64,000 bases of DNA, from positions 1-64,000 of the forward strand of contig JBFMAF010000031.1 of NCBI GenBank assembly GCA_040755995.1, written 5' to 3'. Position 1 is the first letter of the stretch. Each line of letters begins with the position of its first letter. Source of the stretch: Acidobacteriota bacterium (lineage in GTDB: Bacteria; Acidobacteriota; CAIWXX01). Positions 1 to 64,000 of the stretch are shown in pieces. Under the pieces are notes generated by a model, which worked only from the letters and a program-made list of their open reading frames with translations, was not told the DNA's origin and ran no database searches. Made by a program: the position numbers and the translations under genes.

Positions 1-140
1 GTCAAGTTTGCCACGTCGCGTCATTCGCTCTGAATTCCCACGCTAGTCACTCCCAACTCTCGACTGTCGACTCTCGACGCGAGGCGGGGCCAAAGCGGCC
101 TGGCATGGTTCATCGGTCTGAGGCCCCGCCTCGCTAGAGG

Positions 141-413
141 ATGAGCATGGACGAGCCGGCTCCATTCCGCTGCGCGATCTGCAGCGAGGAGGCATCGCTG
201 GAGTATCCGATCCATCGCGAGTCGGAGAGGGCGGAGTATCTTTGCCAGGCCTGCGGGCCAGGTTACAAATCGATTTTGGCTGAAACCCGCCAGTCCGTGC
301 GCCCATCCGACCATCCGCTCGTGGCTTTCGCGGCTGAGGTCGTCGCGATAGTAATTGCCCGCAACCGGTTCGGAAAGACAGGCCGCCTGGACGTCCCATG
401 CGCGTTCGACTGA
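141..413 (+). CDS. small hypothetical protein with two CxxC motifs (possible zinc ribbon)
   Basis: 90-aa ORF with CAIC...CQAC; a purine-rich AGAGG lies just upstream of the ATGs. Confidence 0.45.
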   Translation: MSMDEPAPFRCAICSEEASLEYPIHRESERAEYLCQACGPGYKSILAETRQSVRPSDHPLVAFAAEVVAIVIARNRFGKTGRLDVPCAFD

Positions 414-545
414 TGCTGCCCTGAGGCAGCTGACGGCGCTCCCGTCAAGTACGGTGACGCGCGGCAGCCGGAGCCGCCGGTCGTAGGATCACTCTGGCCG
501 GGGGCCAGCAACGGCGCGAATGGACGGGACCTGCCGCTCCCCCCT

Positions 546-1049
546 TCAATCGACGCGCTCGAGCGTCATGCCGCACTTCGGGCAATCGCCGGGACGATCG
601 GAGGTAATCTCCGGATGCATCGGGCACCGATAGACTGCCTGTTGAGCCGAAGGAGCCGCCGGGCTGACGGCACGATCCGGCGCCGCGGCCTGCGCCGGCG
701 GTTGCAGATCCACCGATGCCGTGTCCTTTGGAGACGGAGCAACGGCGATCATTCCAAGCCGCTCCAGCGCCAGTGCGCGCCATTCGGGCAGCTCGACGAT
801 TCTGGCGATGAGCTCCCGCATGAACGGCGCGTCGGCCACGATGGCATCCATCATTGCTTGCCGGCTGGCCTCCTCCGAAAGCAGCGACCGGATGTCAGCG
901 ACCTGACGAGATGCGGCACCGCTGCTCCCCGACCTGTCATGGTCGTGACCTCCACCTGTGTAAGCGCGATCGCCGCACTGCGCCAAAACACCTCGGGGGA
1001 GTATCGCCATCGCCGTGATTAGCCCCCAAGCAAACCAGACCTTCTTCAT
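546..1049 (-). CDS. exported protein with C-terminal heavy-metal-binding domain (HMBD, CPMHP type)
   Basis: Signal peptide MKKVWFAWGLITAMAILPRGVLA; HDHD segment; C-terminal YRCPMHPEITSDRPGDCPKCGMTL; GAGG RBS. Confidence 0.85.
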   Translation of the reverse strand: MKKVWFAWGLITAMAILPRGVLAQCGDRAYTGGGHDHDRSGSSGAASRQVADIRSLLSEEASRQAMMDAIVADAPFMRELIARIVELPEWRALALERLGMIAVAPSPKDTASVDLQPPAQAAAPDRAVSPAAPSAQQAVYRCPMHPEITSDRPGDCPKCGMTLERVD

Positions 1050-1119
1050 GCGTCTTACCTCCTCAGAGATTCAGGCTCCGCGACCCGCGTGCAATAGGGC
1101 GTCGCCTCACTCACACATC

Positions 1120-1135
1120 TGCGAAAGTCGTGCCA
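1120..1135 (-). promoter_or_regulatory. sigma54 (-24/-12) promoter for the HMBD gene
   Basis: Minus strand TGGCACGACTTTCGCA = GG-N10-GC, about 70 nt upstream of the ATG at 1049. Confidence 0.7.
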
Positions 1136-1688
1136 CGGAGGGGTCGAGATTTGTCTGTGGTTTGGCCAAGGCGCGTTGCTGGAAACCCAGCACAGGGTGC
1201 GTCGCCTCAGGCAGCCTCTACCGCCGGGGTGCCTGAAAACCCAGGAAGGGTGTTCCGGCATGAAGGGTGCAAGCGGGGTAGGGTGGAGGCCGACGCGGGC
1301 CGGTACCCGACCCATTTCGCACCGAACCCCCACCGCGGGCCGCGCCCGCGCGACCTCCGCCAACGTAATCGCGCAGCGTGGAAAGCAATGGAGGAAGGAT
1401 GCCTCGGGTACATCGCGCCCGCAATTGCTCTTGGGAAACGGCGCGGATGAGTTATTGGCAGGGAACCCAGATATGACGATTGGTCCAATGAGCTCCAACT
1501 CCCACGCCTTGCGACAGGGCAGATCCACCACCTCGGTGCCTCGCGAGGATTTGGAGGAGGCTGTCGAAGGACCACCGCGGCGGGGTCGGCCTGCATATGC
1601 CATAAGCTTCGGCGGTGATCAGCCTTCAGTATGGCTTGCCGGCCACGCCCAAGACCGATTCCTGGTGACCTCAGTGCACGCCGCGGTG

Positions 1689-2645
1689 ATGATCGGCATC
1701 GCCATCATGGTCGCTTCCGCGCTTCACTTCTCGTTGCCCGTCGGCGTTCATTCGTGGCACTGGCTTCATCTGCTGGCTCAGAAAATCTACCTGCTCCCGG
1801 TGCTCATGGCCGCAGCCTGGTTTGGGCTCAAAGGGACACTGCTGTGCTCGTGTCTGGTCACTCTGGTTTTCGCGTTTCACATCTTCCGGGACTGGCGCGG
1901 ATACGAGATGGTTCAGGCCGACCAGCTCGCGGATGTCGTGAACCTCTGGATCGTCGCTCTACTATCTTCTATCCTCTTCGGACGAATCCATCAGACCGTC
2001 AAGGCACTGGCACGGGCACGCGACGCGACCCTTGCCGGGTTGGCGGCATCACTGGATCTTCGCGAGCACGGCACGTCGCAGCACTCGCGTCGGGTCCAAG
2101 CGTATGCCCTGATCCTGGCCGAACGTGTTGGTACGTTGGACGAGTCTGGGCGCCGGAGCCTCGCGATCGGCGCTCTACTCCACGACATCGGCAAGATCGG
2201 CGTGCCGGATGCCATCATACTGAAACCGGGTGCGCTCACGGCGGCGGAGCGCCGTGAGATGCGCAGGCACCCCGAGCTCGGCGCGCAGCTCGTCGAGCGC
2301 TTGGATAGCCTTGCTCAGGCGCGGGAAGTGATCCTGTGCCACCATGAGCGGTTTGACGGCACCGGATACCCCCGGGGTCTGGCGGGATCGATGATCCCAC
2401 TCCCGGCCCGGATCTTCGCGGTCGTCGATGCCTTCGATGCGCTTACGAGTGATCGTCCGTATCAGCGCGCCGCATCGTACACGGAAGCCGCCGGCAGAAT
2501 AGCGATGGATTGGGACCGCGCCTTCGATCCCCTGGTTGTGGATGCTTTCTTCAGGGTCCCATTCGAGGAATGGGCACGTGCTGGCCGCGAGTATGGCGTC
2601 GAGTTGGCTGAAGTGGACCTTGGACCGGAATCGCTAAGGCCCTGA
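1689..2645 (+). CDS. membrane-anchored HD-GYP domain protein (putative c-di-GMP phosphodiesterase); start uncertain (ORF open from 1176; ATG 1473 or 1689 plausible)
   Basis: About four N-terminal hydrophobic helices, then HSRRV, LHDIGKIG, HPELG, HHERFDGTGYP and VDAFDALTSDRPY. Confidence 0.85.
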   Translation: MIGIAIMVASALHFSLPVGVHSWHWLHLLAQKIYLLPVLMAAAWFGLKGTLLCSCLVTLVFAFHIFRDWRGYEMVQADQLADVVNLWIVALLSSILFGRIHQTVKALARARDATLAGLAASLDLREHGTSQHSRRVQAYALILAERVGTLDESGRRSLAIGALLHDIGKIGVPDAIILKPGALTAAERREMRRHPELGAQLVERLDSLAQAREVILCHHERFDGTGYPRGLAGSMIPLPARIFAVVDAFDALTSDRPYQRAASYTEAAGRIAMDWDRAFDPLVVDAFFRVPFEEWARAGREYGVELAEVDLGPESLRP

Positions 2646-2670
2646 CCGGGTGACGTCCGATCAGGAGATC

Positions 2671-2686
2671 TCGACAAGAACGTCGA
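2671..2686. promoter_or_regulatory. candidate enhancer (UAS) palindrome for the local sigma54 activator
   Basis: TCGACAAGAACGTCGA; 15/16 identical to the reverse complement of 7295..7310; 77 nt upstream of a -24/-12 promoter. Confidence 0.5.
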
Positions 2687-2747
2687 AACATGACGTGGCG
2701 ATCGCGACACTTCTGTCTCGGCATTGCGCTAAGGCTCAGAAAAACGC

Positions 2748-2763
2748 TGGCATGGCGATTGCA
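2748..2763 (+). promoter_or_regulatory. sigma54 promoter
   Basis: TGGCATGGCGATTGCA (GG-N10-GC) upstream of AAGGAGG and ATG 2809. Confidence 0.8.
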
Positions 2764-2808
2764 ACTCATGAACACGTGATGCAACTGAGACTCACCAAGG
2801 AGGTTATC

Positions 2809-3405
2809 ATGAGAAAGGGCGCACTCACTCTCGCAGCCGTCTTCCTCACCGGCATGACGGCGCTCGCCTATTCGGCAAATCAGCCAAATCCCAAGGGCAT
2901 GACCGGGAAGATCCAGTCGATCTCTCAGCAGTCATTCATGATGAAATCGGCGTCCGGCCACGACGTCAAGATCATGGTCAACAAGGGGACTCGATTTGCA
3001 CCCGACGGCTACGGGATGTCCCGCATGACCGTCGGCCAGAAGGTCTGGGTCACCGGAACCCAAGGCACCAAGGGGACGTATAAGGCGTCCATGGTCACCA
3101 ACGTCGGCGGTTGGGACATGTGGATGACAATGCAAGTCGACTCGGTCGGCTCCAACAGCTTCACGGTCGACATGATGATGGGCGGAGGCATGATGGGCAA
3201 CGGCAACGACATGACCGTGAAAGTGACGAGCAGCACCCAGTGGTCTCCAAGTGGATACAGCCTTTCGAGCATGCAGCCCGGTGACTGGGTGCAGATCTCG
3301 GGGACGATGACCGGATGGTACACGATGGAAGCTGACTCCGTAACGAAGAGCGACGGCTCCGGCGGCGGTTGCGGGGGCGGCGGTGGAGGCATGGGCGGCC
3401 ACTGA
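2809..3405 (+). CDS. exported Met-rich protein with two DUF5666-like OB-fold repeats
   Basis: AAGGAGG RBS, signal peptide, two repeats ending in 'V.V...T.F......L..G..V.V.G'; 22 Met in 198 aa; tail GGGCGGGGGGMGGH. Confidence 0.75.
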   Translation: MRKGALTLAAVFLTGMTALAYSANQPNPKGMTGKIQSISQQSFMMKSASGHDVKIMVNKGTRFAPDGYGMSRMTVGQKVWVTGTQGTKGTYKASMVTNVGGWDMWMTMQVDSVGSNSFTVDMMMGGGMMGNGNDMTVKVTSSTQWSPSGYSLSSMQPGDWVQISGTMTGWYTMEADSVTKSDGSGGGCGGGGGGMGGH

Positions 3406-3420
3406 GGAAGAGATCCGCGG

Positions 3421-3456
3421 AGGGAGATCGCGCTGCACGACGCAGCGCGACTCCCT
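3421..3456 (+). terminator. GC-rich hairpin after the Met-rich gene (terminator or mRNA-stabilising stem)
   Basis: GGGAG(A)TCGCGCTGC-ACGAC-GCAGCGCGACTCCC; only a weak U-tract. Confidence 0.45.
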
Positions 3457-3760
3457 TCATGCTGCGCTGCGTCACGGCCGGCGCACATGCGGCCAGCAAC
3501 GACTGCCTACTGGAGCGGGGCCGGCGCCCCCGGCGGCTTCGAGTTCGACCTCAATCGAATCCGGCATTCTATGTCTCTGAATGCCCGCAGGTGTGCGTCG
3601 GGAGCCTCGCGAATCAGCGTTTGAGATCACGCAGGGGTGATCGATTTCAATCACCCGCGCCCCACGCTCTTCCGTCACCAATTCCTCGATCCTCTTGATA
3701 CGAAACGCCTGCATTTTTTGCCGCGCGGGCGAACGAGGGTCGTGCCGGCGCCGGTGATCG

Positions 3761-3776
3761 TGGCATGAGACTTGCT
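3761..3776 (+). promoter_or_regulatory. sigma54 promoter for the kinase/activator operon
   Basis: TGGCATGAGACTTGCT (GG-N10-GC); it overlaps the ORF-track ATG 3765, so the true start must be downstream. Confidence 0.7.
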
Positions 3777-3860
3777 CCCCAAATCCGTGGGCAGCGGCCT
3801 ATGAGAGCGAAGGTGCGCGATCGACAAAGGACCAGCCTTGGGGCGGAGCAGGGCTCTGGC

Positions 3861-5795
3861 GTGAAACCAGGTGTCGGCACGACCCATGCCCGGCGTTCTC
3901 GCACCTACATGCTGCTCGTTCTGATCATCGCGGGCCTTCTGTACGGCGGCGCAGCCATTGAATTCGTCTGGAGCCGGCGGGATCTTCTGGAATCGCTCGA
4001 GCGCGAGGGATTCCTTGCGAGCGATTGGCTCGCGCGCGCCGGCGAGATCTCCTTGCGCTCCGGAACGTACGAGGCCGCGTCGCTCGATGCCGGCACGCGA
4101 AGTGCTTTGCACTCACTACATCTGGTGCAATCGAACGATCGGTTGCGCGCGGCCGCGGGTCGCCTCGCGTTCGCCGTCGCGCGGCTCAGGAGGCCGGACG
4201 GAACGGCGCTCTTCAAGTCGCCGGCGCCCCACGAGATGTCTCCGGATCTTCTCCGGTTCCTCGGACTGCGCCACGATCTTCTCGAATCGCCCGGCCGCCT
4301 GACCGCTCGCGACATCCCCTTCGTAGAAACGGGCTCCGCGCTGATCATAGAACCGGTCGAGGATGGGACAACCTGGGTGGCGGAAGTCGGGGACGTGCAG
4401 CCGGAGGCGAGGCTGAGCGCTCTCATCCGTCAGACTGACCTGACGGGCGACATTCTCTATTTCGCTCTTCAAGACGCTCACGGCCTAATCGCCGCCACTC
4501 CGAATGTCCGCAAGCTCGATCGTATCGACCAGAGCCCTGTCCTCCAAGCCGTCATCGTGAATCCGCAGCCGGCGGTGCGGCAATATGCCTTCAATGGTAG
4601 AAAAGTGCTGGAAGTAGTTCGTCCGTTCCCGGCGGCCGGGCCGGCGCTGCTCCGTGTCGGCCTTTCGCTCGAGGGATTGGCCCGCATCCAGACGAGTTCT
4701 CTCATGAGGGCGGGTGTGGCCACTGGGATTCTCGTCATCGCCGGCGTGCTCCTATTGGGGCTTCTACTCTCGCAGGAAAGGCTGCAGGCGCTCGACCGGG
4801 CCTACCTCGACGTCGAAACACGATCGCGATCGATTCTCGACAACATGTCCGACGGCCTGCTCGTGACGGATCGCGAAGGCAACGTCGTCCAGGACAACGC
4901 CGTCGCCGCGCGCCTCTTCGGCGTGCCGACGGCCGTTGGAATGCACCTCTCGGAGCTGAGATCGAGGCTCCAAGGAGATGACATCGCCGGCGGAATGACG
5001 GCGCGAGGCCGTGTGGTGCCGGGCGGCGCCGAGGTGGAGGCGACGAGCTCGGCGCTCTCCACCGGCCGGATCATTCTGGTGCGGGACGTGACGGAGCTGC
5101 GGAGTGTGGAACGAGCGCTCGCGCAGGCCGAGAAGCTCACTTTTCTGGGGAGGATGGCTTCCGAGCTGGCTCACGAGATCGGCAATCCACTGAATGCCAT
5201 ATCCATGTCAACGCAGTTGCTGGAACGTGAACGCCCCACCAGCACGCTCCCGGCGACCATCAGGAAGGAAATCGATCGCCTGAACCGGCTTGTCGAGAGC
5301 TTCCTTGGATTCCGCCGGATCGCGGACGAACCGTGGACCGAAATCGATCTGGCCGACATCATGCACGAGGTCGTCGACCTGTTCTCGGCGGAGACGTCGA
5401 CTAAAGGAGTCATTATGACGAGCCGGATCGAATCAGTTTCCTCACGAGTGCGCCGGGACCGCCTGAAGCAGGCAGTCATCAATCTCGTGAAGAACGCCAT
5501 CGAAGCGACCCCCCGAGGCGGGCAGTGCAGCATCTCGCTCGAGTCGAACAACGGGTCGAGCAGCGCGCGAATCGAAGTCGCCGACAGCGGACCTGGCATT
5601 CCCCCGGAGCTCCGCTCGAAGGTCTTCGAGCCGTTCGTGACGCTGAAGCCGGGCGGGAGCGGGATCGGTCTGAGCGTCGCCGCGCTCGTAGCCAGGGAAC
5701 ACGGAGGCGAGATCGAGGTCCGCGAAAGCGGCCTCGGCGGTGCGCTCTTTTTTCTGTCGCTGCCCGCCGCGGCGCCCCGGAGGAGTCCGAAATGA
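3861..5795 (+). CDS. membrane sensor histidine kinase with PAS domain (ZraS/NtrB-like); start uncertain (3801, 3861 or 3909)
   Basis: Two TM helices, periplasmic domain, PAS (ILDNMSDGLLVTD), H-box LAHEIGNPLNAI, N-box NLVKNA, DSGPGI, FEPF, GSGIGL. Confidence 0.9.
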   Translation: MKPGVGTTHARRSRTYMLLVLIIAGLLYGGAAIEFVWSRRDLLESLEREGFLASDWLARAGEISLRSGTYEAASLDAGTRSALHSLHLVQSNDRLRAAAGRLAFAVARLRRPDGTALFKSPAPHEMSPDLLRFLGLRHDLLESPGRLTARDIPFVETGSALIIEPVEDGTTWVAEVGDVQPEARLSALIRQTDLTGDILYFALQDAHGLIAATPNVRKLDRIDQSPVLQAVIVNPQPAVRQYAFNGRKVLEVVRPFPAAGPALLRVGLSLEGLARIQTSSLMRAGVATGILVIAGVLLLGLLLSQERLQALDRAYLDVETRSRSILDNMSDGLLVTDREGNVVQDNAVAARLFGVPTAVGMHLSELRSRLQGDDIAGGMTARGRVVPGGAEVEATSSALSTGRIILVRDVTELRSVERALAQAEKLTFLGRMASELAHEIGNPLNAISMSTQLLERERPTSTLPATIRKEIDRLNRLVESFLGFRRIADEPWTEIDLADIMHEVVDLFSAETSTKGVIMTSRIESVSSRVRRDRLKQAVINLVKNAIEATPRGGQCSISLESNNGSSSARIEVADSGPGIPPELRSKVFEPFVTLKPGGSGIGLSVAALVAREHGGEIEVRESGLGGALFFLSLPAAAPRRSPK

Positions 5796-7129
5796 TCGGG
5801 CGTCTGCTCCTTGTCGAAGACGGAGAGAGCCAGCGGCAGCTGCTGGAGCGATTCCTGACTTCGCTCGGCTACGACGTTCAGTGCCAGACAACCGCTGCGG
5901 ACGCCATCAGCTCACTCCGCACTCGGCCGTTCGACCTGGTGTTGACCGACCTGAGACTGGGCGAGGCGAGCGGAGTCGAGATCGTGGAGGAGGCCAGGAG
6001 ACTCGATCCGCAGATCCCGGTGATCATCATGACGGCTTTCGGGACTGTCTCCTCGGCGGTGGAAGCGGTCAAGATAGGCGCATATGACTTCCTAGAGAAG
6101 CCTCTTGACCTGACGCGACTCGATCTGACCATCGCGCGAGCCCTCGAGCGCCGGGAGCTCGCGCGCGAGATCCGAGAGCTGCGCCAGGACACAGTGTCCT
6201 TCAACGGCATAGTTTCCGAGAGCGAGAACATGAAAGAGGTGCTTAGCGTCGTCTCGCGCGCGGCGCGAACGGACGTGAGTGTCTTGCTGCGCGGCGAAAG
6301 CGGAACGGGCAAGGAGGTCATCGCGAGGGCGATTCATGCGAACAGCCGGCGGCGAGAAGCCGCGTTCGTTGCCGTGGCCCTGCCCGCGCTGGCCGAAGGC
6401 GTGCTGGAATCCGAGCTCTTCGGCCACGAAAAAGGAGCCTTCACCGGCGCCGAAAGGCGCCGCACCGGCCGATTCGAACAGGCCCAGGGAGGAACGCTGT
6501 TCCTCGACGAAATCGGTGACATCCCCATCTCGCTGCAGGTGAAGCTTCTGCGCGTGCTACAAGAGAGGACCTTCGAGCGAGTCGGTTCAAACGAAGCCAT
6601 CTCGTGCGACCTGCGCATCGTGGCGGCAACGAATCGCAACCTCGAAAAGGCCGTCGAGGACGGGCACTTCCGGGAGGATCTCTACTACCGCCTGAACGTA
6701 CTCCCGATTCACATTCCGCCGCTCAGGCAGCGCATCCCGGACGTCCTGCCTCTGGCCGAGGTCTTTCTGGCCAGGTACGCCGCAGAGTACTCCCGGCCCG
6801 TGCGCGGGTTCTCCGTCGAGGCGAAGGATCTCCTGCTGCGGTACCACTACTCCGGCAACGTGCGCGAGCTGCAGAATATCGTAGAACGGGCCGTAGTGCT
6901 CTCGCGGAGCGACCTGATTTCCCCTGGCGACTGCGCCCCATCGCTCAAGGGAAAACCGGCCGAGCCGCCTCCTCCGGCCACACTCCCCCATGCCGTCGCC
7001 GACCTGGAACAGATTATGATCGCGCGCGCGCTGGCCCGCCACGACGGGAATCAAACGAAGGCCGCGCGATACCTCGGCATCAGCGAGCGCGTCCTGAGAT
7101 ACAAGCTCAGAAAGGGCCGGGACAGATGA
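5792..7129 (+). CDS. sigma54-dependent response regulator (NtrC/AtoC/ZraR family)
   Basis: Receiver (LVED...DLRL), AAA+ GESGTGKE, GAFTGA, LFLDEIG, FREDLYYRLNV and Fis HTH; ATGA overlap with the kinase. Confidence 0.95.
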   Translation: MIGRLLLVEDGESQRQLLERFLTSLGYDVQCQTTAADAISSLRTRPFDLVLTDLRLGEASGVEIVEEARRLDPQIPVIIMTAFGTVSSAVEAVKIGAYDFLEKPLDLTRLDLTIARALERRELAREIRELRQDTVSFNGIVSESENMKEVLSVVSRAARTDVSVLLRGESGTGKEVIARAIHANSRRREAAFVAVALPALAEGVLESELFGHEKGAFTGAERRRTGRFEQAQGGTLFLDEIGDIPISLQVKLLRVLQERTFERVGSNEAISCDLRIVAATNRNLEKAVEDGHFREDLYYRLNVLPIHIPPLRQRIPDVLPLAEVFLARYAAEYSRPVRGFSVEAKDLLLRYHYSGNVRELQNIVERAVVLSRSDLISPGDCAPSLKGKPAEPPPPATLPHAVADLEQIMIARALARHDGNQTKAARYLGISERVLRYKLRKGRDR

Positions 7130-7294
7130 ATGGCCCGCGTCTCAAGGCGAAGGACATGTGGCAGTTGAAGCACTTCTGTACAAGAGCGCGTCGCTCACCT
7201 GAATCCGTACCCGTACCCGATCGCCTGCGGGCCAGGGGCACCGGCTCGGTTTCGGCGGAGGGGGCCATCCTTCATCGGTGCGACCGCCTCCAGC

Positions 7295-7310
7295 TCGACG
7301 ATCTTGTCGA
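7295..7310. promoter_or_regulatory. second copy of the candidate UAS palindrome
   Basis: TCGACGATCTTGTCGA, 88 nt upstream of the promoter at 7383. Confidence 0.5.
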
Positions 7311-7382
7311 ATCCAGCGGCCGATTTCATTTCCTCTTGGAGCAACTATGTCGAAGGATGACGGAGAATCTGGGACTTGCTCC

Positions 7383-7398
7383 TGGCATCCCGATTGCA
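7383..7398 (+). promoter_or_regulatory. sigma54 promoter
   Basis: TGGCATCCCGATTGCA (GG-N10-GC). Confidence 0.75.
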
Positions 7399-7410
7399 AT
7401 GAACCGTTTC

Positions 7411-8655
7411 ATGAACAGTCTGTTTGTGGCGAGTCGAACGCGACACCTCGGACGACTCCCACATGCCTTCCTATCGTTCGCGGTGCTCGCCGGAGTGCTC
7501 ATCCCACCCCCAACCGGGCACTCCGGCGAGACCTTATACGCCTCGGCGGCCCTGAATGCGTCGATCGAAGACAACGTCTATCGATCGAGCACCGGCCGGG
7601 AGGCGAACGCCGCGCAGCTCTTCGCAGAGGCCGGCCGCAGGTTCGCCTTCCACGGTTCGAGCGAGGCGGTGATATTCTACAACGGTAGTACCTACTACTT
7701 CCCGTCGATTTCGTCTCTGAACCTGGCTGTGCACGGAGCCGGCATCACGATTTCGTCGCCACTGGGCAGCTCGATGGAGATTGCGGGAACGGTGCGAGGG
7801 GACTTTCGCAGAGGGAGCGGGGATTACAGCGATCTGAACTTCAACCAGCTCGACCTGAGCACGGAGTGGACGCGCATGTCGACATGGGGCTCGTTCGGGG
7901 CGGCCTTCGAGGTACGCATGCGCGGCTACGCCGTGACCGGGCCCGGCTACACAGCCTACGAACCGGCGGTTTTCGTCGCCGGCCGTCTCGGGCGCGCGCA
8001 GTGGCGCATCGATGCCGGCTTCGGGCACAAGAGTCTTGACCCGTCGGTCGTCAGCACGCAGGTGACGGATGGAGGCGGCATGATGGGCGGCGGGGGAATG
8101 CACGGAATTGGTGGAATGGGGGACATGACAATCCAGATCCAGACCGTGCCGCAGGCGTCGGTGGAACGAGGGTCGATCGCACTCACCGTCTCGCGTCCTC
8201 TGGGTCCACAGATGGGCATGCGGCTCGGAGCGACATACGGCCGGGTGCTGAGCGGCGTGTCGCCGTATTTCCCGGGGCTGGACATCCTGCAAAACGGCTA
8301 CGCCATCGAGCGCTTCGACGACGCCTACAGCTTCCAGGGCTGGTCCGGCGAAGCCCGATTGACACGACTCCTCCCCCTTCATTCACAGCTGGTCCTCATT
8401 GCGATCTATCGGAGCCTGGACTATCCGGGCCGGCCAGCCATGGACAAGACCGGAAAGCCTCTGGATCCGTTCCTCGAGCGCGCCGACAGGGAGGGTATCG
8501 CGCAACTGAAACTAGCAAAGGCGCTGGCGGCGAGAGGCCCGTTCGAGCGCCTGGCGGTGACGGCGTCTTTCACCTACTACCGGAACTCATCCAACGATCA
8601 ATACTACCGGGCCACGGACAGGATGTGGCTTCTCGGCTTCGAATTCCGGCTATGA
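7411..8655 (+). CDS. putative outer-membrane beta-barrel protein with Met/Gly-rich loop
   Basis: N-terminal hydrophobic signal, alternating amphipathic strands, C-terminal WLLGFEFRL, internal GGGMMGGGGMHGIGGMGDM. Confidence 0.7.
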   Translation: MNSLFVASRTRHLGRLPHAFLSFAVLAGVLIPPPTGHSGETLYASAALNASIEDNVYRSSTGREANAAQLFAEAGRRFAFHGSSEAVIFYNGSTYYFPSISSLNLAVHGAGITISSPLGSSMEIAGTVRGDFRRGSGDYSDLNFNQLDLSTEWTRMSTWGSFGAAFEVRMRGYAVTGPGYTAYEPAVFVAGRLGRAQWRIDAGFGHKSLDPSVVSTQVTDGGGMMGGGGMHGIGGMGDMTIQIQTVPQASVERGSIALTVSRPLGPQMGMRLGATYGRVLSGVSPYFPGLDILQNGYAIERFDDAYSFQGWSGEARLTRLLPLHSQLVLIAIYRSLDYPGRPAMDKTGKPLDPFLERADREGIAQLKLAKALAARGPFERLAVTASFTYYRNSSNDQYYRATDRMWLLGFEFRL

Positions 8656-9230
8656 AGACAGCTGCATTCCTCTTCGCACTCTGGGCCGTCTTGTCGATCG
8701 AGGTGGGCGCCGGGGAGTCTGCGGAAGAATGGCCCAGGCCGGGGTGGGCCGACGCGAACGGCGACGGAATCAACGACAACTTTCACGACGCGACCGGAGG
8801 CGGCGTCGACGATGTCACGGGCAAGCCCTATCCACACACATTCAAGTTCGCGGACAAGAACAACGACCGCAGAAACGATCTTTTCATCGATGCCGACGGC
8901 GATGGCGTAAACGACCTCGCCGGCACCAGACCAGGACTGGTCCTCGTTCTGGATCATCTCCGTCGTGGCATCAACGACGTGACTGGCGCGAAATACACAC
9001 AGTGGCGAGTCTACGGAGATTCTTTCGGGAACGTCAAGGAAGACACAGCGCTCGCGCGCTCGTTCATAGATCGCGATATGGATGGCGTGAACGACATCTT
9101 CGTAGACCGTGACGGAGACGGCATCTGCGACGGCAGGGCTGTGCCGAGAGCAGGCGCTGTTCCGATGGGAATGGGTGGTGCACCGAACGACCCATCCTGC
9201 GCACCCAAAGACGATGGCCAACATCGCTGA
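8652..9230 (+). CDS. exported protein with repeated Dx[DN]xDG (Ca-binding-type) motifs
   Basis: Signal peptide; DANGDGIND, DADGDGVND, DRDMDGVND, DRDGDGICD; ATGA overlap with the upstream gene. Confidence 0.75.
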   Translation: MKTAAFLFALWAVLSIEVGAGESAEEWPRPGWADANGDGINDNFHDATGGGVDDVTGKPYPHTFKFADKNNDRRNDLFIDADGDGVNDLAGTRPGLVLVLDHLRRGINDVTGAKYTQWRVYGDSFGNVKEDTALARSFIDRDMDGVNDIFVDRDGDGICDGRAVPRAGAVPMGMGGAPNDPSCAPKDDGQHR

Positions 9231-10386
9231 GGTGGCGATCAGGCCCGCAGTGAAGGTCTGGCCACCCCGAGAGCTAGGAGCTACTGCGGGCCCGACCGGT
9301 GCTGCGGAGCACACGGAGCGAGCAGCGACGAACGCGATCGTTTCTTTCTTCCGCCGTGCATCCGCCCCCCGCCACTCGCCCGTCCGGCATCGCCGCTTCT
9401 TGCGTCCCGCAGGCCACGCTGTCGCCGGCTTCGCGTTTGGCTACGGGGTGCTGCACCCGGTGGCGATGCTCATCTTCGGGTGGTTGGATCCGCGGCTTGC
9501 CGCCGGGATGGGCGCACATACAGGCCGCCTGTGGAGCCACCTGGCGCTCTCGTTCCAGCCGGACATGCTGCTCATGGGCCTCGTGTTCGGTCTCTTCAGC
9601 GGCTTGATCGCGGGCGTCAACGGATACTACCAGGGGGAGCTCGAGATGCAGGCCGAGCTGCTCCGGCGGCAGAACAACCGGCTGAGCCGTCTCGAGCGGG
9701 ATAAGCGCCGCCACACGCAGTTCATGGTCCATGACTTCAAAGGGCACCTGCAGAGCATCCTGGCTTTTTCCGGCCTGCTGCTCGAGAAGGCCGACCCAAA
9801 GGCAAACCCCGCGGCGTACGACGCCCTGGCCCGCATCCGCCGCCAGGCACACAAGATGATCGGGGCGGTGATGGACCTGCTCGATCTCGCGCGGCTGCAG
9901 GAGTCTCCGCGGATCATGCCTGAGCTGGTGCCCGTCGGAGTTCTGCTGCGTGACGCGTCGACCGACATCGGTCTTCCCACTCATCTCGGCAGCGTCGAGA
10001 TCGGAGCGCAGGCGGAGCGCTCCGGATCGATCCTTGTCGACCCGCGCCTGCTCGGCCGGGTTCTGGTCAACCTGGTGACCAACGCGTTGCGTCACAATCG
10101 GCCCGGAACCCGTGTGGTTCTGGACGCCGAGCGGGACACATCGGGCGCCGTCGTCATCTCGTGCTCGGACGACGGACAGGGGCTGCCGGACGAAGTTCGG
10201 GCCTCGCTGTTCGAGGAGTCCGCGGGCGGAACAGCTCGCCATGATCGGCAATCCACCGGCCTCGGTCTCGCCTTCTGCAAGGCGGCTGTCGAAGCACACG
10301 GCGGGCGCATCTGCTGCATCAGCACCCCCGGGCAGGGCGCTCGCTTCGAGATCACCATTCCGGGGGAGCGAGAGAAGGAATCATGA
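9214..10386 (+). CDS. membrane sensor histidine kinase (start uncertain)
   Basis: Two TM segments, H-box FMVHDFK, NLVTNA, DDGQGL, STGLGLAFCK. Confidence 0.85.
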   Translation: MANIAEVAIRPAVKVWPPRELGATAGPTGAAEHTERAATNAIVSFFRRASAPRHSPVRHRRFLRPAGHAVAGFAFGYGVLHPVAMLIFGWLDPRLAAGMGAHTGRLWSHLALSFQPDMLLMGLVFGLFSGLIAGVNGYYQGELEMQAELLRRQNNRLSRLERDKRRHTQFMVHDFKGHLQSILAFSGLLLEKADPKANPAAYDALARIRRQAHKMIGAVMDLLDLARLQESPRIMPELVPVGVLLRDASTDIGLPTHLGSVEIGAQAERSGSILVDPRLLGRVLVNLVTNALRHNRPGTRVVLDAERDTSGAVVISCSDDGQGLPDEVRASLFEESAGGTARHDRQSTGLGLAFCKAAVEAHGGRICCISTPGQGARFEITIPGEREKES

Positions 10387-10796
10387 TGACAATGAACCCA
10401 CCAAACGTGCTGGTCGTCGACGACGACCCGGACTTCGTTGCCTACGTCAAGACGGTGCTCGAGGCGGATGGCATTTCGGTCGCCGCTGCGTACGATGGTG
10501 AGGATGCGCTGGAGCAGGTGCGGGAGGAGCCTCCGGATCTGGTCACGCTCGATATCCAGATGCCGCGCAAGACCGGCGTGTTGTTCTACAGGCAGATGAA
10601 AGCCGAGGAGCGGCTGCGGGCCATCCCGGTGATCGTGGTCACCGGCCTGCGCCGGATGGACCTCTACGCAGCGCCGTTCATCCAGGCCTTCTTCGAGGTC
10701 GAGCACCGGAAGCTGCCGGTGCCGGAAGCCTACCTCGACAAGCCGGTCAGCCGCGAAGAGCTGGTGAAGACGGTCAGGGAATACCTCGCCGCATAG
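10383..10796 (+). CDS. single-domain response regulator (receiver)
   Basis: VLVVDDD, DLVTLDIQMP, VIVVTG, YLDKP. Confidence 0.9.
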   Translation: MMTMNPPNVLVVDDDPDFVAYVKTVLEADGISVAAAYDGEDALEQVREEPPDLVTLDIQMPRKTGVLFYRQMKAEERLRAIPVIVVTGLRRMDLYAAPFIQAFFEVEHRKLPVPEAYLDKPVSREELVKTVREYLAA

Positions 10797-10990
10797 GTTC
10801 GACGTGATTCGCGGCTGCATCCACCATGGCACAGAGGGACTCAACATCAGGTCATTGGGTTCCGCAACAACGTGGTGACAGTGCGTGCTGTGGCGGCAAC
10901 TACGCTGCACTCTCAGTGACGAAATCTAGTACGCTGCAGAGAACCCGTGGCGTGGCGTCGGGTGGATTGCCGATCTGTTGCAGCGACCGC

Positions 10991-11963
10991 TCAATGACTC
11001 GGGATACCCCGGCTGTCAGTCACAGTTCGGACGAAGATCCCTCCCGCTGTGGATGCATACAGCGTTCTCGGGTGAAAGGGGTCGAAAGCAAGAGCACTGA
11101 CAGAGAGTTCGCCTGTTCCGGGGTCAAGGCCTTCGCTCATTCTGGTCCAGGTGCGCCCCGATGAATCCCAAACATAGACGCCATTAGGGGTCCCAGCGTA
11201 CACCCTGTGGTTATCAATCGGATCTATGGCCGCACATTCTGCCCAGTCCAGCCCCATCGGAAACCACTCCTGGCCTCCATCGTCACTACGGTAGAGCCCG
11301 TCGGTCGTTGCGGCGTACAGACGTCCACGGACTTTGGAGTCGTAGACAACCTGGTAAACCCATCCGGTTTCGGGCAAGCCGGATCCGGTCTTCACCCACG
11401 ATCGTCCCCCGTCTGTGCTCTTGTGCATGGTGAGAGGTTTCCGGTGATACCCCCCTTCCTCTTTTGAGAAGGCGCAGATGATTTCCGGATTGTAGGGATC
11501 GAAGCCCAGCTCAGTGACAGTGAACCCAAGCAGATCCGTGCTCAGCAAACTCCATCTTCGCGCACCATTGAATGTCGTGAATACCCCGGCTATTGAGGTC
11601 AGCAGAAGATGTTGGGGATTGAGAGGGTCCATTGTGAGCGTTCCCGCGCTGAGGCGATTGCGGAGCCCCCTGTTGGCGGACTCCCAAGTCAGTCCCCCGT
11701 CCCTGGACCTCATCACCCCATCCCCGAGCGCATAGAGCGTGCGCGTACGATCAGGGTCAACAACGAGAGATCGCACTCCAAACTCAGGCATTCCTTCACT
11801 CAGTATCGACCACGTCTCCATCTCCGCCGGCCGGCCCACCGGGGGTCCACAGATTCCCTCCGGCAAATGAAGTCGCGACACCTGGACCAACGATGGCGGA
11901 GACTAGTCCGAATGCGAGAGTGAAAGCTACTCGCGTGACCCGTTGACGCCTAGGTGATCTCAT
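10991..11963 (-). pseudogene. BNR/Asp-box (VPS10/glycosyl-hydrolase-like beta-propeller) protein, frameshifted or internally deleted near 11820
   Basis: RBS, signal peptide and NLWTPGGPAGG in one frame (11963-11796); SxDGGxxW repeats (SRDGGLTW, STDGGRSW, SDDGGQEW) in another frame. Confidence 0.65.
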
Positions 11964-12051
11964 CTGCCGTCCTTCCTTGAAGACGCTCACATGCACTATA
12001 TCCCATTCCATCCACTTCCTTTGGACTCGTTGCGCTCCAGCCCGTGTTTTC

Positions 12052-12501
12052 TCAGTCGTCTCGACACAGCAGATCGATGGCTGCGGTGTAGCTTCCGGCA
12101 CCGAGCCCTGAGATCTGCTTGATGCATGCGGCCCGCACCACCGATTTCCGCCGGAATGCCTCGCGCCGGTGGATGTCGGAAAGGTGGACCTCTACGGTCG
12201 GGATTCGCACGGCGGCGATCGCGTCACGCAGGGAATAGCTGTAGTGCGTCAGCGCGCCAGGGTTCATGACGATTCCGTCGGCCCAACGGCGATTGCTGTG
12301 AATGCAGTCGATCAGCGCACCTTCATGATTGGACTGGCACGATCGGATGACGGCTCCACGCAGCGCCGCATGAGCGCGGATCCTTCGATCCAGCTCTCTC
12401 AGGCTCATGGTGCCGTAGATCTCGGGCTCGCGCTCACCGAGCAGGTTCAGGTTTGGCCCGTGGATCACAAGGATACGGGTCTGTGCTCTCTTTGATCGCA
12501 T
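12052..12501 (-). CDS. aroQ: type II 3-dehydroquinate dehydratase
   Basis: [46 protein letters not shown]. Confidence 0.97.
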
Positions 12502-13574
12502 AGCCACTCCTCGATCATTTCAACGCTGACCTCCGTTTCGACCAGGCGTACCTTTCCGATCTCCTCGATCAGCACCAGCGTCAATCCGCACGCGCATCGC
12601 TTCTTGTCGACGCCCATGTGCTCGACCAAGTCGGCCGCCGCGAGATCCAGCGGCAGCGACGGGATCGGGAAACGATTCAGCAGGCCCGTGATGCGGTCGA
12701 ACTCGGACCGCCATAGAAGGCCGCGCTTCACAGAAACCTCGCAGGCCCACCGCATTCCGTGCACTACCGCTTCGCCGTGCCGGAAGCGGGAGAGGCCGGT
12801 CGAGGCTTCGATGGCATGCGCGAGCGTGTGGCCGAAGTTCAGAATACGGCGCAGGCCTCGTTCTCGCTCATCCTGCTCCACAATCCGAGCTTTCGCCTCA
12901 CAGCACGCGGCGATGATCTTCGCGATTGCCGCGAGGTCAGAGAGACCGGCGAGCGCATCGAGCGTGTCCTCGATTCGGGAGAAGAGAGCCGCGTCTTCGA
13001 TCAGCGCACACTTCACCACTTCGCCGAGCCCGCTCCAGACCTCGCGCCTCGGGAGCGTCAGTAGCACGGAGGGGTCGATACAAACCAAGCTGGGCTGATG
13101 GAACGCGCCGATGAGATTCTTTTCCGCCGCGTGGTTCACGCCGACCTTCCCGCCCACGCTGGAATCGACTTGCGCGAGGAGACTCGTGGGAACCTGCAGC
13201 ATCGGCACGCCGCGTAGGTAGGTGGCGGATACAAACCCGGCCAGGTCTCCCACAACGCCTCCGCCGAGCGCGACCACGAATCCGTCGCGATGGAGCCCAG
13301 ACTGGATCAGTCGAGTGTATAGATGCCCGGCCCATTCGATCGACTTCGACCTCTCTCCGGCGGGCACAACGTGCAGATCAGCCCGGATGCCGGCCCCGTG
13401 GAACGAGTCGATGACGCTCTGGGCGTAGAGAGAAGCCACCGTCTCGTCCGTGATCAGCGCCGCATGGCCCCCAAGACGCCTCCGCGCCGCCACGTCACCA
13501 ATCTGCGAGAGGCAGCCCAGTTCAACGTAGATCGGATACCCACGTTGGCCCAGTCGCACCTGCAACTCGATCAT
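12465..13574 (-). CDS. aroB: 3-dehydroquinate synthase
   Basis: [32 protein letters not shown]. Confidence 0.97.
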
Positions 13575-14146
13575 GGACCGTTCCTTGCGGTGCATGTCCC
13601 GCTCTGGGCCTGAGGGCCAGCAGCACCCGGGCAAGCGCCCGCGATATGCCCTATCAGGAGCTCCACGACGCGCTCCGGGCTGACCTCATCGCTGAACTGC
13701 AGCACAAGATCGGCACGCCTGTAGAGAGGCTCTCGCACCGCCAGCAGCTCGGCGATTCGCGCACGACCGTCGTCGCGTGCGAGAAGCGGGCGATCATGTG
13801 TTGTCTGAAGCCGAGCCCGAAGAATCTCCGGCGGGTACGAGAGGTACACGGTAGAGCCGGTCGCAGCGATCCGCTGCCAATTCTCGTCGTCCAGCACCGC
13901 ACCGCCTCCCAATGAGACGACGCATTCTTTGAGCATCGAGACAGACTCGACACACTTCCGCTCCAGGCGCCTGAACTGCCCCTCGCCCTTGCGTTCGAAA
14001 ATCTCAGCCACGCGCATACCGCTGCCCTCTTCGATCACTGCATCAGTGTCGATGAACCGGCGGCCGAGACGCTCGGCCAGCAGGCGCCCCACGGTCGTCT
14101 TCCCAGATCCCATGAATCCGATGATGTAGAGATTGCCTGTGAACAA
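13571..14146 (-). CDS. aroK: shikimate kinase
   Basis: GFMGSGKTTVG, DTD, SLGGG, RPLL. Confidence 0.95.
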   Translation of the reverse strand: MFTGNLYIIGFMGSGKTTVGRLLAERLGRRFIDTDAVIEEGSGMRVAEIFERKGEGQFRRLERKCVESVSMLKECVVSLGGGAVLDDENWQRIAATGSTVYLSYPPEILRARLQTTHDRPLLARDDGRARIAELLAVREPLYRRADLVLQFSDEVSPERVVELLIGHIAGACPGAAGPQAQSGTCTARNGP

Positions 14147-14149
14147 CCG

Positions 14150-15316
14150 TCAACTCCTGAAATTCTTCATCATCTCGTCGAGCGAATCCCCGCCGTATTT
14201 CTCGCACAACGCTCTGCCCAGTACGATCGCGAGCATGGCTTCTCCCACAACGGCGGCGGCTGGGACCGCGCACACATCCGACCGCTCGACGTGTGCCGGA
14301 GCCGCCTCGCCAGTCGACAGGTCCACCGATGGCAGGGGGCGCTGAAGCGTCGGGATAGGCTTCATGGTCGCGCGGACGAGGATGGGCTCGCCGTTGCCTA
14401 CACCGCCCTCGATTCCGCCGGCCCGATTGCTCCCGCGCCTCAGGCCCTCACCCGGCAAGATCGGATCGTGCACCTCCGAGCCGGGCCGCCCGGCGCATTC
14501 CACTCCGAGCCCGATCTCGACCGCCTTGACTCCCGGAATGCCCATGAACGCGCCGGCGATCTGCGCGTCCAGCCGGCGTTCCAAGTCCGCGTAGCTGCCG
14601 AGACCGACCGGCACACTCAGCGCCACCACCTCGAACATGCCGCCGACCGTGTCCCCCGCAGCCGCCGCGTCGCTTATGCAGCATTTCATCGCCTTCTCAG
14701 CCTCCCGATCACTTGTCCTCACCTCCGAGGCGTCCGCACGGCTGACCATTTCGCGGACCTCGGAAGACCCACCGGGCGCAGACCTGTCGAACAGAAGCCG
14801 AAGCGACTCCGATGCAGTCGCCGTGTGAATGCGGACTACATGGCTCCCGATCCAGATGCTGAAGGCGTCAAGCAGCTGCTGCACGACCGATCCGATCGCG
14901 ACGCGCAGCGCCGTCTCCCTCGCGCTCGCGCGCTCGATAACATTTCGCAGGTCGGTGTGGCCGTACTTGAGCGCGCCGGCGAGATCCGCGTGGCCCGGCC
15001 GCGGCACGGTCACCGGCGACGGGTCCGCTCCGTCGAAGACGCCCATCCGCTCCCGCCAGTTCTCCCAATCCCGATTCTCGATCACCAGGCTGATGGGGCT
15101 TCCGAGTGTGAGGCCGAACCGCACGCCTGAGAGTATCTGTGCGCGATCATGCTCGATCTTCATCCGGCCGCCGCGCCCAGCCCCGCCCTGCCGTTTTCGC
15201 AATTGCGCATCGATTCGCTCTTGCGCGATGCGCACGCCCGCGGGCATGCCCTCGATGATTCCGACGAGGGCTCGTCCGTGCGACTCACCGGCCGTAAGTA
15301 TCTTAAGCTGTCCCAT
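14150..15316 (-). CDS. aroC: chorismate synthase
   Basis: TAGESHG, PRPGHAD, ERASARET, NRAGGIEGG, ERSD. Confidence 0.97.
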   Translation of the reverse strand: MGQLKILTAGESHGRALVGIIEGMPAGVRIAQERIDAQLRKRQGGAGRGGRMKIEHDRAQILSGVRFGLTLGSPISLVIENRDWENWRERMGVFDGADPSPVTVPRPGHADLAGALKYGHTDLRNVIERASARETALRVAIGSVVQQLLDAFSIWIGSHVVRIHTATASESLRLLFDRSAPGGSSEVREMVSRADASEVRTSDREAEKAMKCCISDAAAAGDTVGGMFEVVALSVPVGLGSYADLERRLDAQIAGAFMGIPGVKAVEIGLGVECAGRPGSEVHDPILPGEGLRRGSNRAGGIEGGVGNGEPILVRATMKPIPTLQRPLPSVDLSTGEAAPAHVERSDVCAVPAAAVVGEAMLAIVLGRALCEKYGGDSLDEMMKNFRS

Positions 15317-16172
15317 CGATCTCTCCTTCGCGGATGAGGCTGGACCAGATCTTGTCGAAGAGTCCGTCCGGCATCTTCCGGCCCAGCCAGATCTCGGCGG
15401 CGGCCAGCGCCTGTGCGATCAACATCCGCATCCCCGGCACGATCCGCGCTCCACGACTCCGCGCATCCCGCAGCAGTCGCGTGACAAGCGGCCTCGGCAC
15501 CATGTCGAAGACCGTCGCTGACTGCGGCAATGACCGGAGATCCGCCAGTGGCGATTCGTCGACCTTCGGCCACATGCCCACCGGCGTCGAGTTAATCAGC
15601 AGGTCGATTCCGGCAAGATCGACGCCTCGCGCAGGTTCGTTCACCACGCTGACATCGAACGTGCCTCGCCTCCCGAATTCCCTGCACAAAGACTCGGCTC
15701 TAGATGCAGAACGGCAATGCATAGCCACGTGTCTCACACGAAACTCACCCAAGACATGCAGGACCGTCCGGGCTGCACCGCCCGCCCCCAACAGCAGCGC
15801 TTTCGAGCCGGGGCACAGCGCCGCATCCGCGAGCGCCACGCGTGCCCCGATGACATCCGTATTGAATCCGATGAGCCGGGCTTTCTCATTGAGAACCGTG
15901 TTGACGGCACCAACGCAGCCGGCTACTGAATCGAGCTCATCGAGCAGCGGAACAATCGTCTCCTTGTGCGGAATCGTGACGTTGAATCCCGGCCTTTGGC
16001 GCGTACGGGTGTCGCTGACGAAGGCAGCGAGATCCCCGGGTGCGACGCGCACGGCGTGATACTCGATGGACAGGCCGAGCTCCTCGTAGACCATGCGATG
16101 AATCGCCGGTGAGAGCGTTTGGGCCACTGGATCGCCGATGACACAATACGATGGTTCGACGCGGCTACCCAT
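15303..16172 (-). CDS. aroE: shikimate dehydrogenase
   Basis: GDPVAQTLSP, NVTIPHK, GAVNT, NTD, GAGGAAR. Confidence 0.95.
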   Translation of the reverse strand: MGSRVEPSYCVIGDPVAQTLSPAIHRMVYEELGLSIEYHAVRVAPGDLAAFVSDTRTRQRPGFNVTIPHKETIVPLLDELDSVAGCVGAVNTVLNEKARLIGFNTDVIGARVALADAALCPGSKALLLGAGGAARTVLHVLGEFRVRHVAMHCRSASRAESLCREFGRRGTFDVSVVNEPARGVDLAGIDLLINSTPVGMWPKVDESPLADLRSLPQSATVFDMVPRPLVTRLLRDARSRGARIVPGMRMLIAQALAAAEIWLGRKMPDGLFDKIWSSLIREGEIDGTA

Positions 16173-17445
16173 CGATGACCTCATCCAGCGCGTCGTAGAA
16201 CCCGGGGTAGCTCACGTCGGCCGATCCGGCTCCGGCTATCATCGTCTCCCCCTCAGCCACCAACCCCGCCACGGCAAAGGCCATCGCGATCCTGTGGTCT
16301 CCGAAGCTATCGACCACGACGCCGCGGAGGCGTTGCGATCCACAGATGACGAACCCATCGTTGAGCTCCGTCGCATGTGCACCCATCAGACCCAGATTTC
16401 TCACTACAGCGTGAATGCGATCTGCCTCCTTGACGCGCAGCTCGGCCGCGCCGCGCACCACTGTCTCGCCTTCGGCCTGCGTCGCCGCAACGGCGAGCAA
16501 CGGAAGCTCATCGATGATTGACGGGATCAGGTCGACGGGCACTGCAGCTCCGTGGAGCCTGCTCGAACGGACGACGATATCGGCTCTCGGCTCGCCGCCT
16601 ACGATCCGGACTCCTTCAAACGACAATCGCGCGCCCATGGACCCGAGCACGCGCAGGAGACCGGTTCGGGTCGGGTTCACGCACACGTCGCGGATGATGA
16701 GCTCGGAACCCGGCAGCACGCATGCGGCCACGAGGAAGAAGGCGGCGGAAGACGGATCGCCGGCCACATCGATGGTCGTCGCCCGCAGTCTCGCCGGCCC
16801 TGAGACGCAGCTACTCGGCCCATCTGCTCGCACAACCACTCCAAACAACGGCAGCATCAGCTCCGTGTGATTTCGCGACACCCAAGGCTCCTCGATCGAC
16901 GTCTCCCCGTCCGCGTGCAGGCCTGCGAGCAGCACGCACGACTTCACCTGAGCGCTCGCCACCGGCAGCGCATGGTGAATAGGGCGCAGCCGGCCGCCGC
17001 GGATGCGCAGCGGAGCTCGACTCTCTCTGTCAGCGTCGATCGAGGCCCCCATCCGTCTCAAAGGTTCGAGCACGCGTGCCATCGGGCGTCGGCGGAGCGA
17101 TTCATCGCCGGTAATAACCGATTCGAACGGATGAGCCGCAAGGATGCCGGAGAGCAGACGGACCGTCGTCCCCGAGTTGCCGGCATCAAGGCAATCAGCC
17201 GGCTGCTCGAAGCCGCACAGGCCTCGGCCGTGGACGGCGACACCGCTTCCTGTTTGGTGGATCGACACCCCAAGGCGCGCCAGGCAATTCGCGGTGCTTC
17301 GCACGTCGCGCCCTGGAGCGATGTTCAGGATGCGCGTGGTCCCATCGGCGATGCTCGCCAGCATCAACGCGCGATGCGAGATGGACTTGTCGCCGGGAAC
17401 GGTCAGCTCGCCGCGCAGTCTGGCTGCGGGTCGGATTCTGCGCAT
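16165..17445 (-). CDS. aroA: EPSP synthase
   Basis: PGDKSISHR, GNSGTT, SAQVKS, LRVKE, DHRIAM. Confidence 0.97.
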   Translation of the reverse strand: MRRIRPAARLRGELTVPGDKSISHRALMLASIADGTTRILNIAPGRDVRSTANCLARLGVSIHQTGSGVAVHGRGLCGFEQPADCLDAGNSGTTVRLLSGILAAHPFESVITGDESLRRRPMARVLEPLRRMGASIDADRESRAPLRIRGGRLRPIHHALPVASAQVKSCVLLAGLHADGETSIEEPWVSRNHTELMLPLFGVVVRADGPSSCVSGPARLRATTIDVAGDPSSAAFFLVAACVLPGSELIIRDVCVNPTRTGLLRVLGSMGARLSFEGVRIVGGEPRADIVVRSSRLHGAAVPVDLIPSIIDELPLLAVAATQAEGETVVRGAAELRVKEADRIHAVVRNLGLMGAHATELNDGFVICGSQRLRGVVVDSFGDHRIAMAFAVAGLVAEGETMIAGAGSADVSYPGFYDALDEVIDG

Positions 17446-17465
17446 GATGCCGCCCGCCACGCACA

Positions 17466-18539
17466 TCACGTGGTACCCCACCCGAGTGCGGTCCGGGCGG
17501 CAGGACGTTGCGCGCAGGAAGAATACACCGCGCCAGGTGTGGATAGCCGCCGGCCGACGGCCTCCGCGACGAGACGGGTTTCCTCCATCAGCTGCCGGAA
17601 CTGGTCGAGCGTCAGCGACTGGTCTCCGTCTGAAAGGGCGCGGTCCGGATCCGGATGGACCTCGACGATGATGCCGTCGGCTCCGGCCGCCACCGCGGCC
17701 CGCGCCATCGGGATCACGGCATCCCGCCGCCCAGTGCCGTGGGACGGGTCGACGATGACCGGAAGGTGAGTCTTCGACTTGAGGACGGGCACGGCGTTCA
17801 GGTCCAGCGTATTTCGCGTGGCGGTCTCGAATGTCCGTATGCCGCGTTCGCAGAGAATGACCTGCGAGTTGCCCTCGACCAGAACGTACTCCGCCGCGAG
17901 CATCAGCTCGCTGAGGCTTGAAGCTGGGCCGCGCTTGAGGAGCACCGGCTTGCCCGCGCGGCCGACAGCTCGCAGGAGCGGGAAGTTTTGCATCGAACGG
18001 GCGCCGACCTGTATGCAGTCGACTGTATCGCGCATCAGATCCACGTCCTCCGGCTCCATCGCCTCCGTGACAACGGGCAATCCGGTCGCGCGCTTCACCT
18101 CGTCGAGGATCGCGAGGCCCCCCAGGCGCAGGCCCTGAAACGCGTACGGCGACGTACGTGGCTTGTACGCGCCGCCCCTGAGCGCTGTGGCCCCGTAGGC
18201 CGCCACGAACCGGGCCGCGGTCATGAGCTGGTGCTTGTCCTCCACCGAGCACGGCCCCGCGATGACCGCCAGGTCCTTCCCGCCCACAAGAGTCCGTCCT
18301 AGTGGAACTACAGTGCCACGCCTATTGGCGTCTCGGGCTGCGAGCACAGGTCCATTCATCTCCGCGACGACCGATTCCACACCGGGCATATGCTGGACTT
18401 CCGCCCCGCCAGGGTCTTGTCGACCCATGCCTATGATGAATCGTCCAAACGGCAAGACCACTCGTCGCGGATCTCCGATCCTGGATAGAACAGCCTCGAT
18501 CTCCGTGTCACGAGCAGAATCTTTCAGTCTGACTATCAT
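17466..18539 (-). CDS. aroF: DAHP synthase, class I-beta with N-terminal regulatory (ACT-like) domain
   Basis: [34 protein letters not shown]. Confidence 0.95.
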
Positions 18540-19333
18540 GCGTGGTTCTCCCGCAAGGCGCTCCCGGCCTCGACAAGACCCCTCACAAACACCTTCGCGG
18601 CCTGGAAGGCGTTCTGTCCGCCGCGCCTCTGGAGGTGGTGGATCAGGGCCGATCCGACCACGACGCCGTCGGCGAGTTTCCAGAGCCGCCGTACGTCCTC
18701 GGGCCCCCTCACACCGAATCCCACCGCAACGGGGAGACCGGAGCGATCTCGAATCTGCTGAATCCGAGAGGCCAGCTCGATTGTCGACGGGTCGTGCGTC
18801 CCGGTCACTCCATGTCGCGCGACGAGGTAGACGAAGCCTCGGCCGGAGTCTGCGATATGTTGTGCACGACTCTCGGTCGTGTTGGGGCTCACCAGCACGA
18901 TCGGGTCAACACCGCATGCCGCCGCGGATTCGAACCAGCCGGGCTCTTCCTCCGGCGGGAGATCCAGCACCAGCACGCCGTCGACACCGGCTTCGCTCGT
19001 CCTCCGCAGGAATGTCTCGGGCCCCATAGTGAGGACCGGGTTCAAGTAGGTGAAGAGCACCATTGGGACCGTCGTGCGCGCACGCAGCCCGTTGATGAGC
19101 GAGAGTGTGCGCCCAAGGCTGCCGCCGCCGGCCAGCGCCCTCTGATGTGCATGCTGGATCACGGGGCCGTCTGCGACCGGATCCGAGTGCGGCACGCCGA
19201 TCTCGAGAGCTCGAGCCCCGCCATCAATCGCGCCGAGCGCCGCGCATACGAAAGCGTCGTCATCCGGATCTGAAGCAGTGAGGTACGGAATCAGGGCGTG
19301 ACCTCCGCCGATGGCTTTCTCGAGGCGACTCAC
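18536..19333 (-). CDS. trpA: tryptophan synthase alpha chain
   Basis: [33 protein letters not shown]. Confidence 0.97.
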
Positions 19334-20538
19334 TGTGCACCTCCCGGCGTACTGGCCCGCCCGGCTACGGTCTCCACGTCCTTGTCGCCGCGCCCGGAGA
19401 GATTAAGCAGGATGCGCGCGCCCGAGCCGAGATCCGAGGCGGCATGGTTGAGGACATAGGCCACTGCGTGCGCGCTCTCGAGCGCGGGGATTATGCCCTC
19501 CAGCTCGCACAGCGCGCGGAACGCAGCGACCGCATCCTGATCCGAGACTCTCGTGTACCTCGCGCGCGCTGTCAGATGGAGCTGGCTGTGCTCTGGGCCG
19601 ACGGCCGGGTAGTCGAGGCCCGCCGCGACCGAGCCCGTTGCCAGGACCTGCCCATGCTCATCCTGGAGCAAGTAAGTGTAGCAGCCGTGCAGAACGCCTG
19701 GGCGCCCGCCGTTGAAGCGCGATGCGTGCCGGCCGGGCTCGTCCCCATTGCCTCCTGCCTCCACACCCACCAGATCCACTTGCGGATCGTGGAGGAAGGC
19801 CGAGAACAGTCCGATCGCGTTAGACCCGCCGCCGACGCAAGCGATTGCCGCGTCTGGCAGACGGCCCTCGGCACGCGAGAACTGCTCACGTGCCTCGCTG
19901 CCAATGATGGATTGGAATGTGCGCACCATGAGAGGGAACGGGCGCGGCCCGAGCGCCGATCCGAGAAGGTAGTACGTGTCCAATGGATGCGCCGCCCATT
20001 CTCTGAGCGCCTCGTTGATAGCCTCCTTCAAGGTTCCTGTGCCGGCTCGAACTGGCATGACTCGTGCGCCGAGAAGCTCCATGCGCCTCACATTCATCGC
20101 CTGACGATTCATGTCCGTGATTCCCATGTAGACTGTGCAAGGAATCCCGAGCAGAGCGCATGCGGTTGCGGATGCAACTCCGTGCTGCCCCGCGCCCGTT
20201 TCGGCGATCACGCGCCGCTTGCCCATATTTCGCGCAAGCAGAGCCTGTCCGACAGCGTTGTTGATCTTGTGCGAGCCGGTGTGCCCGAGGTCCTCGCGCT
20301 TCAGGTACACCGCGCGCACTCCGGCCGCGGCCTCGAGCTTTGCGGCACGGTACAAAGGCGTAGGGCGGCCGGAGTACGAGGCGAGCAGATCAGTGTACTC
20401 CTTGCGGAAAGATGGATCGTCCCAGGCATCGAGAAACGCCGCATCGAGCTCCAGCAGCGGCGCCATCAGCGTCTCCGGCACGAATCGTCCCCCGAATGGG
20501 CCGTACTCGCGCGCGCGTTCGAGTAGCTCAGAATGCAT
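19330..20538 (-). CDS. trpB: tryptophan synthase beta chain
   Basis: HTGSHKINN, AETGAGQHG, GGGSN, GLDYPAVGP, SGRGDKD. Confidence 0.98.
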   Translation of the reverse strand: MHSELLERAREYGPFGGRFVPETLMAPLLELDAAFLDAWDDPSFRKEYTDLLASYSGRPTPLYRAAKLEAAAGVRAVYLKREDLGHTGSHKINNAVGQALLARNMGKRRVIAETGAGQHGVASATACALLGIPCTVYMGITDMNRQAMNVRRMELLGARVMPVRAGTGTLKEAINEALREWAAHPLDTYYLLGSALGPRPFPLMVRTFQSIIGSEAREQFSRAEGRLPDAAIACVGGGSNAIGLFSAFLHDPQVDLVGVEAGGNGDEPGRHASRFNGGRPGVLHGCYTYLLQDEHGQVLATGSVAAGLDYPAVGPEHSQLHLTARARYTRVSDQDAVAAFRALCELEGIIPALESAHAVAYVLNHAASDLGSGARILLNLSGRGDKDVETVAGRASTPGGAQ

Positions 20539-21220
20539 GGTGGCCCTCCTTCCGTTGTGCACAACGAAACCCATCCATCGCGGCGGCGCAGAACGCGCGT
20601 ATGCGCCCGGCGTCTTTCACCCCGGCGCGAGACTCGAGCCCGCTGGCGGCGTCCACACCTGCCGGAGCGCACGTGGCGATCGCATCGGCAACGTTGTCGG
20701 GATTGAGGCCGCCTGCGATCACGAACGGCGCGCCCGCCGTGCGGGCCAGCTCCCACCGGAACGATCGTCCCGTCCCGCCAGGGTGGTTCGGTGCGAACGA
20801 GTCGAGGAGCAGGACGTCGCCCCATGTCTGCCTGCCGATTGTCTCCGGACGAGCCGGCCGCGCCTCCACGATCCCACAGCCACGCTCTGCCAGGCGCCGC
20901 CGAAGAGCCTCGCGTGGCGGCACGAGCATCTGCACGAAGGAGACCGGCAGGCTGGCGGCGAGTTCTTCGCTCGAGAAGGAGCCGTCCACTACGATCAGCA
21001 CCGGCACAAGGCGCATCTGCACGGCGACCAAGACCAGCGGTTGGACCCGCTCGAGCGGAACATACCTCGGGCTCCGGCGCCACGTGTTGATCCCGACATG
21101 GGTGGCTCCCGCGCCGGCGCACGCTTCCAGATCCAAAAGGGTGCAAACGCCGCACACCTTGATCCAGGGCGAGGTTCGAGACGGGGGCGTCGCCGCCGCG
21201 CGGCACCGCTGCGCGCTCAT
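20528..21220 (-). CDS. trpF: phosphoribosylanthranilate isomerase
   Basis: IKVCG, SPRYV, GGTG, AGGL, GVDAASGLE. Confidence 0.92.
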   Translation of the reverse strand: MSAQRCRAAATPPSRTSPWIKVCGVCTLLDLEACAGAGATHVGINTWRRSPRYVPLERVQPLVLVAVQMRLVPVLIVVDGSFSSEELAASLPVSFVQMLVPPREALRRRLAERGCGIVEARPARPETIGRQTWGDVLLLDSFAPNHPGGTGRSFRWELARTAGAPFVIAGGLNPDNVADAIATCAPAGVDAASGLESRAGVKDAGRIRAFCAAAMDGFRCAQRKEGHHAF

Positions 21221-22026
21221 TGCAGCACCGCCACTTCTGCGCGGCCGAGTGCTCGTCCGAACCCGCGCAGCATAGACTCCGGATCGCTGGAGCGCATGAG
21301 TGCTTCGCCGATCAGGAAGCCGTGTGCCCCGGCATCCGCCAGCGCCCGCAGGTCAGCTTCGTCACGAATGCCGCTTTCGGCGATGGTCGCACTGCCGGGG
21401 GGAACCAATGGAGCGAGCGTTTTGACGGTGTCGAAGTCGACGTGGAACGTGTCGAGATCGCGCGAGTTGATCCCGATGACCCGGGCACCGCTCGCGACGG
21501 CATGACGCAGCTCGGGCTCGGAATGCACCTCGACCAGAGGCTCCAGGCCGAGGTCCAGAGCCCGCTCGACGTAGGCACCGAGGGCTTCGCCGAGGACGCG
21601 CGCGATCAGCAGCACCCAGCTGGCTCCGTCGTGCCGCGCCTGGACGAGTTGATAAGGATCGACGACGAAGTCCTTGCAGAGCACAGGCACTCGAACCGAT
21701 CGAGCCACAGCTGCGACATCTTCGGACGAGCCACAGAAGTAGTCCGGCTCGCACAGGACGCTGATGGCGTCCGCGCCGCCGCGCTCGTAGGCGAGCGCTC
21801 GCTCGACGACATCCGCGTGTGCCGTAATCCGGCCACGGCTGGGCGAGGCTCTCTTTATTTCGGCGATGATGAACCCGCAGCTCCGCACGATCCGCCCAAC
21901 GGGACTGGACGGCCGGCCTGCGCGCTCGGGCAACCGCGCCGCCAGATGGTCGTACGGCACAAGCGCACGAGCTTTCTGCACGCGCTCTCGTCTTCTGGCA
22001 ATGACTTGTTCAAGAAAGCCGTGCAT
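21217..22026 (-). CDS. trpC: indole-3-glycerol phosphate synthase
   Basis: IAEIKRASPS, KDF, LVEVH, GINSRDL, AESGI. Confidence 0.95.
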   Translation of the reverse strand: MHGFLEQVIARRRERVQKARALVPYDHLAARLPERAGRPSSPVGRIVRSCGFIIAEIKRASPSRGRITAHADVVERALAYERGGADAISVLCEPDYFCGSSEDVAAVARSVRVPVLCKDFVVDPYQLVQARHDGASWVLLIARVLGEALGAYVERALDLGLEPLVEVHSEPELRHAVASGARVIGINSRDLDTFHVDFDTVKTLAPLVPPGSATIAESGIRDEADLRALADAGAHGFLIGEALMRSSDPESMLRGFGRALGRAEVAVLQ

Positions 22027-23029
22027 CTTGTCTCTCCAACAGTGCATCGAAGAAACGCCCTACCTCGCCGCTCTCGATGGCATCCAGCGCGACTCCGGCC
22101 GCCTCTTTCAGCCCCTCGCATCTGCCGGCGATGCGCAGGGCAAGCGCAGCATTCGCGGCCACGGCGCGGCATAGCCCGCGGTCCGCGTGGCCTCGCAGGA
22201 GCGCTTCGAGCTGGGCAGCGTTGTGCGTAGCGTCGCCGCCGAGCACGTCCTCGCGCCGGCCGGCTGGAAGCCCGAAGTCGTCGTGGCCGAGATCGTACTG
22301 GTCGCGCCGTCCGTTTCGCAGCTCGATCACGTGCGTCGGTGCGCTGAGGATGACCTCGTCATAGCCGCCATCGGCGTGGACGATCATGGCACGCTCGCAG
22401 CCCAGCATCTCCATGCAGCCCGCCACGAGCGACATGCATTCGCGGCTGAAGACGCCGACCACCTGGCGCCGTACGCCGGCGGGGTTGAGGAGCGGTCCCA
22501 GCAGGTTGAAAGCGGTGCGAACACCCATCGTTCGTCTCACCGCCGACATGTGGGCCATGGCCGGGTGGTATTTCGGAGCGAACAGGAATGCGAACCGATG
22601 CTCAGTGTACCTCGCGGCCGCCTCCGCCGGGTCCTCAGCGATGGGATAGCCGAGGGACTCGAGAAGATCGGCGGAGCCGCACGCGCTGGAGACGCCGCGA
22701 TTGCCATGTTTTGCGACGTGCTGGCCGAGGGATGCCGTGGTAAGCGCCGCGGCGGTGCTCAGGTTGAACGTAGCACGATTGTCCCCGCCGGTGCCGCACG
22801 TGTCCACTGCGTTCGGAGCGGGCGGGAACGGCTTCATCGACTCGCGGAAGGCCATGGCAAGGCCCGCGATCTCTTCGGCTGTTTCGCCCCGGGCCGCGAG
22901 GGCGCCGAGGAACGCCGCTGCCGCCACGGGCTCGGTGTTGCCGGACGCGAGCGATCGTCCTGCTTCCAGCGCCTCCTGCCTGGCCAGCACGCCGCCCGCG
23001 GCCACCTTCCTCAGGATGTCCCTAAACAT
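22010..23029 (-). CDS. trpD: anthranilate phosphoribosyltransferase
   Basis: DTCGTGGD, NLST, KHGNR, FNLLGPLLNP. Confidence 0.95.
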   Translation of the reverse strand: MFRDILRKVAAGGVLARQEALEAGRSLASGNTEPVAAAAFLGALAARGETAEEIAGLAMAFRESMKPFPPAPNAVDTCGTGGDNRATFNLSTAAALTTASLGQHVAKHGNRGVSSACGSADLLESLGYPIAEDPAEAAARYTEHRFAFLFAPKYHPAMAHMSAVRRTMGVRTAFNLLGPLLNPAGVRRQVVGVFSRECMSLVAGCMEMLGCERAMIVHADGGYDEVILSAPTHVIELRNGRRDQYDLGHDDFGLPAGRREDVLGGDATHNAAQLEALLRGHADRGLCRAVAANAALALRIAGRCEGLKEAAGVALDAIESGEVGRFFDALLERQDARLS

Positions 23030-23606
23030 GCCGCACCGCCTGGCACATCGCGACGAAGTTGCCGCAAACACGTTCCCCTTCAGGCGTGAGGATGGATTCC
23101 GGGTGGAACTGCACGCCGTGACAGTGATGTGCTCGGTGCCGGAGCGCCATGATCTCACCGTCCGGTGTGGTGCCCTGCACTATCAGGCAGTCCGGCACGC
23201 AATCGGACAGCACTGCAAGCGAATGGTATCGGCCGGCCATGAACGGACTGGGGAGCCCCGAGAGAACGCCGGACCCATCGTGCACGACGGGAGACGTCTT
23301 GCCGTGCATCGGCCGGGCGGCACGGTCCACCTTTGCGCCAAAAGCCTCGGCGATCGCCTGATGACCGAGGCAAACGCCGAGAATCGGGATGCGGCCGGCG
23401 AAGTTCCGGACGACGCTCTTGCAGACACCGGCTTCCGCGGGAGTGCCCGGACCCGGGGAGAGCACGATTCCCGAAGGATCGAGCTCTTCGATCTCCTCTA
23501 CACCGATCCCATCATTTCGCACGACTCGGACGGAGGGCTCGATCGCGCCGATCATTGAGACGAGATTGAACGTGAACGAATCGTAGTTGTCGATAAACAG
23601 AATCAT
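23022..23606 (-). CDS. trpG: anthranilate synthase component II (glutamine amidotransferase)
   Basis: IDNYDSFT, SPGPG, GVCLGHQ, RYHSL, QFHPES. Confidence 0.95.
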   Translation of the reverse strand: MILFIDNYDSFTFNLVSMIGAIEPSVRVVRNDGIGVEEIEELDPSGIVLSPGPGTPAEAGVCKSVVRNFAGRIPILGVCLGHQAIAEAFGAKVDRAARPMHGKTSPVVHDGSGVLSGLPSPFMAGRYHSLAVLSDCVPDCLIVQGTTPDGEIMALRHRAHHCHGVQFHPESILTPEGERVCGNFVAMCQAVRHV

Positions 23607-25081
23607 CGCTCACCTCCAAAGGCAGTTGACAGTTGTTGGTTGTCAGTTGTCAGAGGAGCCGGACGCGCATCATCGCCATGCAATGCAGCCAGAAGAGCGG
23701 CGGCTTTGTGGTGGATCTCGGCCCACTCGCTGTCCTCGTTCGAGTCCGCGACGATGCCGGCGCCCGATCTGAAGCGCACCGTCTCGCCTTCGAACTCCAT
23801 CGAGCGGATCGCGATGCAGGTTTCGATGGTGCCCGACGCGTCGATAACTCCGACGGCACCTCCGTAGAGCCCCCGGTCCGCTCCTTCGAGCTCCGACAGC
23901 ATCTGGACCGCGCGAATCTTCGGAGCGCCGCTGACCGTGCCGGCCGGAAAGGTGCTCCAGACGGCATCCAGCGGTGAACGATCGGGCGAGAGTCTGCCAC
24001 GGACCTCCGAAGTCATGTGCATCACGTGCGAGAACCGCTCGATACGGCCACGCACCGGAACGGTGACCGAGCCGAAATCGCAGACGCGGCCGAGGTCGTT
24101 GCGGGCCAGGTCGACCAGCATGGCGTGCTCTGCGAGCTCCTTCGGATCGGCCCGCAGGTCGTCCTCGAGCGCCGCATCTTCTTGCGGCGTGGCGCCTCGC
24201 CGCCTCGTGCCCGCAATCGGAATCGTGGTGACCTCGCGGCCTTCGATCCGAACCAGCATCTCGGGGGAGGCTCCCAGCACCTGGCGGCCGGCCAGAGAGA
24301 TGTAGAAATGGTATGGAGAGGGATTGAGCCGCCGCAGCCGGCGATAGACCGCGAACGGATCACCGCAGTAGCGGCCCTCGAACGGCTCGGACAGGACCAC
24401 CTGGTAGGCATCCCCGGCCAGGATGGCCGACTGGACCGCGGCGAGATTGCGCGAAAACCGGTCTCGCTGCGGTCCTGCCAGCAGAGACCAGGAGCCGTCC
24501 GCCGGAACCGTTCGCACAGCACCCGCGATACACGTCTCCATTTCTCGCAGGTGGGAGCGGCATTCAGTCTCATCTTCGCCATCCAGCGGAATCCGGTAGA
24601 GGTACACTTCCTGGCACAAGTGATCGAACACCAATCCGGCCGAGAAGAGTCCGAAAACGATCCGCGGATTCCGGGCACCGGGGAACCCGGCCCTGAGAGC
24701 GGGCTCGAAGAGCCCGTACGATGCGAAGTCGAACCAACCTACGGCCCCGCCCAGAAAGGGGACTTGCCGCGGTGCGTCATGCCGGATGAAGCCTGCCGCC
24801 CACTGGGCCAGCGCGCCCTCTACGTCGCTCCCGAGACCCGTCACGCGCCCGTTCGCACGGAGAGATGCACCGTCTCCTGCCTCGAACAGCTCGATCGGCG
24901 CGAAGCCGAGAAACGAGTAGCGTGCTTGCGATTCGCCGCCGAAGACCGACTCGAGCAGGAATGCGTCGTCGCCGGGTTTCGTCAGTGCGAGGAATGCGCG
25001 GACGGGAGTGCCGAGGTCCACCGGGATGCGGAGCACCACGGGCGGCCGCATGCTCGTTGCTACAATCTCTTTCACGTCCAT
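23603..25081 (-). CDS. trpE: anthranilate synthase component I
   Basis: FLLES, NPSPY, SPE, PIAGT, EHAMLVDLARND, GAPK. Confidence 0.95.
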   Translation of the reverse strand: MDVKEIVATSMRPPVVLRIPVDLGTPVRAFLALTKPGDDAFLLESVFGGESQARYSFLGFAPIELFEAGDGASLRANGRVTGLGSDVEGALAQWAAGFIRHDAPRQVPFLGGAVGWFDFASYGLFEPALRAGFPGARNPRIVFGLFSAGLVFDHLCQEVYLYRIPLDGEDETECRSHLREMETCIAGAVRTVPADGSWSLLAGPQRDRFSRNLAAVQSAILAGDAYQVVLSEPFEGRYCGDPFAVYRRLRRLNPSPYHFYISLAGRQVLGASPEMLVRIEGREVTTIPIAGTRRRGATPQEDAALEDDLRADPKELAEHAMLVDLARNDLGRVCDFGSVTVPVRGRIERFSHVMHMTSEVRGRLSPDRSPLDAVWSTFPAGTVSGAPKIRAVQMLSELEGADRGLYGGAVGVIDASGTIETCIAIRSMEFEGETVRFRSGAGIVADSNEDSEWAEIHHKAAALLAALHGDDARPAPLTTDNQQLSTAFGGER

Positions 25082-25093
25082 CTTCCCCCAGAC

Positions 25094-25122
25094 AGAAAAA
25101 GGCCCACCGCAAGCGGTGGGCC
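25094..25122 (-). terminator. attenuator terminator hairpin upstream of trpE
   Basis: Minus strand GGCCCACCG-CTTG-CGGTGGGCC followed by TTTTTCT. Confidence 0.9.
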
Positions 25123-25148
25123 GGTTTGCGCTCGCCTCTAGTTGCCGG

Positions 25149-25253
25149 CTACACGGTAGCTACCCGCGCGGGCGCACCCGGCCCTTGCCAGTACCAGAAG
25201 TACAGGACGAAGGCCACGGGGCTCGAATTGCGCGTCGCGGTGCTACCGATCAT
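25149..25253 (-). CDS. trpL: aromatic amino-acid leader peptide (34 aa) MIGSTATRNSSPVAFVLYFWYWQGPGAPARVATV
   Basis: Translated by hand; F/Y/W codon cluster immediately 5' of the antiterminator arm; lies between the promoter and the terminator. Confidence 0.85.
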   Translation of the reverse strand: MIGSTATRNSSPVAFVLYFWYWQGPGAPARVATV

Positions 25254-25260
25254 CGCGCGT

Positions 25261-25289
25261 AATCTAAGACAGGCAAGGACGGTTGTCAA
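25261..25289 (-). promoter_or_regulatory. sigma70 promoter of the trp-aro operon (leaderless start of the leader ORF)
   Basis: TTGACA-17 nt-TAGATT, then 7 nt, then ATG. Confidence 0.8.
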
Positions 25290-25453
25290 GGCAAAAGGCA
25301 AAGTGCAAGATGCAAAAGGGAAGGGCACAGTTGCAGTCCCATTCCTATCGGGTACATCGGGTACGAGAACACATTCGGGCGCGCAGAGGTGTGTGATACA
25401 ATCGCAGCGATGGAAGTGGGGCGGTCAGCCGCACTGTGTGAATGTGAGGGGAA

Positions 25454-25774
25454 ATGACCAAGTTTGAGCGCCACGTCTTCATATGTACCAACCGCCGGCC
25501 GGATTGGGACCCGAAGGGTTCTTGTGCGAAGTCGGGCTCGGAGCTAGTTCTGGCCGCATTCAAGGAGGGGCTCTCCCGCAGAGCCCTGAACAACCGGATC
25601 CGGGCCAATGCCGCTGGCTGCCTCGACGCATGCGCCGACGGCCCTGCTGTGGTCGTGTATCCCGATGGAGTCTGGTACGGCAGAGTGCGGCCCGAGGACG
25701 TGGAGGAGATCATAGAGGAACACCTCGTGAAGGGGAAGCCCGTCGAGAGGCTGCGCATTGCGGAGTCGCTGTGA
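25454..25774 (+). CDS. thioredoxin-like [2Fe-2S] ferredoxin
   Basis: HVFICTN...SC...GCLDAC..GP.VVVYPDGVWY. Confidence 0.92.
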   Translation: MTKFERHVFICTNRRPDWDPKGSCAKSGSELVLAAFKEGLSRRALNNRIRANAAGCLDACADGPAVVVYPDGVWYGRVRPEDVEEIIEEHLVKGKPVERLRIAESL

Positions 25775-25876
25775 CGGCCCGGCGGGCTCAAACGAGTCCG
25801 GCGTGCTGGAATGCGCGAGGCGAAGAGCGTGTTGCGATTGAGGCAGGTTTTCGGAGCGCAGCGTCATTGGCCGGAG

Positions 25877-25973
25877 TCCGTACCCATACCCCTTCCCGTA
25901 CCCGTTCCCGATGCGGATCGGGTACGCGCACGGGTACGGGTACCGGCCTTCGGCCTGGGCACGGCGTATGGGG
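25877..25973. repeat. imperfect palindrome built of CCCGTA/TACGGG hexamers
   Basis: CCGTACCCATACCCTTCCCGTACCCGTTCCCGAT-GCGG-ATCGGGTACGCGCACGGGTACGGG; related units at about 7204 and 37333. Confidence 0.6.
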
Positions 25974-26042
25974 TCATAATTCATCGATCTGAGGCGCCGC
26001 GTCGCCAGCACGTCTGGCTGAAGCCGGGCGATTAGGAGATCA

Positions 26043-26777
26043 ATGCAAGACGAAGAAAAAGCAGGACACGAGAATCAGGAAAGGCGCCGGGCCGGGAGTC
26101 GCAGGCGCCGCCGGGGGGGTCGCCGGCACCGCAGGCGCCCGGTCCCGCAGGCCGAACCGCAGGCGCAGGAGGCTGCGGCGCCCGAAGAGGCTGTCGGTGT
26201 GGTCGAGCCGCTCTTGGTACCCGAGGAGGTAGTGGTCGAGCAGCCAATCGCCGTCGCCGCTCCAGCCGAGGAACCCGCCGAGCCGGCTCCGGCGCCCACT
26301 GGAGGCCGGCGCATCGCGTGCGCGGTCGTTTCGGTGACCGAGACGCGCAACCCCAAGACCGACGTCAGCGGGCGGACCATGCGCACGCACCTGGGCAAAG
26401 CACCGTACCGTGTCAAGACCAACCGCATCGTCAAGGACCAGGCTGCCGACATCCGCAAGACGGTGCTCGAGCTGCTTAACGACGACGACCTCAAGGTGAT
26501 TCTGTTCACGGGCGGGACCGGCATCGGCGTGCGGGACCATACCCTCGAGGTGATCGAGACGGTACTGGAGAAGGAGATCCCCGGGTTTGGAGAGACCTTC
26601 CGGCAGCTCTCGTATCAGGAGGTTGGCCCCGCCGCCATTCTGGGCCGCGCCCTGGCAGGCGTGGCCCGCCAGAAGTTCATCGCTTGCCTGCCGGGCTCGC
26701 CGCAGGCCGTGCGCCTTGCGATGGAGCGTATCCTCGCACCCGAGCTGCCCCACATTGTGGAGATGCTTGACCGGTGA
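26043..26777 (+). CDS. moaB: MoaB/MogA-family molybdopterin adenylyltransferase with low-complexity N-terminal extension
   Basis: DVSG, TGGTGIGVRD.T.E, IPGFGE.FR, LPGSPQAV. Confidence 0.85.
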   Translation: MQDEEKAGHENQERRRAGSRRRRRGGRRHRRRPVPQAEPQAQEAAAPEEAVGVVEPLLVPEEVVVEQPIAVAAPAEEPAEPAPAPTGGRRIACAVVSVTETRNPKTDVSGRTMRTHLGKAPYRVKTNRIVKDQAADIRKTVLELLNDDDLKVILFTGGTGIGVRDHTLEVIETVLEKEIPGFGETFRQLSYQEVGPAAILGRALAGVARQKFIACLPGSPQAVRLAMERILAPELPHIVEMLDR

Positions 26778-26786
26778 GCGGATGGA

Positions 26787-26817
26787 TCTTGGATTTCAGA
26801 TTTCAGATTTCAGATTT
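26787..26817. repeat. heptamer tandem repeat (GATTTCA)n
   Basis: GGATTTCAGATTTCAGATTTCAGATTT. Confidence 0.7.
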
Positions 26818-26946
26818 GGTGGTGGAGGTTGGGGCGGAGGTCTGATACCGTCGACGCTGCCGGCCCGAGGGGCTGAACGCCGGGTCCACCGCGTAATTTC
26901 GAAGCTCGAGGTTTGGCATCCGAGATTCCGATCTGGAGTCGAGTGA

Positions 26947-28590
26947 TTGTCTCGTAGGGACATCTGGATCGCCATCATCCTCGGGGCTCTTGCGATCGTT
27001 CTGGGGACGCTGGGGAGTGCGAGGTCGATCCCGGAGGTGGTCGAGCCGGCGCTGGAGCCGCACTACCTGCCCGAGTCGTGGGAGCCTGATGACGACAACG
27101 GGATAGACGACGCCCTTCGATTCCTCCGCAATGGCACGCTGCGCCCGGCGGATTTCATCGAGGCAGGCTTCCCGAAGTACTATGTCGCGATCGTGTACGC
27201 GGCTGTCTATCGAACGTCGGGGCGGGATCTGGACGCACTCTACGCGGGCAATCCCGGCGCATTCGTGCGTGAGGCATACGTCACAGGCTTTGCGGTCTCG
27301 GCCCTCTTCTTCGCGCTGGCCGTCGTCTTTGTCTACCTCACGGCCCGGCGCTGCTGTACCGCCTTCGCCTCGCTTTGCGCCGCACTGCTCGTTGCACTCA
27401 ACTCCGGCATCGTCACGCACGCGCACTTCGCCGTGTTCGATGTTCATTTGCTGTTCTTCGAGGCGCTTCTCTTCTTCCTCATTGTTCGTGGGTCATCGCC
27501 CGTGCGCCAGGCAGTCGCCGCGGGCCTGATGGCTGCGACAAAGTACACGGGTCTGCTGTTGTTCCCGATCATCCCCGGCGTTGTCTGTGCGCGCACGGGG
27601 ACCCGGCCTCACGCCCGGTCGCTCGCGCTCTGGGTACTGGCTGTGGGTGTAACGTTCTTCGTGCTCAACCCCTACGCTCTCATCGAGCTCCCTCGCTTCG
27701 TCCACGATCTCGGCGTCATCTACTTCACGCGATCGATGTTCAAGGGATTTCAGGGTACGTCGCTGGCCTTCTCGACCCATCTGGTCAACCTGTCACAGAC
27801 CGGCCTGTTCTTCGCTGTCGCGTCACTGGCAGCTCTCGGATCAGCGCTCCTCACGAAGCGGCGTTCGGAGCTGCAGACATCGGGCCTGATCGGGTTCTTC
27901 ACGATCTACCTGCTGACCGGCTGGAGTCGCCAGAACGCCATGCGGTTCTCTCTGCCGCTCTGCCTGCCGCTCGCCCTCCTGGCCGCGCCATTCGTCGACA
28001 GGCTGATGGGAAAGACACGGCGCTGGACTCGCGCGATCATGTGCCTTGGGCTGCTCTGGTCGTTCGCCGAATGTTGCGAGACCGTCTCGATGTTCTACCG
28101 GGATTCGCGTATCCAGGCCCGGTCGCTGGTTGATCAGAAAGGTTATCGTACGGTTGGCAGCCTTGGGCGGATGGCATACGTTCAGCCTGCGATCCCGGTC
28201 GGGTCGCTGCGACAGCTCCGGCTGGGGCAGCCGGCACCGAAGCAGCCGGACCTCTACTATCGCGCGCAGGCGCTCTACCGCAGGATCCGGGGTCTGCCTC
28301 CGGCGGAGACCCCACCTGTTCGGGATTCGACGATGGACTACTACTCGGCGAATCGTGATGCCCTGGACGCCGCTGCGCCGGATGCGCTCGTGCTCAGCTC
28401 CTTCGACGTCCTCCGGTACTTCTCACAGCCCGCCGCCTACCCGCAGACTACGCGCTTCCTGCAGGATCTGACCACCGGCAAGCTGGGCTACCGCCTGGTC
28501 GCGAGATTTCAGACAAGGACCTACCTCATCCGTCACGTCGAGTTCCTCAACCCCGAGATTCTAGTCCTCGAACGACAGAAAGATCCTTGA
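26947..28590 (+). CDS. GT-C fold (ArnT/PMT-like, family 39-type) membrane glycosyltransferase
   Basis: Acidic WEPDD loop after TM1, many TM helices, 'AGLMAATKY', 'FFVLNPY'. Confidence 0.75.
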   Translation: MSRRDIWIAIILGALAIVLGTLGSARSIPEVVEPALEPHYLPESWEPDDDNGIDDALRFLRNGTLRPADFIEAGFPKYYVAIVYAAVYRTSGRDLDALYAGNPGAFVREAYVTGFAVSALFFALAVVFVYLTARRCCTAFASLCAALLVALNSGIVTHAHFAVFDVHLLFFEALLFFLIVRGSSPVRQAVAAGLMAATKYTGLLLFPIIPGVVCARTGTRPHARSLALWVLAVGVTFFVLNPYALIELPRFVHDLGVIYFTRSMFKGFQGTSLAFSTHLVNLSQTGLFFAVASLAALGSALLTKRRSELQTSGLIGFFTIYLLTGWSRQNAMRFSLPLCLPLALLAAPFVDRLMGKTRRWTRAIMCLGLLWSFAECCETVSMFYRDSRIQARSLVDQKGYRTVGSLGRMAYVQPAIPVGSLRQLRLGQPAPKQPDLYYRAQALYRRIRGLPPAETPPVRDSTMDYYSANRDALDAAAPDALVLSSFDVLRYFSQPAAYPQTTRFLQDLTTGKLGYRLVARFQTRTYLIRHVEFLNPEILVLERQKDP

Positions 28591-28827
28591 TCGATCCGGG
28601 CATTGCCCCCCTGGGCTGTTGTGAATCAGGAAACCCAGGGCCGTATGAACTTGAAAAGCAAACTTCTTGGCCGCCGAAATGGTGGTTTTTCGGTGGGATT
28701 TACGGGGGATCGGGTTGAGGATGCCCAGACTAGCGCCCTGGCTGACTTGATTTCGGCGGCTCGCACTCCGGCAGGACTCGGGCGTCCAACACACGCGGGG
28801 CCGCGCCGCCGTCGCGGCGGACCCGCC

Positions 28828-29967
28828 TCAGATCCTGCGCATCGCTTCGACGATGGCGAGGCGCGCGGCGCCGCGCGCCGGCAGGAGGCCGCCGAGCAGT
28901 CCGACGACCAGCGAGAGTGCGAGCCCGCTCAGCATTACGCCGGGACCGACGGTGAATCGAACGCTCGCCGTCATGACGTTGAGCCGTAGCCCGTCCGCAA
29001 GGAAGCCGAGTGCGACGCCGAGTACGCCGCCGGTCAGACTGAGCAGGACCGACTCGGCCAGGAAGGAGAGCAGGATGCTGTTCCGGCTGAAGCCGATCGC
29101 CCGCAGCGTGCCGATCTCCCGCATCCGGCCTGCCACCGCGGTGTACATCGTGTTCATGCCGCCGAACACCGCCCCGAGCGTCACGATCCAGGCGATCATG
29201 AGTCCGAGCTGGGCGACGATCGCGAATACCCGTCCGGACCCCTGGTAGTACTCCTGCTCCGGCATCGCCGTCAGCAGGACGCGCCGGTCCCCCTCGAGCG
29301 ACACAATCACTGCGCCTGCATTGCCCGGGTTGTCGAGCTTAAGGGTGTAGCAGGAGAGCTCGTCGCGCCTGGATGCGCGCATCAGGTCCTCGCGGTCGGC
29401 CAGCACTCCGAACTCGAGGCTCGATCCCCCTGTCTCGAACAGGCCCGTCACGGTCCACCGCTCCCCGAACATGCCTACGGACTGACCGATGCCGACTCCG
29501 CCCAGCTTGTGCTGCGCGGCCCGTCCCACGAGCACTCGGTTGCCACGCAGCTCGGCCGTGCCCCTCAGGATCTTGATCGTGTCCTCCACTTCGAAATACA
29601 CCGGCTCGATCCCCCGCACCACCATGAAGATTTCGTCGCGCTTGCCCGGTGCGGTCACCCACGGTTCGATCGCAAGCTCCGGCGACACCAGGGTGCGATC
29701 GTGCACCTTCTTGAGGTGGGGAGCGTATAGGACCACGTCCCGGCTGCTCCTTGGCAGTGACGAGAGCGACTGCGAGAACGCCCCCTTCTGCAAGACCACC
29801 AGGTTGTCCGGCGATCCGGATGCCGCGAAGCTGGCCGACATACCGCGTCCGAGCGCCACCATGGCGGTGAACACCGAAACCACTGCGGCGATCCCCAGGA
29901 CCGTCAGTGCCGTTCTCGACCTCCGTTGCAGAACGCTCCGGATGTTGTACTTCAACGGTATGTTCAT
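28828..29967 (-). CDS. MacB/FtsX-type ABC transporter permease
   Basis: RTALTVLGI, NTMYTAVAGRMREIGTLRAIGF. Confidence 0.92.
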   Translation of the reverse strand: MNIPLKYNIRSVLQRRSRTALTVLGIAAVVSVFTAMVALGRGMSASFAASGSPDNLVVLQKGAFSQSLSSLPRSSRDVVLYAPHLKKVHDRTLVSPELAIEPWVTAPGKRDEIFMVVRGIEPVYFEVEDTIKILRGTAELRGNRVLVGRAAQHKLGGVGIGQSVGMFGERWTVTGLFETGGSSLEFGVLADREDLMRASRRDELSCYTLKLDNPGNAGAVIVSLEGDRRVLLTAMPEQEYYQGSGRVFAIVAQLGLMIAWIVTLGAVFGGMNTMYTAVAGRMREIGTLRAIGFSRNSILLSFLAESVLLSLTGGVLGVALGFLADGLRLNVMTASVRFTVGPGVMLSGLALSLVVGLLGGLLPARGAARLAIVEAMRRI

Positions 29968-29983
29968 GTCTTTCCTCTCCATC

Positions 29984-31111
29984 CTAGTCCAGGGTCCGAA
30001 GCGCTTCGACGATCCTCGACCGCGATGCATTGATGCCCGGGACGATCGCCCCGAGCAGTCCGATCAACACGGCGATGCCCATGGCGAAGAGCGCCGTGCC
30101 TGGCGTCAGGATGACGGGGACGTACCCGCCGAGGCTTCTGCCCGAGGCCAGCAAGGCGGTCGCGAGCGCGATCCCGATGCCGCCGCCGACGGCGGCGACG
30201 AGGACGAACTCGCCGAGCAGGATTTCCAGGATCTGCCGTTTCCGCAGGCCGAGGCTGCGCAGAATGCCGACCTCGCGCGTGCGCTCGCGCACGGACATCG
30301 ACACGCTGTTGGCGGCACCGAGGATGCTGACGAGGATCGTGGCGAGCACCATTCCGGACAGCATCGTCCGCACCTCGACGAAGTCCTTCAGCTCCTCCTC
30401 CTTCGCCGCCCGTTCCGACTGCGTCTTGGTCGGCTTCGGGAAGTTGGCGAGCGCCGCGTCGATGGATCGCGACACCGGAGCCACTGAGCCCGGGCTCCTG
30501 ACCTGAACGATCATGTAGGTGCTCTTCCCCTCGTCGCGCTTCACCCGGGCAAGGTAGCTCTTGTGCAGGAGGAGCCAGCCGTCGCAGGCGGTGTCGTTGC
30601 TGCGGAAGATCCCCGCGACAGTGAACGTGAGGCGATCCTCAACGAGCGAGACGATCTGGCCGAGCTTCCAGCCGTACTGGTGCGCCAGCCGCGCGCCGAC
30701 GAGCGCGCCGTCATCGCGCGTGACGAACTCGGCCTCGCTCCCCTCCTCGATCCGAACTTCCTTGAGGCTGCGGAAGCGGTCGAAATCGACGCCGGCAACG
30801 ATCACGATGTTCTCTTTGCTGCGGTAAGTATAGATGCCCCGCAGAACTCCTGTGGAGCCGACAACTCCGGGAGTTGCGGCGATGGTGGACAGGTAGGCAT
30901 CGAAGACGCGGCTGCTGACGGGGCAGGCCACGTCCTTTTCGTAGACGTTCAGCAGTGAGTCTCCGGCCGAGCTCACCAGCGCTCCGAACCCGGCCTCCAC
31001 CGCCCGCAGCGCGGTGATGACGAAGACCGACAGGCTGACGCCGGCGACGGTCAGAAGAGTGCGGCGGCGGTTTCTCAGAATGCTCTTGATGATCAGGGGC
31101 AGGAATCTCAT
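29984..31111 (-). CDS. MacB/FtsX-type ABC transporter permease
   Basis: RNRRRTLLT, SVRERTREVGILRSLG. Confidence 0.92.
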   Translation of the reverse strand: MRFLPLIIKSILRNRRRTLLTVAGVSLSVFVITALRAVEAGFGALVSSAGDSLLNVYEKDVACPVSSRVFDAYLSTIAATPGVVGSTGVLRGIYTYRSKENIVIVAGVDFDRFRSLKEVRIEEGSEAEFVTRDDGALVGARLAHQYGWKLGQIVSLVEDRLTFTVAGIFRSNDTACDGWLLLHKSYLARVKRDEGKSTYMIVQVRSPGSVAPVSRSIDAALANFPKPTKTQSERAAKEEELKDFVEVRTMLSGMVLATILVSILGAANSVSMSVRERTREVGILRSLGLRKRQILEILLGEFVLVAAVGGGIGIALATALLASGRSLGGYVPVILTPGTALFAMGIAVLIGLLGAIVPGINASRSRIVEALRTLD

Positions 31112-31812
31112 TGTGGCCTCCCTTCCGTGTGCGGCTCGTGCAGGAGCTCGCCCTTGTTGAGGCGCACGAGCCGTTTGGCGCGGGCCGCGGCGCCCGAGTC
31201 ATGCGTCACCATCAGGATCGTCTTGTGGAATTCGCGGTTCAGCGTATCGAGCAGGTCCAGGATGTTTCCGGCCGCGGCTGCGTCGAGGTTGCCGGTCGGC
31301 TCGTCGGCGATGATCAGCTTCGGGTCGGTGACGAAGGCGCGCGCCACCGCGGTGCGCTGCTCCTCGCCTCCGCTCAACTGCCGCGGGTAGTGGTGTGCCC
31401 GATGCTGGAGCCCGACGACCTCCAGCGCGGCCAGCGCGCGCCGCCGCCGCTCCTCCTTCGCCATCTCGAACAACAGCAGCGGCAGCTCGACGTTCTCCAC
31501 CGCCGTGAGCACCGGCAACAGGTTGTACTGCTGGAACACGAAGCCGACGTTCGCGGTCCGCCAGGCGGCCAGGCCGTTGTCGTCGAGATCCGCGATGTCG
31601 GTGCCGGCGACCACGACGGAGCCCGAGCTGGGACCGTCGATGCCGCCGACTATGTTGAGCAGCGTCGTCTTGCCCGAGCCCGACGGGCCCATCAGCGAGA
31701 CGTAGTCGCCCGCGTCGAGCTCGAGATTGATGTTGGTCAGGACGCTGACTTCGTGGTCACCCCGCCGATAGGTCTTCGATAGCTGCTTCACGCTGAGAAG
31801 GTTGTCGCTCAC
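31108..31812 (-). CDS. ABC transporter ATP-binding protein (MacB/LolD type)
   Basis: GPSGSGKT, LSGGEEQR, ADEPTGNLD, VTHD. Confidence 0.95.
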   Translation of the reverse strand: MSDNLLSVKQLSKTYRRGDHEVSVLTNINLELDAGDYVSLMGPSGSGKTTLLNIVGGIDGPSSGSVVVAGTDIADLDDNGLAAWRTANVGFVFQQYNLLPVLTAVENVELPLLLFEMAKEERRRRALAALEVVGLQHRAHHYPRQLSGGEEQRTAVARAFVTDPKLIIADEPTGNLDAAAAGNILDLLDTLNREFHKTILMVTHDSGAAARAKRLVRLNKGELLHEPHTEGRPQ

Positions 31813-31863
31813 TTCTTCCTCCTTTCCTTATCCAATCCACGTTCCGTCCGAGGCACGGGCGGA

Positions 31864-33222
31864 TCACCGGGTCTCGATCCGCGTCCCATCGCCGAGATTC
31901 TCCATCCCCGAGATGACCACCAGATCCCCCTCTCCGAGGCCTCTGGTAACTACCACCCTGTCCGGTTCGCGCGCGCCGATTTCGATGGCGCGGAGCGCGG
32001 CGCGCGAGTCCATGACAAGGAAGACGAACGGCCGGCCACCCCGATCGACGATCGCGCTCGCCGGGATCCCAACGCCGGCCGGCCCTCGGTCCGGCGAGCG
32101 CTCCTCCAGAAACGTGAGCTTGACACTCATGTCGTAGGGAAGGATTCGAGCGGATGCTTCGATCGTCGCCTTCACCTCGATCGTGTTCTTGTTTCTGTCG
32201 GCGCGCGGCGCGATGCGGGTCACCTCGCCGAGGATCACCTCGCCGGGCCAGGCGTTCGGCGACACCTCGACGGACTGGTGGAGCCGTACCTTGCCGATGT
32301 CGGTCTCGCTGATGTCGGCTGCGACCTCTTGCTTTCCGAGGTCGGCCATCGACACTACGGGCGAGCCGGCGGCCAGGGTGTCGTATCCCTCGATGTAGGG
32401 CACACCGGGCGCGACGAAGTCACCGACGTCGCTGAACTTCCTTAGAACGCGGCCCGTCACCGGGGCGCGGATCGTCGCGTAGGCCAGACGGTCGCTCGCG
32501 GCAGTCCAGCGCGCTTGCGCGGCGGCCAGCGAGGCCTCGGCCATCTCGATCTCCTCTCTTCGCGGCCCGGCCTCCGCCATGCTGAGCGAATGATGAGCAG
32601 CCGCCAGGTCGCTTTCGCTGACATCGAGCTCGGTGCAGGCCTGATCGAACGCCTGAGCCGAAAGAAAGCCCGACTCGAAGAGCGCCTTGCTGCGGACCAT
32701 CTCGCGCTGCGCCCTCTCCTTGGCTGCCATGAGACCCTGCACCCTGGCTCGTGCCACGGCAACCTCCTCCACGCGGGTCCCGGCTTGCAGCCGGCTGAGA
32801 CCGGCCTGGGCGAGCGCGACGTTGGCCCGCGCCTCGGCCTCCTCGACCTCGAAGTCGCGGCTGTCGATTTTCGCGATGACCTCGCCCTGGCCGATCTCGT
32901 CTCCTTCGGCGACGCACAGCGAGACGATCCGCCCCTGGACCTTGGGCACGACGTAGACGACCTTCGCGGCTCGCACGTAGCCGCCGGCCGTGAGCGTGGG
33001 CGCCGAGCCCTGTGCGCCTGCCGGCGCAGTCACCGTGATCACCTCTACCGGCACCGCCCTTGCCGAAACGATGCGCCACGTCCCGGCAGCCGTCATGACG
33101 GCGGCGGCGACCGCGCCGATCACCAGGTGTTTCCAGCGCCGGGCCCGTTTGGGATCGCCCCGTGTCGCGTTCCGAATGTGCTGGCTCTTGTCGATCCGCA
33201 GACCTTCAAGCAGCTCTTTCAT
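31864..33222 (-). CDS. efflux periplasmic adaptor (MacA/HlyD family)
   Basis: N-terminal TM, lipoyl halves (VAEGDEI..G; IRAPVTG), long helical hairpin. Confidence 0.92.
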   Translation of the reverse strand: MKELLEGLRIDKSQHIRNATRGDPKRARRWKHLVIGAVAAAVMTAAGTWRIVSARAVPVEVITVTAPAGAQGSAPTLTAGGYVRAAKVVYVVPKVQGRIVSLCVAEGDEIGQGEVIAKIDSRDFEVEEAEARANVALAQAGLSRLQAGTRVEEVAVARARVQGLMAAKERAQREMVRSKALFESGFLSAQAFDQACTELDVSESDLAAAHHSLSMAEAGPRREEIEMAEASLAAAQARWTAASDRLAYATIRAPVTGRVLRKFSDVGDFVAPGVPYIEGYDTLAAGSPVVSMADLGKQEVAADISETDIGKVRLHQSVEVSPNAWPGEVILGEVTRIAPRADRNKNTIEVKATIEASARILPYDMSVKLTFLEERSPDRGPAGVGIPASAIVDRGGRPFVFLVMDSRAALRAIEIGAREPDRVVVTRGLGEGDLVVISGMENLGDGTRIETR

Positions 33223-33307
33223 CGCGTCCCTCCTGTGCTGCAACGTCTCGGCGGCCGCGCGGGCCTGCTGTGCCGGGCGCCGGGCGAGAAGAAATACTGG
33301 TCGATGT

Positions 33308-33322
33308 GTTTAGACATATTTA
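33308..33322 (-). promoter_or_regulatory. candidate ArsR operator upstream of the efflux genes
   Basis: TAAATATGTCTAAAC, 13/15 identical to TAAATATGTATGAAC at 33743..33757. Confidence 0.55.
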
Positions 33323-33386
33323 CCTCTCCGAAACACAAAAAAACGCTGCGGCAGCGCCCTGGTGACAACGCTGTGGAGGCGGCTGT

Positions 33387-33752
33387 TCACTTGTCACTCC
33401 GGTGCTGACAACAGTTCTCGATGGCGTCGGCGACCGCCCGCAGCGTGTCCACGATGCAGTTCCGGCAGATGGAATAGTAGACCTCCTGACCTTCCTTTTC
33501 GGTCTGCACCAGGCCGCCGGTCTTGAGCACCTTCAGGTGATGCGAGATGGCCGGCCGGCTGATGCTGAACTGATCGGCGATGTCGCCGACGCACATCCGC
33601 CTCGCCCTGGCGAGCATGGCGACGATCTTGAGGCGCGTCGGCTCGATCAGCGCCAGCACGGTTTCCATCGCCTTCTGGTCGATAGGCGACGCGCAGGCGA
33701 GCTTATTTGCGGGTCTAGTCTCAGTTGTCATTTGGTAAATCCGTTCATACAT
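33387..33752 (-). CDS. ArsR/SmtB-family repressor with C-terminal Cys pair (start 33752 or 33731)
   Basis: EPTRLKI, SRPAISHHLKVL, G.EVYY, C-terminal CRNC...ENCC. Confidence 0.9.
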   Translation of the reverse strand: MYERIYQMTTETRPANKLACASPIDQKAMETVLALIEPTRLKIVAMLARARRMCVGDIADQFSISRPAISHHLKVLKTGGLVQTEKEGQEVYYSICRNCIVDTLRAVADAIENCCQHRSDK

Positions 33753-33786
33753 ATTTAATTATAGTACCGGTACCTCCGGTTGTCAA
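33743..33786 (-). promoter_or_regulatory. consensus sigma70 promoter with overlapping operator for arsR
   Basis: TTGACA-17 nt-TATAAT directly followed by TAAATATGTATGAAC. Confidence 0.85.
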
Positions 33787-33949
33787 GTACCTTGGCACAC
33801 AAGCACACAAGTGTGCGTAGCAGATCTGGGGGCGGCGGGACCCCCACCCACGCCAGAGGAGGTGACTCAGGCATACAACAGCAGGAACCAGAGCACAGAC
33901 AACTTGGCACCAGAATCAACACGAGGATGGGACCCTTCCGGAGTCGCCC

Positions 33950-34027
33950 AGGTGGCTCAGTATCACCCGACACTGGATGGCTCACCATACCCGACTCCGG
34001 GTGGCTCAATTAGCCCGACTCTTGACA
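33950..34027. mobile_element. IS21-family-like terminal region (solo end, no transposase)
   Basis: Three contiguous 24-25 bp repeats (GRTGGCTCA-N5/6-CCCGAC) ending in TTGACA. Confidence 0.55.
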
Positions 34028-34069
34028 CCGCAGAAGTCAGAGGGGCTTTGCGATGTAGCTAGTTCGTCG

Positions 34070-34330
34070 TCAAGGTTGCGAGGGGGGGTTGATACTCTGG
34101 TCTTCCTGTGCGGCATCTTGGGTCGGGTCCATGACTGCCCCAATGATCATGAGTGCGCCGGTAAGTCGGTCACGAATCGTGAACAGGAACGGCCTGTCCA
34201 GTTTCAGATGGAAGCGCTCTTCTCCTGTCATCATGCCTCCGTAAACTATCCCGACCAGCGTTTCTGCATTTGCCAAGATGCCGGCTTCCGTCACCCGGAT
34301 GTCGACAATCTGGGCCATGTCCGTCAGCCG
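34070..34330 (-). pseudogene. C-terminal fragment of a serpin
   Basis: DIRVTEAG..A.A.T (hinge-like) and LDRPFLFTIRDRLTGALMIIGAVMDP (serpin C-terminal signature); N-terminal part absent. Confidence 0.7.
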
Positions 34331-34349
34331 GGAGCGAGGGATCCGGATC

Positions 34350-34810
34350 ATGCACACGAGATCCCGAAACATCTCCCGCATGTTCATTTCCTCGAGCTGC
34401 CTCCGCAAGTCCTAGCAATCAACCTGGGCGTCGTCGCGATCGCCCTCCTCCTTCCGGGATACCTTGGGCATGGATCGAACCCTTTGTCGGATGAGGTGAA
34501 ACTCGGGTTGGTCGGGCAGTACGTTGTCACGGCCGCTGTTACCTGGGGCATAGTGGCCTTCATCAACGGTAGCCGAGCCGAGCCACTCAACGCGGGCCGG
34601 GCGATGATGCTGACGAGCACCCTGCTTGTCGTCGTCAATACAGCGATCCTCATGATAATGAATGTCCACAGGTTTCTCTCGCCGGAGGCCTGGGGCGGGG
34701 TCGTGGTTGACGTTTCCGTCGGCGGCTGGCTGGTGACGGCCATCGGGTGGCGCCGGTCGCATGAGTTTCAGAAGTCCCGCGCCGAAGAGACGGGGATCGG
34801 GTCCGCCTAG
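34350..34810 (+). pseudogene. 5'-truncated hypothetical membrane-protein fragment
   Basis: Four hydrophobic segments in ORF 33977..34810; no credible start codon. Confidence 0.35.
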
Positions 34811-35210
34811 CCTGGCGTTGGGCGGTATCTTCGGTGCACAGAACCTCTGAAACAGTATGAATTCGACCCTCGCCAGTTCTCCGTCGAGACACTCAAGTTC
34901 GACATCACCTGGATCGCTTGGTACGAAGTCCACTTCTGGCTGAACGAGGACGAGTATCAGCTCTTCGGGAATGATCGGCCGGCTTTCGCAAGCCTCGCTG
35001 AACACTGCGCCGCGGACAAAGGACAGCTGTTCAATCGCGACAAGATAGTCCGGAACAACGGCCCTGGTGGCACTTCCATCCGGCCTAACCAACCGATCCC
35101 CATCTCGGCGATGTGATGCTCCGGGCCCTACGCCGTCGTTGCAGAAGCCGGAAGAAGGCACAGAAGACCCGTACGTAACGCAGACCCTCACAGCCTTGCG
35201 GGCAAACACA

Positions 35211-35239
35211 TTGACACGGGGTTTCATGCTGCATACCAT
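35211..35239 (+). promoter_or_regulatory. sigma70-like promoter upstream of orphan genes
   Basis: TTGACA-17 nt-TACCAT. Confidence 0.5.
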
Positions 35240-35343
35240 CCTGACGGAAGGACAACAAGCCGCGTCTATCCGGAACCAGGATAGACACCGGCTGGGCTTG
35301 AATTGAACCAAACCATGCGGCCTCCCGTTAGGCGGAAGACGAC

Positions 35344-36072
35344 ATGTGGCCATTTCGACGAAAGCACCCGGAACCAGACACGGGGCTGATCGGACAGTGG
35401 CGCCTCGATAAGCGCGATTCCGCTGCCTTGGCCAACTACGGTGATCACGCGATGACCTTCACCTCACACGGGGAGCTGGTCTACATGACCATAGCCGACC
35501 CAGAGATCAGCGGCCGCGTGCTTCTTGTCTATAGCGTAGAAGGATCGCTGCTGATCACCGATCAGCCAAGCGATCCCCGACAAGAGCGAACAGTCTACCG
35601 CATTCACGGCGACAGGCTGCTTCTTGGCGAACCGCCAGTCATACTGGTTCGAGATCACGCCGAGTCGTCCGATCCCCTTGCGGGCGCCCTGGCGCTCGGC
35701 ACCGCGGCGATCGAGCACGGGCTCGGTTCTGCGCATCCCGATTCGGCCTTCGTCCCCTTCCTAATGACGCAGACTGCCTCGGGGCGCCAATTGTACCGGT
35801 TCGTTACGGATACCGCCGAGGAGGCCAACAAGGCGGCCCATGCACGATTCCGCGAGCTTCGCAGGGAGATCGAGGTTTCGGCATGGGTGTATGACGGCTA
35901 CCTCACCGTTGGCCAGGACAAGTTTGACGCGGTACTCGCCGAACTGAGCTCCCGGCGCTCACCAACCGGGCTTCTTCTCGCACAGCCCTACGCGATCGAG
36001 AAGTTCCCCGCCAAACGTGTTGCTCCGTTGCAAACGCGGGAGTGGGATTCGTGGTTTACTTCCGCCTGCTAG
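35344..36072 (+). CDS. hypothetical protein (cassette-like orphan)
   Basis: 242-aa ORF beginning MWPFRRK, 10 nt after GTTAGGC. Confidence 0.65.
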   Translation: MWPFRRKHPEPDTGLIGQWRLDKRDSAALANYGDHAMTFTSHGELVYMTIADPEISGRVLLVYSVEGSLLITDQPSDPRQERTVYRIHGDRLLLGEPPVILVRDHAESSDPLAGALALGTAAIEHGLGSAHPDSAFVPFLMTQTASGRQLYRFVTDTAEEANKAAHARFRELRREIEVSAWVYDGYLTVGQDKFDAVLAELSSRRSPTGLLLAQPYAIEKFPAKRVAPLQTREWDSWFTSAC

Positions 36073-36079
36073 CCATCCC

Positions 36080-36841
36080 ATGTCTGCATTGGCAACTTTC
36101 GCAGCAGTAGTCGTTTCAGCCGCGGCAGTTGCGCTCGTGGTAGTGCTAGTGCGCTTCAATCAGAAGCGCCTATATATTGCACGATGCGCCGCTGCCGCTG
36201 CGCACGAGCAGCTTGAGCGTATCTACTGTCTTGTCGACCAAACTGGGACTACGACGTCGAACGGCTATGTCCTAGCTCGTACGAACAAGAGAGTGGACAA
36301 CACAGCTTGCCTCATACCGATCCCCACGGGACTGCCCGACTTTCCATGGGCTGGGAGGGTAGTTGAGGTCAAGGTAGCCGAGACAGTAGAGTTCCGGTTC
36401 GTCAAGTCCGTGGCAGCCGAGCCCTGGCTGCTGGGTCGCGCGTATCGCCCTGTGCGCGTCGCCCGGCACCAGACAAAGAACCGCGCCGAGGCTCGAAATA
36501 CGTTCTCGCCAAGGTGGTACGTGGCCAACAGCAAGGAGTTGTTGGAGGCTCTATGGGCCGTGTGTCCGAAATACCCGACCGAACTACTCTCCTACCTGTT
36601 GTGCGTCGGCGGGTTGAGCTTCGAATTCGAACCGATCGACCAAGGCCGGATCGGCACCAGTCCGGCCTGGGTTCAGGATCCCGAGCACCAAACCTGCGAC
36701 AAGTGCAAGAAGCGGATGTATCTAGTGTTGCAGTTGCCTGGAACGGTGATCAGCAAGAAGGCGTTTCACAGGGGTACGTTTTTCTTCTTCGGCTGTCGTG
36801 CACACCCGAATGAAACCAAGACTCTTGCGCAGTTCACCTGA
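36080..36841 (+). CDS. hypothetical protein with N-terminal TM and DUF1963/YwqG-like C-terminal motif
   Basis: RIGTSPAWVQDPE..TCDKC...M.LVLQL...G..FFFGC. Confidence 0.6.
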   Translation: MSALATFAAVVVSAAAVALVVVLVRFNQKRLYIARCAAAAAHEQLERIYCLVDQTGTTTSNGYVLARTNKRVDNTACLIPIPTGLPDFPWAGRVVEVKVAETVEFRFVKSVAAEPWLLGRAYRPVRVARHQTKNRAEARNTFSPRWYVANSKELLEALWAVCPKYPTELLSYLLCVGGLSFEFEPIDQGRIGTSPAWVQDPEHQTCDKCKKRMYLVLQLPGTVISKKAFHRGTFFFFGCRAHPNETKTLAQFT

Positions 36842-37028
36842 AGACGTCTATCCTTTGAGTCGAGCCGGGTCTCGCGCCCCAGAGCCCCAACCGACCGATC
36901 GTAGCGACGATTCCGTGCTGAGATCGGGCTGGAGGCGAGGCTCGCCTTCCAGCCTCAGCTAGAGGAATACTACCATCGTAGTAGGAAGCCACCACTGAAA
37001 CCAAGCCAGGCCACCAACCGGGGTATGC

Positions 37029-37170
37029 TCATACTCCCCTTAGTGGCCTGTGGAAGCGCTCTTCATAGGCCCGTTTGATCTTGTCGAAGTGATGATAGAG
37101 GACGGCGAAGAAAACAGCCTTCCCGGGATGGCGCGGCCTGTAAGGCGCTGGCTTCGCAGATGAGGATTGT
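37029..37170 (-). pseudogene. N-terminal remnant of an IS91-family-like transposase
   Basis: YRPRHPGKAVFFAVLYHHF...YEERF..LR.V resembles the N-terminus of these transposases; truncated. Confidence 0.45.
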
Positions 37171-37564
37171 AAAGCGTCCACAGTCCATACATGGACGCAG
37201 TGTTGGGGCCACCCGCGCTTGGTGCCTATCGTCTGCAAATCGCAGGACAGCGCGTGTAACCGGACTGTCATCCCTTTCGCCTAGATACCGAATTGCTGTT
37301 GGGCGGAGTTCCTTCTCCCCTATACTGGGCTCGTGCCCGTACCCGTCCCGCACCCAGCGCCAACTCCCGGAAGGCGAACGCGGACGATCTGCTGGAGACG
37401 CCACAAAGGCACCCAAGGCAAGATGAAAAACGAAAAACGCAGAAGGACTCGACTCTTGGATCCGGCATTTCGCACTTCGCACTGATTTGACTTCCCCGAC
37501 CGAGCGCGGGTATTATGCGTCCTCGTCCTTGTAATTCCGTTCCGAGGACAGAGGAGGACAGCCG

Positions 37565-39202
37565 GTGAGCACGCTGAGTTTCTTCAGAAAACGAAAAGTC
37601 GACAGGTTTCAGGTAAGGCAGCCGGAGACGACGTACACAGGCGCGAGGATATACCCCCCTCAGAAGGGCCTGCCCAAGATCACTCAATCTCTATGCCCCG
37701 AGTGCACGTCGGTCATAGATGCGCGGGTCTTCGAGGAAGACGGGGCTGTCTTCATGGAGAAGACGTGCCCGCAACACGGGTACTGCAAGGACCTCATCTT
37801 GTCGGACGCCAAGCTGTACTACAAGATGCAGCAATGGGGATTTGGAGACAACCGCGGCCTCGCGAACCCCGCGGTGCCGAACGCCGCCAGGTGCCCGGAA
37901 CAGTGCGGCCTCTGCGGAATGCACACGTCCCACACCGGTCTGGCCAACATCGATCTGACGAACCGCTGCAACCTGACCTGCCCGGTCTGTTTCGCCAACG
38001 CGAACGCGGCGGGCTACCTGTATGAACCGTCGCTCGAGTACGTCCGCAAGATGCTCACGGCCCTTCGTTCGCTACAGCCCTGCCCCGCGCGCGTGATCCA
38101 GTTCTCAGGCGGAGAGCCCACCATCTACCCGCATTTCTTCGAGGCGTTGAAGATGGCCAGGGAGGTGGGTTTCACACACATCCAGTGCGCAACCAACGGG
38201 CTGGCGTTCAGCGATATCGAGTTCGCGGCGAAGGCCAAGGAATCCGGCCTTCACACCCTCTACCTCCAGCTCGACGGCACCCTCGACACGGTCTACCAGA
38301 GGACGCGAGGCGAGGAGCTGGCAGCCGCCAAGCTCAAGTGCATCGAGAACGTCAAGGCCGTCGGCCTCAAGATCGTCTTCGTCCCCACAATCGTCAAGGG
38401 CGTCAACGATCACCAGATCGGCGACATCATCCGCCTGGCCCTGCAGAACATCGAGTGCATCTCCGGGATCAGCTTCCAGCCCGTGGCGTTCACCGGCCGG
38501 ATCGCGCGGCGCCAGCGCGAGGCCATGCGATTTACCCTGTCAGACCTCGCGCGCTGCGTCGAAGAGCAGACGGGATTGGCAGACCGCTACCGCGATTGGT
38601 ACCCGCTCGCCTTCACATCGCCCTTCAGCCGCCTCGTCAGCGCCATCCGCGGTTCGGAGACCATGACCCTCACCTGCCATCCGAACTGCTCGATGGGCAC
38701 CTACTTCTTCGTAGATCAGGACCGCAACGCGACACCCGTGACGAAGTTCCTGAACTGCGAAGAGATGATGAAGGACATGGACCTGCTTGCGCGCAAGACC
38801 GGCTCCTCTTCATTCAAGTTCTACTCGCAGCTCAAGGCCTGGAACTCGCTGCGGCGGCATTTCAACGAGAAGGAGGCGCCCAAAGGGCTCACCTTCAAGC
38901 GGTTCCTCGCGACGCTCCAGGGCTTCACCGACAAGCGATACGGCCGCGGCGCCATGGACGGCACCTACACGTACAAGACGCTCATGGTAGCGGGTATGCA
39001 CTTCATGGACCACTACAACTACGACGTCGAACGCGTCAAGCGGTGTGTCATTCATTACGCCGCCCCGAACGGGATCGTCTACCCGTTCTGTGCTTACAAC
39101 TCCGGTCCGACCTTCCGCGAGAAGATCGAAAAGCGATTCTCGGTGCCGATAGACATCAAGGAGGTCGCGAGAGGCGAGAGGCTGACAGCGGACGACGCAT
39201 AG
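37565..39202 (+). CDS. radical SAM enzyme of the tetraether synthase (Tes / GDGT-MAS, MJ0619) family
   Basis: SLCPEC...KTCPQHG, CPEQCGLC, DLTNRCNLTCPVCFANA, QFSGGEPT, MHFMDHYNYDVERVKRCVIHY...PFCAYN; upstream TTGACT-18-TATTAT and GAGGAGG. Confidence 0.85.
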   Translation: MSTLSFFRKRKVDRFQVRQPETTYTGARIYPPQKGLPKITQSLCPECTSVIDARVFEEDGAVFMEKTCPQHGYCKDLILSDAKLYYKMQQWGFGDNRGLANPAVPNAARCPEQCGLCGMHTSHTGLANIDLTNRCNLTCPVCFANANAAGYLYEPSLEYVRKMLTALRSLQPCPARVIQFSGGEPTIYPHFFEALKMAREVGFTHIQCATNGLAFSDIEFAAKAKESGLHTLYLQLDGTLDTVYQRTRGEELAAAKLKCIENVKAVGLKIVFVPTIVKGVNDHQIGDIIRLALQNIECISGISFQPVAFTGRIARRQREAMRFTLSDLARCVEEQTGLADRYRDWYPLAFTSPFSRLVSAIRGSETMTLTCHPNCSMGTYFFVDQDRNATPVTKFLNCEEMMKDMDLLARKTGSSSFKFYSQLKAWNSLRRHFNEKEAPKGLTFKRFLATLQGFTDKRYGRGAMDGTYTYKTLMVAGMHFMDHYNYDVERVKRCVIHYAAPNGIVYPFCAYNSGPTFREKIEKRFSVPIDIKEVARGERLTADDA

Positions 39203-39225
39203 CCCCATCGGAACACGAGAAAGAC

Positions 39226-39262
39226 AGGCCCTGGCCTTCGTTCCGGAAGGCTGGGGCCTTTT
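39226..39262 (+). terminator. intrinsic terminator after the radical SAM gene
   Basis: AGGCCCTGGCCTTC-loop-GAAGGCTGGGGCCT followed by TTT. Confidence 0.75.
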
Positions 39263-39357
39263 GCTTCCGGCCGATCTCCCTTCTTCCAGCTCACCGTGTC
39301 TCCGCGTCCCCGCGTCTTCTTGACTGCCTCGCCCCATCGTTGTAGTCTGCGCCGAAG

Positions 39358-41004
39358 ATGCAACGAAGACTGCATCGGTGGTTCTACGCCTTGTCGGTTG
39401 GCCTGGCATGCCTGACGGCGGCGGCCACCGCGGCGCAGGAGCGGCTGTCGTTCGTCTGCGTCGCGTTGGATGTGGAGACGCGACAGGCGGACAAGAAGCT
39501 CCAGGAGTATCTCTACCAGAAGGCAGGCGTGAGCTTCGCGCCGGAGGAGCTCGAGTACGAGCGTGTAGTCGATCGCCTCACGCACTGGCGCGACGAGGAC
39601 GGAGCCTATGTGGCGCGGGTGACGCCGTATGTCTATGTGCTGGCGGAGATGCTGGGCGCCGAGTTCGAGCCTCTGGCGACATACCTCAGCCCCACTACGC
39701 ACGCTAGGACCTATCACGCCTATTTCGTGGTCAATCGCAAGGACTTCGCGGCTCAGCCCTCGCTCGCAGACGTCGTGCGTCTCCTGGGCGAGCGGAAGGA
39801 CCGCGCGAAGTTCATCTACCACAGCCAGTTCAGCACATCGAGCTTCTTCCTGCCGTCGCTATACTTCCGCAGGAACAGGATCTACGAGATGCCTGAGAGT
39901 ACAGAATCGCTCATAGCGATCGCGACTGAGCGGATTCCGGAGAACAGCAGCTCGAAGCTTGTTGAACACGTGGCGCGCGGCGAGGCCGATCTGGCGGCGG
40001 TATGGGACGGATCGAAGACCAAGTTCGATTCGGAGCACGGCGGCGCCTTGTACGAGGAGTTCGGAAAGAAAGTCTACTTCGTACAGCTCCCTACAACTCT
40101 CCCGAACGACCTGCTCCTGTGCTCCTCCTCGCTCGATCAGGCCGCAAAAGCGCGCCTCCGCGAAGCCATCCGGAAGATGAAGCAGGACGAGATCGATATC
40201 GGCGACTTCCTCTGCTGGCAGGTCATCACCGAGGCTACCGATGCCCGCCAGGCCCTGGCGGACCTTCGCTGGCTTGCGCGCGAGCGCATCCCGCCGGTCA
40301 CCGTCGAAATTCGACTGCGTACTTCGAATCCGGATGCCTCGTCCCCATCCCAGCTCACGGATGCCGCGCGGCAGGCCGTGAGGCTCGCGGGCACCGAGTT
40401 CGTCCTCTTCGATCAAGACTTCCACGAGCATATCGACTTCACCTGGACCATCGAGCCAATCCATGATGGGGCCGTCGTACTACACAGCAGCATACCCGGC
40501 TCGGACATCGAGGACCAGGTCTTCCGCATCAGCTTCAGGGACGCAGAGGACCTGACCAGGCGCCTCGTGTCGATCGTGCAATCCAGGCTCCATAGAATCA
40601 GATACGTCTGGTCCCTGAGCACTGGCGCGCCGATCGTAATTCGAGACATGGCGTTCTCGCTTCCGCCCGGCTCCCACGTCAAGGTCCAGAAGATAGCCTG
40701 GCTGGACCCCGAAAAGAACAAGTTCCGCGCCGGGCCCGTGTTCAACGCCAGCATACGCAGCACCGGATACTACAAGTACGAGCTCGACCCCGAGGACTTC
40801 GTTCAACACGGCGAGTCCCTAGTCGGGCTCGATTCCATGAGCAACACGGCATATCGCGTGATCCTGCTCCGGTCGGCGCGGGAGCGACTCGTGTTCCGCG
40901 TGCTGACGGGTGTCTTCTTGGGACTACTTGTTCTCGCGGCTATCGGTCTCGTCTGGGACCTCGCGCGCACACCTAACGGGGGAGAGGTCGAGGAACAGCT
41001 CTAG
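39358..41004 (+). CDS. exported PhnD-like (phosphate/phosphonate-binding fold) protein with extra domain and C-terminal TM anchor
   Basis: Signal peptide; TPYVYV, TYHAYFVV, STSSFFLP, V.RGEADLAAVW, LPND; C-terminal hydrophobic helix. Confidence 0.7.
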   Translation: MQRRLHRWFYALSVGLACLTAAATAAQERLSFVCVALDVETRQADKKLQEYLYQKAGVSFAPEELEYERVVDRLTHWRDEDGAYVARVTPYVYVLAEMLGAEFEPLATYLSPTTHARTYHAYFVVNRKDFAAQPSLADVVRLLGERKDRAKFIYHSQFSTSSFFLPSLYFRRNRIYEMPESTESLIAIATERIPENSSSKLVEHVARGEADLAAVWDGSKTKFDSEHGGALYEEFGKKVYFVQLPTTLPNDLLLCSSSLDQAAKARLREAIRKMKQDEIDIGDFLCWQVITEATDARQALADLRWLARERIPPVTVEIRLRTSNPDASSPSQLTDAARQAVRLAGTEFVLFDQDFHEHIDFTWTIEPIHDGAVVLHSSIPGSDIEDQVFRISFRDAEDLTRRLVSIVQSRLHRIRYVWSLSTGAPIVIRDMAFSLPPGSHVKVQKIAWLDPEKNKFRAGPVFNASIRSTGYYKYELDPEDFVQHGESLVGLDSMSNTAYRVILLRSARERLVFRVLTGVFLGLLVLAAIGLVWDLARTPNGGEVEEQL

Positions 41005-41043
41005 ATAGCTCTCGTGACAACAGGCAGCGTGGGGCGTTGGATG

Positions 41044-41141
41044 AGGAGAAACGGAGAAACGGCGAAACGGGGAAACGGAGAGTGGCGACTGCGGGCGCCG
41101 CTCGGATCGCCGCTTCTCCGATTCCCCCCTTCTCCGTTTCG
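41044..41141. repeat. octamer tandem repeat (GGAGAAAC)n with a downstream inverted copy
   Basis: GGAGAAAC GGAGAAAC GGCGAAAC GGGGAAAC ... TTCTCCGATTCCCCCTTCTCCGTTTC. Confidence 0.65.
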
Positions 41142-41178
41142 GCTGCCAGACACGACAGCCAGCCGGACGTGAGATCCG

Positions 41179-42885
41179 ATGAACGAGCAAGAGCAACTCA
41201 CTCGCAAGCTCGCGCCCAGCAAGATGATCGGCCACTATGCCGTCATCGACCAGCTCGGTCGCGGCGGAATGGGCGAGGTCTTCGTCGCAAGAGACACCAA
41301 GCTCGACCGCAAGGTCGCTCTGAAGGTGCTTGCGCACGAGGTGACGGCGGATGCCGAACGGCTGCAGCGGTTCCAGCGCGAGGCCAAGATGCTTGCGGCG
41401 CTCAACCACCCGAACATCGTCACGATCTTCTCGGTGGAGGAGGCCGAGGAGCTTCATCTGCTGGTGATGGAGCTGGTCGAGGGCAAGACACTACGGCAGG
41501 TTATCCCGAGAGGCGGGTTGCCGCTGGCCAAGTTCTTCGACATCGCCTTGCCGCTCGCCGAGGCCCTCAGCGCCGCGCACGAGCGCGGCATCACGCACAG
41601 GGACCTCAAGCCGGAAAACGTAATGGTCACGGACTCCGGCCGCGTGAAGGTGCTCGACTTCGGCCTGGCCAAGGTCTCCCACGGCCACGCCTATTCGGAA
41701 TCCACTCACGAGAGCTCCACCAAGGCAGTCACACAGCTGGGGGTGATCCTGGGCACAGTGCCCTATATGTCGCCCGAACAGGCGCAGGGCAAGCCGGTCG
41801 ATCACCGGTCCGACATCTTCTCGCTCGGCATCGTGCTATACGAGATGCTCGCAGGCGAGAGGCCGTTCAAGGGCGAGACCGTCTCCGACCTGATCGCCTC
41901 GATCCTGCGCGATACGCCCGGATCGGTCAGCAGCCTCCGCACCGGCGTGCCGCGGGAACTGGGAAGGATCGTCCGCCACTGCCTGGAGAAGAATCCGCAA
42001 GACCGCATTCAGTCCGCGCTCGACCTGCACATCCAGCTGAAGGGCCTCTGGAAGGATCTCGAGCTGGAGCGCGCGATCACAAGCGGCAAGCGCCGCTACT
42101 CGACCACCCGGCGAAGGCCTCTTATCCCGGTCAACCTCTTCGGCTGGCTCGTCAATACACGATGGGGCCTGACTGCGCTCCTCGCCGGCGTCCTGGCGTT
42201 CAATTACCTGGAGACCTCGACCGAGACGGCGCTCAAGGCAAGCTACGGCTGGGGAATGGACCTCGGTTATCACCTCGCGCGAAGCGCCCACTGGTTCGAA
42301 TGGATGTTCAGCTTCGATCGGCACGACGTGACCAACACACTGGCCGTCTATGGCTACTCGATCTCGTACTTCATGCTCTTTCCGGTTCTCGTGATCCTCG
42401 TCGGTCTCGCGCTTGCGCGCCGCGAGGACCTGGCGCCGTATCGCGTTTTCGCGATCGCAATCAGCCTAACGTACGCTGTCAGCCTGCCGTTCTTTCTCCT
42501 GTTCCCGGTGCCCGAACGATGGTCATTCCCCGACGCCGAAGCAGTGCTGCTCTCGGATCTGTGGACATCCAAGCTGATCGAGATGTTTCGGCCGATCAGC
42601 GGACTGGACAACTGCTTCCCGAGCTTCCACGTCGCGACAACCGTTGACATGGTCCTCGCCTCATACCTCTTCCGGCTCCGCACCCGCTCGACCGTCCTGA
42701 TCCTCGGCCTGACCATCATCCTCTCGACCTTTGTCCTCGGCATCCACTGGCTGGTGGACATCGTTGCCGGCGTAGCGACGGGCGTTATCAGCATTGCCAT
42801 CGCGATGCGCGCCGACCGGTCGCTCGAACGGCCGATCGGCAGTGCCGGCAGCGGTGCACTCGCAGAATCACAGCAGTCCGCGTAG
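41179..42885 (+). CDS. Hanks-type Ser/Thr kinase fused to a membrane PAP2-family (Aur1/IPC-synthase-like) domain
   Basis: GRGGMGEV, VALK, HRDLKPEN, DFG, YMSPEQ; C-terminal about six TM helices with FPSFH and HWLVDIVAG. Confidence 0.88.
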   Translation: MNEQEQLTRKLAPSKMIGHYAVIDQLGRGGMGEVFVARDTKLDRKVALKVLAHEVTADAERLQRFQREAKMLAALNHPNIVTIFSVEEAEELHLLVMELVEGKTLRQVIPRGGLPLAKFFDIALPLAEALSAAHERGITHRDLKPENVMVTDSGRVKVLDFGLAKVSHGHAYSESTHESSTKAVTQLGVILGTVPYMSPEQAQGKPVDHRSDIFSLGIVLYEMLAGERPFKGETVSDLIASILRDTPGSVSSLRTGVPRELGRIVRHCLEKNPQDRIQSALDLHIQLKGLWKDLELERAITSGKRRYSTTRRRPLIPVNLFGWLVNTRWGLTALLAGVLAFNYLETSTETALKASYGWGMDLGYHLARSAHWFEWMFSFDRHDVTNTLAVYGYSISYFMLFPVLVILVGLALARREDLAPYRVFAIAISLTYAVSLPFFLLFPVPERWSFPDAEAVLLSDLWTSKLIEMFRPISGLDNCFPSFHVATTVDMVLASYLFRLRTRSTVLILGLTIILSTFVLGIHWLVDIVAGVATGVISIAIAMRADRSLERPIGSAGSGALAESQQSA

Positions 42886-42980
42886 AAAGCGCGGCCCACC
42901 ATAGGGCGCGCCGGATGCCCAACTGGGCGAATGGCGCTGTGATATACTACGCCTTCACTCTGGACTGGGAGAGAAAGACG

Positions 42981-44105
42981 ATGCGATCGATACCACTGTT
43001 GGACCTGCGCGCACAGTACGAGACGATCAAGGCTGATGTCGACATAGCGATTCAGCGATCAATTGACAAGACGGCGTTCATCGGCGGAGAAGAACACGAG
43101 GGTTTCGAGAAGGAGTTTGCCGGGTACCTCGGGTGCCGAGCCTGCGCGGGCGTGGCCAACGGGACGGATGCGCTGGTATTGGCGCTGCGCGCGCTGGGGG
43201 TCGGGCCCGGCGACATTGTCCTCACCACCCCTTTCACGTTCATCGCGACGGTCGAGGCAATCACGCTGAATGGCGCCGTGCCGGTCTTCGCCGATATCGA
43301 TATCGGCAGCTTCAACGTCTCGCCCGAGTGCGTCCGGCTGGCGATCGAATCGATGCGACCGGAGGACAGGAAGAGGCTCAAGGTCATCCTGCCGGTACAC
43401 CTGTACGGCCTGCCGGGGGCGGTCCACGAGCTGTGTGCGATCGCAGAAGAATTCGGGGCGAAGGTGCTCGAGGACTGCGCGCAGGCGCACGGGGCGGCGG
43501 TGGCCGGAAAGCGCGTTGGCAACTTCGGCATCGCGGGCACGTTTTCGTTCTATCCCGCGAAGAACCTGGGCGCGTACGGCGACGCGGGCGCCATCGTTTC
43601 GAACGACCATCCGTTCATTGATCACGTGAAGTCGCTGCGGAATCACGGGCGGACCGACAGGTACGCACACGCAATCGAAGGCGTGAACAGCCGGCTTGAC
43701 GGCATACAGGCCGCGGTGCTCCGCGTGAAGCTCCGCAGGCTCGATTCATGGAATGCGGCGCGGCGCCGGTTTGCCGCGCTCTACAACGAGCTGCTGGCGC
43801 CATGCGCGCGTATCGCAGTGCCTCAGGTTTCAGAGGGGGCCGTGGTACATCTCTACACGATCCGGCACCCGGAGCGCGATCGGCTCCGCGAGCACCTCGG
43901 CAAGCAAGGCATCGCCGCGGCCGTGCACTACCCGGCCCCGTTGCATCTGCAGCCGGCCTACGCCCGGCTTGGGCTTGGTGAGGGAACGTATCCTGAATCC
44001 GAACGCGCCTCACGCGAGGTCCTTTCGCTGCCGATCTACCCGGAGATGGGTGAGGAGGCCGTGCGGCACGTGGCCTCGAAGATACTCGAATTCGAACGCG
44101 TGTAG
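42981..44105 (+). CDS. DegT/DnrJ/EryC1/StrS sugar aminotransferase
   Basis: NGTDAL, PVHLYG, EDCAQAHG, SFYPAKNLG, NSRLD. Confidence 0.95.
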   Translation: MRSIPLLDLRAQYETIKADVDIAIQRSIDKTAFIGGEEHEGFEKEFAGYLGCRACAGVANGTDALVLALRALGVGPGDIVLTTPFTFIATVEAITLNGAVPVFADIDIGSFNVSPECVRLAIESMRPEDRKRLKVILPVHLYGLPGAVHELCAIAEEFGAKVLEDCAQAHGAAVAGKRVGNFGIAGTFSFYPAKNLGAYGDAGAIVSNDHPFIDHVKSLRNHGRTDRYAHAIEGVNSRLDGIQAAVLRVKLRRLDSWNAARRRFAALYNELLAPCARIAVPQVSEGAVVHLYTIRHPERDRLREHLGKQGIAAAVHYPAPLHLQPAYARLGLGEGTYPESERASREVLSLPIYPEMGEEAVRHVASKILEFERV

Positions 44106-44110
44106 ACTGG

Positions 44111-44812
44111 CTACATGGCCGGCGTGTGCGGGCTGTCCTGTGGCGACCCGGCACCTGGAGGCTCATGGGTAGCCATCGAGCCCAGAGCCCATCCGAGCAG
44201 GCCGACAAGCGCGAGGTAGACGGCGGCGAGCACGGTGTATGACCACGCGCGACCGGGCAGGCCGGGCTTGCCTGATGCCACTTGCACGGCGAGATTGCGC
44301 AGGCCGGCCGCGACACCCAGGCCGGCTGACTTCGGCGGCACGAAGCCGCGGTAGTGCGGTATGAAGGCGAGCTCGGTGCCGTCGTGCGTAGTGCCCACGG
44401 CCAGAACAGGTGCACCTGCTGCTTCAGGGGCGTCGAGATAGAACCGGATCGGCGATCCCGGCAGGTTCTTCTTGGGCTTGAAAGCGCACGGGTAGTAGCC
44501 TGGCAGCCGGATGGCGCCCGCGTCGATCGTCAGCCTGTCGCGGTCAGCTGAAGCCGAGGGCGATTCGCGGTAGTGAAAGACGATGAGATTCTTGCTGGGA
44601 GGCTGGACGGGCGTCAGGTATAGATCGATGCGAAAGAGGCCGGTGCGCTCTGGAGTGAAGGTGCAATCGACGGTGGAGGGCCCGACGACTCTCGTGACCC
44701 TGCGATCCGGTGTCGGCACCGGCTGGACCTGGCGCGAAGCGAGGAGAATAGCTGCGGCGACGATTGAGAGGAGGAGTGTCGCACAGAGACCGCGGAACCG
44801 GACGCGTTTCAT
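44111..44812 (-). CDS. hypothetical membrane protein (two TM helices flanking a beta-rich domain)
   Basis: Hydrophobic N- and C-termini; starts 3 nt after the upstream gene's stop. Confidence 0.65.
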   Translation of the reverse strand: MKRVRFRGLCATLLLSIVAAAILLASRQVQPVPTPDRRVTRVVGPSTVDCTFTPERTGLFRIDLYLTPVQPPSKNLIVFHYRESPSASADRDRLTIDAGAIRLPGYYPCAFKPKKNLPGSPIRFYLDAPEAAGAPVLAVGTTHDGTELAFIPHYRGFVPPKSAGLGVAAGLRNLAVQVASGKPGLPGRAWSYTVLAAVYLALVGLLGWALGSMATHEPPGAGSPQDSPHTPAM

Positions 44813-44815
44813 TGC

Positions 44816-46192
44816 TTAGTTGAAAGGCGTCAAGTAGAAGAAGGGAATCGCCGTGTTGAAGAGGCTGAAGGCGTCGAGTGCGACGAGCCCCGCTGTGAAG
44901 AACAGCAGCGCCGCGCGTTCGAATCGCTGAGGGAAGAGCGTGAGCCAACCGCCTGCGGCGACGATCGCCAGAGCTGAGATCGCGACGAAGAGAAACCGGC
45001 CCTGGCGCAGCACGTTGCCAGTGGTGGAGGAGACAAACAGGCCAAGGAGGAACAGGATGGGCAACGCGGCGGTCAGGCTCACGATCCTGGCCGTGGCCCT
45101 GTCGGCGGCTGCGGTGTTTCGAACACACACAAACCAGCCGGCGATCAGGAGCAGCGTGAGGACGAAGAGGATCAAGTAGAGCGCGCTGGGCAGTGTGAGC
45201 GACAGCCAGCTGAAGTACATCCAGAAGCTCATGAACAGCGTCTTGCACGCCACGGAGAACCCCGCGAGGGCCTTCTCCAGGCGCTCGCCCGAAATGACCA
45301 GCATCACGCGTTGCCTCCATTCCTGGTTGAACAGAGTCACGGCCCATCCCTTGAGATAGGCGAGGAGCTGCTGAGACAAGAGCACAGTCAACAGCACACC
45401 CAGGGCGCAGATCGACACGCCAAGGGCCAGCCGCCAAGGCCGTACGCGCCGGTCCAGGATCTTCTTGCGGAGCGCTCCGGCGAGAACGATGAGCGGGACG
45501 GGGAGTACCGCGAAGGCGGTTGCCTTCGTGATGCACGCTGCGCCGCAGCACAGGAGCAGCAGCGTGACGCGCCAGGCCGTGAAGCCTTGTCGCATGCCCT
45601 TGAGGGTGAGGTAGAGGGCCGAGGTCGTGAGTAGCTCGGCCAGGTTACCGTCGTAGAGCGAGGCAGTGGTCACTCCGCGCTGAGGCAGGAAGAGCACAAA
45701 CAGAGCAGCGCCCCAGGCAACGAGCGGTCGCGCTGGGAACGCCTGCCTGGCGATTGCGAACGTGAGGAGCACCACCGCCATCCCGATCACAACCGAGATC
45801 GCGCGCATGGCGTAGAGTTGGATGACGATGGGCTTGTCGATCCAGGGAGCCACTGCGACGGCGTACAGTACATAGGCGAGCGAGAATCGACCGGTGGTGC
45901 GTCCTACACCGAATTGCGGCAGATTCTCGAAGCGCCCGGGAAGCGGTGCCGGGGGCTGGCGATAGAGGAAGCTCCACGTGCGGTAGGTGAACAGCGAGTG
46001 GATGAGCTCGCGATCGAGGAGAGGTGAACTGTCGGCGAGGCTCGTCGGGCGCCGGTACTCCGCCAGTAGTCGTTGCGCCTCGAAATGCGCTGGTTCGTCA
46101 GGACCCTGCCAGGGCGGGATGATCGCCAGGTACAGGGCGCCGCGCACCAGGGCCAGGGCGGCCAGCAGCCAAAGGACCGGCGCTGCCCGCAC
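44816..46192 (-). CDS. GT-C/DUF2142-like membrane glycosyltransferase
   Basis: PPWQGPDEPAH after TM1, multiple TM helices, QGRFLF. Confidence 0.75.
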   Translation of the reverse strand: MRAAPVLWLLAALALVRGALYLAIIPPWQGPDEPAHFEAQRLLAEYRRPTSLADSSPLLDRELIHSLFTYRTWSFLYRQPPAPLPGRFENLPQFGVGRTTGRFSLAYVLYAVAVAPWIDKPIVIQLYAMRAISVVIGMAVVLLTFAIARQAFPARPLVAWGAALFVLFLPQRGVTTASLYDGNLAELLTTSALYLTLKGMRQGFTAWRVTLLLLCCGAACITKATAFAVLPVPLIVLAGALRKKILDRRVRPWRLALGVSICALGVLLTVLLSQQLLAYLKGWAVTLFNQEWRQRVMLVISGERLEKALAGFSVACKTLFMSFWMYFSWLSLTLPSALYLILFVLTLLLIAGWFVCVRNTAAADRATARIVSLTAALPILFLLGLFVSSTTGNVLRQGRFLFVAISALAIVAAGGWLTLFPQRFERAALLFFTAGLVALDAFSLFNTAIPFFYLTPFN

Positions 46193-46315
46193 CGAGGTGG
46201 AGCTGGAGGTGCTCGGTTCAGTGCTTCCGGCCGGCGACTTTCACGTCCTTCCTACGAGGACACAACAGTGTTGGCGCGAAAGCCCCGAAGGCCGAGGAGG
46301 GTCTGACCCAGCCTG

Positions 46316-48850
46316 CTACTCCCCCCAACCGCCCCCGCCGGCGCTGGGTTTCTTCTTCGAGAGGCTCTTCTTCGCGGTGATCGTTTGTGAGTTGCCCTCG
46401 CCACCCGCCGCATCCACGAGATAGACTGTCATCTCGAACGACTTGTACCGAGTGCTGTACTTCTTGAAGCGATTCTCCCATTCGATCGTTCCGGTGGTCG
46501 TGCCGGTAATGGACTTCACCTTGGCGGGTATCGCGACCGACTGCCGGTATGTTCTTCCGTTGGACTTGTACTTGTAGGAAACCCTTATGCGACCTCCAGA
46601 CAGGTCGCCGTTGGCATCGGAGTAGTCCAGAGAGAACGTGGCACGGCTCGACTTGATCGAGGACTTCTGCGCGAGATTCGAAATGGCCGGGGCATCATCG
46701 GCGGCCCCTTCCTTGAAGACCGCCGTCACCGACTTGTTCGCATCCATCGTGACGTTGATCGGATTGGTCGATCCCGTCACACTCCCCGTCCAGTAGTCGA
46801 ACGAATAGCCGTCGGCGGAGGTGGCCCGCACGCTCACAACGCTGCCCGCCGCGTAAACACCGTAGTTGGGTGTCACGGTGCCGGTACCCGCCGGCGAGAT
46901 GTTGGTGCTGAGCGTGTATGTGGTGCCGCCACCGCCGTACGTGAAGTCGGCGTAGATGACCTTGTTCGAGTCGATCGTGATGTTGATCGGATTCGCGTTG
47001 CCTGCGCTCGTACCGTTGACGTTCCACGCGGTGAACGAGTAGTTGGCAGCCGGTGTTGCTGTGAACGCGATGACACTTCCAGCAGCGTACCAGAGCGCGC
47101 CGGTCGGAGCCACTGTACCGCCGTTCGTCGGATTCGCGGAGGTGGCGACCGAGTACGCCAGGTCAAAGGCGGCTGTGAGCGTGACGCTCCCGGCAGGCAT
47201 TGAATAGGTATACGCCCGATTCGTGCTCAACACTTGACCACCCGCGTCCCTCCAGCTGTTGAAGATGTAGCCGGTGTTGGCGGTGGCGACCAGTGCGAGC
47301 TGCGAACCTGGAGCAGCCTGCGTGGAGGTAGCCGACTTGCCGTTGATCGTGGTGGACCCGCCGCCTGCTGGGGCCAAGGTGATGGTCAGCGTAGGCCAAG
47401 AGGTGTTGTAGAAATTGGCCACGACGTTCTTCGCGCGGTCCATCGTGATTGTCTTCGGGTTCTCGGTGCCGGACGCGTCACCGCTCCAGCCTGTGAACTG
47501 CCAGTCGGTGCTCGCCGGTGTTGCGGTGATCTGCACGTTCTCGCCCATGTCATACACAGACTTGTCCGGGTTCTTCGTCACGACACCGCCTTCGGTCGGG
47601 GAGGCCGATGCGATCAGCGTATTGGAGTTCGTCGCAGTGGCGCCCCATACATCTTCGTAGCTTAGGCGCCACTGGATGAAGTAGTTGTCCGCGCCGCGCG
47701 CGGCCACGTGCACCTGGTCGCCTCCGATCGACTGTACGATGACGGACGTCCCGTCAAGCACACCGGTGCTGCTGCAGGTGGCGGCCTTCAGGTTCCACTG
47801 GCCGCCGGCCGGGGCTTCGTACCAGCCCAGGACATAGCGCCCCCCGTCCCACCAGAGGTCGCCGGAGTGGACGTCGAAGGCCGATGCCAGAACCTTGCGG
47901 TCGATGAGGCCCGAGGGTCCCAGTCTGGCGAAGTACAACTTACCCGATGACACGAGATCCGACCACTGCCAAGCGGCGCCGAATTCGTTGTTCGTGGAAT
48001 TGAAGTTGATGTGAGGGATGAGGTTGAGGGTGGACTCGCTCACCTGCACGGGACCTGTCTGGATGGTCAGGTCCGACTTCTTGATATAGACATAGTGGAT
48101 ATAGCGGTTGCTGCTGTATGTGTAGGCGATCCCGTACCCATTGGCGTCGGCCGCGATAGTAGGGCCGCTTGCATTGGGGCCCCCGAACTGTGGGAGCTGC
48201 CAGAGCGCTGCCTCCCATTCCGGCATCGTCTGGATTGGTGCGGCCATCCAACCGAGGACGTTGCCGGCGTTGTCCATCGTGAGGAGGCGCAGGTCCCAGT
48301 TGGCCACGCCGGGCTGATAGTACCCGAACACCACTGCGTAGCGGTCGTATGCGCTGTCCCAGACGATATCGGGTCCGTCCGGCCGATAGGGGAAGGAGTT
48401 GGAGATGACGACGGGACTCGATTTCTCTCCGGTCTTCTTGACCCATGCGAACTCCAAAACGCTCGTCGTCCCGGTCGCATCGTACCTGACCCAGACCACG
48501 CCGAACTTGCCGCGATTCGCGTCGAATGCGACGCGCGGGTTCCCCTGGATGCCGCCGGCGTCGTTGCTGACCTGGTAGATTCCGATGGGCGCCCCGGGGT
48601 TGTTCGCATCCACGAACACAACCTTGATCCGGCTAGGGCCCGAATCCGTGTCGATTATCGTGATCGCGTAGACGCCGTCGGCGTAGATCATCGAATGTGA
48701 ATGTAGGCCGTGTGATGAGCCCAATGCCTTGTCGACGACCTTGTATGGCGTTCCCACGGTGAGGGCTTGCAGGGGCGCCGGCGTCAACGATGCCACCGCA
48801 AGGATCAACCCGAACGTCACAAGTGACAAGAACACCGCCTGCTGCTTCAT
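46316..48850 (-). CDS. secreted surface protein: beta-propeller-like N-terminus plus about four InlB-B/bacterial beta-sandwich repeats and a basic C-terminal domain
   Basis: Signal peptide; repeats 'GG.V....Y..G..V...ATP...Y.F..W.G......NP..I.MD..K.V.A.F'. Confidence 0.8.
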   Translation of the reverse strand: MKQQAVFLSLVTFGLILAVASLTPAPLQALTVGTPYKVVDKALGSSHGLHSHSMIYADGVYAITIIDTDSGPSRIKVVFVDANNPGAPIGIYQVSNDAGGIQGNPRVAFDANRGKFGVVWVRYDATGTTSVLEFAWVKKTGEKSSPVVISNSFPYRPDGPDIVWDSAYDRYAVVFGYYQPGVANWDLRLLTMDNAGNVLGWMAAPIQTMPEWEAALWQLPQFGGPNASGPTIAADANGYGIAYTYSSNRYIHYVYIKKSDLTIQTGPVQVSESTLNLIPHINFNSTNNEFGAAWQWSDLVSSGKLYFARLGPSGLIDRKVLASAFDVHSGDLWWDGGRYVLGWYEAPAGGQWNLKAATCSSTGVLDGTSVIVQSIGGDQVHVAARGADNYFIQWRLSYEDVWGATATNSNTLIASASPTEGGVVTKNPDKSVYDMGENVQITATPASTDWQFTGWSGDASGTENPKTITMDRAKNVVANFYNTSWPTLTITLAPAGGGSTTINGKSATSTQAAPGSQLALVATANTGYIFNSWRDAGGQVLSTNRAYTYSMPAGSVTLTAAFDLAYSVATSANPTNGGTVAPTGALWYAAGSVIAFTATPAANYSFTAWNVNGTSAGNANPINITIDSNKVIYADFTYGGGGTTYTLSTNISPAGTGTVTPNYGVYAAGSVVSVRATSADGYSFDYWTGSVTGSTNPINVTMDANKSVTAVFKEGAADDAPAISNLAQKSSIKSSRATFSLDYSDANGDLSGGRIRVSYKYKSNGRTYRQSVAIPAKVKSITGTTTGTIEWENRFKKYSTRYKSFEMTVYLVDAAGGEGNSQTITAKKSLSKKKPSAGGGGWGE

Positions 48851-48969
48851 CTCACCGTACCTCCTCGAAGAGATCCGGCGCGAAAAATACCACAAACGTC
48901 GACAAAAGTCAAAAGAATCGCGGCCGATGTCGAGGCCTGCTGCGAACACAGCGCCGCTGGGGGGCGGCA

Positions 48970-50136
48970 TCATTCGGCCCGATCGAGAGAAGTCCGTTCT
49001 CGGGAAGACACCCAACGCCGCACGGCGTCAATCACGTGCGACTGATCGTCGATCGTAAGCTCGAAGTAGAACGGCAATCTCAGCAGGCGTGCGCTGACAT
49101 CCTCGGTGACGGGACACGTCCCTTCGTGACCCCCGAAACGCCTCCCCATCCCCGACAGATGCAGCGGCAGGTAATGGAAGACGCTGTGGACGCCATCGGC
49201 CCTCAGGTCCGCAATCAGAGAATCGCGATCGGCCTCGGAGCGTAGTAGCATGTAAAACATGTGATAGGGCTGCTCGCAGTGGCCCGGCACCACCGGCAGA
49301 CGGATGCCCGTGTCACCGGCAATCGGCTGCAATGCAGAGTAATACCGCTCCCATATCTCGCGGCGTCTCGCCTGAATTCTGCCGCGCTGTTCGATCTGGG
49401 CCAGCAGAAACGCGGCAAGCATGTCGGACGGCAGGTAGCTGCTGCCGACATCCACCCACGTGTACTTATCCACCTCGCCTCGGAAGAACCTCGACCTGTT
49501 CGTCCCCTTCTCCCTGATGATCTCCGCGCGCTCGACCAGCGACGGGTCATTGATCAGCAAGGCACCCCCTTCGCCGCACGTCAAGTTCTTCGTCTCGTGG
49601 AAGCTGAGTGTCGCCAGTGAACCGAACGCGCCGAGCGGGCGGCCGCGGTACTTGCCGAACAGGCCATGGGCGTTGTCCTCGATCACGGCGATGCTGCGGC
49701 GGCTGGCAATGTCGATGATCGCATCCATCTCGCAGCCGACGCCGGCGTAGTGCACCACCACGACTGCCCGCGTGCGATCGGTCACGAGCCGTTCGAGCCC
49801 GGTCTCGTCGATATTCAGCGTGTCCGGCCTGATATCGGCGAACACCGGCCGCGCACCTCTCATGACGAACGCATTCACTGTCGAGACGAATGTGAACGAC
49901 GGAACGATGACTTCATCGCCCGTTTTGATGTCCAGCAGGATAGCCGCCATCTCGAGAGCATGCGTGCAAGAGGTCGTCAGCAGCGCTTTGCGCACGCCGA
50001 GCGTCTCCTCGAGCATCTTGTGGCAGCGCCTGGTGAACGGGCCGTCGCCCGAGATGTGCCCATTCTTGATGGCTTCAGCCACGTATCGCAACTCTTCTCC
50101 GACCACGGCTGCTCTGTTGAAGGGTATCCCGTGCAT
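48970..50136 (-). CDS. wecE: dTDP-4-amino-4,6-dideoxygalactose transaminase
   Basis: IPFN, GDGPFT, SCTHALEMAA, SFHETKN, EKGTNRS.FFRG.VDKYTW. Confidence 0.9.
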   Translation of the reverse strand: MHGIPFNRAAVVGEELRYVAEAIKNGHISGDGPFTRRCHKMLEETLGVRKALLTTSCTHALEMAAILLDIKTGDEVIVPSFTFVSTVNAFVMRGARPVFADIRPDTLNIDETGLERLVTDRTRAVVVVHYAGVGCEMDAIIDIASRRSIAVIEDNAHGLFGKYRGRPLGAFGSLATLSFHETKNLTCGEGGALLINDPSLVERAEIIREKGTNRSRFFRGEVDKYTWVDVGSSYLPSDMLAAFLLAQIEQRGRIQARRREIWERYYSALQPIAGDTGIRLPVVPGHCEQPYHMFYMLLRSEADRDSLIADLRADGVHSVFHYLPLHLSGMGRRFGGHEGTCPVTEDVSARLLRLPFYFELTIDDQSHVIDAVRRWVSSRERTSLDRAE

Positions 50137-50178
50137 GGCCGTCAGAGCATACCCGCAGTCGAAGCGTGCGACAAGTGC

Positions 50179-50912
50179 TTATGCGTGCTTGCGCGCGACC
50201 GCCAGCAGCGAGGTGCCCCGTCCGAACGATAGCAACCCGATCGACCGCCATTCGGCCGCCAGCACCGTCTTCAGGATCCGGTTGGCCAGTGGGCCGACTG
50301 AGAACTCCGCAGCAGTGTCCGCCACGCGGCGGTTCCGGCGAAGGCGTGCGCTCAGGTAGGCGAGCGGCCAGAGCGTCCTGAAGAGCGGCACCATCAGCTC
50401 GATCTCCAGCGCTGCTGCTCGAAGAAGGCTCCGGAGCGTCTTCGGCCTGTAACGGCGATAGTGCCCCGCGTATACGTCCAGATGGCTCCACAATGAAGGC
50501 CATGCCGGTACAGTGAGAGCCAGCAGCCCCCCCGCGACTAGAGTGGCAGCACATTCACGAACGAACTTCATGTCATCTTCGACGTGTTCGATCACATCGA
50601 ACGCTCCGACCAGCGAGAAGGTCGACTTGAAGGGCATCGGGATGCCCGTTGTCACTACCACGCTCGCGATACCAGTCAGCGCACGCGCCGACAGCACCTC
50701 GCGAATGCTCGCGTCGGCGCCCACCTTGTATCGGCCCGGCAGGACAGGCAGCAGATATCCGTCCCCACACCCGATCTCGAGGGTGCGGCCCTCGCTCTGA
50801 GGCATCAGGCGATGGAGGACTTCTTGCAGCGCGCGCTTCCGCGTCTCGAACCAGAAATGACCTTCACGAATGGCGCGGAACGCGGCGTGAGCATCCTCGG
50901 GGAATTGCCCAC
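50179..50912 (-). CDS. class I SAM-dependent methyltransferase (start unresolved)
   Basis: HFWF..R, LEIGCGDG, FDVIEHVEDD, TVPA...LWS..D...GHYRRY. Confidence 0.8.
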
Positions 50913-50944
50913 CTTCTCCGGAGCGGGGTGCCGGCGCCTCGCCC

Positions 50945-51766
50945 CTACGGCCAGAAATGATAGTAGTACTCCTGCTTCTCGATCGAAAATCCGCACTTCG
51001 CGTAGAGGCGATTCGCCCCTGCATTCGAGCCCTGTGTCACCACCTGTACTCGTTCGAGATTGTTCCGGGCAAACCAGCGCAGCGCCGCACGCACCAAGGC
51101 CTCGCCGAGCTTCCTCCCGCGCCACTCCCGGTCTACCGCGACCAGCCCGATGTCCCCTCGCGAACCCTTCCGTCCGACCGTGATCATGCCGGTGATTGCA
51201 CCGCCGCTTGCCGCAACGAGGACGTCGTCTGCGAGGGTCTTGTCCACCGATTTCTTGATCCAGATGGTGTACAGCTCCTCAAACTTGTTTCTCGGTATGA
51301 GCGGGTCGACGGCAAAGCGCGAGTGCTCGCCGGCCTGAATCGCCAGTGAGATCAGGTCGGGGCTCGCAGCATCGATTCCGTACGATCGGATCCCGAACGT
51401 TGCGCCCGCCTCAGTGATCACATCACGGCTCAGGTCGATCGCGTAGGTGGTCTTCACGTCCACAAGCCGTCCGTTGTGGCTCTGCAGAACCGGATCACGT
51501 TGCTCGATTGCCGAGGAAGTGGGCCAGTAGATCAGCTTTGCACCCGTCTGCGCGAGCGCGCGGAGGATTCGGGAGAGGGGCCGATGGCTCAACACGGGAC
51601 AGGTGATCCGCGCCACTGGAAACCCAAAGAACTCGGAGTCCCATTTCAGGATCTCGCAATCCTGCCAGCCGGCGCCATCGGTCGGGCAGACGCTCATCTG
51701 CGCCCCATCGCCGCCCTTGTTGCCGGCCGGTGCGGAGGGTACGTCATCGACGGGACGGCTCATCAA
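50945..51766 (-). CDS. wecD: GNAT acetyltransferase, dTDP-fucosamine acetyltransferase-like
   Basis: LKWDSEFFG, SRF..D, LY..WI, IGLVAV...RGR.LG, TQ.SN..A.RLY. Confidence 0.8.
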   Translation of the reverse strand: MMSRPVDDVPSAPAGNKGGDGAQMSVCPTDGAGWQDCEILKWDSEFFGFPVARITCPVLSHRPLSRILRALAQTGAKLIYWPTSSAIEQRDPVLQSHNGRLVDVKTTYAIDLSRDVITEAGATFGIRSYGIDAASPDLISLAIQAGEHSRFAVDPLIPRNKFEELYTIWIKKSVDKTLADDVLVAASGGAITGMITVGRKGSRGDIGLVAVDREWRGRKLGEALVRAALRWFARNNLERVQVVTQGSNAGANRLYAKCGFSIEKQEYYYHFWP

Positions 51767-52722
51767 CGTGTGACGGGGTCACGATCGACCGTGTGGTCCG
51801 GTGTTTCAGCACCGATCACATACGGCGGCCGCTGCATGCTGCGGAAGTGCACGCGCGCGAGGTACTCGCCGATAATGCCCAGCGCGAACAGCTGGGCGCC
51901 GGAGAACAGGGCGATGATGGACGCGAGAAACGCGAATCCCGGCACCGCGGCGCCTTGGATTAGATAACGGCCAAGGACATATGCAAGCACGAAGCCGCCG
52001 AATATGGTGAATGCGAACCCGACGAGGCTGGCAATCTGCAGCGGTCTGGTGCTGAATCCGGTAACCATGTTGAGCGTGTGCCGGATGAGCATCCGCAGCG
52101 TGTAGTTGGACCGGCCGACCCTCCTGGGCTCGCGGTGCACCCTCGCCGACGAGAACTTCGTCGTTCCCCACGTAAGAAGCACGTCCATGTTGACGAATGC
52201 GCCGTGGTAGTCGGCGAATGCGTCTCGGACGCAGGTCCGGAACGCACGAAAGGCCCCGACGTCCCGGGCAGTCGCGACCCCCATCGTGCTCTTCAGCGCG
52301 GCCTTCGTCACCACAGACGCGAGGTCCCGCCAGAGACCATGCCGTTCCTTCTCCGGAACGCCGTACACGACGTCCTGCCCCTCGCCGAGCCTCTCGATCA
52401 GCCCCCGAATCTCCGACGGGGGATGTTGTAGATCGTCATCCATCGTTACCGTGATCTCGTAGCTCGCCTTTCGAATGCCGCACAGCAAGGCACTGTGCTG
52501 GCCGGCGTTCTTCGCGAGTCGGACGCCTCGAACCCACGCGTGTCGCGACGCCAAATCCTGGATGGCCGCCCAGCTTCCGTCGGCACTCCCGTCATCCACC
52601 AGTATCGCTTCGTACGCTGAGCTGACCGTGGGCAGCACCTCTCCGAGCTGGCGAACGAGCTCCCCGATCGTGGCCTCGCCGTTGTAGACGGGGATGACCA
52701 CGGAGATCCTATTCTTCATCAT
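51763..52722 (-). CDS. GT2 polyprenyl-phosphate glycosyltransferase (ArnC/GtrB-like)
   Basis: SVVIPVYN, VDDGS.D, MDDDLQHPP, two C-terminal TM helices, GIIGEYL. Confidence 0.92.
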   Translation of the reverse strand: MMKNRISVVIPVYNGEATIGELVRQLGEVLPTVSSAYEAILVDDGSADGSWAAIQDLASRHAWVRGVRLAKNAGQHSALLCGIRKASYEITVTMDDDLQHPPSEIRGLIERLGEGQDVVYGVPEKERHGLWRDLASVVTKAALKSTMGVATARDVGAFRAFRTCVRDAFADYHGAFVNMDVLLTWGTTKFSSARVHREPRRVGRSNYTLRMLIRHTLNMVTGFSTRPLQIASLVGFAFTIFGGFVLAYVLGRYLIQGAAVPGFAFLASIIALFSGAQLFALGIIGEYLARVHFRSMQRPPYVIGAETPDHTVDRDPVTR

Positions 52723-52753
52723 CTATACTCGATCGCAATCTATACTCGATCGC
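52721..52753. repeat. 17-bp tandem duplication at the GT2 start
   Basis: ATCTATACTCGATCGCA ATCTATACTCGATCGC. Confidence 0.75.
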
Positions 52754-52871
52754 TCCGGCCCTCAACGCACCGTACCCGTCCTCCCAGGCTCTATCTACCA
52801 CACTTGGGCGACCCGCGAAAGCACTGCACCACCACCGGCCATCCGGCCCGTTCATGCTAGAATCTCACACC

Positions 52872-54512
52872 ATGGCCAGCGGGAAGGCGGCAGGTTACTT
52901 CGCCCTTTGCGTAGCGGCGAACTCAGCCGCGCTCTGGTTACTGGCCGTGCCGTTCGCGGATATCTGGTTCAGCACCGACGAAGGCCTTTACGCCTACCAG
53001 GCCCAACGGATACTCGACGGACAGGTGATCTACAGGGACTTCTTCCAGGCCATCATGCCAGGCTACTTCTTCATGCTTGCTGGCTGGATGAAGGTCGCCG
53101 GAATGGGAGTGGCATCTTTGAGGGCCTTCATGATCCTGCTGATGCTCGCCACCTCGATCGCCATCTACCTCGCCTCCAGGCGCCTCGGCGTGCCGACTCT
53201 TCTCAGCATTGTGCCGGCTCTCACGTTCAGTGTGCTCAGGAGCCGATACAACTTCGAGCTGAATCACTACGCACCCAATCTCCTCTTCGAGACAGCCACG
53301 CTGAGTCTTGTCTGTTCGCAGGCCTTGCGGCCCGCCCGCTGGAAGCTGGCTCTCGCGGGGACGCTCGTATCCGCTGACGTCCTGACGACGCAGCACGTGG
53401 GCGCCCACCTGCTCATCGGAACTATCTTCAGCGTCGTGTTCCTGTCAGTGGTCACTCGGCAGAACGCCTGGCGTGAGATGCTGTCGTTCATCGAAGGCGC
53501 ACTGCCGCTGCCGATCGCCTACCTTGGTTACGCAGTACACACCGGGTCCCTTGCCGCCATGTTCCGGTGCACTGTTCTCTGGGTCTTCAGCCACTACACG
53601 AGGTTCGACACGCAGGACTACTGGTACTACTGGGTGAGGCTGACATGGCGCCTTTTCACAGAGAACCCAGGCGCCGGAACGGCCCATGATTTCGCGCTGG
53701 GAGTCGTCGAGAGCTTCGCCGCCCCGGCAGCAGTCCTGATCAGCGCCGTCTGGCTTCTGCGGCTGTGGCGGGTATCGGGGACGCTCGACGATTCGCAACG
53801 CGCCTTCGGCGCTGCAGCGTTGATCGCAGCTTCCATGTACGCTTGCATCTACGCCGCTCCCAACAGCATTATCAGCCGCGTTTCCCTCACCGGATATCTG
53901 CTCGCCTACGCGCTGGTGCACCGCGTCTACTCGCAATGGCGCAGGCCTTGCCCGCGATTGGGCCTTCGTGGTGGGCTGGTGCCCGGAGGCGTCGCCGCAC
54001 TCCTCCTGCTGGCAGTTCCGCTTAGAACCGCCAGGGTATTCGGAAACATCCTGCTGCAACACAGCACTATGCAGACGACCACTTACAGAACGGCCCACGG
54101 GCCCATCCGGCTGCCAGTTGAATCCGACACGGGCCAGCTCGATGTGCTCTCATTCCTCGCCAGGAACGCAACGCCAGCGGAATTCGTCTATGCCGCGAAC
54201 TGGTCGCCCTGGGTGTACTACCTCGGCGGCTATCGCAACCCAGGAACCACGGAGTACCTCCTGCCGTACTTCACCACCGATGCCACCGTTCGGGAGACGG
54301 TCAGAATTCTAGACAGCACCCGCACCCGATGGCTGGTCCAGGACAGCATCGTTCGCCGCGGCCTCGAACACAACGACGGAAGGCTGCAGTCGTTGAGCGA
54401 GCTGCTCATGCAGCAATGGCAATTCAACCGGTACCGCGATTCGAGCTACACCGTCGCAGTGGTCTTCGGAGACTACACGATCTACCGGAGAAAGGAGACG
54501 GCGCCCGAGTAG
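52872..54512 (+). CDS. GT-C (ArnT/PMT-like) membrane glycosyltransferase
   Basis: DEG.Y.Y.A.RI.DG...YRDF...PG; many TM helices. Confidence 0.8.
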   Translation: MASGKAAGYFALCVAANSAALWLLAVPFADIWFSTDEGLYAYQAQRILDGQVIYRDFFQAIMPGYFFMLAGWMKVAGMGVASLRAFMILLMLATSIAIYLASRRLGVPTLLSIVPALTFSVLRSRYNFELNHYAPNLLFETATLSLVCSQALRPARWKLALAGTLVSADVLTTQHVGAHLLIGTIFSVVFLSVVTRQNAWREMLSFIEGALPLPIAYLGYAVHTGSLAAMFRCTVLWVFSHYTRFDTQDYWYYWVRLTWRLFTENPGAGTAHDFALGVVESFAAPAAVLISAVWLLRLWRVSGTLDDSQRAFGAAALIAASMYACIYAAPNSIISRVSLTGYLLAYALVHRVYSQWRRPCPRLGLRGGLVPGGVAALLLLAVPLRTARVFGNILLQHSTMQTTTYRTAHGPIRLPVESDTGQLDVLSFLARNATPAEFVYAANWSPWVYYLGGYRNPGTTEYLLPYFTTDATVRETVRILDSTRTRWLVQDSIVRRGLEHNDGRLQSLSELLMQQWQFNRYRDSSYTVAVVFGDYTIYRRKETAPE

Positions 54513-54579
54513 CGATTCAAGAACCGGTACGCACGGCAGCCGCATCGAGATATCGCGGACCAGTTGGTCAGTGGATCTC

Positions 54580-56472
54580 TCATCTCGTCATCCCTTCGTG
54601 CTCCATCTCATCTGACTCCGGATGAGGCGATTCGGACCCACGTACGTTGCGAGTCGTGAGCCGTATAGAGCTCAGCCGGAAGGGATGTACCCTGCCGTCG
54701 GCGTCCGCAGCATGCAGCACAAGTAGATTGGCACTCCTCCATGTCCTCCGCGGCACCCGCACCGTCCGGGGTCTCCAATCTGGGCCGATGCTGAGCGGTG
54801 GCAACGGGCTGCCGTTCAGCGTGACCCGGACAGTCTGCGGGTTCTCTGAACGGGCCTCGAAGGTCAGCTCCGATACGATCAGCGGCACGGGATCCAGGCC
54901 GAACACGACCCTTCCATATCCACCAGGGGCCTCCTTGCTCACACGGTTGACTCCCTCTTCGGCGCGCGACCACGTCATGGTGGCACGGTCCCCCGGCATT
55001 CGCGACACCTCAAGCACTCCCCGGCCGTTGTGCAGCACCAGTGCCGCTCCGGACTCAATAGCGTACTGATCCATCACACTCAAGTCGTTCTCCTCGGCCC
55101 TCCACCACACCAGTGGAATGCGCAGTGCAGGCAGGGTGGAGTACTCTCGCGCGAGCAGAGGCAGATCCATTGCCATCATCCAGGCCAGGCAGACGCAAGC
55201 TATTGCCTTGCCGTGGATCGTCGGCAGTCCATTGCGACGACTCGCGAGCGCCGCGGCGGCGAGTGGGACGACCATGACCGCGTAGGGAATCGCGTATCTC
55301 CTCGCAATCCACATCACGAACCCTGCGGGCACGAGATTGGCGAGTATCCACACGATCGGAAGGCTCTGCTCCCAGCGACGGACGCATCCGACGCCGATTG
55401 CGGCAGCGAAAAGCAGAAACACATATACGATGTCTCCAACGACGGACATCGCCCATCGTACGATTGATGCCTCAGGCGGCCCCACTGGCGGCCACCAGAT
55501 CGCTTTCAAGTTGTGATGTCGGAAGGAAAGGTAGAACCACGAGAACACGTTCGATGGATTGGCAGCAAGGCCTTGAAATCTCTCCTTCAGGATCTTCCCC
55601 AGTGGGAAATCGACCCGTGCGCGTCGAATGTCGAGATACGGCAACGAGACTTCACGTTGCTCGGGCGGCAACTGGTCCCGCACGTATCTTTCCCACTCCG
55701 GGTTAGGCCACAGCACACCATACGCTCCTATGTTGTCGACGCCGAAGAAGCGGTGATAGAGGAGACTGTTGCGAACTACCCAGGGGACAACAGCGCCGAG
55801 AAACCCGATGGCAAAGGCGGCCGCGAGCCACAGCCGGCGTCTTCGAAAAGGGTACAGGAGCCACAGGGCCAGGACTGGGACCGCGTACTGCGGTGCTGAT
55901 CGCACGAGCGCAGCCAGGCCCATCGTGACGCCTGCCACGGTGGAGATGATACTGAGATCTCGCGCCGACGCCCACGCGAGAAGAAGCAGCGCCAGCAGAA
56001 TGAGAAATACGTAGAGGTTCTCTGTCATGATCTGCACCGGGAGGAAATACAGATCCGCCAGGAAGACTGCAAGAAATCCGGCGATACGTCCGGCTGTCTT
56101 GCCGAAAAGGAGTCCAGTGAAAGCGGCGAGCAGGAGTGGCAGAACCGATCCCATCACCGCTTGCAAGATTCGTATCGCTGCGACAGAAGGTCCAGCGAGC
56201 ATCATCCACCCACCGAGGAACGCGAAATACAGAGGTCCGCGGGACCATCCGCCATAGCTGTGCCACCTGTCATCCCAGAACGCGCCGGCCGTCCTCGCGA
56301 ACTGGGCTGCCTGCGCGTAATAGCCGCCGCCGTCGTCGTCCGGATAATGCGGAGGTGCCTCCAACTCCGGGAGGAGGACGGCAAGACGGACGGCGAGCGA
56401 GAACGCGTAGAGGCAGTACCAATAGCGAGCCGATCGGACGTGACGTAGGAAGCGGTGAACCAAGCTGCGCAT
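54580..56472 (-). CDS. GT-C (family 39-type) membrane glycosyltransferase with C-terminal soluble domain
   Basis: DDDGGGY, R.PLY..FL, MTENLY, GLAALVR, PWVVRN. Confidence 0.8.
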   Translation of the reverse strand: MRSLVHRFLRHVRSARYWYCLYAFSLAVRLAVLLPELEAPPHYPDDDGGGYYAQAAQFARTAGAFWDDRWHSYGGWSRGPLYFAFLGGWMMLAGPSVAAIRILQAVMGSVLPLLLAAFTGLLFGKTAGRIAGFLAVFLADLYFLPVQIMTENLYVFLILLALLLLAWASARDLSIISTVAGVTMGLAALVRSAPQYAVPVLALWLLYPFRRRRLWLAAAFAIGFLGAVVPWVVRNSLLYHRFFGVDNIGAYGVLWPNPEWERYVRDQLPPEQREVSLPYLDIRRARVDFPLGKILKERFQGLAANPSNVFSWFYLSFRHHNLKAIWWPPVGPPEASIVRWAMSVVGDIVYVFLLFAAAIGVGCVRRWEQSLPIVWILANLVPAGFVMWIARRYAIPYAVMVVPLAAAALASRRNGLPTIHGKAIACVCLAWMMAMDLPLLAREYSTLPALRIPLVWWRAEENDLSVMDQYAIESGAALVLHNGRGVLEVSRMPGDRATMTWSRAEEGVNRVSKEAPGGYGRVVFGLDPVPLIVSELTFEARSENPQTVRVTLNGSPLPPLSIGPDWRPRTVRVPRRTWRSANLLVLHAADADGRVHPFRLSSIRLTTRNVRGSESPHPESDEMEHEGMTR

Positions 56473-56672
56473 GCGGACGGCAGGATAACCACAGCACCGG
56501 CATGTGTCAATCAGGCCGATGCCGCGGTGCCGCGGCGCGGCTGCCGCCCCCCTGCCGCATTCATGCGTAGGATTCCCTGTCCCTGCTCTCTCTTTCTCTC
56601 CGCCGATTGACCCCGTGCGCGCTCGTGTCGTAGGATGCCGTGCCAGTTCTGAGGGAGTGTGGCAGACACAGC

Positions 56673-58022
56673 ATGGAGAACCGCAGCACAGCAAAGCGCG
56701 TCGCCGTCATCGGCGGCGGAGTCGCCGGGCTCACGGCGGCCTGGAGGCTGCTCGAACGCGGCGCGTCGGTCACCATCTACGAGGCCGAGCCGGTGCTCGG
56801 AGGGCTTGCCAGCAGCTTCCCTCTGGGCGACGGATCTATCGAACGCTACTACCATTTCATCTGCCTGGGAGATCGGCCGTACCGGCAAGCGATGGAACAG
56901 CTGGGCATTCTCCACCGGCTCCGCTGGCGTTACACCAGCATGGGTCAATTCCACGACGGCAGAATCTACTCGTTCGGCCATCCGTGGGATGTGTTCTTCT
57001 TCAGCCCGATGAGATGGAGGGACAAGGTTCGTTTCGGCACAAGCCTGATGTCGGTCAAGCGGCAACCGTGGGCCGCGTGGCGCAAAATCGACGATCGCCG
57101 GGCAGACGAATGGCTCGTGGAGCTTTTCGGGAGCCGGACGTACGAGCTGATCTACAGGCCGCTCATCGAACGCAAGTTCGGACCATACGCGAATGGGCTG
57201 TCCGCTGCGTGGATATGGGCTCGAATCCACCGGCTGGGCAAATCGCGGACACGCTTTCTGCAGCTCGAGAAGCTGGGATACCTCGTCGGAGGCAGCCAGG
57301 CGCTCGTCGACGCGCTTGCAGCGCGTATCGCATCGCACGGCTGCACAGTCCACCTGAAGCAGCATGTGAAACGAATTGTAACCGAGTCTGGAAGTGTTCA
57401 GGCCGTCGCAGGCGCCGATTGGAGCCAGAGCTGCGACGCCGTGCTCTCGACGATCCCAACGCCATACCTCTGTCGCCTTACCGACGGGGCCGACCGCGAA
57501 CGACTCGCCTACCTCGACAACATAGCCTCAATCGGCGTGACCTGTGCCGTACTGAGGCTCACCCGCCGACTCACCCCGTTCTTCTGGCTCAATATCAGCG
57601 ACCCGCGCATCCCGTTGGTGGGCGTCATCGAATATACGAACCTGAACCGGGCCGCGTGCCCTGACGGCGACCACATCGTGTACATCCCGCAGTACACGCC
57701 GTCGGACAGCGAGCATTTCAGGCTCGACGATGAGTCCATCCTGCGGTCCTACACGGCTTATCTCAAGTTGATCGTCCCGCAGTTCGACCAGAGTTGGGTC
57801 CGGGGATCATGGGTTTTCCGCGACCGCTATGCCCAGCCCATCTGCACGGTCGGGTTCTCCCGCCAGGTCGCCGGGATCACGACACCGGTCAGCGGGCTCT
57901 ATCTGACCGACTCACACCAGCTCTACCCGGACGACCGGACGATCAGCAACAGCATCCGCCTCGGCTGGGAGGCCGCCGATCACATCATGCCATCAACCGC
58001 CGAGGCCCGTACTAGCCCATGA
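56673..58022 (+). CDS. FAD-dependent oxidoreductase (amine oxidase/HemY-like, glycosylation-locus type)
   Basis: VAVIGGGVAGLTAA, LGGLA, IERYYH, YPDDR. Confidence 0.85.
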   Translation: MENRSTAKRVAVIGGGVAGLTAAWRLLERGASVTIYEAEPVLGGLASSFPLGDGSIERYYHFICLGDRPYRQAMEQLGILHRLRWRYTSMGQFHDGRIYSFGHPWDVFFFSPMRWRDKVRFGTSLMSVKRQPWAAWRKIDDRRADEWLVELFGSRTYELIYRPLIERKFGPYANGLSAAWIWARIHRLGKSRTRFLQLEKLGYLVGGSQALVDALAARIASHGCTVHLKQHVKRIVTESGSVQAVAGADWSQSCDAVLSTIPTPYLCRLTDGADRERLAYLDNIASIGVTCAVLRLTRRLTPFFWLNISDPRIPLVGVIEYTNLNRAACPDGDHIVYIPQYTPSDSEHFRLDDESILRSYTAYLKLIVPQFDQSWVRGSWVFRDRYAQPICTVGFSRQVAGITTPVSGLYLTDSHQLYPDDRTISNSIRLGWEAADHIMPSTAEARTSP

Positions 58023-58081
58023 CCATCGTCACCCGGTCGGTTGTTGACCTGCCGTACCCCGTCGGCTAGACTCACGGCCCA

Positions 58082-60736
58082 ATGCTGCGAGGGATGGCGA
58101 ATGTGCCCGCTCGCCGCATACTCCTCGGATCCCTTGTTGGAATCATCTTCGGGCTCATCGCATGTCTTCTGGTGCGTTCCGATTCGGGCGAATTCGTACT
58201 CCCTCTGGATCAGGATCTCCCGCCGGGGAGCAGCGGCTTCTACGACAGCGAAGGCGGGGCTCGCTGGACTGGGCGGCGCGCTTCATTGGCTCTCCCCGGT
58301 CTCCCACGTCGACGGCAGTGGCAATGCGAGCTGCTTCTGCGAGCATACTGCCCCGACCCCGCCGCCTGCCCCAGCGTGTCGATCACGGTGGACGAGAAGT
58401 CCGTGGCCACGGGCGAGGTTGACGGCAAGGATCGCACATTCAAGCTGACGATCCCTCCGGACCCGCGGCGCGCCGGTGCAACGCTCGGCATCCAATGCTC
58501 GAAGACCTTCGTTCCCGGGCCGCACGATTCCAGGGAGCTTGGTGCAGTACTGTCCAAAGTCGTGCTGAGGAGACTGCCTGAGCGGACCGGGCTCGGTTCC
58601 ACCCCGGGTCTGGCCGCCGCACTGCTACTGGCCGCGTCGCTTGGGGCCGGGGCATGCCTCGCCATTCCTCGACTGCCGTGGGCGGTGCTCTGCGCGGCAA
58701 TTCTCTCGGTCGCGGCCGCCCGGGCTGCCACCCGAGCGGGAGGTCCGTTCGAAGCACCGGCCGAAATGTCCGCCGGCCCGGCGGCATTTGCATCCCTCAT
58801 GGTGCTCCTCGTCGCGGCGTCTGTGAACTGGGCCTGGGCCCGATCCGACGCCCGCGATGGCGAAACCGTGTGGACGCTCCGAGGTCTCCTCTTGCGTCAT
58901 GCCCCGGCGGTCATTTGCATGGCCGGCTGTCTGATGCTCGGGTTGCAGCTTGGAGCTCCCTACAGACTGGCCATCGGCAGCGGCGAGGATCGCTATGTCC
59001 ACGGATGGAGGGGGGACGACGAGAATGTCCTGGAGGACCACGCTCGGCGCTACTATCGATGGGCGCTGGACGGATGCAGCCTGCGGCTGCCGCTGCGCTT
59101 CCTGCACACGGATGTGGCGCTCAGCCTGGTGGCGGCCCGCCACGCACCGGGCGAGGTCACCGTGGCCGCGAACTCGACGCGAGTGTTTCGGCAGAGCTTC
59201 GATCGGCCGGCTCCATGGCGCAACTACACGGTGATCATTCCGAACGATGTCGCCTCCCGAGGTGCGTTACACCTGAGGTTCTCGGCAACGCCACAAGACC
59301 CCGAGCTGCTGGTGCTGGCGGTTGACTCGATCCAGTTGCTCCCGGGGCGCAGCGGATTGGTGATCCCGACACTGGGTCTGCTGCTATCATTTGTCGCGGC
59401 AGCCGTGACGTTCAACCTGGCTGCCGGCAGATTCCTGGGTCTCGGGAAGGTCCTTACCGCCCAGCTGATCGTTTCGGCCGCCGTTCTCGCCGGCCTGCTG
59501 TTCTGGAAACTGCCCACCATCACGATCGTCTCGCGCTTCTGGCCTTTCCTGCTCTTTCTCTGGGCTGTCTCGTTGATTATTCCCGGCATCGTGCGTGACC
59601 GCAGCTGGGCGGCCGTTCTTTTCCTTGGGCTGGTTCTGCACGGCGTGCTCTACTTCCATCCGTATCATTACCCCGCGGATCTGCACTACCACTCCCGGTT
59701 CGCGCAGAGACTCGGCGGACTCTCGCTCGCGCAGATCTACGACGTCTCGTTGATGTATGACGTCAAGGGCGAGGGGGGACTCACGTACCCCTATTCCCCC
59801 GTGTTTCACCTGATCGCCGGCTCTATCTGCCCTGCGGGAGGGGACATCAAGTACGTCGTGAAATTCCTTATGCTGGCCGTATTCGGATTGGTGGGGGTCT
59901 GTCTAAGGCCGATATGCCGCCGCCTCGGGCTGGGCGTCATCCCCCTCGCCCTCTACCTGCTCGACCCCACGCTCATGCGATACCTCTACCTCTGCTTCGC
60001 CCCCACCGTCTTCGGCCTGGCTCTCTTCGCATGCATTGTCTTGTTCATCGGAACTCGGCACCTGGCGGACCTCGGGCGCGCGCCTCTTCTCGGCGTGACG
60101 CTCTTGGCGGCGTTCGCGATGTGCGCCTATCCGGCCACGTTCGTGCAGCTGTCGCTGTTCCTGGGCTTGCTCGGTGCCTGGGCGGCGTTCGACCGAGACA
60201 CCAGGCCGGAACTTCCGGCACTGGCGCTGATCCTCACCCTTTCTGTAGCAGTCGCAATGGTCGTCTTCTACGGGCACTACGCAGATCTCCTGCTTCGCTT
60301 CGTGCACGAGTCCCGCGACAAGACACTCGGGCACGGATCCGCCCCGTCATTCGGAGCGGCGCTCAGAACCTTTGTAGGGACGCTGGTCGCATCCAGGTCA
60401 TGGCCATTCATTGCCGTTGCCGCCATGGGGGCCGTCCTCTCCCTGAAGCGTCGAGACCAGCCGCGATGGCGAGCCACCCAGCTGGTCTGGTTCGCGACAT
60501 TCCTCGGCATGATCGTGCTGACGAGCGACTACCTGTTGCCGAGCGTCCGCGGGCACATCAAGGAAATGGCCTATTTCTGCCCGCTGCTTGTCATGTGGGA
60601 GGCCGAGTGCATCGTCTGGTTCCACCGCAGGGGATACATCCTTTTCAGGATCACATCCGTGACCGCCTGCTGCATGTTGATCGTTCTCTCGATAGCCGCC
60701 GTATACCGCCTTCTCAGCTGGTCGTTCGTGTTTTGA
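58082..60736 (+). CDS. large multi-TM membrane protein with two extracytoplasmic beta domains (GT-C-like)
   Basis: SGFYDSE...RWT, DSRELG, YRWA; DLHYH...PYSP.F; more than 12 hydrophobic segments. Confidence 0.7.
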   Translation: MLRGMANVPARRILLGSLVGIIFGLIACLLVRSDSGEFVLPLDQDLPPGSSGFYDSEGGARWTGRRASLALPGLPRRRQWQCELLLRAYCPDPAACPSVSITVDEKSVATGEVDGKDRTFKLTIPPDPRRAGATLGIQCSKTFVPGPHDSRELGAVLSKVVLRRLPERTGLGSTPGLAAALLLAASLGAGACLAIPRLPWAVLCAAILSVAAARAATRAGGPFEAPAEMSAGPAAFASLMVLLVAASVNWAWARSDARDGETVWTLRGLLLRHAPAVICMAGCLMLGLQLGAPYRLAIGSGEDRYVHGWRGDDENVLEDHARRYYRWALDGCSLRLPLRFLHTDVALSLVAARHAPGEVTVAANSTRVFRQSFDRPAPWRNYTVIIPNDVASRGALHLRFSATPQDPELLVLAVDSIQLLPGRSGLVIPTLGLLLSFVAAAVTFNLAAGRFLGLGKVLTAQLIVSAAVLAGLLFWKLPTITIVSRFWPFLLFLWAVSLIIPGIVRDRSWAAVLFLGLVLHGVLYFHPYHYPADLHYHSRFAQRLGGLSLAQIYDVSLMYDVKGEGGLTYPYSPVFHLIAGSICPAGGDIKYVVKFLMLAVFGLVGVCLRPICRRLGLGVIPLALYLLDPTLMRYLYLCFAPTVFGLALFACIVLFIGTRHLADLGRAPLLGVTLLAAFAMCAYPATFVQLSLFLGLLGAWAAFDRDTRPELPALALILTLSVAVAMVVFYGHYADLLLRFVHESRDKTLGHGSAPSFGAALRTFVGTLVASRSWPFIAVAAMGAVLSLKRRDQPRWRATQLVWFATFLGMIVLTSDYLLPSVRGHIKEMAYFCPLLVMWEAECIVWFHRRGYILFRITSVTACCMLIVLSIAAVYRLLSWSFVF

Positions 60737-60869
60737 CCAGCACGAAGAGAAGAGGCCCGCGCCCGGGAGACAGCCGACCGCCTGACGGCCTCACGTCGAG
60801 GCAGGCGGCCCCGCCACCAGGCGCGCTCCTGTTCGCGCCTCATGAGAGTCAGTGACGGGGCTACCAGGT

Positions 60870-61216
60870 CCGGCTTCCGGCTAACCTCCCCATCACCCAA
60901 TCCAGCACCCTCCTCCCTCCGATCCCGGCGAAGGCCAGGTAGAACGGGAGTACAGAATAAGTACCGGGTCCAGGGCGTAGAAGAACGATGCGACTCCGGC
61001 TATGCGCGCGTCCAGGTGTTTCCGCAACGCAAGATACAGCACCAGACACGTGAGCGTATCGATGAAGGCCTGCGCCAGCAGCGCCACCCATGGCTTGGTC
61101 CCGACGATCGCGTAGAGGGTTCCCGCGAAGAGTGGGAACAGCGGCGTTCTGTAAGCGTCGAGCGGGCCGTCTCGCTCGACAGCAAACTGGCGATGGAAGA
61201 CGAAGTTGATGGGCAC
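60870..61216 (-). pseudogene. internally deleted paralog of the adjacent GT-C gene
   Basis: RTPLFPLF...KPWVALLAQAFID...FYALDP matches the N-half of 61316; another frame gives LPFYLAFAGIG matching its C-terminus. Confidence 0.7.
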
Positions 61217-61315
61217 GACTCGGAAACGACAACCAGGCCCTCCCCCAAGTCTGTTACGCCCCCGGGTAGCTCAGATTGATTGACCGGCGAGCTGCACGCC
61301 GGTAGAATCAACATG

Positions 61316-62749
61316 ATGAGTTGTTTGGTTTCGAGGTCTGCGAACTCAGCCACGAACGCCAGCCGAGCGCGGCTGGTCGTTTTCGGCCTGGCTCTGGCGG
61401 CGCGGGTGCTGACGTTTCTCATCGCCGCTCCCTGGGACCCGGCTGTCGAGCATGAACTGGTCCTCCACAATGACGGGATGACCTACAATCAATTGGCTGT
61501 GTCGCTGATCGACGACCGGCGTTTCGCTACCGGGCCTGAAGATCCCCCGGATCCCTGGCACTCGCCGCTGTACCCGGTCTTCGTAGCCGGCGTGTATCTT
61601 GTCTGCGGATACCGTCCCTGGACCGTGCTGCTGGTCCAGGCCTTGCTCGATTCCTTGACAGCGGTGATCGTCTACAGCACGGTGCGGCGATTCGTCAAGG
61701 CGCCACGTGCCGCTCTCTTCGCCGGAGTGTGCTACGCATTCGATCCCATCGCCATCCTTCACTCCATGCAGATGCTCACCGATATTCTCTACGTCGCGGT
61801 CATGGTTGGAGGCGGGTATTTGTTTGCGTCCGCCCTGGATGGCACGAATGAACGCGGCACCCATGCCCGCTTCGCCGCCGCGGGTGTTGTTCTTGGAGCC
61901 GCCGCCCTCGTGCGGCCGGTCGGGCTCTACCTGCCTGTCGCCATGATCCCGCTGATGCTCTGGCTGCACCGTAGGACGCTGCGGAGCGCCCTCGCCCCGG
62001 CCGCTCTGTTTCTCCTCTGCTTCTACTCCACCACGGCCACCTGGCAGCTCCGCAACTGGTCGCTCTATCGCGCCTACTCGCTGGCCGCAATGGGTGCCTG
62101 GGACACCATCACCATCTACACCGATCCGGTCTATACGGCGATCCACAACGTTACGGATCGGGAGGCGCAAATGAGTCTCGCTGCCGAGGCGGACAGAGAG
62201 ATGAGCCGGGACGGGATCGATCCAGCCCATGCCCACGCTTTCGCCAAGGCGCCCTACTGGGAACGCGTGGCATTGCGCCTGGCCCTGGATGAGCCGTTCC
62301 TGTTCGCCAAGTTCTATCTGCGCGGCACGGTGTACTTCTTCGCCAACATGTCCAGCGGCCGGTGGGCCAATCTGATCATGCATCGCCAGCGATCGCACGC
62401 ACCACCTCCGGATGGCGTCGTTGACCGGACCCCGCACAACGGAATGTGGCAGTCGCCGTGGGTCAAGACACGGATCGAGCTGCTCGTGGCTGCGGGGATC
62501 GGGACATGGTTCCTGCTCACCTACTCCTTCGCTCTGTATGGGCTTTGGAGAAGCCTCAGGTCAGGATTGACGCCCTTCCTGGCAATGTGCGCAACCATCG
62601 TGCTGTACTATGTCCTGATATCGGGAACTGGCGGGATGTCCCGTTTCAAGTTGCCGTCGATCCCCTTCTACTCCGCCTTCGCGGGTGTTGGAGCCGCCAG
62701 TGCCGCCATCCGGTGGTCCAGCCGACCCGATGACCGGGAACGTCTCTAG
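61316..62749 (+). CDS. GT-C (family 39-type) membrane glycosyltransferase (start 61313 or 61316)
   Basis: NDG..Y, PLYPVF, LTDILY, GAAALVRP, W.LRN; upstream TTGACC-17-TAGAAT. Confidence 0.82.
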   Translation: MSCLVSRSANSATNASRARLVVFGLALAARVLTFLIAAPWDPAVEHELVLHNDGMTYNQLAVSLIDDRRFATGPEDPPDPWHSPLYPVFVAGVYLVCGYRPWTVLLVQALLDSLTAVIVYSTVRRFVKAPRAALFAGVCYAFDPIAILHSMQMLTDILYVAVMVGGGYLFASALDGTNERGTHARFAAAGVVLGAAALVRPVGLYLPVAMIPLMLWLHRRTLRSALAPAALFLLCFYSTTATWQLRNWSLYRAYSLAAMGAWDTITIYTDPVYTAIHNVTDREAQMSLAAEADREMSRDGIDPAHAHAFAKAPYWERVALRLALDEPFLFAKFYLRGTVYFFANMSSGRWANLIMHRQRSHAPPPDGVVDRTPHNGMWQSPWVKTRIELLVAAGIGTWFLLTYSFALYGLWRSLRSGLTPFLAMCATIVLYYVLISGTGGMSRFKLPSIPFYSAFAGVGAASAAIRWSSRPDDRERL

Positions 62750-62818
62750 CGGTCATGTGACCGAGGCTCACACAGGCCGAAGGGAAAAGCACATGTTCGC
62801 GCCCGGTCGAGAACTTGC

Positions 62819-64000
62819 ATGAGGGACCCGAAAGAACAGGAAGCGCTGGCCAGGTTCGTCTCTGATCCGGCCGGCAACGTGTTCGTCGTGAATCCCGGCG
62901 CGCTGCCGGGAATGATCGGCGCCGTGTACGCGCGGTACAGCCGTGCGAAGGGCGGATTCCGCGAGATCCTGCTCAATGAGTTCGTGAAGGAGGGCATCCT
63001 GGATCCGAAGCGCGCCGACGAGCTGATCGAACGCGTCCTGATCCAGTTCGGCGACGACTCGGTGCAGGAGCTCGAGAGCGCCTGGCTGTCGATCGAGGAG
63101 ATCTCGAATATCGCCACCAAGGCCATCGAAGACCGGCGGCTCGGGTCCTACATCGAGCAGTCATCGCGATACGTCTACTACGATCGACGCGACGATCAGG
63201 GCCGATTCCGATATCTCCGCGAGCCCACCATCATGGCGTCACCTCATGCGGCCGCATTCGAGGCGACAATGAACTCGGCGTTCGAGACCTACTGCAGGCT
63301 GATCGCGCCAATGCAGGCGTACTTCGAGCGGCGAAAGCCGCTGGAGTCCGCCGAGTACGAAATCCGCCTCGGCCAGGGCCGGATCCGATACGATGGCTGC
63401 GGGGATGAACGGGAACGCCGCGATTTCCATCGCACATGGGTCGCCGACATCCGCACCAAGACCTGCGACACGCTCCGCATCCTCCTCCCCGTCGCCACCC
63501 TCACCAACGTGGGCATGCACGCCAACGGACGCACCTTCGAACACATGCTCCGCCACCTCTACTCCAGCGACCTCCCGGAGCTGCAGGAGATCGCCAAGCG
63601 GGCCCACACAGCGCTGAACACTATCATCCCGCGCTACGTGCAGCGCGCACAGCGTACCGACTTCCTGGTCGAAACACGCCATGCGATGTGTGCGCTGGCA
63701 GAAAAGCTGCTTGCCGGACTCGACGCGCCCCTGCCCGCCGGCAACGGTGTCCGCCTGATCCGCAGCGGCAGCCACGACGACGGCCAGCTGGCCGCCATGC
63801 TGTTCGCCTTCAGTGAGCTCCCCTTCGAGACGCTCCTGACCAGAGTCGAGCAGCTCTCCGGCGAAGAGCGCCACGAGATCCTGGAGACGTACGTCGGGCG
63901 CCGTACCTGGCGCCGCGACCGGCCGGGTCGCGCACTGGAGTTCGGCTGTCCGTGGCTGTTCGAACTGGTGATCGACTTCGGTATCTATCGCGATCTGCAT
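62819..64000 (+). CDS. thyX: FAD-dependent thymidylate synthase, long duplicated-domain type (partial, runs off the window)
   Basis: Translated by hand: YARYSR, FGDDSVQEL, EQSSRYV, LPVATLTNVG..ANGR, RRDRPGRALE, DFGIYRDLH. Confidence 0.85.
   Translation, partial: MRDPKEQEALARFVSDPAGNVFVVNPGALPGMIGAVYARYSRAKGGFREILLNEFVKEGILDPKRADELIERVLIQFGDDSVQELESAWLSIEEISNIATKAIEDRRLGSYIEQSSRYVYYDRRDDQGRFRYLREPTIMASPHAAAFEATMNSAFETYCRLIAPMQAYFERRKPLESAEYEIRLGQGRIRYDGCGDERERRDFHRTWVADIRTKTCDTLRILLPVATLTNVGMHANGRTFEHMLRHLYSSDLPELQEIAKRAHTALNTIIPRYVQRAQRTDFLVETRHAMCALAEKLLAGLDAPLPAGNGVRLIRSGSHDDGQLAAMLFAFSELPFETLLTRVEQLSGEERHEILETYVGRRTWRRDRPGRALEFGCPWLFELVIDFGIYRDLH

Follow-up and report, generated by a model that had tools for sequence, protein, structure and literature searches.

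The minus-strand leader in front of trpE in this acidobacterial genome is very likely a genuine attenuator. The mechanism is likely that of textbook ribosome-mediated attenuation in a mixed-codon variant, with Phe, Tyr and Trp codons interleaved in a single leader peptide; its oddity lies chiefly in a genome where no known enzyme leading from chorismate to Tyr or Phe was found. With some reserve, we favour a classical attenuator of a 14-gene operon that responds to Trp first, probably to Tyr and at most weakly to Phe, the Tyr/Phe input being inherited. Positions below refer to the window, the whole stretch of 64,000 nucleotides that was analysed. A sequence-only reading had proposed a promoter, a 34-aa open reading frame (ORF), an aromatic cluster, an antiterminator and a terminator on the minus strand, and all were found at the coordinates it gave. 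The features are as follows.

25261..25289, minus strand: sigma70-type promoter, TTGACA (25289-25284) and TAGATT (25266-25261) with a 17-nt spacer between, called from the sequence and from orthologue hexamers.
25149..25253, minus strand: leader peptide ORF (trpL-like) of 34 aa, ATG at 25253 to TAG at 25149, without a Shine-Dalgarno (SD) site and with a predicted leaderless start; basis, orthologous ORFs.
25188..25211, minus strand: control codons F15 V L Y18 F19 W20 Y21 W22, filling slots -9 through -2 upstream of the antiterminator.
25177..25218, minus strand: 1:2 anti-antiterminator or pause hairpin, absent from the sequence-only reading and predicted by folding (-18.7 kcal/mol).
25168..25184, minus strand: antiterminator 5′ strand, encoding the conserved G-[P/S/L]-G motif.
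25118..25135, minus strand: antiterminator 3′ strand, sharing 25122-25118 with the terminator 5′ arm.
25094..25122, minus strand: intrinsic terminator, a 9-bp stem (25122-25101; -18.8 kcal/mol) followed by five U (25100-25096).
18536..25081, minus strand: trpE trpG trpD trpC trpF trpB trpA, overlapping or abutting.
17466..18539, minus strand: aroF, a DAHP synthase of type I-beta; no other DAHP synthase was found.
12052..17466, minus strand: aroA aroE aroC aroK aroB aroQ, with no chorismate mutase (CM), pheA or tyrA in the operon.

Within 1 kb there is one promoter-like site (shuffle mean 0.1), and the majority of orthologous leaders likewise have a TTGACA-type hexamer 5′ of the leader. The leader ATG lies 7 nt from TAGATT and its stop 67 nt from trpE. 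Eight codons hold two each for Phe, Tyr and Trp; at least six aromatic residues in eight occur in only 5 of the 51,942 ATG-started frames of 12-45 aa in the whole genome. The antiterminator (25184-25118; computed fold -37.1 kcal/mol) begins 12 nt downstream of the first base of W20 and occupies 5 nt of the terminator 5′ arm. Folding of the whole leader is no better than that of shuffles (z -0.74), and an Rfam search of 24900-25600, which included Trp_leader and other curated leader families, gave no match better than E 2.6.

The leader heads 14 overlapping or abutting genes in the order trpEGDCFBA-aroF-aroA-aroE-aroC-aroK-aroB-aroQ. The nearest named relatives of its TrpE are Acidobacteriota, among them Thermoanaerobaculia and Holophagaceae, and the phylum was assigned on this basis. 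A second PF00793 match in the genome, 30% identical to aroF, is probably a KDO8P synthase. Searches for TrpR, for TRAP (mtrB) and for T-box RNA each found none, so that attenuation is the sole transcriptional control identified. At the start of trpE (25089-25073), a G-rich SD-like run stops only 3 nt ahead of the ATG at 25081; its spacing suits an in-frame GTG at 25075 better, and this codon may be the true start.

In the mechanism that we propose, a ribosome would start at the probably leaderless AUG and, when charged tRNA is short, stall around F19-W20-Y21, covering region 1 and leaving the antiterminator 5′ strand free. The antiterminator would then form ahead of synthesis of the terminator 3′ arm, letting RNA polymerase continue into trpE. 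A ribosome that runs through, or that never loads (so that the 1:2 hairpin forms), would allow the terminator to form.

We surveyed the phylum for this arrangement. Of 401 genomes, 314 were found to carry TrpE, and 140 TrpE loci were taken, comprising a spread of families and the close orthologues with upstream sequence, making 141 with the source window. Leaders were detected by Trp codons plus a terminator, a definition that replaced a circular one based on aromatic content (10/420 random positions matched). Such a leader was present at 58/141 trpE loci and at 3/705 random positions, although the detector missed some candidates (in G004, G022 and G039). Over 17 aligned orthologous leaders the antiterminator is 95.3% paired, a value reached by 0/500 shuffles (slid controls 29-51%), and the terminator is 100% paired (slid controls for both helices span 29-58%). 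Compensatory covariation is modest, at two pairs per helix, the remaining pairs being mostly invariant or changed on one side. A codon-free RNA pattern matched six metagenome loci, and all six have an in-frame leader with at least two Trp codons. Anatomy, conservation and covariation thus bear out the geometry of ribosome-mediated attenuation that had been recognised in the single sequence.

Several loci in the survey depart from the common form. The Tyr/Trp-rich ORFs before trpE at L019, L013 and L022 (G004, G039 and G022, respectively) have no called terminator, and perhaps use translational attenuation or weaker terminators. L127, L128 and L259 have the order trpF-trpA with no trpB match in between. 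A tyrS gene inside the operon was looked for and appeared at none of the 140 loci. At six Desulfovibrio-like loci (L074, L077, L078, L093, L099 and L111), a frame that follows aroA and ends just before trpE terminates in Trp-Trp(-Trp), and here the upstream gene possibly doubles as the leader.

To compare control codons between leaders, slots were counted back from the G-[P/S/L]-G motif, that is, from the first bases of the antiterminator, in 16 distinct orthologues with near-duplicates excluded. Slot -3 is Trp in 16/16, and no residue other than this Trp is invariant. Slot -4 has Trp in 12 and Tyr in 2; slot -5, Trp in 6, Tyr in 4 and Phe in none; slot -6, Trp in 4 and Tyr in 5; slot -2 never has Trp. 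In the source leader, Tyr occupies -3 and -6, Trp occupies -4 and -2, and Phe occupies -5 and -9. Its register may be the W-Y-W of the sister genome G002 shifted one codon nearer the antiterminator.

An equilibrium folding model, run over a range of ribosome edges instead of A+13 alone, gives a terminator probability below 0.5 only with the A site at F19 (edges +11 to +13), W20 (+8 to +12) or Y21 (+7 to +9); stalls at F15 leave it at 0.99 or above and stalls at W22 at 0.87 or above. In free RNA at equilibrium the terminator dominates. Before the terminator 3′ arm exists, its 5′ arm pairs upstream for stalls at codons 12-20. We treat the equilibrium model as weak evidence, because it shows no switch for the tyrA paralogue of G227 (lowest terminator probability 0.79). 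Trp sensing by the leader is very likely.

The sequence-only reading had held that a stall on any of the three aromatic tRNAs derepresses the operon. The Trp part of this is very likely, given the invariant slot -3 of the orthologues; comparison supports the Tyr part and does not support the Phe part. In 57 phylum leaders (the doubtful G192 dropped, G203 corrected by hand), with a control zone of 12 codons, Tyr takes 65 of 494 non-Trp control-zone positions and 6 of 727 positions in the remainder of the leader, odds about 18-fold higher. Phe is not enriched (25/494 in the control zone, 22/727 elsewhere, p 0.09), is missing from most orthologues, and in the source leader its F15 codon is paired inside the predicted 1:2 stem. 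Relatives conserve Trp codons, are enriched in Tyr codons that vary from leader to leader, and do not conserve those for Phe. A general enrichment of UNN (MiaA-read) codons was considered; Cys, the non-aromatic one counted, stands at 12/494 against 7/727, far under Tyr.

Tyr codons also show a trend with the content of the operon. A leader with at least two Tyr codons stands before 0/10 trp-only operons, 11/34 operons that include aro or CM genes and 7/8 that include tyrA or pheA; five operons that are truncated were left aside. Placed on the TrpE tree, this trend comes down to 3 and 6 independent pairs, which for Tyr never run the other way (median p 0.5), and with kinship controlled it is non-significant because the independent pairs are too few. 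There are counterexamples: G046 has tyrA and no Tyr in the leader, and G020, G199 and G133 have aroF in the operon while neither Tyr nor Phe stands close to the Trp codons of the leader.

The same scaffold occurs at other genes. In four genomes of one genus (L280-L283 in G227, G124, G200 and G037), the G-P-G scaffold and terminator stand before a CM-prephenate dehydrogenase fusion (CM-tyrA), and the leader has Tyr at -4 and -6 in 4/4, Phe at -8 in 3/4 and no Trp; the trpE leaders of those four genomes carry Trp-Trp. This copy is predicted to be a Tyr-specific leader-peptide attenuator. At L282 (G200:C68:11900-14191) the two sister attenuators stand in tandem: CM-tyrA and its Tyr attenuator come first, followed immediately by the Trp attenuator with the trp operon. 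Among 19 CM loci that were read, Tyr leaders with a related terminator precede CM or CM-tyrA in G052, G076, G144, G154, G100 and G173; none was called at G245, which lies at a contig edge. An F-Y-F leader and hairpin precede a CM-PDT-ACT-DAHP synthase fusion (~660 aa) in G199 and G133 (L296, L298), and no such leader was found at the CM-PDT loci of G173, G052, G076 and G144 or at two lone CMs. Given the Tyr-bearing, Trp-free scaffold copies before CM-tyrA and the Tyr leaders at other CM loci, Tyr very probably functions as a control codon in this lineage. For the source leader itself, the codon comparisons make Tyr co-sensing fairly probable, and meaningful Phe sensing doubtful.

The reading that the attenuator answers Trp only, its Phe and Tyr codons having no effect or being retained because the RNA must pair there, is unlikely. 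It draws on the invariance of Trp at slot -3, on the three aroF-bearing operons with plain Trp leaders, on the unenriched Phe and the paired F15 codon, and on the want of a known Phe/Tyr pathway in the genome. The Corynebacterium glutamicum aroR leader, as described in excerpts of PMC11802643, shows that a Tyr codon need not confer a response to Tyr. Against it stand the ~18-fold rise of Tyr in control zones and the use of Tyr by the scaffold before tyrA. In the source leader, moreover, Tyr fills slot -3, which is Trp in every orthologue, and the second Trp lies at -2, where 0/16 orthologues have one.

The rationale offered for three-way sensing, that the shikimate genes of the operon serve all three amino acids, fails here. 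At 99.84% completeness in 56 contigs, the source genome (G000) yields no match to PF01817, PF07736, PF00800, PF02153 or PF00351, and no CM, prephenate dehydratase (PDT), prephenate dehydrogenase (PDH) or PhhA was found in it. A tblastn search with pheA, tyrA and CM of relatives gave nothing full-length, just short nucleotide-binding motifs and the DAHP domain. The sister genome G002 (98% complete) also lacks matches to the four CM/PDT/PDH families, and CM is present in 14/18 genomes of the clade and family. In G001, of the same family, trpE is a different one, the operon includes pheA and tyrA, and the leader is rich in Phe/Tyr. No known route would therefore let derepression of the operon supply Phe or Tyr. 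As no second TrpE homologue (pabB-like), MqnA or UbiC was found in the source genome, TrpE/G is the only chorismate consumer identified.

Other gene content was noted in passing. No source of folate and quinone precursors was identified in G000. GTP cyclohydrolase I and PTPS lie near a second aroK on contig C4; hidden Phe/Tyr genes were sought there and none was found in 15/39 open frames scanned, nor is there a candidate within the operon. An IorA-like 2-oxoacid:ferredoxin oxidoreductase, below the family cut-off, is encoded at L257 (G000:C36:333448-336783) by a 1195-aa open frame that is apparently a fusion. An enzyme of this kind could in principle build aromatic amino acids from aryl acids, a route that would bypass the trp-aro operon.

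How the Tyr codons could have come to be there is suggested by relatives, in which the trp-linked aroF would feed a separate CM-tyrA gene having its own Tyr leader; this would explain Tyr codons in the source leader. With no CM, PDT or PDH found in the source genome, a stall at Tyr or Phe would raise expression of the Trp pathway and leave the shortage unrelieved. Under the inherited-input reading that we favour, the Tyr/Phe input would here be a relic or else an indirect signal that aromatic amino acids are scarce. A relic is plausible because the order aroF-aroA-aroE-aroC-aroK-aroB is that of the tyrA-bearing operons minus tyrA. The relic step sits badly, however, with the distribution of leaders among CM-less genomes: the CM-less family pair (the source genome and G002) combines leaders rich in aromatic codons with aro blocks longer than any others in the clade, while CM-less G020 and the same-genus G254 have Trp-only leaders.

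Another view is that three-way sensing is adaptive, the organism turning chorismate into Phe and Tyr with enzymes that escape recognition or whose genes the assembly lacks. The source genome and G002 retain Tyr/Phe codons and extended aro blocks without any CM, PDT or PDH, codon identity follows product elsewhere in the clade, and TrpE is the sole chorismate-using enzyme found. We judge it improbable all the same, since two nearly complete genomes both lack all three families with nothing full-length by tblastn, neither the operon nor the surroundings of the second aroK offers a candidate gene, and the Phe codons are unconserved. Its stronger form, in which the source bacterium and G002 make Phe and Tyr from chorismate through enzymes outside the known CM, PDT and PDH families, is a long shot; if true, one leader would sense all three aromatic tRNAs, and its codons would be the sign of a pathway still to be discovered.

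The start of the leader ORF bears on a further alternative. Most orthologous leaders have an SD, which is absent from those of the source genome and G002. TAnnnT occurs 6-9 nt upstream of 203 of 5,459 5′ ATGs over the four offsets, 0.8-1.1% per offset compared with ~0.5% at 10-20 nt (about a twofold excess) and 0.2-0.4% for inner ATGs. The excess is consistent with some genes being leaderless, and the promoter-ATG spacing makes leaderless initiation at 25253 plausible. That the ORF is instead untranslated, its SD lost, with the terminator acting as a fixed damper or bypassed otherwise, can hardly be right: the missing SD and the dominance of the terminator in free RNA would suit it, but the ORF keeps its frame, its stop in place and its aromatic cluster, both helices are preserved, the leader of G002 is likewise without an SD, and the TAnnnT excess is consistent with some leaderless genes.

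On the reading preferred here, leader-peptide attenuation would extend to Acidobacteriota, with one RNA scaffold re-tuned by codon swaps: Trp before trpE, Tyr before CM-tyrA and a mixture before trp-aro. The leaders form a natural series for asking what number of codons, and in which slots, renders an attenuator multivalent. Tyr/Phe codons set against a missing Phe/Tyr branch are either what is still visible of an earlier regulation or a hint at enzymes not yet known.

In the enterobacterial thr and ilv attenuators, a single leader contains codons for more than one end product of a pathway that branches, and the host makes every amino acid sensed; the present leader concerns another amino-acid family, and two of its three candidate signals have no known route. 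Our literature search, with comparative surveys outside its scope, found no trp leader with Trp, Tyr and Phe codons together and no Acidobacteriota trp attenuator; among such surveys, Vitreschak 2004 and Lopatovskaya 2010 may describe mixed leaders. Excerpts of PMC2659441 and PMC4833913 hold nothing specific to the source leader. Another parallel is Acholeplasma uORFC-13-1, a predicted uORF and terminator upstream of aroF that would likewise control the shikimate entry enzyme; according to excerpts of PMC8632094 it has only Phe codon(s), and it belongs to another phylum, both systems being known as predictions. The C. glutamicum aroR-aroF leader, with Phe-Tyr-Phe, is reported to respond to Phe and not Tyr (excerpts of PMC11802643 and PMC4046766). 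It shares mixed aromatic codons in control of a DAHP synthase with the source leader, and its codon trio with the F-Y-F leaders of G199 and G133; unlike the source leader, it has no Trp and does not head a trp operon as there described. Mixed aromatic leaders are thus not unprecedented (PMC11802643). Like Escherichia coli trpL, as presented in excerpts of PMC1183508 and PMC11802643, the source leader combines a short ORF that includes Trp codons with predicted 1:2, 2:3 and 3:4 hairpins that exclude one another and a U-tailed terminator before trpE. Unlike trpL, it interleaves Trp with Tyr and Phe and is probably leaderless, it has no sequence or Rfam similarity to that leader, and it stands, with no TrpR found, before an operon that holds the whole shikimate pathway.
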